Shown piece by piece: positions 1 through 60,018 of a stretch of 60,018 bases of DNA (position 1 is the first letter of the stretch; the number at the start of each line of letters is the position of its first letter). The notes below the pieces were generated by a model that made no database searches, had not been told where the DNA came from, and worked only from the letters and a program-made list of their open reading frames with translations. This DNA is from a virus (lineage: Duplodnaviria > Caudoviricetes): IMG/VR virus record IMGVR_UViG_3300020083_000009, positions 1-60,018 of that record; one strand, given 5' to 3'. The translations under genes were made by a program, and so were the position numbers.

Positions 1-1
1 G

Positions 2-175
2 TTGCTCAACTGCCCCACGGTTCCAGCTGCTGAAGAACGTGACTGCCTCCAGAATACGCTGTGCCTCATAGGGCACCTGATCGCATCCATCATACACGCT
101 CAGCAGGTCATCCATCCGATCACACGCTAGTTTGTGGATGATGGCGTAGGTCTCTTCGCTCAGGGTGATGGTCAT
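2..175 (-). CDS. hypothetical early protein, runs off window edge (MTITLSEETYAIIHKL...)
   Basis: Hand-translated open frame from ATG at 175, downstream of a TATAAT box. Confidence 0.7.
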   Translation of the reverse strand, partial: MTITLSEETYAIIHKLACDRMDDLLSVYDGCDQVPYEAQRILEAVTFFSSWNRGAVEQ

Positions 176-196
176 AGGTCTGTTGCTTATGAGAAT

Positions 197-241
197 ATTA
201 TAGGGGTAGTTTCACCCCTTTCTAGGGTGAGTGTGCCAGTT
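197..241 (-). promoter_or_regulatory. early promoter with hairpin spacer and upstream AACTGGCACA motif
   Basis: TATAAT at 202-197; spacer forms AGGGGT/ACCCCT inverted repeat; -35 is weak. Confidence 0.6.
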
Positions 242-243
242 CC

Positions 244-567
244 TCAAGTGTCCTCGTCTTCTGTCATCTGTTTCAGTTCTTCCATAACATCTTCTAAAGG
301 ATAGGTTTTAACTTTGCCACTTTGAACATCCTCAACCATTCGTTGTAGATGCTCTAAAAAATCTTTGGATAGTGTATTGTCCTCTCCAAGAGATTGCCAG
401 AACCAGTCATAACATTCTTCATAAGGGTCATCATACCACATCAGTGCATAATCCTTATAGTTGCCTGTCATTAGATCAGACCAAATGCGAAATGATCCTC
501 TAATGCTCTGCCACCCTGTCATCCAGCAGTGATTGATGTAGTAATCAAACCAGTTCATGCTACTCAT
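244..567 (-). CDS. hypothetical cyanophage protein
   Basis: 107-aa ORF overlapping upstream gene in the early array. Confidence 0.75.
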   Translation of the reverse strand: MSSMNWFDYYINHCWMTGWQSIRGSFRIWSDLMTGNYKDYALMWYDDPYEECYDWFWQSLGEDNTLSKDFLEHLQRMVEDVQSGKVKTYPLEDVMEELKQMTEDEDT

Positions 568-847
568 TTATGGAATCTATTTCATCAAGATACTTCCAGT
601 TCCAGGTTCTTCCAAATACATCCAAATCAAATCCAAACTTATAAGCCCAGAAAATAATGCTAAAGAGTGTATTGTTACCTAAACTGAGTTGTATGTAGGG
701 AGAACTGGGATAATCATTCCATGAGAAGGAGACCTGTAGAATGGAGTGATTCTTCAGTGGTTTAGGAAAGTGAGATTCAAAGTTTAGAATCTGCACATAA
801 TAATCATCACCATAGTCTTCACGATGCTTGAATCGAATAAGTGTCAT
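560..847 (-). CDS. hypothetical cyanophage protein
   Basis: 95-aa ORF, coupled to neighbours. Confidence 0.75.
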   Translation of the reverse strand: MTLIRFKHREDYGDDYYVQILNFESHFPKPLKNHSILQVSFSWNDYPSSPYIQLSLGNNTLFSIIFWAYKFGFDLDVFGRTWNWKYLDEIDSINE

Positions 848-963
848 AGAGATAACTTACCTGGGTCGGGGACATCTTGGTGCAAGTAGGGTTGCACTTT
901 TACATATTTAAACACAAAGGCAAGTGCAAGACCAATGTACACAATCGGAAGAAAGTTTTTCAT
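844..963 (-). CDS. small membrane protein (39 aa)
   Basis: MKNFLPIVYIGLALAFVFKY...; ATGA overlaps at both ends. Confidence 0.6.
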   Translation of the reverse strand: MKNFLPIVYIGLALAFVFKYVKVQPYLHQDVPDPGKLSL

Positions 964-1109
964 TTACATTCAGGGTGTGGTTGTTTGCAATACTCTTGTT
1001 TGGCAGTCTCTTTATAATAAGACTTGAACAGTTTCTCATCACGATGAATGAGAGAGACATTATACATCAAAATGCCAATAACTGCAAGAAAGATGTATGT
1101 AGTTTTCAT
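960..1109 (-). CDS. small membrane-anchored protein (49 aa)
   Basis: MKTTYIFLAVIGILMYN...; ATGA overlaps at both ends. Confidence 0.65.
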   Translation of the reverse strand: MKTTYIFLAVIGILMYNVSLIHRDEKLFKSYYKETAKQEYCKQPHPECK

Positions 1110-1282
1110 GCGTTGTAACCTTGTGTTTTTAGGATAGCACGGCGAGCATCATAAGCAAGAAACTGATTTGCAAACTCAGCCACCTTTTGATGGGTGTCAC
1201 GATGATACAATCCCCAACGTGATGTGCCTACGATTCCACGAATCACGTAGGGATTGTCAATGCCAAGAGGATAGGGTTTCAT
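1106..1282 (-). CDS. hypothetical protein (MKPYPLGIDNP...)
   Basis: Internal ATG of ORF 1106..1348 gives an ATGA overlap with upstream gene. Confidence 0.65.
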   Translation of the reverse strand: MKPYPLGIDNPYVIRGIVGTSRWGLYHRDTHQKVAEFANQFLAYDARRAILKTQGYNA

Positions 1283-1461
1283 TTGATAAAATCGGGAAGT
1301 GGTTTGCCCTGGATACGCATCAGGTTTGTGAAACGCTCCATGTCCCAAGAATAGTAGATCCAGGGATTGCTGTCAAGGTCAGTGTGTGGTGGTTTCATGA
1401 CAGCATTGGAGAAGAAGTCTCCACGACCGTCTGGATTGTGTTCGGTGAATGGAAGTGCCAT
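1279..1461 (-). CDS. hypothetical protein (MALPFTEHNPDG...)
   Basis: ATG 21 nt downstream of a consensus promoter -10 box. Confidence 0.65.
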   Translation of the reverse strand: MALPFTEHNPDGRGDFFSNAVMKPPHTDLDSNPWIYYSWDMERFTNLMRIQGKPLPDFIK

Positions 1462-1482
1462 TGTAGTGTGACGTATGAAGGT

Positions 1483-1512
1483 ATTATAGGGGGCTGGAAG
1501 CCCCCTTGTCAA
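1483..1512 (-). promoter_or_regulatory. sigma70-like early promoter with hairpin spacer
   Basis: TTGACA-N18-TATAAT; spacer AGGGGGC-TTCCA-GCCCCC(T). Confidence 0.8.
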
Positions 1513-1515
1513 GTA

Positions 1516-1923
1516 TTAGAGGTAAAGATAGCCTCCAGCCCAGTCAGCCTGCTCGTAGAGCCTCTCACGGCTCTCTTCGTCAAGCACGTTATACCGTACA
1601 TGCTTTGCAGGTGCCTGCCAGTTGGCTGGCTTGTAGACATCGCCAGTGGTACGATCAATGAAAGCATGAACAGACTTCTGACCCCCAGTGTCCCTAAAGA
1701 TCAGTTTAATGTACTTACGACCGACTTTTGTATAAAACTCAGCATCAATACCGTGATTGTTAATGTGATCAATCTTGGATTGATGATAGTCCATGTTGAT
1801 CTCTTCACGAATCGAACGTTTGTGAGAACATAGTTGTTGTGTTTTGAGATGCATGTAAAGAACATCACACAGCATCACTGCATAATGTTCAATTTTGTCA
1901 GCAGTCAGAGTGGTGTTGTACAT
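1516..1923 (-). CDS. conserved phage hypothetical protein
   Basis: GRKYIK...SVHAFID..TGDVYKPA.W.APAK motif, common in phages. Confidence 0.8.
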   Translation of the reverse strand: MYNTTLTADKIEHYAVMLCDVLYMHLKTQQLCSHKRSIREEINMDYHQSKIDHINNHGIDAEFYTKVGRKYIKLIFRDTGGQKSVHAFIDRTTGDVYKPANWQAPAKHVRYNVLDEESRERLYEQADWAGGYLYL

Positions 1924-1925
1924 GA

Positions 1926-2129
1926 TCAGAGTGTGAATGCTTTGGAAACGAGGACTTCATCGGATTTAGAATACTTTTCGTAAATCCAATCGCTGTTCTC
2001 AACATTGAGATAGGTGTGAAGACTGCCATCGGAGTCTTCCTTCATGTAGGAGCCCACCCACTTGTCGTAGATGTAGCCACCTTTGAGAAGCTCTTGTTCA
2101 AAGTTCATGGCATCAGTTGCGTTGACCAA
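1926..2129 (-). CDS. hypothetical protein
   Basis: 67-aa ORF in array; start uncertain. Confidence 0.6.
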   Translation of the reverse strand: MVNATDAMNFEQELLKGGYIYDKWVGSYMKEDSDGSLHTYLNVENSDWIYEKYSKSDEVLVSKAFTL

Positions 2130-2157
2130 TTTAGTATGAGGCAGAATTGGAGCAGAA

Positions 2158-2679
2158 TCAAGCCGTAGTGGACACCTTCGGAAGTATCACATCACGAAAC
2201 AGCTCTGCCAATTCATATGCCCAAAACCTCTTCCTATCATCATTTTCCATCGCAGCTTTAAACATTTTGTTATATTCAATCCATTGTTCTTTTGTTGTAT
2301 TCATGTCAATGTCAGAAACACATGCTGTTGCCCAAGAGATAAAATTATTTAAGTTGCTTTGATTCCATTCATCAGAATGATGATCACTGACAAACATAAA
2401 GTCTAACCTAAGATCTTGACTGCGATAATTTTCTTGCAAAAGACGATTGTAAAGATATGGTGTTTTAATTTTACTTAAAGTGTAATCACAAACGCCAACA
2501 CGTTCAAAACACCGTGGATATTCATATCCTTTACCGAATTGCTCTCTACCACGCTTAATTCGACTCATCCACTTATTAAGTTCATGATTATGAAGTTCAA
2601 ACTCCCAGTATTCACCAGGATTTACCTCTTCTTTGAGTGCAGACCACTCATCAAAGGTGAGAAAAATGTTCCGTCGCAT
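2158..2679 (-). CDS. hypothetical protein (173 aa)
   Basis: ORF directly downstream of its own promoter. Confidence 0.75.
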   Translation of the reverse strand: MRRNIFLTFDEWSALKEEVNPGEYWEFELHNHELNKWMSRIKRGREQFGKGYEYPRCFERVGVCDYTLSKIKTPYLYNRLLQENYRSQDLRLDFMFVSDHHSDEWNQSNLNNFISWATACVSDIDMNTTKEQWIEYNKMFKAAMENDDRKRFWAYELAELFRDVILPKVSTTA

Positions 2680-2704
2680 TGGAATGAACCTTGACTACTC
2701 ACAT

Positions 2705-2751
2705 AGCATAAGACCCCCAAGGCGTCTTGCCAAGGGGGTCAGTGGACAGTT
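2705..2751 (-). promoter_or_regulatory. early promoter inside GACCCCC/GGGGGTC inverted repeat, with AACTGTCCAC upstream motif
   Basis: TTGGCA-N17-TATGCT. Confidence 0.6.
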
Positions 2752-2753
2752 AA

Positions 2754-3131
2754 TCAATCGTTACAACCGAGGAGCAACCCACCACCAACAGCACCTAGAG
2801 GGATTGACCAGCCGTAAGCATCAGGTTTTGATATGCTGGCTGCAATTCCACCACCCAACAGAGCACCAAAAATGGTATTAGATGGCGTACATACTGTGCT
2901 TCGTTGATATTGTGGCTGTGATTGTCGATAGTACGTTGACCCAGAACATTGATCCTTGTAGGATTCTGTTTTGACGTAACCTGGAGTATAATTCCCATAA
3001 CGATCATAGCCACCAGGCATGTAAACTTCTCGATAACGAGTTTGTTCACAAAATTCATTGGAGTTTGAGTATTGTGCTGCAGCAGGTAATGCTGCTAATA
3101 CCATAAATGGTATTAAGAATAGACTTTTCAT
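2754..3131 (-). CDS. exported protein with C-terminal glycine zipper
   Basis: Signal peptide MKSLFLIPFMVLAALPAAA; GALLGGGIAA...LGAVGGGLLLG. Confidence 0.75.
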   Translation of the reverse strand: MKSLFLIPFMVLAALPAAAQYSNSNEFCEQTRYREVYMPGGYDRYGNYTPGYVKTESYKDQCSGSTYYRQSQPQYQRSTVCTPSNTIFGALLGGGIAASISKPDAYGWSIPLGAVGGGLLLGCND

Positions 3132-3134
3132 TTG

Positions 3135-3296
3135 TTAGAAATCGTAGGATGAACCTAGATATGCCTCAAAATCATTAGATTCATCATCCATGTCAAGATC
3201 CCAAATATCATCAGATTCTAGGAGTTCTTCAACTTCATCACGAAACAGCATTTGAGGCATTTCTTCAATGTTAGGACGATCTGTGAAGTGTGTCAT
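3135..3296 (-). CDS. small acidic hypothetical protein
   Basis: MTHFTDRP...; fills the gap in the array. Confidence 0.6.
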   Translation of the reverse strand: MTHFTDRPNIEEMPQMLFRDEVEELLESDDIWDLDMDDESNDFEAYLGSSYDF

Positions 3297-3297
3297 G

Positions 3298-3447
3298 TCA
3301 GTAAGAAACAATTTCAATCAGTTCTTGACGAAGATCTTCATAATCTTCCTCAAGCATTTCCCGCTCTTCTGCGGAAAGATTATGTTTAAGAAGAGACTGG
3401 ATGCGGGACATTTCCGCTTTGATTTGTTTAGTATTCATGGTAGACAT
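3298..3447 (-). CDS. small helical hypothetical protein
   Basis: MSTMNTKQIKAEM... Confidence 0.6.
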   Translation of the reverse strand: MSTMNTKQIKAEMSRIQSLLKHNLSAEEREMLEEDYEDLRQELIEIVSY

Positions 3448-3454
3448 AAAGGGG

Positions 3455-3476
3455 AAATAAAGGGGGCAGAGCCCCC
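3455..3476 (-). terminator. probable intrinsic terminator
   Basis: GGGGGC-TCT-GCCCCC stem followed by TTTATTT. Confidence 0.5.
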
Positions 3477-3517
3477 CGCAAATACACTTCAATGAAACAC
3501 AAATAAACTAAATCAAA

Positions 3518-3751
3518 TCAAACGAGAACTGGCTTCAGCAACTCGTTTTTCAGAGCGGTATTCACAAAACGACCCACAGAACCGTTTTGATCAGCGATCT
3601 CACCTTCCAGTTGCACCGTGAAAGATGCAGGATCAGTGATTTCGTAGACATACTCACGATTGCCTTTAAAGACAATGTTAGCACGGTTAGCGGTCACAGT
3701 GATACCGTTGTCAACGATAGCAGAGGAACCAGTAAAGTTGAAAGTACGCAT
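3518..3751 (-). CDS. KTSC-like small protein
   Basis: SSAI...IVF.GNREYVY...SVGRFVN pattern resembles KTSC domain. Confidence 0.55.
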   Translation of the reverse strand: MRTFNFTGSSAIVDNGITVTANRANIVFKGNREYVYEITDPASFTVQLEGEIADQNGSVGRFVNTALKNELLKPVLV

Positions 3752-3813
3752 AGTAAAAAACAACAAGTAAGGGACAGATGGAGTCTTTGGGGCGCTGCCA
3801 TTCCCATATGTAT

Positions 3814-3843
3814 ATTATACAGTCAAATAGCTAGGGATGTCAA
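3814..3843 (-). promoter_or_regulatory. sigma70-like early promoter
   Basis: TTGACA-N18-TATAAT in the 3' end of the upstream gene. Confidence 0.75.
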
Positions 3844-4276
3844 CCCTCTCAACTGGACCCCAACCAATCTTGTAAGCTTTCCAGTTGCCATTGAGATCAA
3901 ACAGGTAAGCATACTCTTCACCACCCATTTTACCAGAAACAAACTCATCAAAGCTGCTGATGTCAGGTTCATTCATCTCACCACGCTCAGAATGATACAG
4001 TGGTTGTGCATCACGAGTGTGAGAATAAGACCAACTACCAGCATCATCTTCAATGATTTTGCCGTTTTCATCACGAAGAGCAGAACTCTCCCAGGTGTGA
4101 GTGGTACGAAGAGAAGACATAGAACCACCATCAATGAGATCTTTGACAGCATCACGATCTTGATAGTGCTGCACAAGGATCCTACCATTGTGCTCAACAT
4201 AACCATCCCAGTGGCAGTAGACACTAACCACGGTATGATCAGCGAGTTCGTAACCGATACGAGAACGAGTGCCCAT
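3815..4276 (-). CDS. conserved phage hypothetical protein
   Basis: MGTRSRIG...SVYCHWDGY...EEYAYLF family motif. Confidence 0.8.
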   Translation of the reverse strand: MGTRSRIGYELADHTVVSVYCHWDGYVEHNGRILVQHYQDRDAVKDLIDGGSMSSLRTTHTWESSALRDENGKIIEDDAGSWSYSHTRDAQPLYHSERGEMNEPDISSFDEFVSGKMGGEEYAYLFDLNGNWKAYKIGWGPVERVDIPSYLTV

Positions 4277-4319
4277 TGGATTAGAAGCGAAGTGGTGAGG
4301 CTCTGTGCCTCATGAGATC

Positions 4320-4348
4320 AATATAAGGGATAGCCACGACCTTGGCAA
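4320..4348 (-). promoter_or_regulatory. sigma70-like early promoter
   Basis: TTGCCA-N17-TATATT. Confidence 0.6.
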
Positions 4349-4373
4349 CCCCCTGAACCATCAGAGTTTCTTA

Positions 4374-4610
4374 TCAGTCAGAAGCACGGTAGGGTCGAGG
4401 AGGAGTTGCCTGAGGTTTAAGGGCAGGCTCATCACAACCCAGCACAAGGTAGTAGTGTGTGATGCCAGTCTTCAGGTGCTTCTCGATCTTGATGTCCATG
4501 ATGTCCAATACGGAATCATCAATGTCATCAAACAACCTATCACATGTCCTAATATCTGCATTAGGATCGTTGAGAGAGTTCAACAGCTCAACTAGATTTT
4601 GAATCTTCAT
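4374..4610 (-). CDS. hypothetical protein
   Basis: MKIQNLVELL... Confidence 0.65.
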   Translation of the reverse strand: MKIQNLVELLNSLNDPNADIRTCDRLFDDIDDSVLDIMDIKIEKHLKTGITHYYLVLGCDEPALKPQATPPRPYRASD

Positions 4611-4800
4611 GGTAATCAGAAAAATCGGGGGAACAATACACAGTGTCATCAGTTTCATCAGCCCATGCTAGAAACTCAGCTCCAAGGGCAAGGGCATCAT
4701 CATGACGATCATCACAGAGAAGTTCAGTCATGCGTTCCTGTGCCCATCCAAGGCAACTGGTAACATAACTCGTCATGTCTTTTAGTTCATCGTGGTCCAT
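4588..4800 (-). CDS. hypothetical protein
   Basis: MDHDELKDMT...; start just after upstream stop. Confidence 0.65.
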   Translation of the reverse strand: MDHDELKDMTSYVTSCLGWAQERMTELLCDDRHDDALALGAEFLAWADETDDTVYCSPDFSDYHEDSKSS

Positions 4801-4801
4801 G

Positions 4802-5035
4802 TCAAGTTGTGAATGAATCGACAATCCGACTTTTTTGGTCTTCTGCGAGAAGAAACTTTTGAGCCTTTTTGATGTTTTCCATAGCTTGTGAATAATACTC
4901 AGAATAGTAGTCATCGTCCCACTCAACAATAAGATCATAACACTCTTCGTCAGTTTTAGCAATCACTGACAAAACGCCACCATACTCAGATGAGGGGAAA
5001 GGAACCCAGTAGTCAATGATGTACAGATAAGTCAT
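4802..5035 (-). CDS. conserved cyanophage hypothetical protein
   Basis: YLYIIDYWVPFPSSEYGG motif. Confidence 0.75.
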   Translation of the reverse strand: MTYLYIIDYWVPFPSSEYGGVLSVIAKTDEECYDLIVEWDDDYYSEYYSQAMENIKKAQKFLLAEDQKSRIVDSFTT

Positions 5036-5160
5036 TTGCGATAAGGAGAGTTGTAGTAGGAACGAAAAACAGAAACAAGAATAACGAGCGTTGAAACCAC
5101 ACCAATAAGACCAAGGAAGGTGGTGGCATCACCGCTAAAATTGAGAGTGTCGGGTGTCAT
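5032..5160 (-). CDS. small single-TM protein
   Basis: MTPDTLNFSGD..FLGLIGVVSTLVILV; ATGA overlaps. Confidence 0.65.
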   Translation of the reverse strand: MTPDTLNFSGDATTFLGLIGVVSTLVILVSVFRSYYNSPYRK

Positions 5161-5339
5161 TTTTTGAAAAGAAGTTGAATGGTAAAGGTAATTACAAGCC
5201 ATTTCCAATAGGGAAGAACCATCATTGGAAACAACCAGGAGCAAGACAGAGACAACAACCACGCTATAAGAAGCGTAACTGTAACGGCACCAAGAACTTC
5301 TCCAACGAGTTGATCTGTGGTTTTATCCTTAGATGTCAT
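5157..5339 (-). CDS. small 2-TM membrane protein
   Basis: Hydrophobic 60-aa ORF. Confidence 0.65.
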   Translation of the reverse strand: MTSKDKTTDQLVGEVLGAVTVTLLIAWLLSLSCSWLFPMMVLPYWKWLVITFTIQLLFKK

Positions 5340-5473
5340 TCTACAAACTCCATAAGGTAATAGTCAACTGTGACTTCAAGCTCTGCCGCTTTGCTTTCAA
5401 GCTCCATAGCAAACTCATGTGCCAGTTGCTCGTCTTCGTGGGCGCAAAAAAGATCAAGAGTCGATTTATGCAT
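5336..5473 (-). CDS. small hypothetical protein (45 aa)
   Basis: MHKSTLDLF...AAELEVTVDYYLMEFVE, hand-translated. Confidence 0.7.
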   Translation of the reverse strand: MHKSTLDLFCAHEDEQLAHEFAMELESKAAELEVTVDYYLMEFVE

Positions 5474-5494
5474 GGTTAGAAACGTAACATGGAC

Positions 5495-5523
5495 AGTATA
5501 GAGGATTTAGTGTGGCTTGTCAA
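5495..5523 (-). promoter_or_regulatory. sigma70-like early promoter
   Basis: TTGACA-N17-TATACT. Confidence 0.75.
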
Positions 5524-5668
5524 CTGGTAGGTCAGATTTATCTTGTAGGCTCCGAACAAAGAGTTCAGTAAACCGTTGCATCTTATCAGGATGGACGCTG
5601 GCTGGATAATCGTTGATGGCTCTTCGTAAAGTGTCCATCTCATTCCATTCCTCTGTGTTCAGTGTCAT
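5507..5668 (-). CDS. small hypothetical protein (53 aa)
   Basis: MTLNTEEWNEM...PASVHPDKMQRFTELF, hand-translated. Confidence 0.65.
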   Translation of the reverse strand: MTLNTEEWNEMDTLRRAINDYPASVHPDKMQRFTELFVRSLQDKSDLPVDKPH

Positions 5669-6107
5669 TGTTTACCTCTGTGTTAGGATTTGCTAACTTT
5701 ACAATACTATCTAGGGATGTCAACGACTCTTTCTTTTGTTTTAAGGATTCATCCGCCAGGAAGTTGTCTAATGAGTCAAAATCATCCTTAAGTTCTTGGA
5801 TTTTCTTTTTGTCGTGGTAGAATGCCCACAGAGCATTGTGAACGTCCATCAGATGATCAATCCAAAACCCAGCAGGATAGATTCCAAGTGCATCTTGCAG
5901 ACCACGATGACTCGTTCCTTCACTTTCTGCCTTACACATAATATAACAGATAGCCTGAACTAGATCGAGTTTATCCGATTCAGAAAGCATAAAATACTTT
6001 CCTACTGCACGTTGCCTTGCCTCTTCATTTGCCTTCTGAAGTTCCTTGAAAGCATCAGAGTCCCACCATTCTTGAAGGGATTTACCAAGTTTGTTAGGTT
6101 CAGTCAT
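5640..6107 (-). CDS. hypothetical protein
   Basis: MTEPNKLGKSLQEWW... internal start of 179-aa ORF. Confidence 0.7.
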   Translation of the reverse strand: MTEPNKLGKSLQEWWDSDAFKELQKANEEARQRAVGKYFMLSESDKLDLVQAICYIMCKAESEGTSHRGLQDALGIYPAGFWIDHLMDVHNALWAFYHDKKKIQELKDDFDSLDNFLADESLKQKKESLTSLDSIVKLANPNTEVNNDTEHRGME

Positions 6108-6330
6108 CTTTTCCAAAAAATGTGCCGAATAGACCAGAATCACCTGGCTTACGATTTTCAAGTTTGTCCAACAGTGCATCAGTATGAATTACACTATCAA
6201 TACGAGTGATGAGATCTGCAATTACACTGCAAACCATAGGACGTTCTTGACGTGAAGCATAAGACAATGCATTACGCAAGTTTGCTTCTGCTTCTTTCAA
6301 AGATTCTTCAACAGATTGTGATAGTGCCAT
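6100..6330 (-). CDS. conserved cyanophage hypothetical protein
   Basis: MALSQSVEESLKEAEANLRNAL..A.R.ERP. Confidence 0.75.
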   Translation of the reverse strand: MALSQSVEESLKEAEANLRNALSYASRQERPMVCSVIADLITRIDSVIHTDALLDKLENRKPGDSGLFGTFFGKDD

Positions 6331-6333
6331 GGA

Positions 6334-6597
6334 TCATTCCTCAGTAAGATATCTAGATTTTTGTGACTGATAATCTTCTGGATAGGTTTCTTTAATAAAA
6401 GCATTACATTCCAGGCTCAAATCAGATACGATATATTGAAGGAATTGTAATCCAGCAGGAGAAAACTCCTTCAAATCATCAGTCTTGAAGAAACGATTTG
6501 CTACCTCTTTATGAAGCAACACCTTTTCATCAAGTTTTTGGGAGAAGAACTGTGTCCACTCCTCTGCGTGTTCTTGGCTTTTAAAATTAAGAATCAT
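6334..6597 (-). CDS. hypothetical protein
   Basis: 87-aa ORF. Confidence 0.7.
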   Translation of the reverse strand: MILNFKSQEHAEEWTQFFSQKLDEKVLLHKEVANRFFKTDDLKEFSPAGLQFLQYIVSDLSLECNAFIKETYPEDYQSQKSRYLTEE

Positions 6598-7187
6598 TTG
6601 GGTTCTCCCACTTTACGAATTTCAAATGCACCGTCTTTACGATCAACCCACTCAATCTGGTCACCCTCACCCCAACCAGTGTGTTCTAACATATCTTGAG
6701 GAAAAGTAATTTTATAGTCTGTTTCGTAAGTGTCATCATTAATAACTTCTTCAACAGGAACTATCCAAGTTTTTTTCTTGGTAATTGTAGAGGTTGTATC
6801 AGCATGTGCTGCGGCATCACACATAGCATCAAGTTCTTCATCAGTATATTGATTATTTTCTTGCACTTTAGTAACTTTAGAGATATGTGGTAGATTATCA
6901 GAATGATTTTTCTTTTCAGGTGGCATCCAGAAACCATCATCAGTCATCCAATATCCAGCAGCAATCATCTCATCATAAGTTGCATCTTTCTTTTGATTAA
7001 CATCTTTCAATTTACACAACAATTCATATGCTTGAGAAGCATATTTCCTATGATGCTCATAATTTTCTGACACTGCATTCCAGATGCAATCATAAATTTC
7101 TTCTGCTGTTGCTTCACCAGAAGACATTGCATCATGCAGCCAGCTCTCAAGATTTTCAAGTGAATACTCTTTGTAATCAAAAGACAT
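6594..7187 (-). CDS. protein with C-terminal AbrB/MazE/SpoVT-like domain
   Basis: ITFPQDMLEHTGWGEGDQIEW...FEIRK. Confidence 0.65.
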   Translation of the reverse strand: MSFDYKEYSLENLESWLHDAMSSGEATAEEIYDCIWNAVSENYEHHRKYASQAYELLCKLKDVNQKKDATYDEMIAAGYWMTDDGFWMPPEKKNHSDNLPHISKVTKVQENNQYTDEELDAMCDAAAHADTTSTITKKKTWIVPVEEVINDDTYETDYKITFPQDMLEHTGWGEGDQIEWVDRKDGAFEIRKVGEPK

Positions 7188-7189
7188 AA

Positions 7190-7357
7190 TTAATCCCTCG
7201 GTTTTGGTTTGTTACACTCGTTACAGTAGTAGGAAAACCCACTCTTAAAGTATTTTACCACTTGATAGTGATCTTTGTCAAGGGGTTTCTCTTCATGACA
7301 ATTACTACATGTCCTTGAGGTGTTGTTTTTTTGCTTGCTTAAGTTGCTTGAGTTCAT
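7190..7357 (-). CDS. small zinc-ribbon protein
   Basis: CSNC...K....YYCNEC. Confidence 0.6.
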   Translation of the reverse strand: MNSSNLSKQKNNTSRTCSNCHEEKPLDKDHYQVVKYFKSGFSYYCNECNKPKPRD

Positions 7358-7478
7358 CTTTGATTTGTTTGTAGGCAATTGGAGCAGGAATTTTACCACC
7401 CATTTCCAGGGCGATGATAATGTCAACTCTTGTGCCAAAGTGTGCAAGTGCTCTTTCAAAGTCATCAAGGTCATACAT
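7305..7478 (-). CDS. conserved small hypothetical protein (57 aa)
   Basis: MYDLDDFERALAHFGTRVDIIIALEMGGKI..AYKQIK, hand-translated. Confidence 0.7.
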   Translation of the reverse strand: MYDLDDFERALAHFGTRVDIIIALEMGGKIPAPIAYKQIKDELKQLKQAKKQHLKDM

Positions 7479-7479
7479 T

Positions 7480-7743
7480 TTAGTTTTTATATATTTCTAA
7501 AGATAAAATATCTATGCGGGCATCCAATGAATTTTCAAGACGATACAATTCATTTGTAGTGTTAATATTCTCCTCTTCAAGAACTTTAATTCGATCCTCT
7601 AATTTAATAACCTGTTGAGTTAGAGATTGAAGTAGTTCAATCAAGGAATATTCATTATCATTAGCATCATAGCAGGTAATACGATACCGACTCTTATCGT
7701 TGTCAGTATTAGAGAAAAACCAATTAAATAATTGTTTGATCAT
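7480..7743 (-). CDS. coiled-coil hypothetical protein
   Basis: LEEENINTTNELYRLENSLDARID. Confidence 0.7.
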   Translation of the reverse strand: MIKQLFNWFFSNTDNDKSRYRITCYDANDNEYSLIELLQSLTQQVIKLEDRIKVLEEENINTTNELYRLENSLDARIDILSLEIYKN

Positions 7744-7879
7744 TTAACAGCAACCTCATTTAGATAAGCATAATAACGCATGAAAGATCCTAAACGACAG
7801 AGACTACCCAGACTAGCACAAAACTCCTGATATGGCAAGAACTCAAGGCAGAGTGTTGTTGAATCCAACACATGTTTAA

Positions 7880-8407
7880 TTAGATCCACTCTGGTCTCCG
7901 TTGTGGAAGACGAAGATAATTGCTGGCTACCCATGGTTTTGATGCAATGTACATTTTATAAGCAGTGAAGGTATCAATGCTTGTATCTAATTTATACTCA
8001 TCAGGCATTGCCCTGACAAATGATGTAGGTTCTTTTCCGCTACGACCTTGAATATCTGACGTTGGAAAGATTTCACTTGCATGTAGCAATGTGGTAAAGC
8101 AGGTATGTGTTTTACCATAACGTGCAGAATATTCTGCACACAAGGCAAATCCATGAGCAATCAACCATCGCCAATTATTGACATAGGATGATGCCCAGAT
8201 GGTACATGGATGATTACGAAAGGCACCCCTATCAGTAGCGTAAGGTGTGCCATCTGCTTTTGGAAGAGTGCCAAATCCATGCCCCCATTTGTCGGATGCA
8301 ACGATGGACAGCATTTGACAAGTTTCCAAGGGCATCTTGACAATATGCTTGTCAGGTAGCACAATGGCAGACTTGTAGGGATCGGGGTCAGTGACAAAAA
8401 TGTTCAT
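7880..8407 (-). CDS. pyrimidine-dimer DNA glycosylase (DenV)-like family protein
   Basis: MNIFVTD...DKHIVKMPLETCQMLS...NHPCTIW motif. Confidence 0.75.
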   Translation of the reverse strand: MNIFVTDPDPYKSAIVLPDKHIVKMPLETCQMLSIVASDKWGHGFGTLPKADGTPYATDRGAFRNHPCTIWASSYVNNWRWLIAHGFALCAEYSARYGKTHTCFTTLLHASEIFPTSDIQGRSGKEPTSFVRAMPDEYKLDTSIDTFTAYKMYIASKPWVASNYLRLPQRRPEWI

Positions 8408-8559
8408 AGTGGTCTTGGATTCCCACATAGTATAGCACTAGGCATCTCACAATGGGCAAGTGCCCTTGCTTCAAATTGTGTCGTTGCCTCAACAATTCGT
8501 TTATGATACTTGGATCCAGTCTCTTTAAGTTTGTAGGTAATTTCCCATTTCCTTGTCAT
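8404..8559 (-). CDS. small hypothetical protein (51 aa)
   Basis: MTRKWEITYK...; ATGA overlap. Confidence 0.6.
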   Translation of the reverse strand: MTRKWEITYKLKETGSKYHKRIVEATTQFEARALAHCEMPSAILCGNPRPL

Positions 8560-8574
8560 AGAAGTGCTGCCCTA

Positions 8575-8916
8575 TCAATTGTTTTTTACTTTCCTTGGTC
8601 TTCCTCTCTTTTTAGGTTGGTCAGTTGTCTCTGCAACTCTACTTGTACGCTTATTAAATTTAGGTTTAGATACTCTTCGTACTGGTTTCCCTTCACTAAC
8701 TTCTGAAGATTCTCCAATTGTAGAATAGACAAGATCAAGTTCATTTTGGAGTTCATTTCGATCAATCCTAACCTCATTTTTTTTGAGTTTGTAACGGGTT
8801 AAATGCTTTTCTAGATGTGTTTCATTTTGAAACCAACAGATCTTATGATCTCCTTGGTCAGTGTACTCCAACCGTACTGGAAATCCAAAATGAGGAAATA
8901 GTTCTTCAGTAGTCAT
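8575..8916 (-). CDS. hypothetical protein with basic KKRGRPRK tail
   Basis: FP.RLE...CWFQ..HLEKH..RYKL; AT-hook-like C-terminus. Confidence 0.7.
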   Translation of the reverse strand: MTTEELFPHFGFPVRLEYTDQGDHKICWFQNETHLEKHLTRYKLKKNEVRIDRNELQNELDLVYSTIGESSEVSEGKPVRRVSKPKFNKRTSRVAETTDQPKKRGRPRKVKNN

Positions 8917-9086
8917 ACTCGACCTCCATCAACTTGATTCATTTTAAAATGTTCTACTTGACGCAAAATAGTATTTGACAACTCTTTTGCATTCTGTTCG
9001 TTCCAAGGCTGCTGCGTATAACCGCTTTGCCACACCTTGAACAGTTGAGAGTTAATTGTGTCAATAATCATCTGGTAATTAGTCAT
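8913..9086 (-). CDS. small hypothetical protein (57 aa)
   Basis: Hand-translated; ATGA overlaps on both sides. Confidence 0.6.
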   Translation of the reverse strand: MTNYQMIIDTINSQLFKVWQSGYTQQPWNEQNAKELSNTILRQVEHFKMNQVDGGRV

Positions 9087-9325
9087 TGTTTTAAGTCCTC
9101 AAATTCTTTTTGAAGTTCTTTTGCAAGTTTCCATGAACGTCTCCATGATAAGCATTTAAAAAATGGATTTTTAGGATGTAGCCAAAGATACAAATATGCA
9201 CTGCTGTATTTAGATTTAATGATTTTGAGGACTAGAATAAAAGCTTTTGCTACATTCTGATCCACAGCAATCATGTAAGCAACAATGCCAAAAATAATTA
9301 ATAAGGTAGAATAGTAAGTACTCAT
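9083..9325 (-). CDS. membrane-anchored hypothetical protein
   Basis: N-terminal hydrophobic helix; WLHPKNP motif. Confidence 0.7.
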   Translation of the reverse strand: MSTYYSTLLIIFGIVAYMIAVDQNVAKAFILVLKIIKSKYSSAYLYLWLHPKNPFFKCLSWRRSWKLAKELQKEFEDLKQ

Positions 9326-9340
9326 GATTTCATCATTTAA

Positions 9341-9991
9341 TTACTTTTTAAGTTTGTATGTGTAGATGTGTTTACCTGGAGTGTCAACGTAGTGTGCCTC
9401 TCCAGTTTCTAATGCAGTCTTCAATTCTTGTGCAAAGGGTTTCAATGCCTTAACACCATACTTGTTCTCATAATATGTTCTGATTGACTTATCATGAAAC
9501 GTGCGTCCACGATACTCAATCAATTTACCCTTTGAGGTTAAACCATGATATTCAAAGTTTGATGCCTTGTAGATTGTACCACAGTGACCATGGTGACTGT
9601 CTGCATAAGAGACTACAGTTTTGTAGCCAGTATTTTTCTTCATCCAACGTAGTGTCTTACCAATAAAGTAACTCTCAGTGTTACGTGGAGTCTTATCAAT
9701 ACAACAGAGGCGGCGAAGTTCAACAATATCCTCCTCTCGGTCAGCATACTTCTTCCAAGTATTTGCCATACCAAGAGAACCATAGATCATGGCACCAATA
9801 AGATTATTATCTGCCATGAGTGCAAACACATTTGATATACGAAGACCATTGACATTACCAGAATAATGCCAAGTCTCTACAAAATCTCTTACAATTTGAA
9901 TGTTTGATGGGGCAACGACAAACTGCTTTACGTTACATGAGGTATAATCCTCATCCCCGTAAAACATGTCCATAAGCATATTTGACTTCAT
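9341..9991 (-). CDS. Mom-like (GNAT-fold) DNA adenine modification protein
   Basis: WHYS...LIGAMIYG...ELRRLCC...NTESYFIGKTLR...VVSYAD..GH.GTIYKASNF.Y.G. Confidence 0.8.
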   Translation of the reverse strand: MKSNMLMDMFYGDEDYTSCNVKQFVVAPSNIQIVRDFVETWHYSGNVNGLRISNVFALMADNNLIGAMIYGSLGMANTWKKYADREEDIVELRRLCCIDKTPRNTESYFIGKTLRWMKKNTGYKTVVSYADSHHGHCGTIYKASNFEYHGLTSKGKLIEYRGRTFHDKSIRTYYENKYGVKALKPFAQELKTALETGEAHYVDTPGKHIYTYKLKK

Positions 9992-10508
9992 CTGCGGTCT
10001 CTCTAGCAGTGTTAATGACTATATCACGTAGCTGAGCGTAATCAATACCGATCCATGCCCAGAAGGCTTCTCCTCCGATGTAGCGGATATTGTCCTTAGT
10101 GTAATCGAAAGAATCACCAAAAGCAATAGCAAAGAAAGCTTGAGACTCATGTTGTACGGTGGTACGAATAAGTTTTTCAAGTGAATCATTCTTATGAGTC
10201 CCAGTTTGTGTGTTTTTGTTTGCCTTAAGTTGACCTTCCCACTCTTCATTGATGAAAAGATCCACACCTAAAACCTTTCGTTGCCCCTTGTCAGTATTGC
10301 GGACATTATTTCCACAGGTCTCTGCAATTTCTTGAAGAGCATAACCAAGACAAGTTGTAAAGGTCTTCTCAAAGGTTGCCCAGATGAGAACCTCTGGAAC
10401 TGCCTCTTTGATAATGTTAAGGTTTTTAGCATGAAGATTCTTGTAGATCTTCATGACGGTCTTCTGTTTAATTGGATGTAAAATTGCTTCAATTAAAAGT
10501 TTATTCAT
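9951..10508 (-). CDS. type II restriction endonuclease-like PD-(D/E)xK nuclease
   Basis: TTCLG.ALQEIA...GVDL...QLKANKNT...GEAFWAWIG, recalling PmeII/Eco47II/TdeIII-like REases. Confidence 0.65.
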   Translation of the reverse strand: MNKLLIEAILHPIKQKTVMKIYKNLHAKNLNIIKEAVPEVLIWATFEKTFTTCLGYALQEIAETCGNNVRNTDKGQRKVLGVDLFINEEWEGQLKANKNTQTGTHKNDSLEKLIRTTVQHESQAFFAIAFGDSFDYTKDNIRYIGGEAFWAWIGIDYAQLRDIVINTARETADEVKYAYGHVLRG

Positions 10509-10720
10509 TTCATAAAAGCCTCTAGCCCTTTGATCTTAGCAGCTTTTTTAACGGTGCGTCTACCCTTTGTGGCAGTTTTTTTACTGGCACTCTTGATGTA
10601 GTTTTTAGCTTCGTCCAAGGTTTTAAACACCTTGTCCTGCTGCCCCATGTGAATAATCATATATTCTTTACCAAAGGGGACAGCAGCCCACTCCTGGTTA
10701 CTTGACACGAATCCTTCCAT
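10505..10720 (-). CDS. conserved cyanophage hypothetical protein
   Basis: WAAVPFG..YMIIH.G.Q motif. Confidence 0.75.
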   Translation of the reverse strand: MEGFVSSNQEWAAVPFGKEYMIIHMGQQDKVFKTLDEAKNYIKSASKKTATKGRRTVKKAAKIKGLEAFMK

Positions 10721-10740
10721 GTGTTATGCTGTGAACATTC

Positions 10741-10771
10741 TAAATATAGCATACTTTGTGGAAGATGTCAA
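10741..10771. promoter_or_regulatory. overlapping early (-) and late (+) promoters
   Basis: Minus strand TTGACA-N17-TATATT (10771-10743); plus strand TAAATA at 10741-10746. Confidence 0.7.
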
Positions 10772-10963
10772 ATGATGAATCCAAATGAAATCAAGCTAGA
10801 GTCGATTGATCGCATGTTTCATTATGAGGCTCAAGCAAGATACTTAGACGAGTTGGATCGTGAACCCGCGATTGAAATGGCAAAGTGCTATCTCAAGCTG
10901 TATCTCAAGCAACAGGAGGTTATTGCAGACCTTGGTGGCTTGGGGTTGACAGACGAAGATTGA
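10772..10963 (+). CDS. nblA: NblA-like phycobilisome degradation adaptor
   Basis: 63 aa, two-helix pattern LESIDRMF.YE...LD...A.EM.K.YLKLYLKQQEVI. Confidence 0.6.
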   Translation: MMNPNEIKLESIDRMFHYEAQARYLDELDREPAIEMAKCYLKLYLKQQEVIADLGGLGLTDED

Positions 10964-10974
10964 AGTGTTAAGAT
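10946..10974 (+). promoter_or_regulatory. sigma70-like promoter
   Basis: TTGACA-N17-TAAGAT. Confidence 0.65.
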
Positions 10975-11002
10975 AGTTAAGTTAAAACACAGGAGCAATC
11001 TC

Positions 11003-11161
11003 ATGTACTCGACAGTCCAGAAAAAGCGGTATCGTGTTGTCTTGGATATTGAAGCCTATGAAGATCTTGATGTGCTCAATCTTGATTGGCATGAGGTTCT
11101 TAAGCTAGATGGTAATGAGTGTGTTTACGCTTCTGTTAAGGATTATGATGATTTGTATTAA
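11003..11161 (+). CDS. small conserved hypothetical protein (52 aa)
   Basis: AGGAG SD; MYSTVQKKRYRVVLDIEAYED...DW. Confidence 0.75.
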   Translation: MYSTVQKKRYRVVLDIEAYEDLDVLNLDWHEVLKLDGNECVYASVKDYDDLY

Positions 11162-11769
11162 TAATATCCCGATTGAAGTTCCCACCCAACATAGGTCCAA
11201 ACAGTTTTACTTCCAGCTGCTGCTCCATCAAAGGATGAAAGACGAAGAGCTATAATATTCGACCCATTATTAACAATATTAATATTGCCATTATCTAGGG
11301 AGCCGCTGGTAACAAGTACATTGTTTCTGGTGATACTTCTAAGCGTAACTGTACTGCCATTTACTTGAATGCCACCATAAACGAATCCACTATAAGTATG
11401 TAATAGTGTATTTGAAGAATCATAGTATGAAGCATTACATTCAAGACGAAAGGAATTATAAAGACCAGTACGCTCGAAAGCAGCTCCATTTGAATTTATA
11501 AATGGAGCCTCATCAACAGTTCCAGAACCAGAAATAACAGTTCTTCCTTCTAGAAAGCTGTAATCAAAATTCAAATCAGAATTTTGATAAGGCGATGGAT
11601 AAACATTCATACTCCGAGAAGATTCTATATCATTATAAAATTTTACAGCATCACTGGAACGAGTAACTACAATGCCCCCAGCACCAAATCCGAAATTGCT
11701 GTTTCCTATTCTAAAATTTCTAGTAGCACCTGTTGTAGAAAAAGTTCCATCTGTTATATTAAGTGTCAT
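11158..11769 (-). CDS. fibre-associated beta-rich protein (paralog of 12943..13551)
   Basis: SGSLDNGNINIV and TYVGWELQS match SGSLDTGNFTIV and NYVGQVVQS. Confidence 0.6.
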   Translation of the reverse strand: MTLNITDGTFSTTGATRNFRIGNSNFGFGAGGIVVTRSSDAVKFYNDIESSRSMNVYPSPYQNSDLNFDYSFLEGRTVISGSGTVDEAPFINSNGAAFERTGLYNSFRLECNASYYDSSNTLLHTYSGFVYGGIQVNGSTVTLRSITRNNVLVTSGSLDNGNINIVNNGSNIIALRLSSFDGAAAGSKTVWTYVGWELQSGYY

Positions 11770-11778
11770 TTTATTTTA

Positions 11779-12222
11779 TTAGAGATACATTGTTCCATAT
11801 CCATTTTCATCATATTGTATTCCACCATTAGTTCGTCTTTTATCAATTTTTTTCATAGATCTAAGAACTTCAACTTCTGGATTTTCACAAAGTCCCATAG
11901 TAAATCCATATTTTTGAATTAAAAATAAATATCTTTCATTGTTTAAAATTCTTTCTTGAATAACTGGTAGAAATAATTCATAATTTAATTCTTTTATTGG
12001 AACAAATTGCTCTGGATTAGGTTCAGGTAATTGAATTTGTTCTCTTCCAACAAAGTAAAAGTGTGGGGATTCTTCTGTGCTTAAATTCTGATTTAACATC
12101 ATAATTTGACAATCAATAGTGACTGCACAATTTTTCATTCCATTCACATCTTCTAAAACTCCCATTCCAATAAAATCAAGGGTAATGTCAAGATTATTAA
12201 TGTTGATGATTTTTCTTTGCAT
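11779..12222 (-). CDS. putative fibre assembly/accessory protein
   Basis: EQFVPIKELNYE motif similar to ENFTSFDEVTEAQ of 13558..13971. Confidence 0.5.
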   Translation of the reverse strand: MQRKIININNLDITLDFIGMGVLEDVNGMKNCAVTIDCQIMMLNQNLSTEESPHFYFVGREQIQLPEPNPEQFVPIKELNYELFLPVIQERILNNERYLFLIQKYGFTMGLCENPEVEVLRSMKKIDKRRTNGGIQYDENGYGTMYL

Positions 12223-12253
12223 AATTAATTTTTTTCTTTATTTCAAGTATTTA

Positions 12254-12937
12254 TTAAAAAAATCCTTGCCCACAACCTGAATTTGTCACTCCCGCATCAT
12301 AACCACCATTAAATGCATATTGTTCAAAAGTACTAGCTCCAAACCAACTAATACTGCTATATGTGGTAAAATTACCTGATACAGGCGCTTTTCTTGCTCT
12401 GAGATATAAATCATTACCTATGGCAATAAAAGCAAATGCATTTCCAACGTTATCTGAAGTTCCTGGAGAAGACCAGTTAGATCCAGAGTATCCTCCAACA
12501 CGTTGAAGCCCAGCAACTGTTATTGTACCAGAACTATTCCATCTAGCACTACCACGATATATACCTCCAGTTATTCTTGTAGTATCTATTGAACTAGTGT
12601 TATTATTATAATTATAAGCTGAAAGAAAGGAATAAATTGTTATTGAATTATTAGGCGACGGCCCTCCTATATAATAATCTAATATTGGAGTGCTATCGTC
12701 TAAATCAAAATGAGTAGTAGAACCTGCAAAACCACGTCCGTCATAACCAATGACACCATTACCGTATAAATTTATATCTTCTGAGTTGTATACAGTTACA
12801 ACTTTTTGATATGGGTAACCAGAAAATATAGTATCTCTAAGCCGATATTGTCTACCATGTAAGGTAAAAGCACGATCACCCCCTTGGAATACTGTGTCTG
12901 GTATAAAAATTTTGTTGCTAGTAAAACGGGTTGCCAT
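12254..12937 (-). CDS. fibre-associated beta-rich protein
   Basis: G/S/N/Y-rich 227 aa in the post-fibre cassette. Confidence 0.55.
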   Translation of the reverse strand: MATRFTSNKIFIPDTVFQGGDRAFTLHGRQYRLRDTIFSGYPYQKVVTVYNSEDINLYGNGVIGYDGRGFAGSTTHFDLDDSTPILDYYIGGPSPNNSITIYSFLSAYNYNNNTSSIDTTRITGGIYRGSARWNSSGTITVAGLQRVGGYSGSNWSSPGTSDNVGNAFAFIAIGNDLYLRARKAPVSGNFTTYSSISWFGASTFEQYAFNGGYDAGVTNSGCGQGFF

Positions 12938-12942
12938 AAAAA

Positions 12943-13551
12943 TTAAATTGATTGTACGACTTGACCAACATAATTAAACATAGTTGCCGTTGATGTGCTA
13001 GAACTCGCTGGTGTAAATCTAAAACATGGTCTTCCACTAACAACAACAATAGTAAAATTACCCGTATCTAATGAACCAGATCCACTACCATTTCCATAAT
13101 AATTATTCCTAAGAACAGAAGGAGTTCCACTACTATTATAAATTATTCTATTATACGCGCTAAAATTATAAACATGGGTTGCCGCCGTGTTTAAACCACC
13201 AGCATGATATGACATTGAACAGGTAATGTCAATTAATGTTATAGACGAACTTGTTGTAGTAATGAATGCATACTCATTATCCTCTATAGGACGATCTATA
13301 GATGATCCACCTTGGAGAAGAATTGAACCAGCAACTTGACCCTTCCTACACCAGGGACCCCATCCACTGCCATGGTAATTGTATGCGTTGTTATCCACGC
13401 TCAGAGTAACTGTATCCAAAGTATTATTTGGTTGCCAAATATCAGTGCCCAATAGGTTCAAAAAGCTGGCACCAAATGTTATATGTTTAAAGGTTCCAGT
13501 ATCACGGCATATAGAAGTAATTCCAGTTAAAGATGTGGAATTTATAATCAT
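12943..13551 (-). CDS. fibre-associated beta-rich protein
   Basis: 202 aa; paralogous to 11158..11769. Confidence 0.6.
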   Translation of the reverse strand: MIINSTSLTGITSICRDTGTFKHITFGASFLNLLGTDIWQPNNTLDTVTLSVDNNAYNYHGSGWGPWCRKGQVAGSILLQGGSSIDRPIEDNEYAFITTTSSSITLIDITCSMSYHAGGLNTAATHVYNFSAYNRIIYNSSGTPSVLRNNYYGNGSGSGSLDTGNFTIVVVSGRPCFRFTPASSSTSTATMFNYVGQVVQSI

Positions 13552-13557
13552 AATACT

Positions 13558-13971
13558 TTACTCTGGAGGATTATAAGAATTTTCATCTTCAGGAGAAATT
13601 ATTGGTGCCCCAACTGGAGCAATTGATGAATCCCAAGGAGCAGCAACACCAACTTCAGTAGGCTCTAATACATCTAAAATTTTTCTTTGCTGCATAAGCT
13701 TTAACTCACCAATATTCGATGCATTTGCTTCAACCCAACTAATAACCTGCGCCTCTGTAACTTCATCAAAAGAAGTAAAATTTTCTTCTGCCAAATCTGC
13801 CGCTGAAACTTTAAATGGAGTTGCTCCAGGAAAAAATACTTTTTCATCTGGATAATCAGATCTATAAGTTTCTAACTCCCATCTTGCATGACAAATTACA
13901 TCATTTTGCCCATTATGTAATAGTTTTTTTTTCAATTCTGTAATTCTAATTGTGTGAACGAATTGTGCCAT
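13558..13971 (-). CDS. putative fibre assembly/accessory protein
   Basis: NDVI..ARW...ENFTSFDEVTEAQVISWVE...APW motif, typically found after S74-bearing fibres. Confidence 0.6.
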   Translation of the reverse strand: MAQFVHTIRITELKKKLLHNGQNDVICHARWELETYRSDYPDEKVFFPGATPFKVSAADLAEENFTSFDEVTEAQVISWVEANASNIGELKLMQQRKILDVLEPTEVGVAAPWDSSIAPVGAPIISPEDENSYNPPE

Positions 13972-14006
13972 AATTGATATAAGACCGTTAATTTATCTTT
14001 GTTTAT

Positions 14007-17000
14007 TTATTTAGCTTCCAAAGCAGCAACACGCTGCATTAGTTGATCAATTAATTCTTGCTGATTTTGAAGTTGGGTTCTTTGTCTTCTAGCAAGATTT
14101 ACTAAATGAGGTACAAATTGGTCATACTGAACATATTCTGGTTCATTATTTTCATCAAGACCCACTAATCTTATATCCACTTCAGCAACTTCTTCAGCAA
14201 TAAAACCATAGAAACCGTGATGCTCAGGATCAGCCTTGCACTTAGAACGATACCAAACAGGTCTTACATTATCTAACATATTGTCAACATAAGAATCTTC
14301 AAGATCTTCAACATCTTTTTTATATTTGATAGATGATACAGCTCTTACCCAGTCGTTCTCTGCGGCTGTCATTCTGATGTTGGCACCACCAGATGCAGTA
14401 TTATTAAAAGTGCCTGGGGAGCGAATTCTATTAAGTCTGGTGGTGCCATTGGGGTCAACATACCAACCAGTATCATTAAAATCATATAAAATATTTACTC
14501 TCGTATCATTAAAGCGACTCACTCCATCTGGATCAGAATTATAACCAGTATTATTACGATCATAGAAAATATAACCACGACCATCATTCCAATATGTTAT
14601 ATCATATAGCTCAACTTCAGAGTTATTAATACGAACTTGCCAGTTCCCATCATTACTTAATAAACCAAAATTATTATCATACTGACCGTATAAGTAACCA
14701 GCAATAGTTCCATTATAAGAGTGCCTTAGACGAATACCAAATCCATTACCATTTGCACCAACGTTCCACCAATTACCAGCATCAGAGTACCAATGCTGTC
14801 CAGTTGCCTGATTATACAAACCGGACCCCGAATTATTATTTCTAATCCAACTTCTAGCAAAATAGTCATTTGTGGTTAGGCTTTCATTCAAATTTGATGA
14901 GGAGGCGGGATCCACATAAAAACCAGTGTTATTAGCATCGTAATAAATACCAGCAAATAATCCTCCACCACTTCCATCATTCCTATCATGCATTGCAACG
15001 GTTGTCCAGCCACTGTTATTGGGCCAAGAGTTTCTAAATCTTAAGTTTCCAATTGGTCCACCACACATTTGCCAACCATAACCAGAGTTATAAGCATTAA
15101 CGTAGTGATATGCTTGCACACCAACCCAATGCGATGTTCCTGATGGTTGGTTTGCTGGATTACTCCAAGTATCAAAGAATCCCGAACCCCATGTCATCAC
15201 AGAGTTAAGGTCTGTAGTACCCCAACCCATAGTTCCAACAAAATAATTGCCGTCTGAGGTGAAATCTCTTCTATCGGCATCATACTTACCAGTAAGTCCA
15301 AGTTGAACTTTTATTGCATTTCTATCAATATAACGAATATAATCATCATTTGAGCAGTAATACTTGTTGACACCATTACCCGAATCACCCATATTACCAG
15401 ATATAGAATTAATCCATCCAGCCATGATATAACCATTTCCCTGAGTTCTTACAACTTTATTAGCTTCATTGTTTGTTCCAGTATGAAGTTCAAGCCCATC
15501 AAGCGTATCAGCATCTAGACCAGACCCAGAACCATCATTTCCAGAGTGCCAAATTCTTGACCAAGCAGTATTACCATTGTTATTGACTGAACGATAGAAC
15601 AAATCAGTCTGATTGAAGAAACTTGCGGCAAATTGCATCGCAAAGTAATTATTATTATTACTATGAGTGGAAGAAATTAAATGCATCCAACTTCCATTAA
15701 GGGGCCATCCCTCACCTGTAGTTGGACTGTCATGTTCATAAAAACCAGAATCAATTCTATTGTTTATATTTGATACATTTACAGCGTCACCTGAAAAGGT
15801 ACTTCCAGTAGCATTGGTTGCAGTAGTTGCATTACCAGCTAAGTTTGCAGTAATTGTACCCGCAATAAAGTTACCAGAAGCATCACGAGCAACGATTGCT
15901 CCTCCAGTATTTGCTGAAGTTGCATTTGATGTTACTGTGAATGTAACCCCAAGTCCACCAGAGTTATTATATGTGGCGGCACCAGAAAGACCAGTTCCAA
16001 AAGTATTCAGAGTTAATGTATTCGCTAAGTTTCCAGAAAATGTTGTAGCAGTAATTGTACCAGCAGAGAAGCCACCAGCATTATTACGTCTTACAATAGT
16101 ATCAGCATTGTTATCGCTTGTTGAAGCAAATCCATTAAGTAATGCAGCGTTTAAATTATTAACTTGAGTTGTTGATGAAACTACGAATGGTGCAGTTGCT
16201 CCAGTTACATTGGAAATGAACTGAGTACCTGTAATAGTACCACTAGCAGTTACATTTCCAGGGAACGATGTGTTACCAGATTCATCAAGAAGAGTTGCAG
16301 TTCTTTGTAATGATGAAAAAACACCAGTATATTGTCTAACGTGAATTGGTTCGGTTCCATCATCAGCAGTTGCAATTTCAACAAAACCAGCATTAGATGA
16401 AGTTCCACCAATAAGAATTCGGAACTGATCATTATCTGCCATATTACCACGAACAAGTTCAGTGGAGTTTGTTCCAGTAACTGTATTTGTAATGTTACCA
16501 GTCAAATTAGCAGTAATCGTACCAGCACTAAAGTTTCCTGAAGCATCTCGTTGGACAACATAGTTGGCAGTATTGGCATTTGTAGCATTGATACCAATAG
16601 TAACTGCAGCAGAGTTATTATATGAGTTTCCAGTAAGCGGTGATTGAATGGTTAAGGTATTGTTAAGAGATCCAATTAATGATGTGCCTGTAATTGCTCC
16701 AGCCGAGAAGGCACCAGTAGCATCACGAGTAACTACAGTATTAATTACATTACTAGATGAAGTATCAAGACCATCGAGTAAATCGGCATTTAAGTTTGTA
16801 ACTTTTGTGGTAGAGGAAACCGTAAATGGAGCACCAGTTGCAGTTGTAACTGTTGAAGTAAAAGTAGTTGCTGTTACTGCTCCATTAAATGAAGCGTTAC
16901 CAGAACTACCAAGAGTAAACACATCGATTGCACTAGCGTTTCTTCCAACTAGGCTACCAGTAAATTGTAGGTAAAGATTGTTACCGTGGAATTGAATCTT

Positions 17001-20000
17001 GCCTGCTTTCTCACCCGTCCAAGTTCCTGTTGTAAAACTTATGTCATGGTCTGCTCCAATCGCAATTGATTGTGTAGTCAATAACCCCTGTAATGTTGCA
17101 CTGGTTGCAGTTAATGCACCCATGCTAAATTCACCACTTGCTCCACGTTGGACAACATAGTTGGCAGTATTAGCATTTGTAGCATTGATACCAATAGTAA
17201 CTGCAGCAGAGTTATTATATGAGTTTCCAGTAAGAGGTGATTGGATAGTTAAGGTATTGTTAAGAGATCCAGTAAAGTTAGAAGCACTAACTGTACCAGC
17301 ATTAAGTTGTCCTGTAAATGTAGATATACCTGCAACTGTAAGTCTTTGTAGATCAGAAGTTTCATTAGAAGATTGCTCTAATCTTGCAACAGTAGATACA
17401 CCAGCAACAGTTAATCTGTTCAGTGCTGCAGTACCAGCAGTCTGATTAATGTTGTTTTTAGTGCCACTAAAGGTAGAAACTCCACTGGTTTGACTATTTG
17501 CATAAACAAGTGTTCCACTAATATCAACAGTGCCAAAGTTTGCAGTACCAAAGTTTGTAAGACTAACAAAGGTGGAAACACCAGCAACAGTTAGGTTGTT
17601 AAGTTCAGCAGTGCCTGCCTGTTGTTGAATATTATTTTCAGCTGAGGTGAAAGTTACAATTCCACTATGAATCGCATTAATATTGGTCATGTATGGAATT
17701 GATGCCCCAGAAGTTCCGCCAAGAGAATCAAAGAATAATGTACCTACAGTTGTAACACCAGTAACGGTAAGTCTATTCAATGCCGCAGTACCAGCAGTTT
17801 GATTAATATTATTACCAGAACCACTGAAGGTAGAAACTCCAGATACAACTTCGTTAGTGACCTTAAAGTTTTGGAAGGTTGCAATACCAGTTGCACCAGT
17901 AACTGAGATATTAGTTGCAGCAATTCCAAGAACTTCTAATTTACTATTATTAGTAATAGTGACATTGCCATAAAAAACTGGAGTAGTCACTAAGTCATAG
18001 CTTAATCCATTACCTTGAAGAATTGCTCCTAAGGATGGTAGCGCAGAAAGACCAGTACCACCTCTGGTAATAGAAATATTACCAGTAAAGTTAGCGGGAT
18101 CAAGGAAGTATGCACCAGAAACACCACCAAGAGTTGCAGCATCAACATCACCAGTTGCTGAAGGTTTGATTGAAACCGCACCATCAGCATCTACGCTGAA
18201 AGTAGAAGTTTTAAATTTAGCAACACCAAGAGTTGAATAAAGATTAGGAGTTCCTGCAGCTCTATTGACTTTTAATTCTACCTTACCGTAGTATGTGTTA
18301 ATACCAACACCACCAGGAGCAGAATCAGACGTAGTTGCAGTGGCACTTAATGGTTGTGTTGTACCAATACCAACTGAAGTAACAACTTTCTTGTATGAAG
18401 AATCACCTGCAAGGAACGTAGTATCACTTGCAGATCCACTACCTAATCTAGATGGGCTAATTGTTCCAGTTGTAACATTGGAAGCGTCAATTGATGCCGA
18501 AGAAAGAACTGTAAAGTTATCAAAAATTGCTGATGAAGTATTAATTGTTGCGTTATATGTTACATTCTGTTTGGTAAGTGAGAATACGCCTCCATTAGTA
18601 TTTGCAATTCCTGCGGCGCCCAAGGTTAAACCATTTACAGAGGTTAAAGCATCTGCTCTAGTTTCATGAAGTGTGAAGGCGTTTTGTGTGATTGAGCCAA
18701 CAAAGTAGAATGCTCCTGTAGTAATTCCTGTTGGGGTTGTTCCAGAAGCCCTAACTGCATCACCAGTTGTATAACCATGATTGACAAAGATAATGTGCTC
18801 TTCTGAAGTATTAACACCAACTCTTGTTAAAGAGTGTGATCCAGTTCCACTACTAGTGAAATCAACTTTTGTTGCTAATGCATAAGAAGTATACAGTTCA
18901 ACAGAACTAACGCCAACTCTCTTAATATAATAAGTATTTGATTGTGTTAATCCACCAACCAAGTTTCCATTATTAGAGGAATAAATTACAGGATCTCCAT
19001 TTGTAAATGTTGTAACTCCGACAATGATTCTATCATTGGCAAAATCAACATCACCACCAATTGAAGTATCCGTAGGTTCAAATGTTTTACCATATCCAAC
19101 ACTAGTATCAGTGCTGATTGCTACAGCATTACCATCAGCAATATAATCAGGAAGTAGTGTTGAACCAGTAAACTTTTGGTTATTTGTCAGTGTTAGATAT
19201 AATCGTGTTTCAAGATCATTTACTGTTGCACTAAATCTAGATCCACTAACTCTTCCACCAATTAATGAGTCATCGTTAATTGTTAAAGTATCTCCAGATA
19301 CATATTTTCTACCACCAAAATTAACTCTAACTTGTGTGACAGTTCCTGCAGCACCAACCGTGATTGCAGCTCTTGCACTTGTACCAATACCTGTATTAGT
19401 ATCAAGAACACAGGTATACACACCAGGATTAGTATAACCAGATCCACCACTCGTAACTGTAACACCTAAAAGAACACCCTTTACAAGACCTGTAGTACCA
19501 TATCCAACAGCATTAATTGGAGGTCCTGTAACAATGCCAACAGCACCACCAGCACTATTAGCACTGACTACAGTATCTCCATTATTAAAGTTATAATTAG
19601 TAGTATCACTAGAAAGAATTAAATATTGACCGTAAACATCAGAGATAAGAACATAACCATTTCCAGGTTCAATTACGGTATCGCCGTTTTGTAAATTTGT
19701 AGCAGGAATTAGGTTAACAAGATCAGTTCTACCACCAGATACATTGGCACGATAATAATTAACAACTTTAGGTGGAATAAGATCTGCGTTAATTTGTCCA
19801 GTTGCGTTTAACTGAACAACAGCACTTGGAACGGCATTTGTTGTTAGGTTTCTATCGATAAAGCTTCCAAGTCTATTATTTAAGAATGTTCTTATAGCTT
19901 TTTGTGTAGAAACTTTAGTATCCTGGGATCCACCAACTTCATTATCACCAAGACCAATATCAGTTGAGAACGCTTCAATTTCAACACCACCAGAAAGGCT

Positions 20001-23000
20001 AAGTTTTAAGCTGGCAAGAACACCAATACTTACTTTGTTATTGAAAACAATATTACCTGTTCTGTTGAATGCTGTAATGAAGGCACCAATTTTAAAATCA
20101 CCAAGTTCATTAGTACCCGAAGAATAAACACGACCACCAAGTTCAAAGATTTGCTCAGACGCTGGATCAGTTTGACCACCGTTTTGTGGTAAGGCATTAT
20201 AGTCCGTACCAGATCCAGAATATTCCCACGTATGACCAGAAGAGTTAATAATAGAAGGTCTGTGGAAAAATAATTGATAATTTTCTGGAAGAGTAGCAAT
20301 ATTAGAAACAACTGTTCCAGAAGGTGTTGATGCAACTTTAAATTCTGTGGTTCTATAAGTTGTAATACCTGTAACTGATGTTACCGCAATTGAAACTGGA
20401 GATCCACTATGATCTGCAATTTTCAAAGTATTTGTATAATTAGTAACTCCAAATAATCTTCTAACACCACCAGAAGCTTCTACAGAAACAATTAGTTGCC
20501 TACTTTCACTCAGATAAGTTAATGCAAATCCAACAGCAGTTCCGCCTGGGACAGTTTGTTGAACAGTTCTACCAGAAACAAAGTTTAATGTGCTTGTGGT
20601 AGATGCAATTCCAACTGATTGATATGCTGCATGTGTATCTAATACTTCACTTACAAAGAACTCAAGATTACCCTTGGTAAATGTATGAATACCTACAGCA
20701 GGTGATGTTAAATTAACTCGTCGTATTAAAGAGTTATCTTCATAAAGTTCAAATGTGTTTTGATCAATATATGAAAGATAGTATTGGTTGCCACTAACAA
20801 GACCGCCAATGACTGATGGAGGAATCGCTCCCTCATCTCCAGTGTATAGAACAATATCTTGGTTGGAGAATGGATGATTTGTAATTAAAAATCTATCTGT
20901 AGAGGTATTAATTCCAGTGGTTGCATTAAATTGTTGTTGAGTTGTAATTGGTTTAAACGAAGAAGTTTGATCTACGTTTGCATTATTGTAGAATCTAGTA
21001 ACATATAAATCTTGATCAGTTCTACCAAGACCAATAACTTTAAGTGTTTGTAAACCACCACTAATACCAGTAGCAGCAATACGTCCACGGTCAAATCTAA
21101 ATGAATTTGGAGACCAACCAACTGCTCTTAGTGCAAAAAGACCAAAGTTAGTTGCAGAGTTAGTAATGGACAGATATCCACCAGACTGACATAGTGATCC
21201 ATACTTACAGAAAATTTGGAAGCAAGAAACGACCTGAGCATAGCCTTCATTAATACAACGCCAACCAATACCACCGAAGGAAACCATGGTATAGGCAGCA
21301 GCAACCATGGATTTACCTTGTTCTGGCTGTGACTGTTCTACAGGATTTTCAACTTCCTGCTTAATAATTGGTGTGTTTGGCGAAGCAACTTTACTACCAT
21401 CTACAAGAATACCATTTGCACCTAAAAAGGATATAATTGAACAGTTCTGAATATATGGAGAACGAGTTATTACTGGCTTCGTATTCTTAGTTGCATATCC
21501 AACTCTACTTGCTGTTGAATCAGCTGGATCGTCAAATGCTAGACCATTATCAAATGTAAATTGTGGAATTCCAGCTTGATCCACAAAATCTTTCATTGCA
21601 AAGTTGGTTATATAACCGCCATTTCTAACACGGAATAAGTCCTTTCCAGCATTTGATGGTCGTATAATTGTATTTCTTAAGTTATCTCCAAGTACGGCAA
21701 CATCCTCATAAAGAAGAATTGGGTTATCTTCAACATAATCACCAGCTTCAACGATAATTGCAATTGGTTCAGATTTTGTTGAAGGATTTGTTACGTTTGG
21801 TGCTGCAGTTGTACCAATGCCAATAACAGATGTAATAATACCAACATAAGATACAACAGCAGATCTTACATTAGCACAATCAGTAATTGTTCCGATTCCT
21901 GGTGCTGGAACTGCTGATAGACTACTATTACCAATAGCTACAGTAAGAATTCCGACAATATTATCAATGCTTGTTTGAATATTTGCACAAGATGCGGGAT
22001 CAGTATTAAACCCAGTTACAGGATCCGCAATAATTGTAAAATCTTGTGAATTTAATTGGTTGGCGATTGCCTTTTTAGCATAGTCTCTAGCAGCTACAAA
22101 GGCAGTAATAGATTCAGATTCTTCATTAAGCAGCCCAGTTGTTAAAGCATATCCAGCTCCATTGAAATATCTTTTAGTTGCATAAACAATGTGCTGGTTA
22201 GAACCATAAGAAACATCTTGAGCAATAGCATCAACAATCTGACCAAGGTCTCTGGCACACTTACGACCACCAATAATGTTAGTTGAACCAATACCAATAC
22301 TACCGCAAACTACATTACATGATGTAGTGATACCTGCAAAAAAACCATTATTTGCAGTTGTAATACCAGCTGTGCTACCAGCACCAATCGTTGTTGTAAC
22401 AATACCTACAAGGGTATCAACAGCAGATCTTACATTAGCGCATGAGGATGCACTAGTATTTGAACCAGTTGCAGGATCTGCGGTAATACTAAGATCTGTA
22501 ATTGGAAGTCTGTTTGTCAAAGCTTCGTTCATTAACGTTCCAGCGGAACGGAACGCGTAAATGGTTTCTTGCTCTTCTCCAGCAAGACTGTTGATACCTA
22601 CACCATTAAAATACTTAAATACAAATTCTCTAGCATAACTATTACCACCAGTGAATACGTCTGTTGACACTGCATCAACAAACATACCCAAATCTCTTTG
22701 ACACTTGGCTGGGTTTGGTTGTACAAAGGATGGATACGCTGTAGCAATACCAGCATATGCATAGTTAATAATTGTTTGCCTATTTTGCTGAATCAAACGA
22801 TATGCATCATAAAATCTTGAACGAATATTAGTTGATTGTTCACCAGGGAAGTAAAAATCTGAGTGTGCAATTGCGACTGCAGCAAGAGATTTATCAATAA
22901 TCTCCTGTCTATTTGCTACAATTCTATTTCTAGCGTCTTTTCTACGATGGAAGTAATTTGCGTTGACATTATTAGGATCTTGAATTATAGTGTAATCAAA

Positions 23001-23843
23001 GACTTGTCCTACAGCAGTTTGATAGAGTGTGGGTGGTGTTTGATTGTTGATGATATACTGGGAAATAAAGCCAATATACTGGTAGGCAAAGAGAGCTTCC
23101 TCCTCTTCACCAGCAACAGAAGATACACCACCACTCCAGTAAGATAGAGCAGCTTCAACTGTTTTAGAATTACCACCATAGGAAAGGTCATAAACAATTG
23201 CATCGACGATGAGCCCTACGTCTCTAATGCAAGTTGTGCGATCATAATCTGGTTTATCAGTAGTAATATTTGGATAGCTAAATTCTAAATATGAAACAAC
23301 TTCATTTTGAATAAATTCTCTGTTGGAATTTAATAAATTACCAGCATCTATGAATCTACCAGCAGGAAGATTAAAACTTCTAAAGGATGCTAACTGAGCA
23401 GCTTTCTTGATAGTTTTGACAGGAAGTGCTCGTCCATCATTAATATCGTCACCATTTGCAGCAGAAACATATAATCTATTTTCGTATAAACCTGCAGTAG
23501 TAAATCCTAGCTGTCCATTTGGTCCAATGGTAAGGGTTTGACCATCAGTACCTGCTTTAGGAGGTAAAATAATTTCGTAAGAACCAGTAAATCCAGCTCC
23601 TGCGCTTGGAGGAGAAATAGTGATTTGATTTCCGTTAGAACTGATTCCAATTCTAGATTGGAAGGTAACAATTCCTTGAGCACCATTACCATCTACTGCC
23701 GAAATAATTCCAACAGTGGTAATACCAGTAACTTTAGCATGGCGAAGTGTTGCAATTCCAGCGTTGATATTTCTATTTGCGTCGGCAAAGGTATTTGTTC
23801 CAATACCAATACCGTGTTTTACCCTAAAGTTTTGATCAGCCAA
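14007..23843 (-). CDS. giant tail fibre/virion protein with beta-helix, inserted phycobiliprotein-like domains and C-terminal peptidase S74 chaperone
   Basis: 3278 aa; TTG start with GAGGGG SD; SSIKYKKDV...GFIAEEV...coiled coil; DADLLDG fibre knuckles. Confidence 0.85.
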   Translation of the reverse strand: MADQNFRVKHGIGIGTNTFADANRNINAGIATLRHAKVTGITTVGIISAVDGNGAQGIVTFQSRIGISSNGNQITISPPSAGAGFTGSYEIILPPKAGTDGQTLTIGPNGQLGFTTAGLYENRLYVSAANGDDINDGRALPVKTIKKAAQLASFRSFNLPAGRFIDAGNLLNSNREFIQNEVVSYLEFSYPNITTDKPDYDRTTCIRDVGLIVDAIVYDLSYGGNSKTVEAALSYWSGGVSSVAGEEEEALFAYQYIGFISQYIINNQTPPTLYQTAVGQVFDYTIIQDPNNVNANYFHRRKDARNRIVANRQEIIDKSLAAVAIAHSDFYFPGEQSTNIRSRFYDAYRLIQQNRQTIINYAYAGIATAYPSFVQPNPAKCQRDLGMFVDAVSTDVFTGGNSYAREFVFKYFNGVGINSLAGEEQETIYAFRSAGTLMNEALTNRLPITDLSITADPATGSNTSASSCANVRSAVDTLVGIVTTTIGAGSTAGITTANNGFFAGITTSCNVVCGSIGIGSTNIIGGRKCARDLGQIVDAIAQDVSYGSNQHIVYATKRYFNGAGYALTTGLLNEESESITAFVAARDYAKKAIANQLNSQDFTIIADPVTGFNTDPASCANIQTSIDNIVGILTVAIGNSSLSAVPAPGIGTITDCANVRSAVVSYVGIITSVIGIGTTAAPNVTNPSTKSEPIAIIVEAGDYVEDNPILLYEDVAVLGDNLRNTIIRPSNAGKDLFRVRNGGYITNFAMKDFVDQAGIPQFTFDNGLAFDDPADSTASRVGYATKNTKPVITRSPYIQNCSIISFLGANGILVDGSKVASPNTPIIKQEVENPVEQSQPEQGKSMVAAAYTMVSFGGIGWRCINEGYAQVVSCFQIFCKYGSLCQSGGYLSITNSATNFGLFALRAVGWSPNSFRFDRGRIAATGISGGLQTLKVIGLGRTDQDLYVTRFYNNANVDQTSSFKPITTQQQFNATTGINTSTDRFLITNHPFSNQDIVLYTGDEGAIPPSVIGGLVSGNQYYLSYIDQNTFELYEDNSLIRRVNLTSPAVGIHTFTKGNLEFFVSEVLDTHAAYQSVGIASTTSTLNFVSGRTVQQTVPGGTAVGFALTYLSESRQLIVSVEASGGVRRLFGVTNYTNTLKIADHSGSPVSIAVTSVTGITTYRTTEFKVASTPSGTVVSNIATLPENYQLFFHRPSIINSSGHTWEYSGSGTDYNALPQNGGQTDPASEQIFELGGRVYSSGTNELGDFKIGAFITAFNRTGNIVFNNKVSIGVLASLKLSLSGGVEIEAFSTDIGLGDNEVGGSQDTKVSTQKAIRTFLNNRLGSFIDRNLTTNAVPSAVVQLNATGQINADLIPPKVVNYYRANVSGGRTDLVNLIPATNLQNGDTVIEPGNGYVLISDVYGQYLILSSDTTNYNFNNGDTVVSANSAGGAVGIVTGPPINAVGYGTTGLVKGVLLGVTVTSGGSGYTNPGVYTCVLDTNTGIGTSARAAITVGAAGTVTQVRVNFGGRKYVSGDTLTINDDSLIGGRVSGSRFSATVNDLETRLYLTLTNNQKFTGSTLLPDYIADGNAVAISTDTSVGYGKTFEPTDTSIGGDVDFANDRIIVGVTTFTNGDPVIYSSNNGNLVGGLTQSNTYYIKRVGVSSVELYTSYALATKVDFTSSGTGSHSLTRVGVNTSEEHIIFVNHGYTTGDAVRASGTTPTGITTGAFYFVGSITQNAFTLHETRADALTSVNGLTLGAAGIANTNGGVFSLTKQNVTYNATINTSSAIFDNFTVLSSASIDASNVTTGTISPSRLGSGSASDTTFLAGDSSYKKVVTSVGIGTTQPLSATATTSDSAPGGVGINTYYGKVELKVNRAAGTPNLYSTLGVAKFKTSTFSVDADGAVSIKPSATGDVDAATLGGVSGAYFLDPANFTGNISITRGGTGLSALPSLGAILQGNGLSYDLVTTPVFYGNVTITNNSKLEVLGIAATNISVTGATGIATFQNFKVTNEVVSGVSTFSGSGNNINQTAGTAALNRLTVTGVTTVGTLFFDSLGGTSGASIPYMTNINAIHSGIVTFTSAENNIQQQAGTAELNNLTVAGVSTFVSLTNFGTANFGTVDISGTLVYANSQTSGVSTFSGTKNNINQTAGTAALNRLTVAGVSTVARLEQSSNETSDLQRLTVAGISTFTGQLNAGTVSASNFTGSLNNTLTIQSPLTGNSYNNSAAVTIGINATNANTANYVVQRGASGEFSMGALTATSATLQGLLTTQSIAIGADHDISFTTGTWTGEKAGKIQFHGNNLYLQFTGSLVGRNASAIDVFTLGSSGNASFNGAVTATTFTSTVTTATGAPFTVSSTTKVTNLNADLLDGLDTSSSNVINTVVTRDATGAFSAGAITGTSLIGSLNNTLTIQSPLTGNSYNNSAAVTIGINATNANTANYVVQRDASGNFSAGTITANLTGNITNTVTGTNSTELVRGNMADNDQFRILIGGTSSNAGFVEIATADDGTEPIHVRQYTGVFSSLQRTATLLDESGNTSFPGNVTASGTITGTQFISNVTGATAPFVVSSTTQVNNLNAALLNGFASTSDNNADTIVRRNNAGGFSAGTITATTFSGNLANTLTLNTFGTGLSGAATYNNSGGLGVTFTVTSNATSANTGGAIVARDASGNFIAGTITANLAGNATTATNATGSTFSGDAVNVSNINNRIDSGFYEHDSPTTGEGWPLNGSWMHLISSTHSNNNNYFAMQFAASFFNQTDLFYRSVNNNGNTAWSRIWHSGNDGSGSGLDADTLDGLELHTGTNNEANKVVRTQGNGYIMAGWINSISGNMGDSGNGVNKYYCSNDDYIRYIDRNAIKVQLGLTGKYDADRRDFTSDGNYFVGTMGWGTTDLNSVMTWGSGFFDTWSNPANQPSGTSHWVGVQAYHYVNAYNSGYGWQMCGGPIGNLRFRNSWPNNSGWTTVAMHDRNDGSGGGLFAGIYYDANNTGFYVDPASSSNLNESLTTNDYFARSWIRNNNSGSGLYNQATGQHWYSDAGNWWNVGANGNGFGIRLRHSYNGTIAGYLYGQYDNNFGLLSNDGNWQVRINNSEVELYDITYWNDGRGYIFYDRNNTGYNSDPDGVSRFNDTRVNILYDFNDTGWYVDPNGTTRLNRIRSPGTFNNTASGGANIRMTAAENDWVRAVSSIKYKKDVEDLEDSYVDNMLDNVRPVWYRSKCKADPEHHGFYGFIAEEVAEVDIRLVGLDENNEPEYVQYDQFVPHLVNLARRQRTQLQNQQELIDQLMQRVAALEAK
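16549..17271. repeat. 126-bp direct repeat pair (16549-16674 / 17146-17271)
   Basis: Both copies encode GSLNNTLTIQSPLTGNSYNNSAAVTIGINATNANTANYVVQR. Confidence 0.9.
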
Positions 23844-23883
23844 GGTTCACTATCCCCTCATGCGTGCTGTTATCTTAGGTTAT

Positions 23884-26800
23884 TTATATTCTGAATCCTA
23901 CAAAATTAATTACAAATGTAGTAATCCCAACTTGTGCTGGAGTTGCTTGTAAACGAATATAACCAGCGTCTATTCCTTCGTCAATATCAACTTCATAAGT
24001 AGCAACATCTGTGCCAGTTCCAACAGTTGCATATTCAACATTATAAGATACTGTACCATTATGGATTGCCAATATCTTAGTAAATTGGTATCTACCAGTT
24101 GCTCCAACACCTGATGTAGATGCTTGAATTTGATATTCTACGGATCGGTATTCTAATCTAGATAGTGTTTCATGAATTGTTATTGCTGTTGTAGTAGTAA
24201 CTCCAATTCTAGCGGTGCCTGTATTAGTATCATTACCATACATGATATTACCATAGACATGAAGTTTCTCTCTTGCTGCAGTTGTACCAATACCAACAGA
24301 TCCAATGCCACTTACCGCACTAAGAATTGAACCACCAACTCCAACATGTAAACTTGTAGTTGTTGTAAATCCACTATTTTGAATTTGAACACTATTTAAG
24401 AACGATATTGTACCAATTCCACTGTAATTTAAATTAGTACCAGTTAAAAATTGTGCAGTTGTATTTGTTGATTGTAGATTAACAAAGGTTGCAATGCCTG
24501 TAAAGTTAAGACCCCCACCACCAAGATCAAAATCAACGGTGCTAATTGATTGTGCAGTTACAATTCCAAGAGTAACAATCCCCGTGTAAGTCAAATTATT
24601 TCCTTTTAAGAAATTAATCGTACCGACGCCAGCATAATTTAAATTAGTGCCTGAAATAAAGGTTACAACACCAACTGCTGCTCTTAGATCTGAAATACTA
24701 GAAATACCTGCAGTATAAGTATTTGTAAGATCTGCTTGAGTATAAGTTGCTCTCGTACCAGAAAGTGTAGTTACAACACCAACATTAGCGTACAATGTTT
24801 GAATTGTACCAATTCCACTTGATGCAATATTAATATTGTCAATGTATTCTAGGTCTGCAGAAGTATATCCAATTCCAAGACCATAAAGATTTTGTATCGT
24901 ACCAATGCCAGTATAATTAAGATTTGTTCCACTTACAAAAGTTACAAGACCAACATTAGTAATAACCTTTTCACTAATTGTACCAATTCCACTGAAGGAA
25001 AGATTTACACCATTAGTTAAATGAGCGAGTTGGTTATTTGGTGAGATTAATAAGGTATTAATTGTTGTTATGCCAGAAATATTAGCATTTGTAATACTTG
25101 CAAATCCTACCGTTGCAACTCCAGTATAATTTAAGTTAGTACCAGATACAAATGTTACAATACCAATGTTAGCATTTAAATCACTAATGCTACCAATTCC
25201 ACTATAGTAAATGTTTATTCCATTTAAATATGTTTGTGTAGAATTTGTAGCTGTTAGTGTCGTAACAACTCCACTGTTTACATTTAATGTACTTAGTGAA
25301 GTAATACCAGCAGAATAACCATTTGTTGCAGTAAAGTGTGTAATTATACCAACATCAGCCTTTAAAGTACTGATTGAAGCACCACCAGAAACAATGGTAT
25401 CAGTGTTTCTAAAGTTTACTGCCGTTGATAATCCACTATAATATAAATTTGTACCACGAAGTTCTGTGATTGTGCCAAGACCAGTAAACTGAGCGTCGGT
25501 TCCGTAAATTATATTAACTGTAGCAATTCCAGATGTGTTTGTATTGGTAAGTGTTGATTCAGTAGCATTAAAATTAGTTATTGTACCAATTCCACTGTAC
25601 GAAATATTAGTACCAGTTAAATAACTTATTGTAGAAATTCCTGTTACATTTAACTGGGGGGCACTTAAAGATTCATTAATATTAAGTGTTGTTATAATTC
25701 CACTATTAACATATAAAGTTGAAATTGAACCTATACCGCTATTATAAAAATCAGTGCTTCCTAGGTGAGTTACAACACCAACACTTGAATTTAGGATTTG
25801 AAAATTAACCGTAGTGATAGTAGCTGCTGAGCCCACTATGTTTAATGTGTTAAAGTCAACTGCAGTTAAAATACCCGTTACATTTAAATTTGGTGCACTT
25901 AAAGACTGCGTAATGTTAAATGTCGTTACAAATCCACTGTTAACATATAAAGTTGAAATTGAACCTATGCCACTATTATAGAAAGTAGTGCTTCTTAAAT
26001 CAGTTACAACACCAACATTTGAAGTTATGATTCCAGAATTAATTACGGAAATTGTTGCTGCATAGCTTACATTTGCATAAGCTGCAGTTATAATTCCAGT
26101 AATATTTGCGTTTGTATTAGTTAATGTAGTTATAATACCGCTGTTAACATATAATGTTCTAATACTGCCAATTCCAGCGTTATTACTTCTAACGATTGTT
26201 ACTAATTCTGTATCAATATAATCATTAGTTGTTGTGGTATTAATTTGAATTTCTCCAACAGATATAAATGTAACTGATGCATCACTAGGTATTGATTCAG
26301 CGTAAACAAAATCTCCAACTTCAATATCAGAAGTGTTAATTCCAATTATGTTTGTAGTGATTCCAAGTGCAATATCAGCTGTTTTAATGCCAACAGAAGT
26401 TGCATTAGTTAGTAGATAAGAATTTCTAAAACTAGATACAACGCCAACATTAGATGTTATGATACCTGAATTTATCGTGGTAATCGTAGCTGCTGAACTA
26501 ACATTTACATCAGTCGCTGTTAATATGCCAGTAATATTACTATAAGTGTTTGTTAATGATGATACGATGCCGCTATTAACAAGTAATGTTGAAATTGAAC
26601 CTATGCCACTATTATAGAAAGTAGTACTGCTTAAATTGGTTATAACTCCAACATTAGACTTAATATCAGTAATCGTAGCTGCATAGCTTACAATAGCATA
26701 CTCAGCTTTTACACAAAATGCAGTTAGAATTCCAGTAATATTTGCATCTGTATTAGTTAATGCAGTTATAGTACCAGAGGTATAGGAAAGACTTTCTCCA

Positions 26801-29193
26801 CTTAAAGATGTTACAACACCAATATTATTATATAAATTATTAATATTTGCATCATCTGTTACATCAAGATATGCAAAAGTATTAATTCCAGCACCAGTTA
26901 CAACAACACTTGTTGCATATAAATCACCAGTAAAGGTAGAAATACCTGCAACAGTAATATTGTTTAACTCGGCAGTACCAGCAGTTTGAACAATGTTATT
27001 TTCAGAACTACTAAACGTTGCAATACCAGATAAACTAGCATTGACAAGTTCTACTCCAGTAGAGTGAACAAATGAATTTCCAATGTCATAGCCAGTAGTA
27101 TGAATTCTAGTGTCAGCTCCAACAAATACTTCATTAGTAGTTCCCTTTAAAGTAATTGATGAAGTACCAACTGTAAGAATTCCAGTAACTCTAGCATTAC
27201 CATTGACAATTAAATCAGTATTACCAAATCCAATTTGAACATTTGCAAACGTGCTTATTCCAGTAACTTTAGCGTTTGTTGCGGTAAAGTGAGTAATTAC
27301 TCCAACATTTGCATTAAATGTACTAATAGAACCAATTCCACTATAGTAAATATTTGTTCCTTGAAGGAATAAAATATCTCCATCTCTTCCAATAAACTTA
27401 GTGGCAGTTACATTTGTATCGGTTAGTTGAATACCACCTACAGATAATCTGACACCATTTGGAACTAAGGTTGATCCAATGCCTACTGCATAATTAAACA
27501 ACCATGCATCGGTTGTACCAGCACCCATTGTGTTGGCTTTCACCCACAGTAATTGTTTGTAGGTACTTGGTAGTGTATTAATTCCACTTACAGTAAAGGG
27601 AACTAGTGAACTTCCTTCAGTCGATGCAATTGCAATACCGCCATGATTAGCTGTTGTATCTGATGAGGTATCATTTCCAGCTGTATTTGTAGTAAATCCA
27701 AGAATAATTTCTTTATCTTTAATCGTTAAATTCTGTGCAGTTAATGCAAGAGTTGTACCACCAACTGTTACGTTACCAGAAACGACTAAATCACTATTAA
27801 TTGTGACAGGAGCACTTAAAGTTGCACTGGTAGCATAGAGTGGACTTGCTAAAGTAGTAATACCAGCAACATAAAGATTGTTGTTGAGAATTGCACTGTT
27901 TGCGAGTGTTGTAACACCAGTAACACTTAGATTATTTGGAATTAAAACTACTGGAGTTGCAGTAGTACCAAAATTAATTGCCTGATTACCAGAAGCATTA
28001 TTAATACTTGATGCCCCAATGGTTCCTTGGAAGGCTACATTACCATTGGTATTGTAAATGTAGAATGAATTTGTTCCATCAGCTGCTTGAATATACCCAC
28101 TGCTAGGTCTAAAGCTGTTCGCAGTGATAATTCCTGTTGCATCTACACTTGTAGCAGAAAGAACACCAACTGTAGATATACCAGTGGCTCTAAAGTTTAC
28201 TGTTGTAGTAATGCCACCAATATTTAAGTTATTTGTAAGATTGACATCACCTGTTAAGGTTGAAATACCAGTAACTCTAAAGTTTCCAGTTGTAGTGATA
28301 CCAGAAACATTTAAATTGCTACTAAAGTTAGAATCGCCAGTGATTGTTGAGAATCCAGTGACTCTAAAGTTACCTGTTGTGGTGATACCACTGACATTTA
28401 AATTACTACTAAAGTTAGAATCGCCAGTGATTGTTGAGAATCCAGTGACTCTAAAGTTTCCCGTTGTGGTGATTCCAGTAACATTTAAGTTACTGTTGAT
28501 CATTGCTGGATTACTAAATGTAGAAACGCCAGATACTCTAATGGCGTTTGTAAATTCAGTATCACCTGTTAAGGTTGAAATGCCAGTAACCCTAAAGTTT
28601 CCAGTTGTAGTGATACCAGAAACATTCAAATTGCTACTAAAATTAGAATCACCAGTTAATGTAGAAACACCTGTAACTCTAAAGTTTCCTGTTGTGGTGA
28701 TTCCAGTAACATTTAAGTTACTGTTGATCATTGTACTTGAGGCAAACGTAGATACCCCAACTACTCGTAGATTATTATCAAAAGTAACATCACCAACAAA
28801 AGTAGTTACACCAACGTAGTATAATCCTCCAGTAAATCTTGTATCACCAACAAGATCTAAAGCATACTCAGCTTTTGGAGTTGTACGAATACCAACACTG
28901 CTAGTTCCATCAACACGAAAATTGGTATTAATATCCAATCCATAGATCGGATCTGTTTTGGCAATACCAACGTATCCATCCGTAAAGAAAGTATTGAAAA
29001 CTGTACTACCTAACCCAACTGCCCATGGGTTAATAAGAGTTATTGTTACTCCTACGCCAACACCACCTTGATCACGTTTAAAGTATGCTCTACCATCATA
29101 CGTGTTATAAGCTAATTCACCAAACTCTAGCTGCGATATGGATGGAAGTTTTCCAGGTACAGCAGATCTTCTTAACTTGATTGGTGTTGCCAT
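23884..29193 (-). CDS. long tail fibre-like protein (Mtd-N-like N-terminus, GIxT repeats)
   Basis: 1769 aa; IKLRRS..GKLP...GELAYNT.DG; beta-rich repeats. Confidence 0.8.
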   Translation of the reverse strand: MATPIKLRRSAVPGKLPSISQLEFGELAYNTYDGRAYFKRDQGGVGVGVTITLINPWAVGLGSTVFNTFFTDGYVGIAKTDPIYGLDINTNFRVDGTSSVGIRTTPKAEYALDLVGDTRFTGGLYYVGVTTFVGDVTFDNNLRVVGVSTFASSTMINSNLNVTGITTTGNFRVTGVSTLTGDSNFSSNLNVSGITTTGNFRVTGISTLTGDTEFTNAIRVSGVSTFSNPAMINSNLNVTGITTTGNFRVTGFSTITGDSNFSSNLNVSGITTTGNFRVTGFSTITGDSNFSSNLNVSGITTTGNFRVTGISTLTGDVNLTNNLNIGGITTTVNFRATGISTVGVLSATSVDATGIITANSFRPSSGYIQAADGTNSFYIYNTNGNVAFQGTIGASSINNASGNQAINFGTTATPVVLIPNNLSVTGVTTLANSAILNNNLYVAGITTLASPLYATSATLSAPVTINSDLVVSGNVTVGGTTLALTAQNLTIKDKEIILGFTTNTAGNDTSSDTTANHGGIAIASTEGSSLVPFTVSGINTLPSTYKQLLWVKANTMGAGTTDAWLFNYAVGIGSTLVPNGVRLSVGGIQLTDTNVTATKFIGRDGDILFLQGTNIYYSGIGSISTFNANVGVITHFTATNAKVTGISTFANVQIGFGNTDLIVNGNARVTGILTVGTSSITLKGTTNEVFVGADTRIHTTGYDIGNSFVHSTGVELVNASLSGIATFSSSENNIVQTAGTAELNNITVAGISTFTGDLYATSVVVTGAGINTFAYLDVTDDANINNLYNNIGVVTSLSGESLSYTSGTITALTNTDANITGILTAFCVKAEYAIVSYAATITDIKSNVGVITNLSSTTFYNSGIGSISTLLVNSGIVSSLTNTYSNITGILTATDVNVSSAATITTINSGIITSNVGVVSSFRNSYLLTNATSVGIKTADIALGITTNIIGINTSDIEVGDFVYAESIPSDASVTFISVGEIQINTTTTNDYIDTELVTIVRSNNAGIGSIRTLYVNSGIITTLTNTNANITGIITAAYANVSYAATISVINSGIITSNVGVVTDLRSTTFYNSGIGSISTLYVNSGFVTTFNITQSLSAPNLNVTGILTAVDFNTLNIVGSAATITTVNFQILNSSVGVVTHLGSTDFYNSGIGSISTLYVNSGIITTLNINESLSAPQLNVTGISTISYLTGTNISYSGIGTITNFNATESTLTNTNTSGIATVNIIYGTDAQFTGLGTITELRGTNLYYSGLSTAVNFRNTDTIVSGGASISTLKADVGIITHFTATNGYSAGITSLSTLNVNSGVVTTLTATNSTQTYLNGINIYYSGIGSISDLNANIGIVTFVSGTNLNYTGVATVGFASITNANISGITTINTLLISPNNQLAHLTNGVNLSFSGIGTISEKVITNVGLVTFVSGTNLNYTGIGTIQNLYGLGIGYTSADLEYIDNINIASSGIGTIQTLYANVGVVTTLSGTRATYTQADLTNTYTAGISSISDLRAAVGVVTFISGTNLNYAGVGTINFLKGNNLTYTGIVTLGIVTAQSISTVDFDLGGGGLNFTGIATFVNLQSTNTTAQFLTGTNLNYSGIGTISFLNSVQIQNSGFTTTTSLHVGVGGSILSAVSGIGSVGIGTTAAREKLHVYGNIMYGNDTNTGTARIGVTTTTAITIHETLSRLEYRSVEYQIQASTSGVGATGRYQFTKILAIHNGTVSYNVEYATVGTGTDVATYEVDIDEGIDAGYIRLQATPAQVGITTFVINFVGFRI
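28180..28760. repeat. tandem ~60-bp-period coding repeats
   Basis: Repeated NLNV(S/T)GITTTGNFRVTG(I/F/V)ST(L/I)TGD units. Confidence 0.85.
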
Positions 29194-29205
29194 CTAGCAA
29201 TCCTC

Positions 29206-29251
29206 GGTGGTATATACCCTAATGGTGGTATATACCACCATTTTCTATTTA
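29206..29251 (-). promoter_or_regulatory. late promoter followed by twin GGTATATACC palindromes in the 5' UTR
   Basis: TAAATA at 29251-29246; 22-bp palindrome 29221-29242; GGTGGTATATACC at 29206 and 29224. Confidence 0.7.
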
Positions 29252-32200
29252 GTTTTCTTTAACTCGTCAATTTCAGCTTTGAGTTCCTTGATTGCTTCAA
29301 TCAGAACTGGAATGATAGCAGTGTATTCAACTGTTTTCAGTCCCTTATCATCTTCTGAAATAATTTCAGGCAATACCTCTTCAACTTCTTGTGCGATCAA
29401 ACCAAGTTGATGCTTATCACAATCAATTCTATCATACTCAACTCCACGTAGACCAAGAATCTTAGCAAGAGATCCCTCAAGTGGTTTGATATTTGTCTTT
29501 AAGGAAAGATCAGAGGTAATCGTAATTTGAGTGGTAACTTGTAAGTTAGTAGCAAATAGTGTTGAACCACTATAGTAAAAATCAAGGTCTATATGTGGAA
29601 GATAGGTATTACCTCCACCACCAGAAGAACCCATCAGATAATACTGCCCACTGGTAATAGTATTGACTTGTACCGAACTTGCTGATGAAGCATTACCACT
29701 ACAAGAATTAGAAGAACCAAGAATACTAATATTCCAGCCCGTTCCCGATGCATTAGTACCATTAGCAGCAGCAGCACCTATGGTATTGTAAGAAATGGTT
29801 CTTGCTGCACTTCCGTCGAAAGTAGTTCCTGATCCATTTCCACCACCAGTATTAGTAAATGCGAGGGAAGCTACTGTAGCACCAGAAGAACCAAGAATAC
29901 TAATATTCCAGCCCGTTCCCGATGCATTAGTACCATTAGCAGCAGCAGCACCTATGGTATTATAAGAAACGATTATTGCTGCACTTCCGTTGTAATTAGT
30001 TCCTGATCCATTTCCACCACCACCATTATTAAATGTAATGTTAGTAAGATTATTTCCTAGAGATACACCACTGATCGTGGAATGGGCAAGTTTAGAAATT
30101 GCAATCGCTGCGGATCCACTAATGTCTGCATTTTCAATAGAACCTGCGGCATAAGCTGTAGTAAGTTGAACCGCTGAAGTTCCATCAAATGCAACTGCAC
30201 TTGCAGTTACATCACCAGTAAGATTAAAGTTTCTTGGCGTTGCAAGTTTCGTTGAAGTTGCAGCTAGTCCTACAAAGTTATTTGCATAAACATTTGCAAA
30301 TCTCTCATTAGCAGCACCAATATCACCACTGTTGGCAGTTTGAGGTAGAATGCTAGATGCTAATTTAGCATTAAACGTAACCGTGTCAGTGTTTGCATTG
30401 CCAAACGTAGTGTTACCCTCAAATGTAGCAAGTCCTGTTACAAAAAGACTTGATGTGGATGTAAGTCCTGTGACTGTTATAGATGGAGCTTGTACTGCGC
30501 TGAAGAATGTAGTTAACCCAGTAACCGCAAGACTTCCAGAAGCATCAAGTCTGTTTGAAATTGTTGCAACACCAACAGTTAAATCAGTACCACTAATATA
30601 TGGTAATGTTGAAAGACCAATTGAATTAACATTACCTGTTAAGTTTCCTGTTACATTTCCTGATACGTTTCCACTTAACGAAGCATTAATTGTGCCAGCA
30701 TTGAAGTTACCAGAACCATCTCTAGCAACAATAGTTGACGCAGTATTTGCAGATGTAGCATTTGATGTTACAGTGAACGTTGCTGCACCAGAGTTATTAA
30801 AAGTTGTTGATCCTGATAATCCAGTTCCAGAAGTATTAAGAGTTAGAGTATTTACTAAGTTTCCACTAAATGTGCTAGCAGTAACACTACCACCAACTAC
30901 AAGGTTATTTGTGGAAGGATTATACGAAATGCCAGGATCTACATAAACTTTTTCACCACCACCTGCTTGATTAACGCCAGTGCTGCTTGCCACAAATGAT
31001 AGGTAATGTGCGGCGTTTGTTGATACGCCAGTGGTAATGATATTTTTAGAGGCTGCAGCTGTTCCAGTAAATCCATCAGGGAATACAATATTAATAGTAT
31101 CAACTTCCAAGTTACCCATCTTAACATTGCCCGTGAAGGTAGATACACCAGCAACACTTACACTAGTATTTGTAGTAATTGCAACACGAGAAGTAGCAGA
31201 TCCACCAAAAGTTGTAATTCCTGCAAAGGAAATTCCTACTCCAGGTTGAGCATAAACACCAGAACCAGTAATAAATGTTGTAAAGCCAACATTTTGAACA
31301 TCACCAAGAGCGATTCTATTAACACTACCACCATTATCAAAGGTTACAATACCAGTAACTCTAAGTTGATCAAAAATAGCACCACCGCCAGAAATTTGAA
31401 GAAGATCTTGTGGTTGTGGAGTTCCAATACCAATTTTGTCAGGGGTAATGACTGTGGAATTTGTCTCTTGGCTAACAAGACCATATCTCTTCCATCCAGT
31501 TGCTGCACCAGTGTAAACCCAACCAAGATACTTACCAACCTCAGGGGTGCTGTTAAAGGTAACATCACCTTGAGTTACAACAGTTACAGGTGTTGAGATG
31601 CCAACAGTATACGATCTAACTTGTGTTGCATTGCCCTTAAGTTCCAACTTGATAGCTTCAATACCATCAGTTGCACTAGAGGTAAGTTTCTTATACAATG
31701 AAACTGGACCTCTAAATTCTGAGGATTGGAAGTTACCAATACCACCAGTTACCTTAAGACTATTATTAACTGTAATATCATCATAAGTTACTGAAAGACT
31801 TGAATCATTAATTCCAAGATATGTCTCAGTTGGAACATTAATTGAAATCTCAGTGTTATTGATTGGGCTAATAATCTTATTACCAATATAGAAATCACCA
31901 CTATCGTTAGTACCAGTATATGCAGCAGTACCACCATCACATTGCACTGATTGGGTTAGGAACTGTTCTTCACGACTTAAAATTCTATTCTGTCTTGATG
32001 GTAATGCAACAGCATAGTTACCATGACCAAAACCAACATATTCAAATGTATGACCAGATGCACGAATAATTGAATGTCTTCTAAGTTCTGTAGGAATTAC
32101 ACGAATCTTTCTTGCTAGTGAGTTTGCTTCGTGAGCATCTGCATCAGTTCCAAGAACACCTCTGATAATATCTGCAGTATTGGTTGCAGTATTAATTGAA

Positions 32201-35200
32201 CCAGAAATACGAACAATCTCGTTATCAATTTGTAAGAAATCGCCAGTGTTGAATCCAACAATACTACCACTTAAAGTAATTGAAGTGCCAGTAGTTGTAA
32301 TGCCTGCCGAAGAAATTGTTCCAATTCCAGCATAGAATGGAATCATTCGGTTTGCAATCTTTTCATCAGCAAGAGCAGTATCTGCAGATCTTGATTCGGT
32401 TGCTCCAGAAAGAATAAAGCAACTACCAGTAAACGCGGGATTGGTAACTCCAGCTCCAATAAAGAAGTTAAAGCTATTAACACTTAAACGAGTTGCTATC
32501 AGGAAAGTTCCGTTATAAACAGTTTGTGCAGCACCAACAACTGTAAATTTATTACCAGCTACAAGACCATGAGGTTGTGATGTAGTTACTGTTACAATTC
32601 CAGTTGCAGTGCTAGAATATTCAATTCCAGTTGCGACTGTAACCTCATCAGTTAATCTTACATAACCATTAATGCCAGTACTACCCGTGTAGATACCAGG
32701 ATTGCTGCCATTATCATAAGTTATAATCTTGCTACTTGTAATTCCAGCAATTCTATAAACACCGTTATAACCACTATTAGTTCTATTTCCAGTTGTACCA
32801 ACACCAACAACTTCAATTGCATCACCAATATTATTATTGATGGCAGTAACTTGTACAACAGCAGGAGACCATGAAGCTTGCGTAGCCACTCCAATGACGG
32901 TCATGGTCATGCCAATTCCATAGGCAGAACCACCATCAACTACAGTAACACCATCGATTGCACCAGCTGCACTTACTGAGACATTAGCTGTTGCACCTTC
33001 ACCAGTAATACCAACACCAACAAGCTTAGCATTATAAAGAACTGTGGTAATACCAGCATATCCATAATTTGCACCAGCAGAAACGATTGAGAGAGATCTT
33101 ACTGAGTTTAGATTATGATCAACTTCAGTGAAGATTGAAGTAATACCAGCATTATTTGCAGCTCCAGTTACAGCAATACCAATTCTGTTGTTGCGTAGGA
33201 AAGTTGATACAGTTTCCTTAGTAATACTATTTTGTCGATCATTGATTACAACTTTACCAAGTAAATCATTCTTAGCATTAGAAATTGATGATTGTGGATC
33301 AGAATTAAAGTTATCTCTGTCTAAGGTTGGATATAGATTTGCTGGACTCTGTGAGAAGTTATAATGATCAAAATAAGTATCTGATGGCGAAACATTACTT
33401 GTTAGGCAAGTTAAGTGATAAATTCCATCAGTCTTATTATACTCATGTGTTTGTAATTTATCAATGCTGTAGATATAAAAAGTATTCTTATACTCTTGCC
33501 TATAGACATAAGGAAGAGTTTCATTTCTTGTGGAGGATGTATCTACAAAGGTTCCAAGTGTAGTATCAACTGAATACTGGAATTGTTTTGAATTTAGAAC
33601 CGCAGTTACAGAATTAATTCCATTATATGCACGATTATCAAGGCGAGTTAAATTATCAGAACTCTTAACATTTTTAAGAGTTACTTTATCTCCAACTATG
33701 AAGTTATGTCGAGTTTCAGTAGTTACAGTGACTAAATCGTTGAGTGAATCATAAGAAACACTTGCAATAATTTTAGGATTTCTCTTTTTAATTTGATTAT
33801 CAACTAATGAAAATTCTGTAGAATTGCTAATACCACTTGTTCTTGATTCTTGAATAATAAAGTTTGTGGAGGGTTCTCTTGCAATCGTATACTCTTTAGG
33901 AATCACATAACGGAATCTGTAAATTCTATCATTTACAGAACGAGTATCAATTTTTCTTGTAATATATGACTTAGAACTTTCTCCAGTGATTAAAAATTGT
34001 CTGTAAGTTATAAATCCACTTCTGATTGTATTATTACCTGATGATGAAGTATTTACATACCAATTAAAATTGCTAGGGTCATATTGAATTGGGTGACCAA
34101 TTTCATTTGGTGCCTTGTCATTAACACGGCTAACGACTCTAAGGAGACCACCATTAGTGTTGTAAATATCAATTGGAATTGGTGTTCCAGAAATAGCATT
34201 ATTTAAGCTTCTAGAAAGTTGAATTTGATTTGCAAAAAGAGCACCACCAGTGATTGCATAGTATAGTTGATTTGCTTCAAGTCCATCAGGAGTTAAGCCA
34301 TTATCGCTTAAAACACGAACACTCTCACCAGTAAACAGTGTATGTGGTGCTTCTAAGTTTAGAGTATTACCAGAAGTGATACTGTTTGCCGCGCCAACAC
34401 GAATAACTTTAAATTCTTTTTCTGAAGTTGGTCCGTCTGCTCCACTAGGAATGGGCATTAAAATAGGAGCAGAAAGAGTTACTTCAGAGGTTGCTGTTGC
34501 AACGTTAACATAGAGAATCTCGTCTCTTTTAGCACCAACTGAAAAAGAGTCTACAATGTGTGGAGGTGGATTATCCGCACGGGTTGATCCAAATAGATAA
34601 ATTCTGTTCGTTGTTGAAATCCCAGGAGCATTGGTTGTTAAACCAACATTAAGTGACAACCAAGTTTTTGTATCAGCACTAGTTGCTATGTCCTTTGGTG
34701 GAATGATGTGAGTAATGTAGCCAACATCATCTCTGTCAAAGGCTCTTTCTTGGAATCCTTTAGCAACAAGTGATCTTGCACCAAAGTTAGAGTTAGAGTT
34801 GGTAATTGAAATATCACCACCAGACTCTACAAGGAAATGTTGAGAGAAACCGATAGAGAAGATTGAAACTGCCTGAATGAATGAGGAGTTAGAAACCCTT
34901 ACATGATAAGTTTCATAATCAGGCTTATAAATTGCACTTGAATTTAAGTGTAAAGGAAGTGATGAAATACCAGCGTTGATTGCGGTGTCATTATCCTGAT
35001 AAGTTCCAGTATTTCTATTATAGATTACAAATGCATTATCATCACGTTGTAGAGAAATACCAGTGAACTGTGCTACAACGATTGATTTAAATCCAGAAGC
35101 TTTTGAACCGTCTCCATGGAGACCATTCATGCCATATGTAGATCTTAGTGAACAGTTAAAAATGTATGGAGAGGCACCATTAACGTTATCTGGTTCGATA

Positions 35201-36276
35201 ATTGCTTTTTCATCACCAGTTAAAACTACACCAGCCGTTGCGGGAATAGCGCCGATGTTAACTTGAAATCTCTTATCACTAGAGACACCAACAACAACCC
35301 ACGATCCATTATAAACTGTTGAAGTAAATCCAGAAATTCTTACAACATCATCCTTAGAAAGACCATGATCTATAGAAGTATCAACAGTAACTGTTAAAGG
35401 ATTGGCAGAAACCGCAGCAGCACTACTAATACCAATATCATTTGCATTTACAGCGCCAACAATCTTAAATTCTGGTATTGATGGTTGAAAATCTTCACCA
35501 GCTGGATAATCGAGAATATCTCTTCCAGAAGTTGCACCATAAGCTCTTGTAAGCTTATAATAATACATCTGAAGATCAGTAATACCTGAGGATGTACCGA
35601 TACCAACACCATTTACACCATCTGCATACTCAAAGCAGGATAGTTTATGGTGAGAGAAGGTTGGAGCTTTTAAATTTCTTGTATTATTAAAGTAAACGCT
35701 ACCATTAATATCACCATCAAAGATAGAAAACTGCCAGAAGTAGCAACCACCAGTAATTTTAAATATAGATGCTGGTTTTACTGTTGCAGTATAAGGATCT
35801 GGAACATACTTAGGTCTAATCTTAGTTTTACGAAGATCAAGACCTACAATTGATGTACCTCTAGGTACAATAATACCACCCTCTACTGAGTTGAATTTAT
35901 ATAGATCATTATCAGCATCTTCAATATCGTAATTACTATTATTTGTTAGTTGTAAAACAGTTTGTACCTGCCCATTAACATCACGGAAGGATGCAGTTCC
36001 AGAGGAGTCTACAACACTAAATCCAGGTCTATTGTCTAAGATATATGTTCCTGGCATTAACAGAATCGTAGTTCTGTCAAATCTATCGTTTTCTACACCA
36101 ATATTATAAGAAAAACGAGCAGCTTCAATCAGTGCTCTTTGAAGTGTTTTAAATGGTTTTGTCTGCGAATTACCCTGATTCTCAATAGAGTCTGTAGAAT
36201 CTAAATCAGATGGATTGACGTAAATAATATTGCCATCTACATTTTTGAGAAAATTTTCCAGTCTACTTAGAGGCAT
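29245..36276 (-). CDS. giant tail fibre/spike protein with C-terminal peptidase S74 chaperone
   Basis: 2343 aa; MPLSRLENFLKN..GNIIYV N-terminus; SDLSLKTNI...GLIAQEVE..PE. Confidence 0.85.
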   Translation of the reverse strand: MPLSRLENFLKNVDGNIIYVNPSDLDSTDSIENQGNSQTKPFKTLQRALIEAARFSYNIGVENDRFDRTTILLMPGTYILDNRPGFSVVDSSGTASFRDVNGQVQTVLQLTNNSNYDIEDADNDLYKFNSVEGGIIVPRGTSIVGLDLRKTKIRPKYVPDPYTATVKPASIFKITGGCYFWQFSIFDGDINGSVYFNNTRNLKAPTFSHHKLSCFEYADGVNGVGIGTSSGITDLQMYYYKLTRAYGATSGRDILDYPAGEDFQPSIPEFKIVGAVNANDIGISSAAAVSANPLTVTVDTSIDHGLSKDDVVRISGFTSTVYNGSWVVVGVSSDKRFQVNIGAIPATAGVVLTGDEKAIIEPDNVNGASPYIFNCSLRSTYGMNGLHGDGSKASGFKSIVVAQFTGISLQRDDNAFVIYNRNTGTYQDNDTAINAGISSLPLHLNSSAIYKPDYETYHVRVSNSSFIQAVSIFSIGFSQHFLVESGGDISITNSNSNFGARSLVAKGFQERAFDRDDVGYITHIIPPKDIATSADTKTWLSLNVGLTTNAPGISTTNRIYLFGSTRADNPPPHIVDSFSVGAKRDEILYVNVATATSEVTLSAPILMPIPSGADGPTSEKEFKVIRVGAANSITSGNTLNLEAPHTLFTGESVRVLSDNGLTPDGLEANQLYYAITGGALFANQIQLSRSLNNAISGTPIPIDIYNTNGGLLRVVSRVNDKAPNEIGHPIQYDPSNFNWYVNTSSSGNNTIRSGFITYRQFLITGESSKSYITRKIDTRSVNDRIYRFRYVIPKEYTIAREPSTNFIIQESRTSGISNSTEFSLVDNQIKKRNPKIIASVSYDSLNDLVTVTTETRHNFIVGDKVTLKNVKSSDNLTRLDNRAYNGINSVTAVLNSKQFQYSVDTTLGTFVDTSSTRNETLPYVYRQEYKNTFYIYSIDKLQTHEYNKTDGIYHLTCLTSNVSPSDTYFDHYNFSQSPANLYPTLDRDNFNSDPQSSISNAKNDLLGKVVINDRQNSITKETVSTFLRNNRIGIAVTGAANNAGITSIFTEVDHNLNSVRSLSIVSAGANYGYAGITTVLYNAKLVGVGITGEGATANVSVSAAGAIDGVTVVDGGSAYGIGMTMTVIGVATQASWSPAVVQVTAINNNIGDAIEVVGVGTTGNRTNSGYNGVYRIAGITSSKIITYDNGSNPGIYTGSTGINGYVRLTDEVTVATGIEYSSTATGIVTVTTSQPHGLVAGNKFTVVGAAQTVYNGTFLIATRLSVNSFNFFIGAGVTNPAFTGSCFILSGATESRSADTALADEKIANRMIPFYAGIGTISSAGITTTGTSITLSGSIVGFNTGDFLQIDNEIVRISGSINTATNTADIIRGVLGTDADAHEANSLARKIRVIPTELRRHSIIRASGHTFEYVGFGHGNYAVALPSRQNRILSREEQFLTQSVQCDGGTAAYTGTNDSGDFYIGNKIISPINNTEISINVPTETYLGINDSSLSVTYDDITVNNSLKVTGGIGNFQSSEFRGPVSLYKKLTSSATDGIEAIKLELKGNATQVRSYTVGISTPVTVVTQGDVTFNSTPEVGKYLGWVYTGAATGWKRYGLVSQETNSTVITPDKIGIGTPQPQDLLQISGGGAIFDQLRVTGIVTFDNGGSVNRIALGDVQNVGFTTFITGSGVYAQPGVGISFAGITTFGGSATSRVAITTNTSVSVAGVSTFTGNVKMGNLEVDTINIVFPDGFTGTAAASKNIITTGVSTNAAHYLSFVASSTGVNQAGGGEKVYVDPGISYNPSTNNLVVGGSVTASTFSGNLVNTLTLNTSGTGLSGSTTFNNSGAATFTVTSNATSANTASTIVARDGSGNFNAGTINASLSGNVSGNVTGNLTGNVNSIGLSTLPYISGTDLTVGVATISNRLDASGSLAVTGLTTFFSAVQAPSITVTGLTSTSSLFVTGLATFEGNTTFGNANTDTVTFNAKLASSILPQTANSGDIGAANERFANVYANNFVGLAATSTKLATPRNFNLTGDVTASAVAFDGTSAVQLTTAYAAGSIENADISGSAAIAISKLAHSTISGVSLGNNLTNITFNNGGGGNGSGTNYNGSAAIIVSYNTIGAAAANGTNASGTGWNISILGSSGATVASLAFTNTGGGNGSGTTFDGSAARTISYNTIGAAAANGTNASGTGWNISILGSSNSCSGNASSASSVQVNTITSGQYYLMGSSGGGGNTYLPHIDLDFYYSGSTLFATNLQVTTQITITSDLSLKTNIKPLEGSLAKILGLRGVEYDRIDCDKHQLGLIAQEVEEVLPEIISEDDKGLKTVEYTAIIPVLIEAIKELKAEIDELKKTK
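29711..30035. repeat. 174-bp-period tandem duplication
   Basis: Two copies of SYNTIGAAAANGTNASGTGWNISILGSS starting 29711 and 29885. Confidence 0.9.
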
Positions 36277-36328
36277 TGATATTAACCAATAGAGCTATTA
36301 TGTTTTATTTATAACTTCATTTTTTGAA

Positions 36329-36401
36329 TGGAGAATAGGGGACTTGAACCCCTGACTTGCAGCTTGCAAAGCTGCCACTCTACCAACTGAGTTAATTCCC
36401 C
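36329..36401 (-). tRNA. tRNA-Ala(UGC)
   Basis: Cloverleaf GGGGAAT..., anticodon arm GCAGC-TTTGCAA-GCTGC, GGTTCAAGTCC. Confidence 0.95.
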
Positions 36402-36506
36402 TGGCGGCCCTTTTGTTTAATGGAGGAGTAGCCGATCCCCACTATGAGAATAGGATTTGGACTCCTATTCTGTTTGTAGGAAGAACCAGACATGTCCAGA
36501 TCTTCC
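36402..36506 (-). ncRNA. candidate structured RNA between tRNAs
   Basis: Two hairpins plus a possible pseudoknot ending in CCA. Confidence 0.4.
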
Positions 36507-36507
36507 A

Positions 36508-36579
36508 AGCCCTCGACTGGATTTGAACCAGCGACCAATGGTTTACAAAACCATTGCTCTACCACTGAGCTACAAGGGC
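36508..36579 (-). tRNA. tRNA-Thr(UGU)
   Basis: GCCCTTG..., anticodon arm AATGG-TTTGTAA-CCATT, GGTTCAAATCC. Confidence 0.95.
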
Positions 36580-36656
36580 AAAAAACCTATTTAGAAAATT
36601 TTTGGCGGGATTTTTTTCCGACCTTTTTTGAAACTAAAAGTCAATTTTGGTTTAGG

Positions 36657-36740
36657 TAGGGCGAGGGAGACTTGAACTCCCACGGGCATACGCCCAACAG
36701 ATTTTAAGTCTGGTGTGTCTACCGATTCCACCACCGCCCC
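36657..36740 (-). tRNA. tRNA-Leu(UAA)
   Basis: Anticodon loop CTTAAAA, long variable arm GGGCGTATGCCC, AGTTCAAGTCT. Confidence 0.95.
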
Positions 36741-36752
36741 ATGAACAAGAGT

Positions 36753-36781
36753 AGTCTATCAGACTGCCTCTTGGATGTCAA
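36753..36781 (-). promoter_or_regulatory. sigma70-like promoter for tRNA cluster
   Basis: TTGACA-N17-TAGACT. Confidence 0.65.
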
Positions 36782-36929
36782 CCCCGTAAACTGGAGGATG
36801 GAAATTGCAATACTCGTTGAAAGTAATTTTCATTTCCTTGTTAGTAAGTCTAGCATGTTCTGCTGCCTTTGGCAAGTTCCACTTAGCAGTGAAAAGCATT
36901 TCCATTGCTCGTCTAGTTTCTGGTCTCAT
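36759..36929 (-). CDS. conserved small cyanophage protein (56 aa)
   Basis: MRPETRRAMEMLFTAKWNLPKAAEHARLTNKEMKITFNEYC, hand-translated. Confidence 0.75.
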   Translation of the reverse strand: MRPETRRAMEMLFTAKWNLPKAAEHARLTNKEMKITFNEYCNFHPPVYGVDIQEAV

Positions 36930-36996
36930 AAGATACAAGTAAGATTTGAGGAGGGGGGATTGCTCCCCCCACGCACCCCTTCACACGGACAAGAGT

Positions 36997-37025
36997 ATTA
37001 TAAAACATTTAAACAAACTTGTCAA
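36997..37025 (-). promoter_or_regulatory. sigma70-like promoter
   Basis: Perfect TTGACA-N17-TATAAT. Confidence 0.8.
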
Positions 37026-38311
37026 GTATCAATGATCGCCTTCACAGCAGTTGAATTTATGTAAGCAGATGCCTCATTAAATTGATTTTCTTCCTTATAT
37101 AATTCAGATAATACTTGCCTCATACCCCATATCTGTGAATTATATTTGTTTCTCAGAACTCTTAATGCATTTGAAACTTGAATTCTTTGTGTTATATTAT
37201 TACTACCAACGGTTAATCCAGTTTCTAAAGTTGTTAGTGTATTTAATGCATTTGTATTATTTGTTTCTACTGTTGCATTACATGATGGCAATGGGGTATA
37301 CATAGTTCCAATTCCGAGAGAAAGAAAAGTAGTCGAGACTCCAGGATTAGCTTCAGCTCCAAATATTGTTGGCATTTGAGTACTACCAATATTATATAAG
37401 GTTATGCCAGCACCAACTACAGGTTCAGAAATTATTGCCTTTTTTATTTTTAATCCATTTAAAAATGGATTCCAACTTTGTGTTGTTGGTGATGAAGATG
37501 AATTTGTATACTCAATATAAGTTCCAGTACCTACAATACTTGTATACATAATACCAATTGTCTGAGGTACAAATGGAGAATCTGTCATTTTTACAGGTGG
37601 AATGTTGAATGAAGTTGCAAATCCCAATACATCAAATTCAACTGCAGATGCTGCAGCGACTGCAGCACCAGTAGAATTTGATGTTATGATTACATCAACA
37701 ACTTCAATATCACCAGATGTGCCGATTCCCACAGGAAATAAATTTGCAACAGAAGTAGTAAATCCTATAATAGTAGTTGGTGAAGCAAACACTCCCGATT
37801 GATCACAAGTAATTGTTTGACCAACTTGCATACCTTGTGTTGTACCAGATCCTGCAATACTCATAACAGTAATGTGAGTTGATCCAATACCACAAGTTCC
37901 AATGAAAGAACCGATTGTAGAATCTAAAATATCTTTTGTAGCTGGTTCATCATAATATTTAATTTTATGTAATGGTTTAATTTGTTGTAGGTCTGGATCT
38001 ATAGCTACGCATGTGTAAACTGGATACTCAGTTACACCAACTGTAGCAATTCCAGTTTGCACCCAATTCTTCAGTGTTCTACATCCACTATCAATTCTTG
38101 CTTGATATGTTGCAACAACATTTTGAATCTGAGTATTTACATTATCAATTTGTTGTTGAATCGAAAGATCAATTTTATTAATTGATTCATCGAGATCTTC
38201 TTTCTCACTATCAAGAACAAGAATTCTTTGAATCATGAAATCAACTTGCTCCTCAGCTTGAGTCTTAGCTAAGTTAAGTTTTGATGCAATATTTTCTGAC
38301 GGTGTAGCCAT
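37022..38311 (-). CDS. virion structural protein (coiled-coil ends, GIGT-rich core)
   Basis: 429-aa ORF in the gp5 operon. Confidence 0.65.
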   Translation of the reverse strand: MATPSENIASKLNLAKTQAEEQVDFMIQRILVLDSEKEDLDESINKIDLSIQQQIDNVNTQIQNVVATYQARIDSGCRTLKNWVQTGIATVGVTEYPVYTCVAIDPDLQQIKPLHKIKYYDEPATKDILDSTIGSFIGTCGIGSTHITVMSIAGSGTTQGMQVGQTITCDQSGVFASPTTIIGFTTSVANLFPVGIGTSGDIEVVDVIITSNSTGAAVAAASAVEFDVLGFATSFNIPPVKMTDSPFVPQTIGIMYTSIVGTGTYIEYTNSSSSPTTQSWNPFLNGLKIKKAIISEPVVGAGITLYNIGSTQMPTIFGAEANPGVSTTFLSLGIGTMYTPLPSCNATVETNNTNALNTLTTLETGLTVGSNNITQRIQVSNALRVLRNKYNSQIWGMRQVLSELYKEENQFNEASAYINSTAVKAIIDT

Positions 38312-38322
38312 AATTAATAAAG

Positions 38323-39369
38323 TTAGTTCGGTTTAATGTCGTAGTGATATCCAGCAATAGAACATTCATCATTATTTCCAGGATAGTCTGCTGGAGTTTG
38401 ACCTTGATATTCTGGAATTAATTTTTCACCATCTGCACGTTCTGCAAATATATGATAGTAACAATGAACTGGTGATATTGATTGAAGATAAACTTTATTG
38501 TCTTCTATTTTTTCAACCACAATATTTTGTTGTGTTTGAATTGGTGTAATTGAAACTGTGATGCTATCATAATCAATAAATTCTTTCCAGAATTCTGGAA
38601 GTTCAATAGTATAAGCATCCTTAAGTTTACCTCTTATGTATACATCAGCAGAGGGAGCTTCTACACATGCATGACGTAATCTCCACCCCTCTTTATTTGG
38701 ATGTGGAATATCAAAAGTTTTCTTACTTGCTAGTGCTACATCAATTCTAGTGATTGTAGGACTAGTAATTGTTGCTGCAACGTTTAAAGTTGCATTTTGT
38801 GCTGCTGCTCCAGTCTCAGCTCTTGCACCTGTATCTGCTTTAGCACCAGTCTCTGCCTTTGCACCTGTTTGAGTTTCTGCACCAACTTTATTTCTAGCAC
38901 CTGCTGATGTATAAGTTCCTAAAAGAATTTCATTAGCAGTAATTGCTAATGATGGGGATGCTATAGTAACAACGTCTGCGCTTAGTAAATTAATTCCTAC
39001 AGGAGCAGTTGGAGGAATAGGAACTTTAGAACTAATAACATGTCCCAAAGCATTTGCTGCAATTCCAGTTCCAGGATAAGGAACAGCACCATCACCTAAA
39101 GCACTGATTCTAATTGCAGATGTTGTTACTGGTGTCATTCCAGTTGGAATTGGTACTGACGATGTTGTTGTTACCGCAGGAGTAATAATATTAATTAATC
39201 CAAGTTTTTGAAATGGTAATAAAAGTGTGCCATCAGCTTGCCCACCAACCACAACAGGCCCGTTTAAAATTGTTGTACCTGAGGGGAGAATTGGATTTTT
39301 AGGAATGAATGTTGGATCACAATGCCCAACATACAAACGACTTACTGCCCAGCCTGGTGTATTACTCAT
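38323..39369 (-). CDS. spike/fibre-like protein with 6-aa repeats and conserved C-terminal domain
   Basis: GAKAET/GAKADT/GARAET repeats; KTFDIPHP..EGWRLRHACVEAP.ADVYIRG. Confidence 0.7.
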   Translation of the reverse strand: MSNTPGWAVSRLYVGHCDPTFIPKNPILPSGTTILNGPVVVGGQADGTLLLPFQKLGLINIITPAVTTTSSVPIPTGMTPVTTSAIRISALGDGAVPYPGTGIAANALGHVISSKVPIPPTAPVGINLLSADVVTIASPSLAITANEILLGTYTSAGARNKVGAETQTGAKAETGAKADTGARAETGAAAQNATLNVAATITSPTITRIDVALASKKTFDIPHPNKEGWRLRHACVEAPSADVYIRGKLKDAYTIELPEFWKEFIDYDSITVSITPIQTQQNIVVEKIEDNKVYLQSISPVHCYYHIFAERADGEKLIPEYQGQTPADYPGNNDECSIAGYHYDIKPN

Positions 39370-39370
39370 A

Positions 39371-39940
39371 TCAAATACTCGCTAATAGTTTTAATAGATC
39401 AAGGACTCTAATATCTAGAGATGATATTGAACTTATAACGTCTGTTGTGTCTGCAATTGCAACAAAATTAGCTGCTATATTTGTGGTGCTTTTTCCAACC
39501 AACGTTGCAGTCTTTGATCCATTGACTGTAACATTAGTACCTGCAATAGTAACGCTATCTGTTGATTTAATGTAAACATCATTGCACGAACTTAGAAAAA
39601 TATTTCCATCAGGATCTGCTGCATTAGAAACAAGAACAATATTTTTGGCATTCAAATATATTGTTCCTTGGGGTGCCTCAAAAACAATATCTCCACTATC
39701 CGCTCTAATCCATTTTGCTGGTTGATAAGCAGAATTTTTTGCTCCACTACCTTTTAAATCAAGACCTACAGATTCATGTGAAGTTCCTTTACATGACACA
39801 AGATGATTGCCATTTGGCAAGTAGGCATATCCATCTCCATTCTGAGTTATCATGGAGTAATCTACCGTACCAAACTCTGGTAGTTTACCTCCAGAATCTA
39901 TTCTATACCTGTCATATATTAGTGGATGTCCTAATGTCAT
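39371..39940 (-). CDS. gp5 C-terminal-like beta-helix spike protein
   Basis: Follows gp5; GDIVFEAPQGTIYLNAKNI short beta repeats. Confidence 0.6.
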   Translation of the reverse strand: MTLGHPLIYDRYRIDSGGKLPEFGTVDYSMITQNGDGYAYLPNGNHLVSCKGTSHESVGLDLKGSGAKNSAYQPAKWIRADSGDIVFEAPQGTIYLNAKNIVLVSNAADPDGNIFLSSCNDVYIKSTDSVTIAGTNVTVNGSKTATLVGKSTTNIAANFVAIADTTDVISSISSLDIRVLDLLKLLASI

Positions 39941-42036
39941 ACGCAGTCAATCACCTTGAGTACACCTGTTGAAATTCCTGATGTAGTAGTAGTAACTCCA
40001 ACTTCAACGAAGGAAAGAACTGGAACAAGCTGTGCAGCAGCTCCGTTTTCACTATTTATAGTTACATCTGGAAGATCATCTACGTTACAACCAGCTTCCA
40101 CAGTAACCTTGGTAAATTCCCCATCAGGTCCTAACTTAAACGAAGTCGCACATTCTCCAACTGTAACTACAGTATTATTATCATATCCATATCCAGGATT
40201 AAGAATTTCAACATTAGTAACAATACCAACATAAGATTTTTTATCACCTGTAGTTGCTACATTATTATCTTTTGTATCACCATTGCCATACTCTTGAATT
40301 TGTGTTGAGTTTAAATAACCACTACCAGGATCCAAGATAATAATTTTTTCTACTTGTTTTCCATCATTTTTTGGCGACCCTGGAGTAAACTTCGAGTTGG
40401 GTGGAATCTGCTCCATGATTGCAATAGCTTGTGCTCCATTGCCAAATCCACATGGATCAATAATTGAAACATTTGGTGCAGAAGTATAGTTTGATCCTGG
40501 ATTATTAAGTATTGCACCAATAACTTTACCTAAACCATTTACGATTGGCGTAGCAGCTGCTCCTTCTCCACCACCTCCAGTGATTACAAATTTTGGAGGT
40601 CCACAAACTTCCTTCTTAGGATTACATGAATTTAAGTCTAGCTTAAGATTACCAATATCTTTCATATCAGAACCAAGTTTACCCACAAGTTTTCCTACGT
40701 CACCAACACCGTTTACCAAACCCTTCATATCCGAAACAACAGATCCAAAATCAATACCACCACACATTGAAAACGTGGTTGGTTTTGGGCAGAATTTTTC
40801 AGGTTTAGCATAATTTAAAAGTTGGCTGATGACTCCAATCAAATTTAAAGATTGCTCTAATAAATTTGCTGCAGATCCCAACGCACCCTGCACTAAGCTA
40901 TTAATTTTATCTAGTAGTGGAAGAATTGTTTCATTAATTGTTGCTAGAATTTTTGAAAGAAGTTGACCAAGAAAATTTTGAACTGCACATGCAGTAGCTG
41001 CAACTGCATTACCAACAAAATTAGTAAGTGCATCAGATACAAGATCTGGAAGAGACAATCCTATTTGCTTAAAGATGGCGTAGATTGCTTCTAGAATAGT
41101 GTCTATTGTTTTTGCTATCTCAGACTGCTTTGTTTTTGGATACAATCCTCCAAATGATAGACCTAATATTTTACTAATCTCTTCAAACAAGAACATCATT
41201 CCTTGTTTAATGTACGATGATATATCACCAGCAACTATTGCCGAAACCTTTGATATTTCTCCTGAGAAATCTGTAATCTTATTTTTTATCTTTTCTTTAT
41301 AATATGTGTTAGCTATATTCTGATAGTTCTTAAGTTTTTTTAATAACGATTCTATTGCTGCAGTAATTTTAGCAAATCTATTTTTGTTACACAGCGTTGG
41401 TTGAACTGTCTTATTGCAGAGACCATCTGCAAAACTTTTCATTGCACCAGTGTGCTGTTCTTCTTTTTCAGATGCAACGTTTTCTATTCCAGAAGAGTTA
41501 CCTTTAGAAGGTATTCCTGGAGTATCTGGTGAACCTTTACCTGTTCCAACATTTTGTCCACCAGATTGTGTTGGTGGTAGTGAGTTATGAGATGCTGGTT
41601 GATAAGGATCCCAAGGTTGTAGTTTTGAATTAGGTCCGTATGTTTTTATTTCTGAAGACTTATATAAACTGCCGAAAATAACTGGTTGTTGTCCATCATC
41701 ACCATCTAAAAAGAAACCGATAACAGTCTCACCACCTTGATAACCATGTGCCTTTCCAACTTTACCTACACCATTTGATTCCCCAGGTGGAACTAAAATA
41801 TGTGCCCATGGCAATTTATCATCGGGCAATTCAGTATCATTTAGTGGGTGATATCCAAAGATTCTTACCTTTACTCTATTATAATAGAGTTCTTTTCCCG
41901 CTTGTTTATTTTTTAAATCTGCCTTATCCCACTTACTTGTTTCTCTAGAGGCAATCTGTCCCACCCACCAAACGAACCCGTCTCGTCCAATGAAATGTGT
42001 TTTTAATAGTTGACTGGAGGATTGATCTAATAACAT
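39937..42036 (-). CDS. 5: baseplate hub/spike gp5 (OB-fold N-terminus, no lysozyme domain seen)
   Basis: FIGRDGFVWWVGQ...RVKVRIFGYH...LPWA...V.GFFLDG.D.QQPVIFG. Confidence 0.85.
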   Translation of the reverse strand: MLLDQSSSQLLKTHFIGRDGFVWWVGQIASRETSKWDKADLKNKQAGKELYYNRVKVRIFGYHPLNDTELPDDKLPWAHILVPPGESNGVGKVGKAHGYQGGETVIGFFLDGDDGQQPVIFGSLYKSSEIKTYGPNSKLQPWDPYQPASHNSLPPTQSGGQNVGTGKGSPDTPGIPSKGNSSGIENVASEKEEQHTGAMKSFADGLCNKTVQPTLCNKNRFAKITAAIESLLKKLKNYQNIANTYYKEKIKNKITDFSGEISKVSAIVAGDISSYIKQGMMFLFEEISKILGLSFGGLYPKTKQSEIAKTIDTILEAIYAIFKQIGLSLPDLVSDALTNFVGNAVAATACAVQNFLGQLLSKILATINETILPLLDKINSLVQGALGSAANLLEQSLNLIGVISQLLNYAKPEKFCPKPTTFSMCGGIDFGSVVSDMKGLVNGVGDVGKLVGKLGSDMKDIGNLKLDLNSCNPKKEVCGPPKFVITGGGGEGAAATPIVNGLGKVIGAILNNPGSNYTSAPNVSIIDPCGFGNGAQAIAIMEQIPPNSKFTPGSPKNDGKQVEKIIILDPGSGYLNSTQIQEYGNGDTKDNNVATTGDKKSYVGIVTNVEILNPGYGYDNNTVVTVGECATSFKLGPDGEFTKVTVEAGCNVDDLPDVTINSENGAAAQLVPVLSFVEVGVTTTTSGISTGVLKVIDCV

Positions 42037-42251
42037 TAGTCTTCGTAAATTTTACATTCAACAGCATCTGGATGACTGTCACAAAACAATTCTAATGAGG
42101 TAGGATCATGAGTATCTTCTGGATGACGCTCATGATAAAGTTGTAGATTTTCTAATTCCTCTTCATAATGTCTTCTGCTCTGGCTGGAAGTTAATGGATC
42201 TTCCAGCTTAGCCTTATTATATTCAATATGTTGGTTAATGTTTTCCATCAA
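42036..42251 (-). CDS. cp12: CP12 Calvin-cycle regulatory protein
   Basis: RRHYEEEL...HP.D.HDPTSLELFCDSHPDAVECKIYED. Confidence 0.92.
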   Translation of the reverse strand: MMENINQHIEYNKAKLEDPLTSSQSRRHYEEELENLQLYHERHPEDTHDPTSLELFCDSHPDAVECKIYED

Positions 42252-43507
42252 TTGTATCCTGTTTTAAGTTCGTAAGAGTCACGTACTAAACTTAACATAG
42301 TATAGCCTTGATTTCCTTGAAATCTATGGCACAGATTTGCAATCATATAGTTACCACTTTGTTGTGACTCAAATGTTTTGTTTTTAGACCCCGCTGTTGA
42401 CTCAGCTATGTTGCATGTGATGACTTGTCCCGCTCTCAAATCTAAATTGCATGGTATAACAACATTTAAAATTTGTGAAAATAATAAATTGTATCTTACA
42501 GCAGCTTCTGATTGATATTTAGGAAGGTTTTCGTTGCCTTCTATTTTTCCAGCATCAGTTAAATTTCCAACGTCAAGTGTACGAGTTAATAATCTTGAAA
42601 AAGAATTTTCAATTCCCTCTGGAAGTTTTGGGTATGAACTGGTGCTTGCAGATTTTGAAATGCTAGCATATTTAGTAGATAATTTGTACTCAGTGAAATT
42701 TATTTCATTAGTATATAAGTTATAGAACAAACTTTTGTTTGCATACATTCCCATTCTCAATGATGTTAAGATATCATTGTTCTTTGCTACGGTAGCCGAG
42801 AGTATTCTAAATTTATTCTTATTACTATAAGGATCTACTGCCTCAGTTTTTTCATAAGTAAAGGAACTTGCTTGAGTGATTAACTTATCAATACTTCTAA
42901 AGTTATAGCCGTCTTGTGTTTCAAAAAATAGATACCCTGCAGTTCCAAATCCCTTTGTTCCCGTGGGGACTGCCTTTGGACATAACCACAGCAATAAATC
43001 AAATGGTCTCTTAGTATTCCCAATGAAGGAATACTTATTCACACTGTCTTCTACGTTTAAACTTTTTTGTGATTTAAGTTTAGCAAAAATAAGTTTTGCA
43101 CTATCACTTACCTTTCCATCGAATCGATTTACAAGTCTAGCTGTTTCATTGGTTATCATTTCTCGACTTACCATTTCAATAGTATACATTCCCAAGTTAG
43201 ATCTCTTATCTACTGTTGCACTTCTAACAAACAATCTACTCTTATCATCATTCAAATATAATTTTTTTGTAGAACCTGAAACATCAATTGCAATATTAAC
43301 CTTCTCTCCACCGTATATTTCAAATCCCTGAGGTAAACCCTTAACATCTACAATTGCAAACGAAGCCTTTGCAGTTACTGTTGGAGATAGAATATCTTCA
43401 TAATATTCAAATGATGCTAGAGAGTTTATAGACAAGTCAACATTAACATTACCTGTGAAGGGAACAATGTTAAATTCTTGTACTGTATAATTATTCTCTG
43501 CTGACAT
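42248..43507 (-). CDS. baseplate hub / tail protein (gp27-like)
   Basis: YYEDILSP...GYLFFETQDGYNFRSID...SGNYMIANLCH...LVRDS. Confidence 0.75.
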   Translation of the reverse strand: MSAENNYTVQEFNIVPFTGNVNVDLSINSLASFEYYEDILSPTVTAKASFAIVDVKGLPQGFEIYGGEKVNIAIDVSGSTKKLYLNDDKSRLFVRSATVDKRSNLGMYTIEMVSREMITNETARLVNRFDGKVSDSAKLIFAKLKSQKSLNVEDSVNKYSFIGNTKRPFDLLLWLCPKAVPTGTKGFGTAGYLFFETQDGYNFRSIDKLITQASSFTYEKTEAVDPYSNKNKFRILSATVAKNNDILTSLRMGMYANKSLFYNLYTNEINFTEYKLSTKYASISKSASTSSYPKLPEGIENSFSRLLTRTLDVGNLTDAGKIEGNENLPKYQSEAAVRYNLLFSQILNVVIPCNLDLRAGQVITCNIAESTAGSKNKTFESQQSGNYMIANLCHRFQGNQGYTMLSLVRDSYELKTGYN

Positions 43508-44589
43508 TATCCAACACCAAAGGTAGTGTGATTATACAAAACGTGTAGGGGATTACTATAATTTTTATTTAGACTGGTATTCGATGCAACTTCTTGTGAT
43601 GGTTGAATGGAATCTTGTGATGATTGATTATTTACAACTGCAACAACTTGTCTTCCAGGATTAGGCATTGAAGAAATTTGTTGTGGCACATTGGTTTTCT
43701 TTGTTGCAGGTGCTGCTGTTGATGTTGCACCACCAAGAAGATTAGCAAACCATACAAGAACAGAATTACTAGCACGAAATCCAATGCCATTAACATGAAG
43801 TGAAATGTGTGGATAAGGTTTGTTAGAACCATCACGCGGATCGCTTCTACCAGAAGCACCTTGATAACCAAGTAAAGTTCCTTTAGGTATGGGGTCATTT
43901 TCTTTACTTCCCTTATAACCCATACTAGCCAAGTGTGCCATCAAAACTTCATATTGTTTTCCATCCTTCATAAATCGATAAGCAACATAATAACCAAAAC
44001 CACTTCCAGAAGGTCCCCTAGCATCTGAATTTCCCTGCAATCCAACTGAGGGCATTCCATCTGTACCTCGATTCACATAAATCAAATCTATGGGTGCATA
44101 GATTGGTGCTCCAATCCCCCCTGGAAGATGCATGTTCAAACCAGTTTGTTGTCCGTCAGTATCTCCAGTTGGTCCAATACGAAGATCTTTTTCAGCATAT
44201 TTTCCACCATCAACTACATCCCCAGGTAGCATAGACTCTCCAAGGACTGCAGCTCCTGCTACAGCTGCAGTAATTGCAGCAACTGCTTTGTCCTGTTCGT
44301 CACGTATCTGGTTAGCAATTACAGAGTCTTCATTTCCTGATGGGGGTGCTGCAAGTTGATACTGTGGTTGTTCTCTAATTAGTGCTGTTGGTTGTGTTGA
44401 AACTTCTTTTTGTTTTTGGCGAGTATAATATTGCGTAACTAAAGATTGTAAAGCTTCCTTATCAGTCAATTGTTTAGATAAGGTTAAAGATTTTATCATT
44501 GAATTTGATGTCTTAGTCAAATCCAATACCAAGTTGTCCAAATATGTTAATGAATTTTTTGATAGCGTATCTACCTTTAAGTCAGCCAT
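43507..44589 (-). CDS. tail-associated protein with degenerate peptidase M23 domain
   Basis: GAPIYAP...GFGYYV...MAHL...GTLLGYQGASGRS...PHIS. Confidence 0.7.
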   Translation of the reverse strand: MADLKVDTLSKNSLTYLDNLVLDLTKTSNSMIKSLTLSKQLTDKEALQSLVTQYYTRQKQKEVSTQPTALIREQPQYQLAAPPSGNEDSVIANQIRDEQDKAVAAITAAVAGAAVLGESMLPGDVVDGGKYAEKDLRIGPTGDTDGQQTGLNMHLPGGIGAPIYAPIDLIYVNRGTDGMPSVGLQGNSDARGPSGSGFGYYVAYRFMKDGKQYEVLMAHLASMGYKGSKENDPIPKGTLLGYQGASGRSDPRDGSNKPYPHISLHVNGIGFRASNSVLVWFANLLGGATSTAAPATKKTNVPQQISSMPNPGRQVVAVVNNQSSQDSIQPSQEVASNTSLNKNYSNPLHVLYNHTTFGVG

Positions 44590-44590
44590 C

Positions 44591-45916
44591 TTACATAATA
44601 CCTAACACAGCTTTAGCAATAAAAGGATAGATGTTGTTTAAGTTTGCAGTCAATCCACCAGGGATAGCATCCCCAGCAGATACTTGTGTTTGTGCTACAG
44701 GTTGTTGTTGGTTATTAATTGGTACTACAATTGGAGCGCCGCCTGAAGCAGCACCCGCAGGTGGAGTTAGTGCCTGTGCTGTTTTGTCTCCAGCTGCACT
44801 TGGAACAGCAGATACTGAACTTGTCTCCATTGGATCTGTATCTGCAGATGGTGTTGCTGCTGCTACAGTTGAAGATGCTGGTTCTGCAGATGCACTAGCT
44901 TGAGGAGACGTTGCTCCAGGTTTTGCCGATGGTTTTTGACTAGTTTGATCTGGAAGTTTTTTAATTTTTTCCAATGCATCTTTATATGTTTCATTACCAT
45001 AAGCACCCCAAGCCTTCCAATTAGATCCCCCAGATAATGCGAATGCAACTTTAGCATTAACTTGAGGATCCCACAATTCTTCATTAGATTTCAATCCAAA
45101 TTGCTTTCTTCGTTGTTTACCAAGCATATATCCTGGTATATCAATCATGTTGATTTGCCACAATCCATAAGAGTTATCTTTACCACCTATCTTGTAACTA
45201 TCATTATGTGCTTGAGTATTTCCAGTAGATTCCGCATAAGCAAGTGCAGCGGCTTCATCTGCCTTATCACCCTTAAATCCAGCACTCAATGCTAGTTCTT
45301 TTAGTTGCGGTAGTGTATAAGTTTTTGCAGCTGGAGGAGTATAATTTGGATCTCCCCCATCTTCTTCACTACCATCTTTCATTCCAAGTGCTCCAAGCAC
45401 CGCTCCAGTAAATCCAGCAAGAGCAGCTGCAACACCTCTAGATCCAGAACTATTACCTGAGGGTTCATCTGCCATTTCATATGCAGAAGATTCATAATCC
45501 ATTAAGTTTTGCTGAGCAGTAGCCATACCCATGGCTTTTGATTCTTCTGCTCGTCCAGCAAATGCAGCACGGTTTTCTTTTTGTGCTGCTCGCTGTCTTG
45601 CTAGAAGATCTCTTTCAAACTGTCCTCTCAATTTTAATAAACTTGATTGCAATCCAAAAATATTTTTTTGTAGATTGTTAACTGCACTTTGCAGTAAATT
45701 ATCATTCCGATCTTCAACCCTTATAAATTCCTGCTGCTCCTTTGTTATTTCAGTATTTGTTTGTATGATTTTTAAAATAGAAGCTAAATTACCTCCGCTC
45801 ATAGTAACTTGAGCTTGAGGATTAATCCCCATAGTTTCTCTAACCCCAACACCAGAAGGCACAGCAGAATCTTGTCTGAAAAATTTAGATAAATTTATCG
45901 TTTTAGTTCCTGCCAT
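44591..45916 (-). CDS. tail-associated (tape-measure-position) protein with lytic transglycosylase domain
   Basis: Coiled coil followed by AES.G...SYGLWQIN...WKAWGAY. Confidence 0.8.
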   Translation of the reverse strand: MAGTKTINLSKFFRQDSAVPSGVGVRETMGINPQAQVTMSGGNLASILKIIQTNTEITKEQQEFIRVEDRNDNLLQSAVNNLQKNIFGLQSSLLKLRGQFERDLLARQRAAQKENRAAFAGRAEESKAMGMATAQQNLMDYESSAYEMADEPSGNSSGSRGVAAALAGFTGAVLGALGMKDGSEEDGGDPNYTPPAAKTYTLPQLKELALSAGFKGDKADEAAALAYAESTGNTQAHNDSYKIGGKDNSYGLWQINMIDIPGYMLGKQRRKQFGLKSNEELWDPQVNAKVAFALSGGSNWKAWGAYGNETYKDALEKIKKLPDQTSQKPSAKPGATSPQASASAEPASSTVAAATPSADTDPMETSSVSAVPSAAGDKTAQALTPPAGAASGGAPIVVPINNQQQPVAQTQVSAGDAIPGGLTANLNNIYPFIAKAVLGIM

Positions 45917-46097
45917 TTTGTCTTGCCTTTTCGTTTAATTCCTCAATGTGTTGCTTCAGCAATTCTAAGTATATTTCTCTCTCCCAAGGAATCATATTTT
46001 CAATCTCGGTCAAAGAGTATTTATGGTGCTGCATCAAAGAGAAATTAATTCGATAGTAAGTCTCAAGATCTTCATGTGCTAGGGCTAGTTGAAAAAA
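45903..46097 (-). CDS. 51: gp51-like baseplate hub assembly protein (open frame; first ATG only at 46034)
   Basis: AHEDLETYYRINFSLMQHHKYSLTEIENMIPWEREIY, in the -1 frame relative to gp26. Confidence 0.85.
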   Translation of the reverse strand, partial: FFQLALAHEDLETYYRINFSLMQHHKYSLTEIENMIPWEREIYLELLKQHIEELNEKARQNGRN

Positions 46098-46810
46098 TCA
46101 GAAAGACCCTCCAAAACTACATCATTTTCTACACCAGTTACAGGGTTAGTAACTTTTGTTTTGTAGGAAAGTTTTGGCATGGTCTTAAAAAAGTTGTCTA
46201 CTTTTTTATACTGTTGAGGTGTTAACTTCTCAATGTAATCAATCAATTCCTTTTCAGTACAATCAGACGCTGCCCATGCAGTCTCCAAATTATAAACAGA
46301 ATCAATGCAGGATGAAATTAATTTGAAAGCACGATCAATATCACTAGAACTCTTCTTACTAAACTCAAAATTTTCTTCAATAAATTGGATTAACGACGGA
46401 TACTTCATTTTAATAAAGTATCCATTCTCCAAATCAACCGTATCAGTATGATCACTTGGAACTTCTACTTTAATTTCATCAACAAACATTGTGATTGGAA
46501 CTTGAGTAGCTTGATCATCTCCACAAGTAATTACCAGATCAATTGATTCTCCAATCGATTTTCCTCTGATGTTTAAAAACAAATATTCAATATCAAAGAT
46601 TGGAAGAGAGTCTATTTTAACTCCCTTAGTAACAATACAAGCATTAAGAACTTGTTTAATTGAATTAGAAATTTGCTTAATATCTTTTGACTCTACTGCC
46701 ATGATTAGAATCTTTTCTTCCTTCACAAGAAATGGTCTATATGTTATAGTCTTTCCGTTAGAAGGTAGTGTAAGCTCATACTGTGGCGCAGTCGGTTGTG
46801 GTAAAGGCAT
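46085..46810 (-). CDS. 26: baseplate hub assembly protein gp26
   Basis: MPLP...YELTLPS.GK.I.YRPFLVKEEKIL...FDIEYLFLNIRGKSIGE...EGL.DFF. Confidence 0.9.
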   Translation of the reverse strand: MPLPQPTAPQYELTLPSNGKTITYRPFLVKEEKILIMAVESKDIKQISNSIKQVLNACIVTKGVKIDSLPIFDIEYLFLNIRGKSIGESIDLVITCGDDQATQVPITMFVDEIKVEVPSDHTDTVDLENGYFIKMKYPSLIQFIEENFEFSKKSSSDIDRAFKLISSCIDSVYNLETAWAASDCTEKELIDYIEKLTPQQYKKVDNFFKTMPKLSYKTKVTNPVTGVENDVVLEGLSDFFN

Positions 46811-46843
46811 AATGTCCTAAAGTAACTTCAGTAAAATTATTTA

Positions 46844-47716
46844 TCAGGCTATGTTAGCATCAAAACCTGCGGTGTTTCCTATGACTTGATCAACTCCTCC
46901 AATGTTTAATGGTGGAGTTGTACTTGATGTAGTTTCACCAAGATTAGGAGGTGAAAAATTAAATGTCTTTAAATCTGGAAGTGTGATTGTAGTTCCAAAT
47001 TCTGGTTGTGAAGTATTAACAAAATATCTACTATAAACAAAGGTCACAGTATAACTTAAAACTGAAGTTCCTTCATAAGCAACAGCAGATGCTACAATAT
47101 TACTTGGATATGCTTTAACAAATTCGTAAGTTAAGGTTGATGAATTTTGAAGTTTATATGCGTTGTTTTTTGTTCCAGTTAGTTTTACTGTATTTAAATC
47201 TCTTTCAAATTTAGTAATGTAAATTGTTTGAGTATAATTATTTGGATACCTCATTCTAAAATAATCATTTTCATTTTTAGCTTCACTTGCTAGAAGTCCT
47301 TTATTAGTAACAGGGATTTCACCACCTTTGGTAGAGTATAGTGGTGTAATATAATTTGTCCACTCTTCAAAAAATTTAATAACTTGGTGATTAGAATCAA
47401 CGTAAAATGTTAAAGATAGTTCTGGATATTGTTTGAATATTGGATACTTCTCAAGAACTCCTTGACGATTTCCCATCACCTCAGTCATCTTTAAGTTTGT
47501 TCCAGGAAGAATTGCTGCGGAACATAGTAGTTCAATGCTTTCAATCGGATCTAAACCATCGCTATTTTGTGTAATATAAAGCCCAGTATTCTTTAACCAA
47601 CCAGTCAGTCCGCCCGAAATAGGAAATGCCACCTTATAAAAGGATGTCATTGCCACTTTAGAGAAAGTATTTTTTACACTATCAATTGGATAATAAAGCT
47701 TTTGGTTTGAGGACAT
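46844..47716 (-). CDS. tail-tube-like / gp54-like baseplate protein
   Basis: LLCSAAILPG...LTFYVD...FFEEW..YI...YEFVKAYP. Confidence 0.7.
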   Translation of the reverse strand: MSSNQKLYYPIDSVKNTFSKVAMTSFYKVAFPISGGLTGWLKNTGLYITQNSDGLDPIESIELLCSAAILPGTNLKMTEVMGNRQGVLEKYPIFKQYPELSLTFYVDSNHQVIKFFEEWTNYITPLYSTKGGEIPVTNKGLLASEAKNENDYFRMRYPNNYTQTIYITKFERDLNTVKLTGTKNNAYKLQNSSTLTYEFVKAYPSNIVASAVAYEGTSVLSYTVTFVYSRYFVNTSQPEFGTTITLPDLKTFNFSPPNLGETTSSTTPPLNIGGVDQVIGNTAGFDANIA

Positions 47717-47743
47717 TTCTAAATACTTTTAGTATTTTATACT

Positions 47744-48187
47744 ATGTATATGTATTATCAAGGGAAATTTACTCCCCAAAATTATAAGAAGTACAAAGGA
47801 AACCCAACGAATATTATCTATCGGTCTCTCTGGGAATTAAAATTCATGAAGTACTGTGATTTGAATACAAATATTCTTGAGTGGAATAGTGAGGAAGTAG
47901 TTATACCATACATATCTCCACTAGACAATTGTCGTCACAGATACTTTGTTGACTTCTGGGTTAAACTTAGAGAACAAACTGGTGAGGTAAGAACATACTT
48001 ATTTGAAATCAAACCAAAAAAATACACGCAACCACCAAATCAAAATCCAAAAAGAAAAACAAAGAAATGGGTGCAAGAAAATTATGAGTATGTGAAGAAT
48101 CAAGCCAAGTGGAAAGCAGCAAAAGAATATTGTGCGGATAGACTTATGGAATTTAAAGTTCTAACTGAAGAGGAATTAGGAATATGA
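47744..48187 (+). CDS. 4: head completion nuclease gp4
   Basis: YQGKF.PQN.KKYKGNPTNIIYRSLWE...HRYFVDF...EIKP...NQAKW. Confidence 0.9.
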   Translation: MYMYYQGKFTPQNYKKYKGNPTNIIYRSLWELKFMKYCDLNTNILEWNSEEVVIPYISPLDNCRHRYFVDFWVKLREQTGEVRTYLFEIKPKKYTQPPNQNPKRKTKKWVQENYEYVKNQAKWKAAKEYCADRLMEFKVLTEEELGI

Positions 48188-48708
48188 GTGGTAGACTCAA
48201 GGCTTCTGATGAGATCATGGCAAGAAAGATAAAAGAATTTAAAGGTAGGTTCGTATCTCAAGATTGGTATCGAAATGCCATGTTTGAAGCTTTGAGAAAT
48301 CAGCCACAAGAAGACTCTACAGATTTATCAGATACATTTGGGTTAGAAGTTGGAAAGTTTTATTTCTTTTCATACTCAGCAAAGTATCCAAATAGATATC
48401 CATACTGGGACAGATATCCCTTTGCACAAATTTTAGAAGTTAAAGGTGATGGAACAGTATTAGGTGCTAATGTTCATTATTTAAATCCAGCCTATCGTGG
48501 GGACATCGCTAAAAGTTGGCTAAATAGTTTAAATAGTGTGCCAGATGTTTGTTTACATACTTATATTGTAACTGGCATGAGTAGTATTGCAAGAGTTCCT
48601 GATGATGATATAGCTGGGTTATCAGGTAATCCATTTATTGTTGAATCTTTTGTTGATAAACGAGGGCAAAGAGTTTCACCAAGCAAAGTATGGGCAGGTA
48701 ACAAGTAA
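48184..48708 (+). CDS. 2: DNA end protector gp2-like protein
   Basis: GKFYFFSYSAK...YWDRYP...GANVHYL; position after gp4. Confidence 0.7.
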   Translation: MSGRLKASDEIMARKIKEFKGRFVSQDWYRNAMFEALRNQPQEDSTDLSDTFGLEVGKFYFFSYSAKYPNRYPYWDRYPFAQILEVKGDGTVLGANVHYLNPAYRGDIAKSWLNSLNSVPDVCLHTYIVTGMSSIARVPDDDIAGLSGNPFIVESFVDKRGQRVSPSKVWAGNK

Positions 48709-50135
48709 TGTCAGTACCACAAAAAAATGAAAAAGTTACAACTACCATTTCAACTGGTGGAAATCAATATCTTGTACAAGTAGCTAGTGACGGTCCAGAA
48801 AAAGGAAAAATTATGTCGGTTTACGACACTACAAATAATAGTCTTCTAAGTTACAATCAAGCTAATACATTATATCAAGCTAATCAATCACAATGGAATA
48901 CCAATATTAATAAAATTTTAAAAGCTAACAATACTGGAGCACCAGGAACTGCTCCAACTGTATCTGGTCTTTCTCCCGAAGCATTGTATACTAAACAGTA
49001 TAATCAAGACGTTAAAAGTTTAGGTGTAATTGATCCCACAGGTGGTGCTCTTCCATCAGATGTTGCAGCAACAATAGCACAGAATACAGCTTTAGATAAT
49101 TTAACGCCAAAAAATATTCCCAAACCACCCACAACAAAGGGTAAGATCTATGTCTTCCCATCAGACTTAAACGTTGGTAAAACTAATACAAAGGGAGCAA
49201 CGCCACAAGATTACATTAGAATTGGTGCTCTTCAATATACTCCACCAAATAAAGGTTTACTAAATGCTGGTGGAATTGATAAATCACTATTCATTTCACC
49301 ATCAATTGTTAAAAAGGGGTTAGCATCTTTCAATGCATCAATTCCAACTTACATGGAATTTATTGGTGAGATTGTTCTTCCAATGCCAATGTCAATTACT
49401 GACGGTGCAAAGGCAGAGTGGGGTGTATCCAAGATGAGTATGATGGGGGCAAGCCTGGCTGCAGCAATTTCTGGGGTGTATAATGAAGGTATTCTTGGTG
49501 GCACTGCTGCTATGGCAAATGCAATGGGAGTTGGTGGTGAACAAATGGCAGCTGCCGCATTAGGAAAATATGGATTTGAAGCATTATTATCATATACGGC
49601 TAATTCCCCTGGTGCTGCTGAAGCTTTTAAAGCAGATTTAACTGCTCAACTTGTAAGTAAAGTATCAAGCACTCCAGTTAATGCTGGAGATCTTTTAACC
49701 AGATCCACTGGTGCAGCAGTAAACCCAAATGCAGAATTGCTTTTCAGAGCACCCTCATTAAGAACATTTGACATGCAGTGGAAGCTAGCCCCCAGATCTG
49801 AAAATGAAGCCTCACAAATTAGAAAGATTATAAGGTTTTTGAAAATAAATATGTTGCCAACAATCCCTCAATATGGAGCTGCTCTTTTACAATCACCTAA
49901 TGTATTTGTACTTCGTTATGAAAAATCTAACGGATCACAAAACGCCAGTTTGCCCAAACCAAAACTATGTGCATTAGGTCAAGTTGTAGCAAACCATACT
50001 CCAGATGGTATTGGTTGGGCATCGTATAATGATTCTCATCCCGTGGCAACGACTTTACAAATGTCTTTCCTTGAACTAACCCCACTTCTTTCTAATGATT
50101 TTAGTGGAATTCCCGAAGACGACGTAGGACTCTAA
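48708..50135 (+). CDS. 48: baseplate tail-tube cap gp48
   Basis: LPMP.SITD...NPNAELLF.AP.LRTF...L.PRSE.EA...FLELTP. Confidence 0.85.
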   Translation: MSVPQKNEKVTTTISTGGNQYLVQVASDGPEKGKIMSVYDTTNNSLLSYNQANTLYQANQSQWNTNINKILKANNTGAPGTAPTVSGLSPEALYTKQYNQDVKSLGVIDPTGGALPSDVAATIAQNTALDNLTPKNIPKPPTTKGKIYVFPSDLNVGKTNTKGATPQDYIRIGALQYTPPNKGLLNAGGIDKSLFISPSIVKKGLASFNASIPTYMEFIGEIVLPMPMSITDGAKAEWGVSKMSMMGASLAAAISGVYNEGILGGTAAMANAMGVGGEQMAAAALGKYGFEALLSYTANSPGAAEAFKADLTAQLVSKVSSTPVNAGDLLTRSTGAAVNPNAELLFRAPSLRTFDMQWKLAPRSENEASQIRKIIRFLKINMLPTIPQYGAALLQSPNVFVLRYEKSNGSQNASLPKPKLCALGQVVANHTPDGIGWASYNDSHPVATTLQMSFLELTPLLSNDFSGIPEDDVGL

Positions 50136-50800
50136 TGGCTTATTTTAGAAGGTTACCCAATGTAATTTATCCTGTTCAACAGGGAGAGAAAAATTTCTCA
50201 CACGATTACAGTACAATTAAGAATTTTTTTAGAAGACCTTTCATACCAGCTGATCTTTTAAAAATTTATGGAGCATTTGAAGATTATCAAATTCAAGGTG
50301 ATGAACGTCCAGATAATGTTTCTCAAAACTTTTATGGCAGTCCTGAGTATGATTGGGTAATCTTTCTTGCAAACAATATTCAGAATGTAAGAACGGATTG
50401 GCCCATGACACAATCAGATCTCAATAAATTTTTATTCACAAAGTATACCGAAGCCCAGTTGTCAGAAATACATCACTATGAAACTACCGAGGTAAAGAAT
50501 TCTTTAGGGCACGTCATTTTAAAAGCAGGAATTAGAGTCAAGAGTGATTTTACTTTTCAGTATACTGAATTCGTTGCTGGCAATACAGTGATTAAAAACC
50601 ATGTTCCAGTTAGAGACGTAACTAATTATGAATATGAGTTACTTTTAAATGATCAAAAAAGATCTATTGTATTAATACGTCAAGAATTTATCAGGACAAT
50701 AGAGGTTGATGCAAATACCATTCTAAGATATAAACCATCATCATCATACATCGACCCAACTACAATTAAAGTTGCTGATCAGTGCATTCCTCCGATGTAA
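50135..50800 (+). CDS. 53: baseplate wedge gp53
   Basis: YFRRLPN..Y...GDERPD.V...YG...YDWVI...WP...IHHYET. Confidence 0.9.
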   Translation: MAYFRRLPNVIYPVQQGEKNFSHDYSTIKNFFRRPFIPADLLKIYGAFEDYQIQGDERPDNVSQNFYGSPEYDWVIFLANNIQNVRTDWPMTQSDLNKFLFTKYTEAQLSEIHHYETTEVKNSLGHVILKAGIRVKSDFTFQYTEFVAGNTVIKNHVPVRDVTNYEYELLLNDQKRSIVLIRQEFIRTIEVDANTILRYKPSSSYIDPTTIKVADQCIPPM

Positions 50801-50825
50801 AAAAACCCCTCCCGAAGGAGGGGTT
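50799..50825 (-). terminator. intrinsic terminator with cUUCGg loop between convergent genes
   Basis: AACCCCTCC-TTCG-GGAGGGGTT followed by T-run on the minus strand. Confidence 0.9.
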
Positions 50826-50832
50826 CTAATTA

Positions 50833-51738
50833 TCACTCGTCTACGAGACTTTGGAAATAGCTGAGAGCATCATCCTCTTCACCACTGGCGGAAGAAGAAA
50901 AACTATTCAGCTCTTTCTTGAGATTATCAGGAACTGCAGGTGCCCGATAATCATCCTCATCTTCAAAAGATTCATCAACAACTTCTGATTTGCGGGAAGG
51001 AATTTTGCCAAGAACAGTATCAAGACGGGTCTTCAACTGTTCATAAGACTTGAACTTATCAGCAGAAACAAATTCTACAAGAGAGTACTGTTTCTTCCAG
51101 ATTGCTTCTAGTGCTTCGTCATCCTTCAGCAGTGGCGAGGGGAGGGCAAATTCACTGGAATCATAGTTCCAATAACCTGCAACCTTCTTGATCTTCAGTT
51201 TGAAGTCAGCCCCATCCCAAAAATCAAAGGGGTTGATAGCGGATTCATCTTCAAACTCAGGTTGCATTGCTGCTTGAATCTTGTCAAAGATTTTCTTACC
51301 ATACTTAAAGAGAAACACTTTACCCTCGTTATGAGGATTGGAGGGATCTTTCACAACATAAATGTTGCTGTAGTAAGACATTTTACGCTTACGACCACGG
51401 GCGATTTCTTTGTTTGCATCGCTACCGCTGTTCCAAAGTTCGCTGTTGGCTTCGCAAACAGGGCACTTTGCATTGATGCTGGTGAGGCAATTATCAATCA
51501 ACCAACCACCAGTTCCCTGGAAAGCGTGGTTATAGATCTTAACCCAGGGAAGCTCTTCCCCCTCGGGAGCAGGAAGAAAACGAATGACTGCATAGCCATT
51601 ACCTGCTTTATCAACTTCTGGTTTCCACAGACGGTCATCAGAAGAGGAGCTTACTGTGTTAAGTTTTTCGACTTCCTTCACCAATTTGGCAGTGAGGGAG
51701 CCGAGTTTGGATTGTTTCTTAAGATCTAAAAAGGACAT
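50833..51738 (-). CDS. 32: single-stranded DNA-binding protein gp32
   Basis: DDRLWKPEVDKAGNGYAVIRFLP...NCLT...CPVCE...FKLKI...NYD.SEF; acidic tail. Confidence 0.97.
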   Translation of the reverse strand: MSFLDLKKQSKLGSLTAKLVKEVEKLNTVSSSSDDRLWKPEVDKAGNGYAVIRFLPAPEGEELPWVKIYNHAFQGTGGWLIDNCLTSINAKCPVCEANSELWNSGSDANKEIARGRKRKMSYYSNIYVVKDPSNPHNEGKVFLFKYGKKIFDKIQAAMQPEFEDESAINPFDFWDGADFKLKIKKVAGYWNYDSSEFALPSPLLKDDEALEAIWKKQYSLVEFVSADKFKSYEQLKTRLDTVLGKIPSRKSEVVDESFEDEDDYRAPAVPDNLKKELNSFSSSASGEEDDALSYFQSLVDE

Positions 51739-51776
51739 ACGGATAAATCGGATAAGTTGGATGTATATACGGATAG

Positions 51777-51805
51777 ATTCTAACAGATGTTAGTTCGTTT
51801 GTCAA
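51777..51805 (-). promoter_or_regulatory. sigma70-like promoter of gene 32
   Basis: TTGACA-N17-TAGAAT. Confidence 0.7.
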
Positions 51806-51808
51806 GCA

Positions 51809-52045
51809 TCAGCGAGCTGTTTTTGTTGGAATCGAAGATGCCTTAGTTTCCTCAGGTGGGGTTTCAGCTGGTGCATCTTTTTGTTCAAGTGTAACACCTG
51901 TGCCTTGCAGATATTCAATGATACCAGACAGCTTGGTAGCCATATCTCTACGTTGAGTGAGCTGTGCCTCAATTTCACGAATTTCAGCAACTGTTTTTTG
52001 CAAATTCTCATAACAAGTTTTGAGATGTTGTTGTTGTTCAGTCAT
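51809..52045 (-). CDS. coiled-coil hypothetical protein
   Basis: MTEQQQHL...KLSGIIEYL. Confidence 0.75.
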   Translation of the reverse strand: MTEQQQHLKTCYENLQKTVAEIREIEAQLTQRRDMATKLSGIIEYLQGTGVTLEQKDAPAETPPEETKASSIPTKTAR

Positions 52046-52634
52046 GGATTAGTGTCTCCTTCAAAATTTTTTTGTAAGATTTTACATCAATGTTAATAAA
52101 TGGTTTATACTTCTTGATCCTCATACTATAAGTTTCCCAAATGGGATCCACCAGATTCGCATCAAATTTTTGAACATAATTAAAAACATGATCAAGAATA
52201 ACCATTGTTTCAATAGACACTGTATTTATAATGTGCTGTTTAAGCAAGATTGGGTGATTACCCATCTTACATGCAAACACATCTTTGAAATTAAATTCAG
52301 AAAACAGTGTCTCTATTTCTTGCTTAAAGTTATAACTTAAACTTTGAATGCGTTTACTCCATCGATCATAATATTGATCACCACAATTGATGATTTCTCT
52401 GATCCATATTTTTTGAGAATCATCACACTCAATAAAACTAGCAAGAAAATAATTTGTTATCTCATCATCACTTTTTTGTCTAGACATCTTTTCAAAAAAG
52501 TAACGATCATTTCTTTTATAAAATGCTTCTGCTGATGCTTTACTTTTTCCGTGATATTTAAAATAATCAAATTTACTTTTAGAAAAATGATTTTTAAATG
52601 CTAGGTATGTTCTATAGCAGTCAATAGCATTCAT
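52038..52634 (-). CDS. 59: helicase loader gp59
   Basis: Y.TYLAFKNHF...FDYFKY.GK...F.KR.DRYFFEK...KYKPF. Confidence 0.9.
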   Translation of the reverse strand: MNAIDCYRTYLAFKNHFSKSKFDYFKYHGKSKASAEAFYKRNDRYFFEKMSRQKSDDEITNYFLASFIECDDSQKIWIREIINCGDQYYDRWSKRIQSLSYNFKQEIETLFSEFNFKDVFACKMGNHPILLKQHIINTVSIETMVILDHVFNYVQKFDANLVDPIWETYSMRIKKYKPFINIDVKSYKKILKETLIHD

Positions 52635-52891
52635 AAAGGAAGTTTTGCTTTAGATGATTTACGAAGACAGTTTAATTGAATTGCTTCACATCTAATTCTT
52701 TCTTTTAATGGTTTTGATAAAAGTTTAGGCACAGATTCAATTTCAAGATTGTTTTCTTCACAATACTGTACGATTGCTTCAATGTAAGTTAATCTATCAG
52801 ATCTAACTATACTTTCAATTTCACTTGAAAATTTACTCTGACTTAAAAATTTATCGTTCAGCGCCGTTTGAACGTTAGTTAGTGTTTCCAT
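52631..52891 (-). CDS. 33: late transcription coactivator gp33
   Basis: KFSSEIE.IV...YIEAIVQYCEEN.LEIESVPKLLSKPLKE. Confidence 0.9.
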   Translation of the reverse strand: METLTNVQTALNDKFLSQSKFSSEIESIVRSDRLTYIEAIVQYCEENNLEIESVPKLLSKPLKERIRCEAIQLNCLRKSSKAKLPL

Positions 52892-53555
52892 TTGATTCCA
52901 ATTTATCGTGAACAAATTGTTTGATATACTGAATCAAAAGTTCTATGTAGTCCCCTTTGTTCCTTTTATCAAAGACTTTAACCTCACCATCAGGTGTTAC
53001 CATAATGGTGATAAGTTTTTTAACAGGAATTTGTTTAAGTTCATAATACATGCAAGCATAAGCAACCTCTTGAACAAAGTATTGCTGAATCCAGGCTTCT
53101 GGTTTAATACTTTTAGAGGTCTTGAAGTCAATGATTGCTAATTCTCCATCATATTCAGCAATGCAATCTACTCGTCCAGCGATGCCAAGCACATCACTAT
53201 ACATCGATCTTTCGATTGCGTGAATATTGTTTATCCTATCTATATAGGGCTTGGCAGCAAGGAACATATAGTATGCTAGGGAATCATAACTTACATCTTC
53301 TTTCAGATTATTCTCAAGATAGTCTTGACAAATTTCGTGAAAGTTAGTTCCCCTAGTTGTAGATTCCTTGGTGATCCGATTTGCTTCCTCATCACCCACA
53401 CGTTCACGCCACTCCTTAAAGACCTGACGATTATAGTGTGAGGTTACAGAGGTAATAGATGGATATAAAGAACCTTCTGGAGTCGGATAATACCGAACTC
53501 CGTCAATGCTGCGGCTTGCCATTTCTGGAAAGTCAATTTCAAGATGAGTAAACAT
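52875..53555 (-). CDS. PD-(D/E)xK exonuclease (Cas4/RecB-like phage exo)
   Basis: YPSITSV...RGT.FH...AGRVDCIAEYDGELAIIDFKTS...Q..AY. Confidence 0.9.
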   Translation of the reverse strand: MFTHLEIDFPEMASRSIDGVRYYPTPEGSLYPSITSVTSHYNRQVFKEWRERVGDEEANRITKESTTRGTNFHEICQDYLENNLKEDVSYDSLAYYMFLAAKPYIDRINNIHAIERSMYSDVLGIAGRVDCIAEYDGELAIIDFKTSKSIKPEAWIQQYFVQEVAYACMYYELKQIPVKKLITIMVTPDGEVKVFDKRNKGDYIELLIQYIKQFVHDKLESNGNTN

Positions 53556-54304
53556 TAGAATCCCAAATTCAGTTTATTAACGATATAAGATTTAACCAAA
53601 CCTGAACGAACAATATCCTCTACACCAAATTCAATACAATCAAATTCAGGCATGGCATGTAGAATCTTTGTGAAATCAAGGATTCCATTGCGTTCATAAG
53701 TCTTAGTCAAATCAGATTGTGTGGCATCACCACAGAACATGATCTTACAGTTTTCACCAACCCTAGTAATTATACTATCAAGTTCGTGAAAATTCAAGTT
53801 CTGGCATTCATCAATTAGAAGAATCGAATTGTCAAATGTCGTACCACGGATGAAGGATGTTGACCAAAAGCTGATGGTTTCTTGTCCTTTTAAATTTGCA
53901 TAGAGCATATCAAAGGAAGGATCATCGGGCATTTCAAACATATACTTTACCATATTCTTATAAGGAATTTGATAAAGTGCTGACTTGTCATCATGATCAC
54001 CAGGAAGAAAGCCAATCTCTCTTGTTGCTACCAACGACCTTACAATGTAAAGTTTTTCATAAGGTGTGGTAGGATCCAACACATCACGAAGAGTAAGGTA
54101 AAGGGTAACAAATGTCTTACCAGTACCTGCGGCACCATAAGCAAAGATGTTTTTACCTTCACCATAAGAAGCGAATAGACGCTTCTGGTTATCCGTCATC
54201 GGATCAATGTCTAAAAGAAAATCATCATTGATGGGCTTCTTACGACGAAGTTGTTTGGCACTCATACCAATACCAACTTGAGAGATTTGCTTTTTTCTTG
54301 CCAT
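53555..54304 (-). CDS. phoH: PhoH-like ATPase
   Basis: GAAGTGKT, REIGFLPG, RGTTF, DECQN, GDATQSD. Confidence 0.95.
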   Translation of the reverse strand: MARKKQISQVGIGMSAKQLRRKKPINDDFLLDIDPMTDNQKRLFASYGEGKNIFAYGAAGTGKTFVTLYLTLRDVLDPTTPYEKLYIVRSLVATREIGFLPGDHDDKSALYQIPYKNMVKYMFEMPDDPSFDMLYANLKGQETISFWSTSFIRGTTFDNSILLIDECQNLNFHELDSIITRVGENCKIMFCGDATQSDLTKTYERNGILDFTKILHAMPEFDCIEFGVEDIVRSGLVKSYIVNKLNLGF

Positions 54305-54308
54305 TTAA

Positions 54309-54548
54309 TTACTTGTAAGGTTTGACTACAGATCCAGGAACTTTGGATACTCGATGAAGAACTTCGTTCCATCCACCATCAGTTTTGTTTTGAAAATCAC
54401 CAATGCCGCTTACAGCACTAGCAGTTCCAGCAGACCAGTCTTTATCCCAGTCTGGATTTTCTTTTCTCCACTTATCATATTCCGCCATAGGCATGAATAG
54501 TTCTTGTTTTTCACCAGTCACTTTGTTGACTACAGGATATGTTGGCAT
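54309..54548 (-). CDS. conserved hypothetical protein (MPTY family)
   Basis: MPTYPVVN..TGE...GWNEVL.RV.KVPG. Confidence 0.8.
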   Translation of the reverse strand: MPTYPVVNKVTGEKQELFMPMAEYDKWRKENPDWDKDWSAGTASAVSGIGDFQNKTDGGWNEVLHRVSKVPGSVVKPYK

Positions 54549-54556
54549 AAATCCTC

Positions 54557-55252
54557 CTATTCGATTGTGATTGCCGATTGATCATTACACGTCCATTCAA
54601 GTGCTTCAGCAATTGTTGGAAATTGGTTTACAAAAACACAACGACATTCTTCTGCAATCTGCATATGTTCTTTTTGTGTGCCATGTGCAGATCGAAGATT
54701 AATATAATGAACCCATGATCTTACAGAGCCTGTCATATAAATTTTTGTAGGCGTTGCAATAGGAAGAACAAATCGAGCAGACTCTTTTGCAATACCATCT
54801 TTAATCATATCATCATACAAACTTTTTGCACGATTAAAATGATAAGTAATTCGTGAATGATATTCAGCAATCAATTCTGCAGGAAGATCGTCAATAGAAT
54901 TTTGACGATTCTTTGTATCCTGCCGTCGAAGTTCTGGAATCTCAATCTCATCAGTTAATAAACTAGTGTCTGCATAACGTTGAGAAAATTCTTGGAACGT
55001 AAAAGATCTATGACGAAGAATCTGAGCAGCAATACCTCTGGTTGTATTGATTTCAAGAGTCATATATGCCTGTTCAAAAATTGACCAGTGTTCATGCTTG
55101 ATGCAGTACTTAAGAAGTCCTGCTGCTGTTCCAAAATTAAGTTGATTGTTTGGATTACTTACACGAGCAATGTAAGAAATAACTTCTTGTGCATTACTGT
55201 TAATAAGTTCTCCAGCACCTTGAGTAATTGCAATCAATTTAACATTATTCAT
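54557..55252 (-). CDS. thyX: flavin-dependent thymidylate synthase
   Basis: ARVSNP, HWSIFE, QILRHRSFTFQEFSQRY, HGTQKEH. Confidence 0.95.
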   Translation of the reverse strand: MNNVKLIAITQGAGELINSNAQEVISYIARVSNPNNQLNFGTAAGLLKYCIKHEHWSIFEQAYMTLEINTTRGIAAQILRHRSFTFQEFSQRYADTSLLTDEIEIPELRRQDTKNRQNSIDDLPAELIAEYHSRITYHFNRAKSLYDDMIKDGIAKESARFVLPIATPTKIYMTGSVRSWVHYINLRSAHGTQKEHMQIAEECRCVFVNQFPTIAEALEWTCNDQSAITIE

Positions 55253-55397
55253 CTGGTTCACCTTTCATATGCAATAATTTAATAGCTTGATTTGCAAGCC
55301 GTTTAGCTTTACGAAGATAGCGTAGTTCTTCCTCTTCGTACATCCAAGGTTGCTTCAAAGCTTTTTTTGAAAGTTTCTTTGTATCTTGAAATCTCAT
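55245..55397 (-). CDS. small basic hypothetical protein (50 aa)
   Basis: MRFQDTKKLSKKALKQPWMY.EEELRY, hand-translated. Confidence 0.7.
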   Translation of the reverse strand: MRFQDTKKLSKKALKQPWMYEEEELRYLRKAKRLANQAIKLLHMKGEPDE

Positions 55398-55410
55398 AGA
55401 GATAGAAATA

Positions 55411-55448
55411 GACTCTAATATTATAGCCTAGAGTCTTGAATTTGTCAA
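55411..55448 (-). promoter_or_regulatory. sigma70-like promoter with -10 box inside an inverted repeat
   Basis: TTGACA-N17-TATAAT; GACTCTA...TAGAGTC flanks the -10. Confidence 0.8.
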
Positions 55449-55449
55449 G

Positions 55450-56775
55450 TTATTTTCTTACCGATGGGTTCGATCCACTACCTCTTCGACCACCCATACC
55501 GCCGCCAGCGACTCGTGGTTCTGGTGCTGGTTTTGGTTTTGGCGCTGCTGGTGCAGTTCCATAACCAGGAAGTTTTTGGGCAGTTGCAGATTTAGTTGAA
55601 ATGCCTAAATCTCTAGTATATGCTTGAGTGTTTTTCAGTGCAGTTCTATATTCAGTTTGTGCTGCTTTTTGTTCTGCTTCTTTAGAATACCTACCAAGGT
55701 TAAGTGCTCTTCCAATATTGGCAACTACACTTGTATCTCTTGAAGAAACTGAAGGTCTTGCAAGATAAACTGCTTTACCACCTCTATATGCAAGATCTCC
55801 TACACGTTGTTGCCCAGTTTTAGGATCACGAACTAGTTGAGTTGATGCAAGTTTAACAGTTTTATCTTTAGTGGTCAAAGTTCCCGCTTTAGTATCAACC
55901 TTTGTAGGTCCACCAAGTCCAGTTAATGCAGAACCTCTTGTTGCACCATAGGTTTTTGCTTGTGATGCAACTTGTCTGGCACCTCTAACATCCATAGTTT
56001 GTCCAGCTCTTGCAACACCAGTCAATCCTTGACCACTTTGAATTGCTTTTTGTTCAAGACCTTTTCTTTGTTGTAGATAAGATATTCCAGTTTTATCTTT
56101 AATCGCTTGCTTCACTGAAGATGGAGCAACTGATCTAGCAATATCAGCTGCCACAAATCCATATCCAACTGGTCCAGGTATTGCAGAACCATATCCTAAA
56201 ACAGCACCAAGTTTATCTCCCCTTAATGCTGCAGCTGTACCTGCCGTAACACCATAAGCTTGCTGCAATCCAGGTACAAATCTAGCAAGTTTTGGTGCGA
56301 CTTTTGGTGCGACTTTTTGTAGAACTTGTTTTTGAACACGAGGAACTGCGGCTGAAACTCTACGTGAAGCCATTCCAGCACCTAGACCACTCACTGCAGC
56401 ATCAGCATAATTTCCTTGACTCGCTTGATAAGCTGCATCGGCAGCACTCGCTACACCAAGTCCACGAATAAGACCTCTTCCAACTTGTCTGACTGGTTTG
56501 GGAATTTTAGATTGGTTTGGTGGTTTGGAGGGTGGTGGAGTTGTTCCTGTTGGTGGTTTGGAGGGTGGTGGAGGCGTTCCACCACCACTCGCCCAACCAG
56601 GAGGCTTACCAGTTGATTGGTAAGTTTTCATAAATTCTTTAGCCGCTTTACTAGCCTCTTCATTAGATTTATAATTTATGCGAGAAGCTTTCCCAGCATC
56701 ACTCTTTAACCAAGCAGCCCACGCTTTTTGTGCGTCTTCAACACCTTCGTTAATAAATTGACTAAAAGTTTTCAT
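55450..56775 (-). CDS. basic Gly/Ala-rich protein, probable internal head (ejection) protein
   Basis: N-terminus MKTFSQFINE resembles T4 capsid-targeting sequence; TAAATA late promoter upstream. Confidence 0.65.
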   Translation of the reverse strand: MKTFSQFINEGVEDAQKAWAAWLKSDAGKASRINYKSNEEASKAAKEFMKTYQSTGKPPGWASGGGTPPPPSKPPTGTTPPPSKPPNQSKIPKPVRQVGRGLIRGLGVASAADAAYQASQGNYADAAVSGLGAGMASRRVSAAVPRVQKQVLQKVAPKVAPKLARFVPGLQQAYGVTAGTAAALRGDKLGAVLGYGSAIPGPVGYGFVAADIARSVAPSSVKQAIKDKTGISYLQQRKGLEQKAIQSGQGLTGVARAGQTMDVRGARQVASQAKTYGATRGSALTGLGGPTKVDTKAGTLTTKDKTVKLASTQLVRDPKTGQQRVGDLAYRGGKAVYLARPSVSSRDTSVVANIGRALNLGRYSKEAEQKAAQTEYRTALKNTQAYTRDLGISTKSATAQKLPGYGTAPAAPKPKPAPEPRVAGGGMGGRRGSGSNPSVRK

Positions 56776-56797
56776 GTATTAATCTCTTTTTAGTTAT

Positions 56798-57190
56798 TTA
56801 TCTTCTTTTCTTTTTAGGATCATCAGGCTTAGTGGCACCATAAAGTCTTGGATTAACTGTGCCTTTTGTCCATGACATAGACTGCAGAACTCCAGTTCCA
56901 AACTTATCATAATATGCATCAAAGATTTTTACTTGAGCATGAGATTGAACAATATCGTAAAGTATAATATCATTCACCTTATAAGTGACAAGATAAGAAT
57001 TTAATGGCAGATGTTTAGACTCTGCCATTACCTTATCACACTTCTCATGTAAAATTCTTACTCCACTTTTTTTTATTTCTTCCTTCTCGTCCTTAGTCCA
57101 GACGGAAGAAAGATCATACTCGTTCACCCCATTGGATTGTGGGGAAAGCTTCTTTGACAACGTTGTGTGTGATTCGATATTTTTTGCCAA
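56798..57190 (-). CDS. conserved cyanophage hypothetical protein
   Basis: LP.NSYLV.Y...YDIV...IFD.YYD...WT.G.VNP.LY; start uncertain. Confidence 0.75.
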   Translation of the reverse strand: MAKNIESHTTLSKKLSPQSNGVNEYDLSSVWTKDEKEEIKKSGVRILHEKCDKVMAESKHLPLNSYLVTYKVNDIILYDIVQSHAQVKIFDAYYDKFGTGVLQSMSWTKGTVNPRLYGATKPDDPKKKRR

Positions 57191-57560
57191 GATTTTTGTC
57201 CTTTACTAAACATACAATTTCTGCTTCATCTTGATGAAGTGCTTCAATCATTTGAATGAATAAAACTTCCTTTTTAGCTTGGCTCATCTCATAATCACCA
57301 CCTTCAATGAAGTGATAGAATTTTCTATATTCACTATGAACACGAGTATGTTCAGTGCCAGCAGGTGCATCATTAGCTGTATAAGGTACGTCACCTTCTG
57401 GCAGACAGCTCTTGAGTGAAGGATCAAAGTTCCAAATTAAAAGTGCTTTTAATCCTGGGCTTTCATTTTCCCTTAGAATAGAAGTTTTTTCTTCTTTGGT
57501 TTTGGCGTTTGATACTTTCTGTAGAATTTCCGACATTAACGGATTGTTAGGTAATTTCAT
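57114..57560 (-). CDS. conserved T4-like hypothetical protein
   Basis: SEILQKVS.AKTK.EK...WNFD...LPEGDVPY...FIQM.E.LH..EA. Confidence 0.8.
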   Translation of the reverse strand: MKLPNNPLMSEILQKVSNAKTKEEKTSILRENESPGLKALLIWNFDPSLKSCLPEGDVPYTANDAPAGTEHTRVHSEYRKFYHFIEGGDYEMSQAKKEVLFIQMIEALHQDEAEIVCLVKDKNLGKKYRITHNVVKEAFPTIQWGERV

Positions 57561-57576
57561 TTCAAGTCCTCTTTAA

Positions 57577-57792
57577 TTATTCGTCCTCCTCGTAATCGAG
57601 GTATTCTGGGTTTTCAAAACTAAATGCAATAACTTCGTCTGGAATAAGTCTCCCACTATCATCAAACATTTCTGGGTGAATGCTTTGCTTTTTAAAGTAA
57701 TCTTTAGCTACCCATCCTACTAATCCACCGACAATCAAAAACATTAATGAAAATAAAACAGTGAATGTAATTGAAAATGCTAAGAGTTCCAT
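57577..57792 (-). CDS. single-TM conserved hypothetical protein
   Basis: TM helix followed by HPEMFD..G.LIPDE. Confidence 0.75.
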   Translation of the reverse strand: MELLAFSITFTVLFSLMFLIVGGLVGWVAKDYFKKQSIHPEMFDDSGRLIPDEVIAFSFENPEYLDYEEDE

Positions 57793-57965
57793 TTGTTTTC
57801 TCCTCTATGTTTGTCCCTCACATCAAGGGAAAGTTCAAAATAGATGGTTAGTTCTTTTTTGAAGAAGGTAACCAACTTTCCAAACTTTATGAAAAATGTT
57901 TTTGGATCGGGTTCTTTCCTCCTTGGACGAAGCATTAGTTCAACACCTTTATTTATTCTATCCAC
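57780..57965 (-). CDS. conserved small hypothetical protein
   Basis: INKGVELMLR motif. Confidence 0.7.
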   Translation of the reverse strand: MDRINKGVELMLRPRRKEPDPKTFFIKFGKLVTFFKKELTIYFELSLDVRDKHRGENKWNS

Positions 57966-57966
57966 A

Positions 57967-58215
57967 TTAACTCTTCACGTAACCCTCGTTAATTAAGTAG
58001 GCAACTGTGTCAGCACAACCTCCAAGTTGTTGGTCATCCAAAAGAACTTGTGGAAAAGTAGAACCCTCACCAAACTCATTGTAAAATTGTTCTTTAGTGA
58101 AGTGTTCGTCCAGATTGTAAACTACGTGTTCCAGATGTGCAAGTTCAAGAACTTGTTTAATCTTTACGCAATAAGGGCAACCAGTCTTAGAATAAACAGT
58201 AAATTTCATTTTCAT
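57967..58215 (-). CDS. nrdC: glutaredoxin
   Basis: YSK.GCPYC...TFPQV...GG. Confidence 0.92.
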   Translation of the reverse strand: MKMKFTVYSKTGCPYCVKIKQVLELAHLEHVVYNLDEHFTKEQFYNEFGEGSTFPQVLLDDQQLGGCADTVAYLINEGYVKS

Positions 58216-58231
58216 AAAAATCTCCTTACCT

Positions 58232-58260
58232 ATTATACAGTAAATTATAATTTATGTCAA
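58232..58260 (-). promoter_or_regulatory. sigma70-like promoter with palindromic spacer
   Basis: TTGACA-N17-TATAAT; spacer contains TAAATTATAATTTA. Confidence 0.8.
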
Positions 58261-58274
58261 TAGCCTCTAGAAAT

Positions 58275-58305
58275 AAAAAGACCACCCAGAAATTCTAGGT
58301 GGTTT
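58275..58305 (-). terminator. intrinsic terminator of the psbA transcript
   Basis: ACCACCTAGA..TCTGGGTGGT stem followed by CTTTTT. Confidence 0.75.
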
Positions 58306-58309
58306 GAGA

Positions 58310-58426
58310 TTATCTGTCAAGTGGTCGTTCGGCTGGAGGCTTATAATCTTTTGATGGACGATACAAATTAGGAAATGTATCTCTGATTATTCCCGCCAAC
58401 TTATACGGCACATCTGTTGCAATCAT
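58310..58426 (-). CDS. small conserved protein (38 aa) coupled to psbA
   Basis: [24 protein letters not shown]...; ATGA overlap with psbA stop. Confidence 0.65.
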
Positions 58427-59502
58427 CCAATAGAAGGTGCAATCAAAGCAACAGAGGTTGATCCAGCAGTAGCCAAGTCCAGAGGGAAGTTGTGAGCATT
58501 ACGCTCGTGCATCACTTCCATACCAAGTCCTGCACGATTGAGGATGTCTGCCCAGGTAGGGATGACTTTGCCTTCACTCGATACAATGGACTGGTTGAAG
58601 TTGAAACCATTCAGGTTGAATGCCATGGTGCTTACACCGAGAGCAGTGAACCAGATGCCAACCACGGGCCAAGCAGCCAGGAAGAAGTGCAGTGAACGAG
58701 AGTTATTGAACGATGCATATTGAAAGATCAAACGACCGAAGTACCCGTGGGCAGCAACGATGTTGTAGGTCTCTTCTTCTTGACCGAACTTGTAACCATA
58801 GTTCTGGCTTTCGTTCTCGGTAGTCTCACGAACCAGCGAGGAGGTCACGAGTGAACCGTGCATCGCAGAGAACAGAGAACCACCAAACACACCAGCAACT
58901 CCAAGCATATGGAAGGGGTGCATCAGAATGTTGTGCTCAGCCTGGAACACAAGCATGTAGTTGAACGTACCAGAGATACCCAAAGGCATCGCATCAGAGA
59001 AGGAACCTTGACCAAAAGGATACACCAGGAACACAGCAGTTGCAGCTGCAACGGGTGCAGAATAAGCAACCATAATCCAAGGGCGCATACCCAGACGATA
59101 GGAGAGTTCCCACTCACGACCCATGTAGCAGAAGATGCCAATGAGGAAGTGGAAGATAATCAGTTGAAAGGGTCCCCCATTGTACAACCACTCATCCAGA
59201 GAGGCTGCTTCCCAGATGGGATAGAAGTGAAGTCCAATAGCATTGGAAGATGGGACAACAGCACCAGAGATGATGTTGTTTCCATACATAAGCGACCCAG
59301 CTACGGGTTCACGGATACCATCGATGTCCACGGGAGGAGCAGCGATGAAGGCGACGATGAAGCAAATAGTTGCGGCAAGCAACGTCGGAATCATCAACGT
59401 ACCGAACCAACCCACATAGAGGCGGTTGTCGGTTGAAGTAACCCACTGGCAGAATTCTGTCCAGAGATTAGAAGTTCGTTTTTGAGCAATTGTAGCAGTC
59501 AT
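58423..59502 (-). CDS. psbA: photosystem II D1 protein (E130 type)
   Basis: MTATIAQ...RLYVGWFG...[13 protein letters not shown]; 359 aa from ATG 59502. Confidence 0.99.
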
Positions 59503-59522
59503 TTGTTTTAAAAGGGTAAGTA

Positions 59523-59626
59523 AAGCCAGCAGGGAACTGGAAGTACAAATATGTTCCACACCACCCTCAGATGTGGACATGAGAGACGTAATTTATACAC
59601 CCTATAAGTCTCGGTTTGGGGTGTTA
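59523..59626 (-). ncRNA. PhotoRC-II-like cis RNA motif in psbA leader
   Basis: Pseudoknot ACACCC/GGGTGT with GAGAC/GTCTC, then two hairpins with complementary AGGG/CCCT loops. Confidence 0.8.
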
Positions 59627-59666
59627 CAAACATTAAAGAACTGTTAAATTCCTTAACGTATTGATC

Positions 59667-59701
59667 TATTTAGTATAGCACGGGTGTCAACTGCCTGTCA
59701 A
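59667..59701 (-). promoter_or_regulatory. dual early+late psbA promoter
   Basis: TTGACA-N18-TATACT overlapping TAAATA. Confidence 0.75.
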
Positions 59702-59746
59702 GGGGTCCATAAACATAAATAGCGTTAGCCCACAATGGTCTAAAAA

Positions 59747-60018
59747 ATGAAAAGATTAGCCCTTATCTTTTCGTTATTCTTCGCCATTCCTGCTAGTGCT
59801 GCTGAAATTACATCTAAAATTACCGACTCTGTACAACTGACAGTCCAGGGTACTGCTGTTCAATCAACTAGGGTTGGAGCATCATATTCTGTCAGTGGTT
59901 CAAATGTGCAGTTCTCTGCACTTGGTCTTGGTAATAATTCATTTGGTCTTGGTGCCAATGGTGCATATGGAGATACAACACCAAGTCTTACTAATGCTGG
60001 TCAGGCATTTACATTTTC
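59747..60018 (+). CDS. exported conserved cyanophage protein, truncated by window end
   Basis: Signal peptide MKRLALIFSLFFAIPASA, then EITSKITDSVQLTV; TAAATA at 59716-59721. Confidence 0.8.
   Translation, partial: MKRLALIFSLFFAIPASAAEITSKITDSVQLTVQGTAVQSTRVGASYSVSGSNVQFSALGLGNNSFGLGANGAYGDTTPSLTNAGQAFTF

Follow-up and report, generated by a model that had tools for sequence, protein, structure and literature searches.

The pairing of a Mom-family enzyme with a restriction endonuclease (REase)-fold domain as a phage restriction-modification (R-M) system was predicted by Iyer, Anantharaman, Krishnan, Burroughs and Aravind in 2021 (PMC7824862), and this prediction was the only one returned by a literature search for Mom paired with a REase. 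In the jumbo-phage systems described in that paper, a Mom-family GNAT and a REase-fold endonuclease are fused as domains of one protein, momylation guarding the phage and the nuclease attacking host or superinfecting phage DNA. Klebsiella phage RaK2 was rejected as an example of such a fusion, as its Mom is encoded by a solitary 194-aa gene. Mom of phage Mu is likewise solitary; it counters restriction, acts late and is under the control of the zinc-finger protein Com, whose gene overlaps the start of mom. In cyanophages, mom has been treated as a lone counter-defence gene (PMC12801897).

The pairing of Mom with a REase is thus not a new concept; the locus described here differs in its two-gene form, a nuclease homolog and a Mom-family protein being encoded by separate, overlapping genes. 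It lies in the 60,018-nt viral contig IMGVR_UViG_3300020083_000009 (CheckV completeness 29%), the whole of which was analysed and is referred to as the window. The phage that carries the cassette is a T4-like cyanophage. We propose, with a probability of roughly 0.6, that the two genes constitute a mobile, R-M-like "momylation" cassette of lytic phages, which probably cuts GGWCC. The features of the locus are:

10743 to 10771, minus strand: sigma70-like promoter predicted from the sequence, TTGACA-N17-TATATT, with 11 of 12 consensus matches and a TG-extended -10
10505 to 10720, minus strand: 71-aa ORF, phrog_33194 (a PHROG without known function), first gene of the transcription unit
9951 to 10508, minus strand: nuclease homolog, 185 aa, relative of the AvaII/EcoO109I-like PD-(D/E)xK type II REases
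10224 to 10331, minus strand: active site predicted by alignment, E60 (10329-10331), D83 (10260-10262), Q93 (10230-10232) and K95 (10224-10226)
9951 to 9991, minus strand: out-of-frame overlap of 41 nt between the 3' end of the nuclease gene and the 5' end of the Mom gene
9341 to 9991, minus strand: Mom-family GNAT, predicted DNA adenine modifier, 216 aa (PF25680, phrog_1384, PDB 8bv8)

Both ORFs occur in the ORF list with the ends and lengths given in the preliminary description of this DNA, and the overlap of up to 41 nt claimed there was borne out with the Mom ORF taken from its first in-frame ATG (three later ATGs give shorter values). The promoter motif, read from 10771 to 10743, also stood; the picture of a promoter directly over both genes had to be corrected, since the promoter is separated from the nuclease gene by the 71-aa ORF, which overlaps the start of that gene by 4 nt (ATGA). 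The 71-aa ORF was rejected as a member of the cassette because its conservation is limited to the close clade (L001-L013). The -35 hexamer is identical in 6/6 aligned related loci, and the -10 hexamer occurs among them as TATATT, TATCAT or TAGGAT. By its sequence the promoter resembles the early sigma70 type, whereas Mu Mom is late. No mechanism that delays the nuclease was identified, and the nuclease gene precedes Mom under one promoter. An RNA structure at the overlap comparable to the com/mom hairpin of Mu was not supported (z-score 0.21), and the tRNAs of the window (Ala, Thr and Leu only) do not include a tRNA-Gly that could supply Mom.

The assignment of the 216-aa protein to the Mom family, made earlier from the sequence alone, proved clear-cut: it matches Pfam PF25680 with 117.8 bits (cut-off 27.1; E 6.4e-34; profile positions 2-187 of 202), phrog_1384 with an E-value of 6.3e-58 and PDB entry 8bv8, "methylcarbamoylase mom", with an E-value of 9.1e-9. 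Nine residues are reported to matter in Mu Mom (W48, H58, Y59, R111, S124, D149, R151, Y159 and W181; PMC13219725), and six of these (H58, Y59, R111, S124, D149 and Y159) are invariant in a four-sequence alignment. R151, which is essential in Mu Mom (PMC13219725), is aligned with His in the window protein, and conservation is also lacking at W48 and W181, given which the activity, motif and product of this Mom may differ from those of Mu. The donor chemistry given for Mu Mom in the preliminary description is outdated: the enzyme uses Gly-tRNA(Gly), and its target context is the SAS motif (PMC13219725).

The motifs quoted earlier for the 185-aa protein (CLGYALQEIA, LGVDLF, GQLKANKNT and GGEAFWAWIG) were all located in its translation, and its designation as PD-(D/E)xK-like was upheld at the profile level, as a short and remote relative of the AvaII/EcoO109I-like type II REases, to which Pfam PF14511 and its neighbours PF09520 and PF09553 belong. 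The window protein itself reached no threshold in Pfam, PHROG, NCBIfam, PADLOC or PDB (by sequence) and gave no match to REase families at E<=0.1. In individual family scans the members of alignment A1 (30 sequences, the window nuclease and 29 close homologs) gave weak matches only, six of them to PF14511 (best 0.0024) and five to PF09520. In hhalign comparisons, the phage-clade profile matched a bacterial clade of ~260-aa proteins with 99.6% probability (E 1.4e-24; 174 columns aligned), and A1 matched 17 cyanobacterial PF14511 (RE_EcoO109I) proteins, drawn from 20 loci after three with ORFs >335 aa had been left out, with 88.8% (E 2.5e-6); the wider profiles A3 and A2 reached 94.7% and 97.1% (E 6e-11), respectively, against the same 17 PF14511 proteins. 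Two of 10 distant homologs scanned reach the PF14511 cut-off, none of the names of the distant homologs is informative, and among named Atlas clusters RE_Eco47II and RE_EcoO109I/PmeII come closest (0.94-0.95). Searching PDB with the profiles A1, A2 and A3 returned chance-level rows, except for a 17-residue GxxFW match to EcoO109I (E 4.7), and a search of PDB with P0046 gave no match.

AvaII (GGWCC; PMC7337904) shares with the phage protein the PD-(D/E)xK core in its E...D...QxK form, and its catalytic residues are E123, D147, Q161 and K163, the Gln being a genuine metal ligand (PMC7337904). The E60/D83/Q93xK95 pattern of the 185-aa protein, that is, the catalytic E...D...(D/E/Q)xK constellation of EcoO109I/AvaII-like REases, agrees with this site in its spacing also, Gln in place of D/E included; D83, Q93 and K95 are invariant in 30/30 sequences, and position 60 varies among E, D and Q. 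The G(x)(x)FW motif is common to the phage protein and EcoO109I (RGGNCCY; PDB 1wtd), and the homology extends at the profile level to PF14511 members. There is no significant direct sequence match between the phage nuclease and the AvaII or EcoO109I structures; these enzymes have roughly 230-270 aa, while the phage protein lacks the N-terminal region, that is, ~70 residues present in its bacterial relatives. The partner of AvaII and EcoO109I is a cytosine methyltransferase, that of the phage nuclease is Mom.

The statement that no methyltransferase (MTase) is recognisable in the window was confirmed for the DNA-MTase families PF00145, PF02086 and PF01555 (0 matches); by itself this is weak evidence, the contig being 29% complete, and therefore a complete relative, DSL-LC03, was searched. 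Its 172,805-bp genome, together with four large contigs carrying the cassette, gave no match to PF00145, PF02086, PF01555, PF02384 or PF05869, so a cognate MTase elsewhere in the genome, which the preliminary description had named as a competing source of protection, was not found in this relative. A cognate SAM-dependent DNA MTase of the same specificity, as a classical type II R-M system has, was not found, with none of three families in the window and none of five in DSL-LC03. A term search of the paper on DSL-LC03 (PMC10611076) gave no Mom, and "restriction" only with reference to the evasion of host restriction. Among the bacterial relatives of the nuclease, a C5 MTase homolog lies within 1.5 kb in 15 of the 16 cyanobacterial loci with a near-full gene (in the Rivularia locus the neighbour matches PF00145 with an E-value of 8.8e-72), and Mom is a neighbour in 0 of 27 loci.

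The nuclease gene is followed by Mom, as a separate, adjacent and overlapping gene, in 62 of 84 phage and metagenome loci (21/26 viral and 41/58 metagenome loci, some contigs being common to both collections). The nuclease and Mom have diverged in parallel (Mantel r 0.885 for 33 distinct pairs; 0 of 2000 permutations as high), and in the divergent clade L014-L024 they are the only genes in common with the window. The neighbourhood survey therefore bears out the linkage that had been assumed. Both gene ends were located in 64 loci, with nuclease identity down to 44%, and the overlap was found in each of these, in a constant relative reading frame and with a length of 38 nt (47 loci), 41 nt (six loci, the window included), 35 nt (six loci), 32 nt (three loci), 47 nt or 74 nt (one locus each). 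A search among longer proteins gave no fusion of the nuclease with Mom, which is weak evidence.

It is conceivable, if unlikely, that the two genes are functionally unrelated and only happen to move together, Mom serving, as in Mu, as a general shield against host restriction enzymes and the nuclease for host-DNA degradation or as a selfish element, with self-protection by site depletion or timing. Solitary Mom is indeed the rule in phages, only one of 263 phage records with Mom having the nuclease as well, and S-SSM7 carries Mom alone; moreover, 17 loci retain the nuclease but have no Mom, and there the phage evidently protects itself by total avoidance of sites. Mere co-travel is at odds with the out-of-frame overlap kept in 64/64 loci, with the co-divergence and with the sharing of the pair by otherwise unrelated contexts. 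It is also opposed by the site counts: 0% of the GGWCC sites expected are retained in the nuclease carriers without Mom as against 54% in those with Mom, although the remaining depletion in the Mom carriers, as well as the depletion in a phage without the nuclease (see below), would suit independent functions.

In the phages with the nuclease alone, there is no GGWCC in 74,137 non-redundant nt, compared to 20.4 (Markov) or 21.2 (composition) expected (P 1.3e-9; the most depleted of 512 5-mer pairs); as these contigs come from one low-GC (0.28-0.31) phage group, in which G406-G409 are 96-100% identical, the total purge is essentially a single evolutionary observation. GGNCC was rejected as the avoided word, because GGSCC is not depleted in the same phages (31 observed, 18.9 expected). 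The phages with both nuclease and Mom contain 196 GGWCC in 673,309 nt, compared to 365 expected (ratio 0.54; rank 2/512). The ratio is 0.37-0.66 in 6/6 contigs carrying the cassette, as against 0.96-1.36 in 5/6 nuclease-free Kyanoviridae (0.99, 1.02, 1.08, 1.36 and 0.96), a difference for which a one-sided Mann-Whitney test that ignores kinship gives P 0.002. No flank preference (SASNY-type rule) was seen at the GGACC sites retained in the phages with nuclease and Mom. The residual depletion in the presence of Mom may mean that protection is incomplete, or may have another cause. Avoidance of GGWCC fits an AvaII-like site, and GGWCC is probably the target of the nuclease.

Avoidance due only to AvaII-type R-M systems of the hosts, the phage nuclease having another specificity or being a captured host gene irrelevant to the phage's own sites, appears quite improbable. 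The sixth nuclease-free genome, S-WAM1, shows depletion (39 GGWCC, 58.9 expected; ratio 0.66; rank 4/512), hence a host system can cause partial loss of GGWCC without a phage nuclease; in addition, the longer bacterial clade of the nuclease is frequent in cyanobacteria (24/401 sampled genomes), and the nuclease-only contigs represent one lineage. This explanation is countered by the difference between cassette carriers and the five other nuclease-free Kyanoviridae, by the agreement of the avoided word with the GGNCC-type sites of the nuclease family, and by the fact that two unrelated phage groups avoid GGWCC only together with the nuclease. That the 185-aa protein has no catalytic activity and acts as a DNA-binding or regulatory partner, either to give Mom its specificity or recruit it or as a Com-like translational coupler, is very improbable: the loss of the N-terminal residues, the com-like overlap with the start of mom and the not strictly acidic position 60 would allow it, but the catalytic residues are otherwise invariant, with Gln a true metal ligand in AvaII, the protein has no zinc-finger or Com-like feature, intact 204-aa copies persist in loci without any Mom to regulate, and a mere binder would not obviously enforce the purge of GGWCC from those Mom-less genomes.

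The reading of the locus as a phage R-M-like pair with adenine hypermodification as the self mark, put forward in the preliminary description, is thus supported by the family assignments, the linkage with its co-divergence and the absence of MTases in a complete relative. These and the GGWCC statistics are observations, while an active nuclease, its specificity for GGWCC, a Mu-type adduct at SAS and the blocking of cleavage by this adduct are inferred. In the R-M-like cassette that we propose, the product of the upstream gene would be a short PD-(D/E)xK endonuclease, type IIP-like and belonging to the AvaII/EcoO109I lineage, whose ancestors worked alongside C5 cytosine methyltransferases in classical R-M systems. 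The translationally overlapped downstream gene would encode a Mom-family enzyme that hypermodifies adenine N6 in the phage DNA post-replicatively and so would fill the place of the methyltransferase. The sole adenine of the likeliest target, GGWCC, lies in GAC, which is the SAS context of Mu Mom, and hence each phage site could carry the mark on one strand. Since GGWCC contains a single A:T pair, Mom could mark one strand only, and the block of an AvaII-like dimer by such a mark is conjectural. The nuclease would cut unmodified DNA, whether of the host chromosome or of another phage in the same cell, while entering phage DNA would already be modified.

Lytic viruses that mark their own DNA and direct a nuclease at unmarked DNA are represented by chloroviruses with their R-M systems and by T4, with hmC and the endonucleases EndoII and EndoIV. 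These rely on methylation or on pre-replicative base replacement, while the cassette would use post-replicative, site-specific hypermodification of adenine N6. Non-methyl self marks coupled to a restriction component are found in bacterial Dnd/Ssp phosphorothioation and in the Dpd 7-deazaguanine systems, which are multi-gene defence islands; the phage cassette, by contrast, has only two genes, with a nuclease of classical type II descent as its basis. Compared to the jumbo-phage fusions (PMC7824862), the carriers are ~170-200 kb T4-like cyanophages and a low-GC phage group, and the nuclease, which may or may not be among the families of that paper, can be traced to type II enzymes of a classical family whose partners are C5 MTases. 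Only tentatively, and with less confidence than in the cassette as such, do we suggest a type II R-M system in which Mom, an aminoacyl-transferase dependent on tRNA, is the "M" in place of a methyltransferase. Its AvaII-like endonuclease, of m5C R-M ancestry and cutting at G^GWCC, would be restrained by one N6-carbamoylmethyl-adenine at the central base pair; lytic cyanophages would use the system offensively against host or rival DNA, and sister lineages that have lost Mom or never possessed it would survive only by purging every GGWCC.

Mom has so far been regarded almost wholly as a defensive shield, and the proposal that it can be the modifying half of a phage R-M system has so far been a comparative-genomics prediction for fusion proteins only. 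With two genes in ~1.2 kb, the cassette offers a small and tractable case. It yields a concrete prediction, that cleavage at GGWCC is blocked by modification of the GAC adenine, and comes with a natural control in the sister phages that have the nuclease alone and zero GGWCC sites. If the proposal is true, a classical type II nuclease can swap its methyltransferase partner for a hypermodifying enzyme of unrelated chemistry, N6-carbamoylmethyl-adenine could be mapped with a restriction enzyme that is sensitive to it, and abundant aquatic cyanophages would gain a weapon for the degradation of host DNA or for competition between phages.

The window (60,018 bp, 29% complete according to CheckV) has as its closest named relative the Synechococcus phage DSL-LC03 (Kyanoviridae; circular, 172,805 bp). 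The features of interest are the following.

Features of the window, from the ORF listing unless a search is named
7880-8428, minus strand: pyrimidine-dimer DNA glycosylase, T4 endonuclease V type, 182 aa (Pfam Pyr_excise, 1.1e-13; phrog_624, 1.2e-79)
8575-8916, minus strand: 113-aa ORF whose basic tail, KKRGRPRKV, resembles an AT hook (Pfam AT_hook, 0.046, sub-threshold)
9341-9991, minus strand: 216-aa ORF, predicted Mom
9951-10508, minus strand: 185-aa ORF, predicted nuclease
10505-10720, minus strand: 71-aa ORF
10771 to 10743, minus strand: promoter-like TTGACA-N17-TATATT with a TG-extended -10 (motif scan)
14007-36276, minus strand: three consecutive very large ORFs (3278, 1769 and 2343 aa), presumably myovirus tail-fibre or other structural proteins

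The 71-aa ORF overlaps the nuclease gene by ATGA, and between the latter and Mom the overlap is at most 41 nt. T4-like cyanophages have early promoters of the sigma70-like type; the -35 element of the promoter-like sequence is invariant in 6/6 related loci, with a variable -10 and spacer. Two more TTGACA-N17 promoter-like sites (10702-10730 and 10946-10974, plus strand) occupy the same short intergenic region in opposite orientation and would serve the divergent small ORFs. The glycosylase is 91% identical to its DSL-LC03 copy, and the N-terminus of the 113-aa ORF matches phrog_3790 and phrog_1609, which have no assigned function.

The 185-aa protein has no direct match in Pfam, PHROG, NCBIfam, PADLOC or the PDB sequences. 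Its 41 close homologs are nearly all metagenomic, the only named one being the 'type II restriction endonuclease' of DSL-LC03. Invariant in 30 aligned sequences are D83, E91, G92, Q93, K95, N99, T100, Q101, T102, G103, T104, F149 and W150. The nuclease profile matched 86 proteins in a search of 1.84 billion representatives, the majority of which form a clade of ~250-270 aa (the long clade) with ~70 additional N-terminal residues. In hhalign, the phage clade aligned to the long clade at 99.6% (E 1.4e-24, 174 columns) and to PF14511 (RE_EcoO109I) proteins, represented by 17 genuine members from cyanobacterial genomes, at 88.8% alone and 97.1% (E 6e-11) with a widened profile; the blocks aligned with the latter are T-x-x-G...E-x-x-A, G-x-D, x-x-K-S/T and G-x-x-F-W. 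Among ten distant homologs scanned, two reached the RE_EcoO109I cut-off, three gave sub-threshold RE_TdeIII matches and three had no match. The language-model neighbours of the nuclease belong to the RE_Eco47II and RE_EcoO109I/PmeII clusters. The active site of AvaII consists of E123, D147, Q161 (a Gln instead of Asp/Glu) and K163 (PMC7337904), to which E60, D83, Q93 and K95 of the window nuclease correspond with almost equal spacing. These comparisons identify the product of the upstream gene as a distant relative of type II REases.

Members of the long clade occur in 24 of the 401 cyanobacterial genomes sampled. The gene is near-full at 16 loci, and at 15 of these a C5 cytosine methyltransferase homolog lies inside the 1.5-kb flanks, the 16th being at a contig end; the methyltransferase of the Rivularia locus matches PF00145 (E 8.8e-72). 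Mom was found at none of 27 cyanobacterial long-clade loci. The bacterial relatives of the nuclease are thus nucleases of classical R-M systems.

The 216-aa ORF matches Pfam PF25680 (117.8 bits, cut-off 27.1), phrog_1384 (6.3e-58) and 8bv8, the crystal structure of Mu Mom (E 9.1e-9); by homology, the downstream gene is Mom. Among the residues reported as important in Mu Mom (PMC13219725), H58, Y59, R111, S124, D149 and Y159 are kept in the alignment, R151 is replaced by His, and neither W48 nor W181 is conserved. Mu Mom modifies dA of dsDNA post-replicatively in the SAS context and uses Gly-tRNA(Gly) (PMC13219725), because of which the acetyl-CoA scheme that underlay the preliminary description is superseded. 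The tRNA scan of the window found no tRNA-Gly; a tRNA cluster at 36329-36740 (minus strand) comprises Ala(tgc), Thr(tgt) and Leu(taa).

The proposed pairing of REase and Mom was borne out: Mom is present at 21 of 26 IMG/VR nuclease loci (full at 20, cut by the contig end at one) and at 41 of 58 metagenome loci, some contigs being common to both collections. Mom is absent at four further IMG/VR loci and 13 metagenome loci; one and three contigs, respectively, stop within the nuclease gene, and one metagenome locus has just 172 nt downstream. Wherever both ends could be located, 64 loci in all, the two genes overlap (by 38 nt in 47), in a constant relative frame. The loci of a divergent clade (L014-L024) have no further tested neighbour in common with the window beyond nuclease and Mom. 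The two proteins co-diverge (Mantel r 0.885, 33 distinct pairs; 0/2000 permutations as high). A Mom gene on its own is common (Mom in 263 phage records vs the nuclease in 1), as in cyanophage S-SSM7, where a solitary Mom gene (L029, 3001-3624) directly follows a tRNA cluster and psbA. In the tree this Mom falls inside the nuclease-linked clade, on a long branch with weak support, which would fit nuclease loss. Independent functions of two genes that only travel together would suit the solitary Mom genes and sit poorly with the constant overlap and the co-divergence; we consider this rather unlikely.

Searches with PF00145, PF02086, PF01555, PF02384 and PF05869 gave 0 matches in the whole DSL-LC03 genome and in four 45-122-kb contigs carrying both genes. 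The claim that the window holds no methyltransferase stands for PF00145, PF02086 and PF01555 (0 matches) on a contig that is 29% complete.

Enzymes of this family that have been characterised cleave at GGNCC-type sites, TdeIII and Eco47II at GGNCC. The cut sites of AvaII and EcoO109I are GGWCC and RGGNCCY, respectively (PMC7337904). The Mom-less nuclease contigs, whose nuclease ORFs are intact and have the catalytic motif, form one low-GC group for which the CheckV estimates imply very large genomes. Their 74,137 non-redundant nt contain 0 GGWCC, against an expectation of 20.4 (Markov) or 21.2 (by composition) (P 1.3e-9, the most depleted among 512 5-mer pairs, kinship ignored), and GGSCC shows no depletion (31 vs 18.9 expected). 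In phages with nuclease and Mom, GGWCC occurs 196 times vs 365 expected in 673,309 nt (ratio 0.54, rank 2/512, kinship ignored), the window having 20 vs 30.2 and DSL-LC03 29 vs 79.2. Six nuclease-free Kyanoviridae have ratios of 0.99, 1.02, 1.08, 1.36, 0.96 and 0.66 (kinship ignored), the lowest being that of S-WAM1; since S-WAM1 is depleted without the nuclease, host R-M can deplete GGWCC too, and partial depletion is not diagnostic. L155, a metagenome contig of GC 0.30 with 1 GGWCC in 3.1 kb, encodes a nuclease 44.5% identical to that of the window and a Mom gene overlapping it by 41 nt, so that the low-GC group holds both states. We propose GGWCC as the candidate recognition site of the nuclease. 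The adenine of GGACC sits in G-A-C, a SAS context, and a Mu-like Mom could therefore mark each such site, on one strand only. Site avoidance driven by the host, with an unrelated nuclease specificity, would accommodate S-WAM1, and the ratios of 0.96-1.36 in the other five nuclease-free Kyanoviridae speak against it; we hold it improbable. That the 185-aa protein is an inactive binding or regulatory partner, which its lack of the ~70 N-terminal residues of the long clade might allow, is very improbable in view of its conserved catalytic motif.

Other words are avoided as well. In the window and DSL-LC03, short palindromes without a SAS adenine are strongly avoided (window: GGCC 7 vs 42.9 expected, CCGG 1 vs 29.5, GTAC 135 vs 220.6; DSL-LC03: CCGG 2 vs 68.5, and ten 6-bp palindromes, expected 5.7-14.5, absent); in this comparison of Mom carriers only, the avoidance may reflect host R-M pressure beyond Mom's relief. 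A low-GC nuclease-only contig (G406; 40.6 kb, CheckV completeness 14%, which implies a jumbo-sized genome) has GATC 27 vs 135, CATG 43 vs 119 and CTAG 27 vs 74.5.

We favour, with a probability of about 0.6, the reading of nuclease and Mom as a momylation-based R-M-like cassette. The analysis itself establishes the family memberships, the linkage and co-divergence of the two genes, the lack of methyltransferase matches and the site counts; from these we predict that the nuclease is active, what it cuts, which product and motif Mom has, and that modification protects. The same protective and offensive logic for Mom with a REase was already given by Iyer et al. (PMC7824862), so this kind of system had been predicted, and the nuclease family may already be listed there or in two earlier Aravind-lab papers. 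GenBank labels in DSL-LC03 read 'type II restriction endonuclease' and 'Mom-like DNA modification protein'; a term search of the text of the DSL-LC03 paper (PMC10611076) found no mention of Mom. New here are the two separate overlapping genes in T4-like cyanophages, the descent of the nuclease, traceable to an enzyme of m5C R-M systems, the prediction of GGWCC as its site, and sister lineages with the nuclease only. In such a cassette, a type II nuclease would have exchanged its C5 methyltransferase partner for Mom; the phage DNA, being modified, would escape cleavage, and DNA of the host or a rival, lacking the mark, would be cut.
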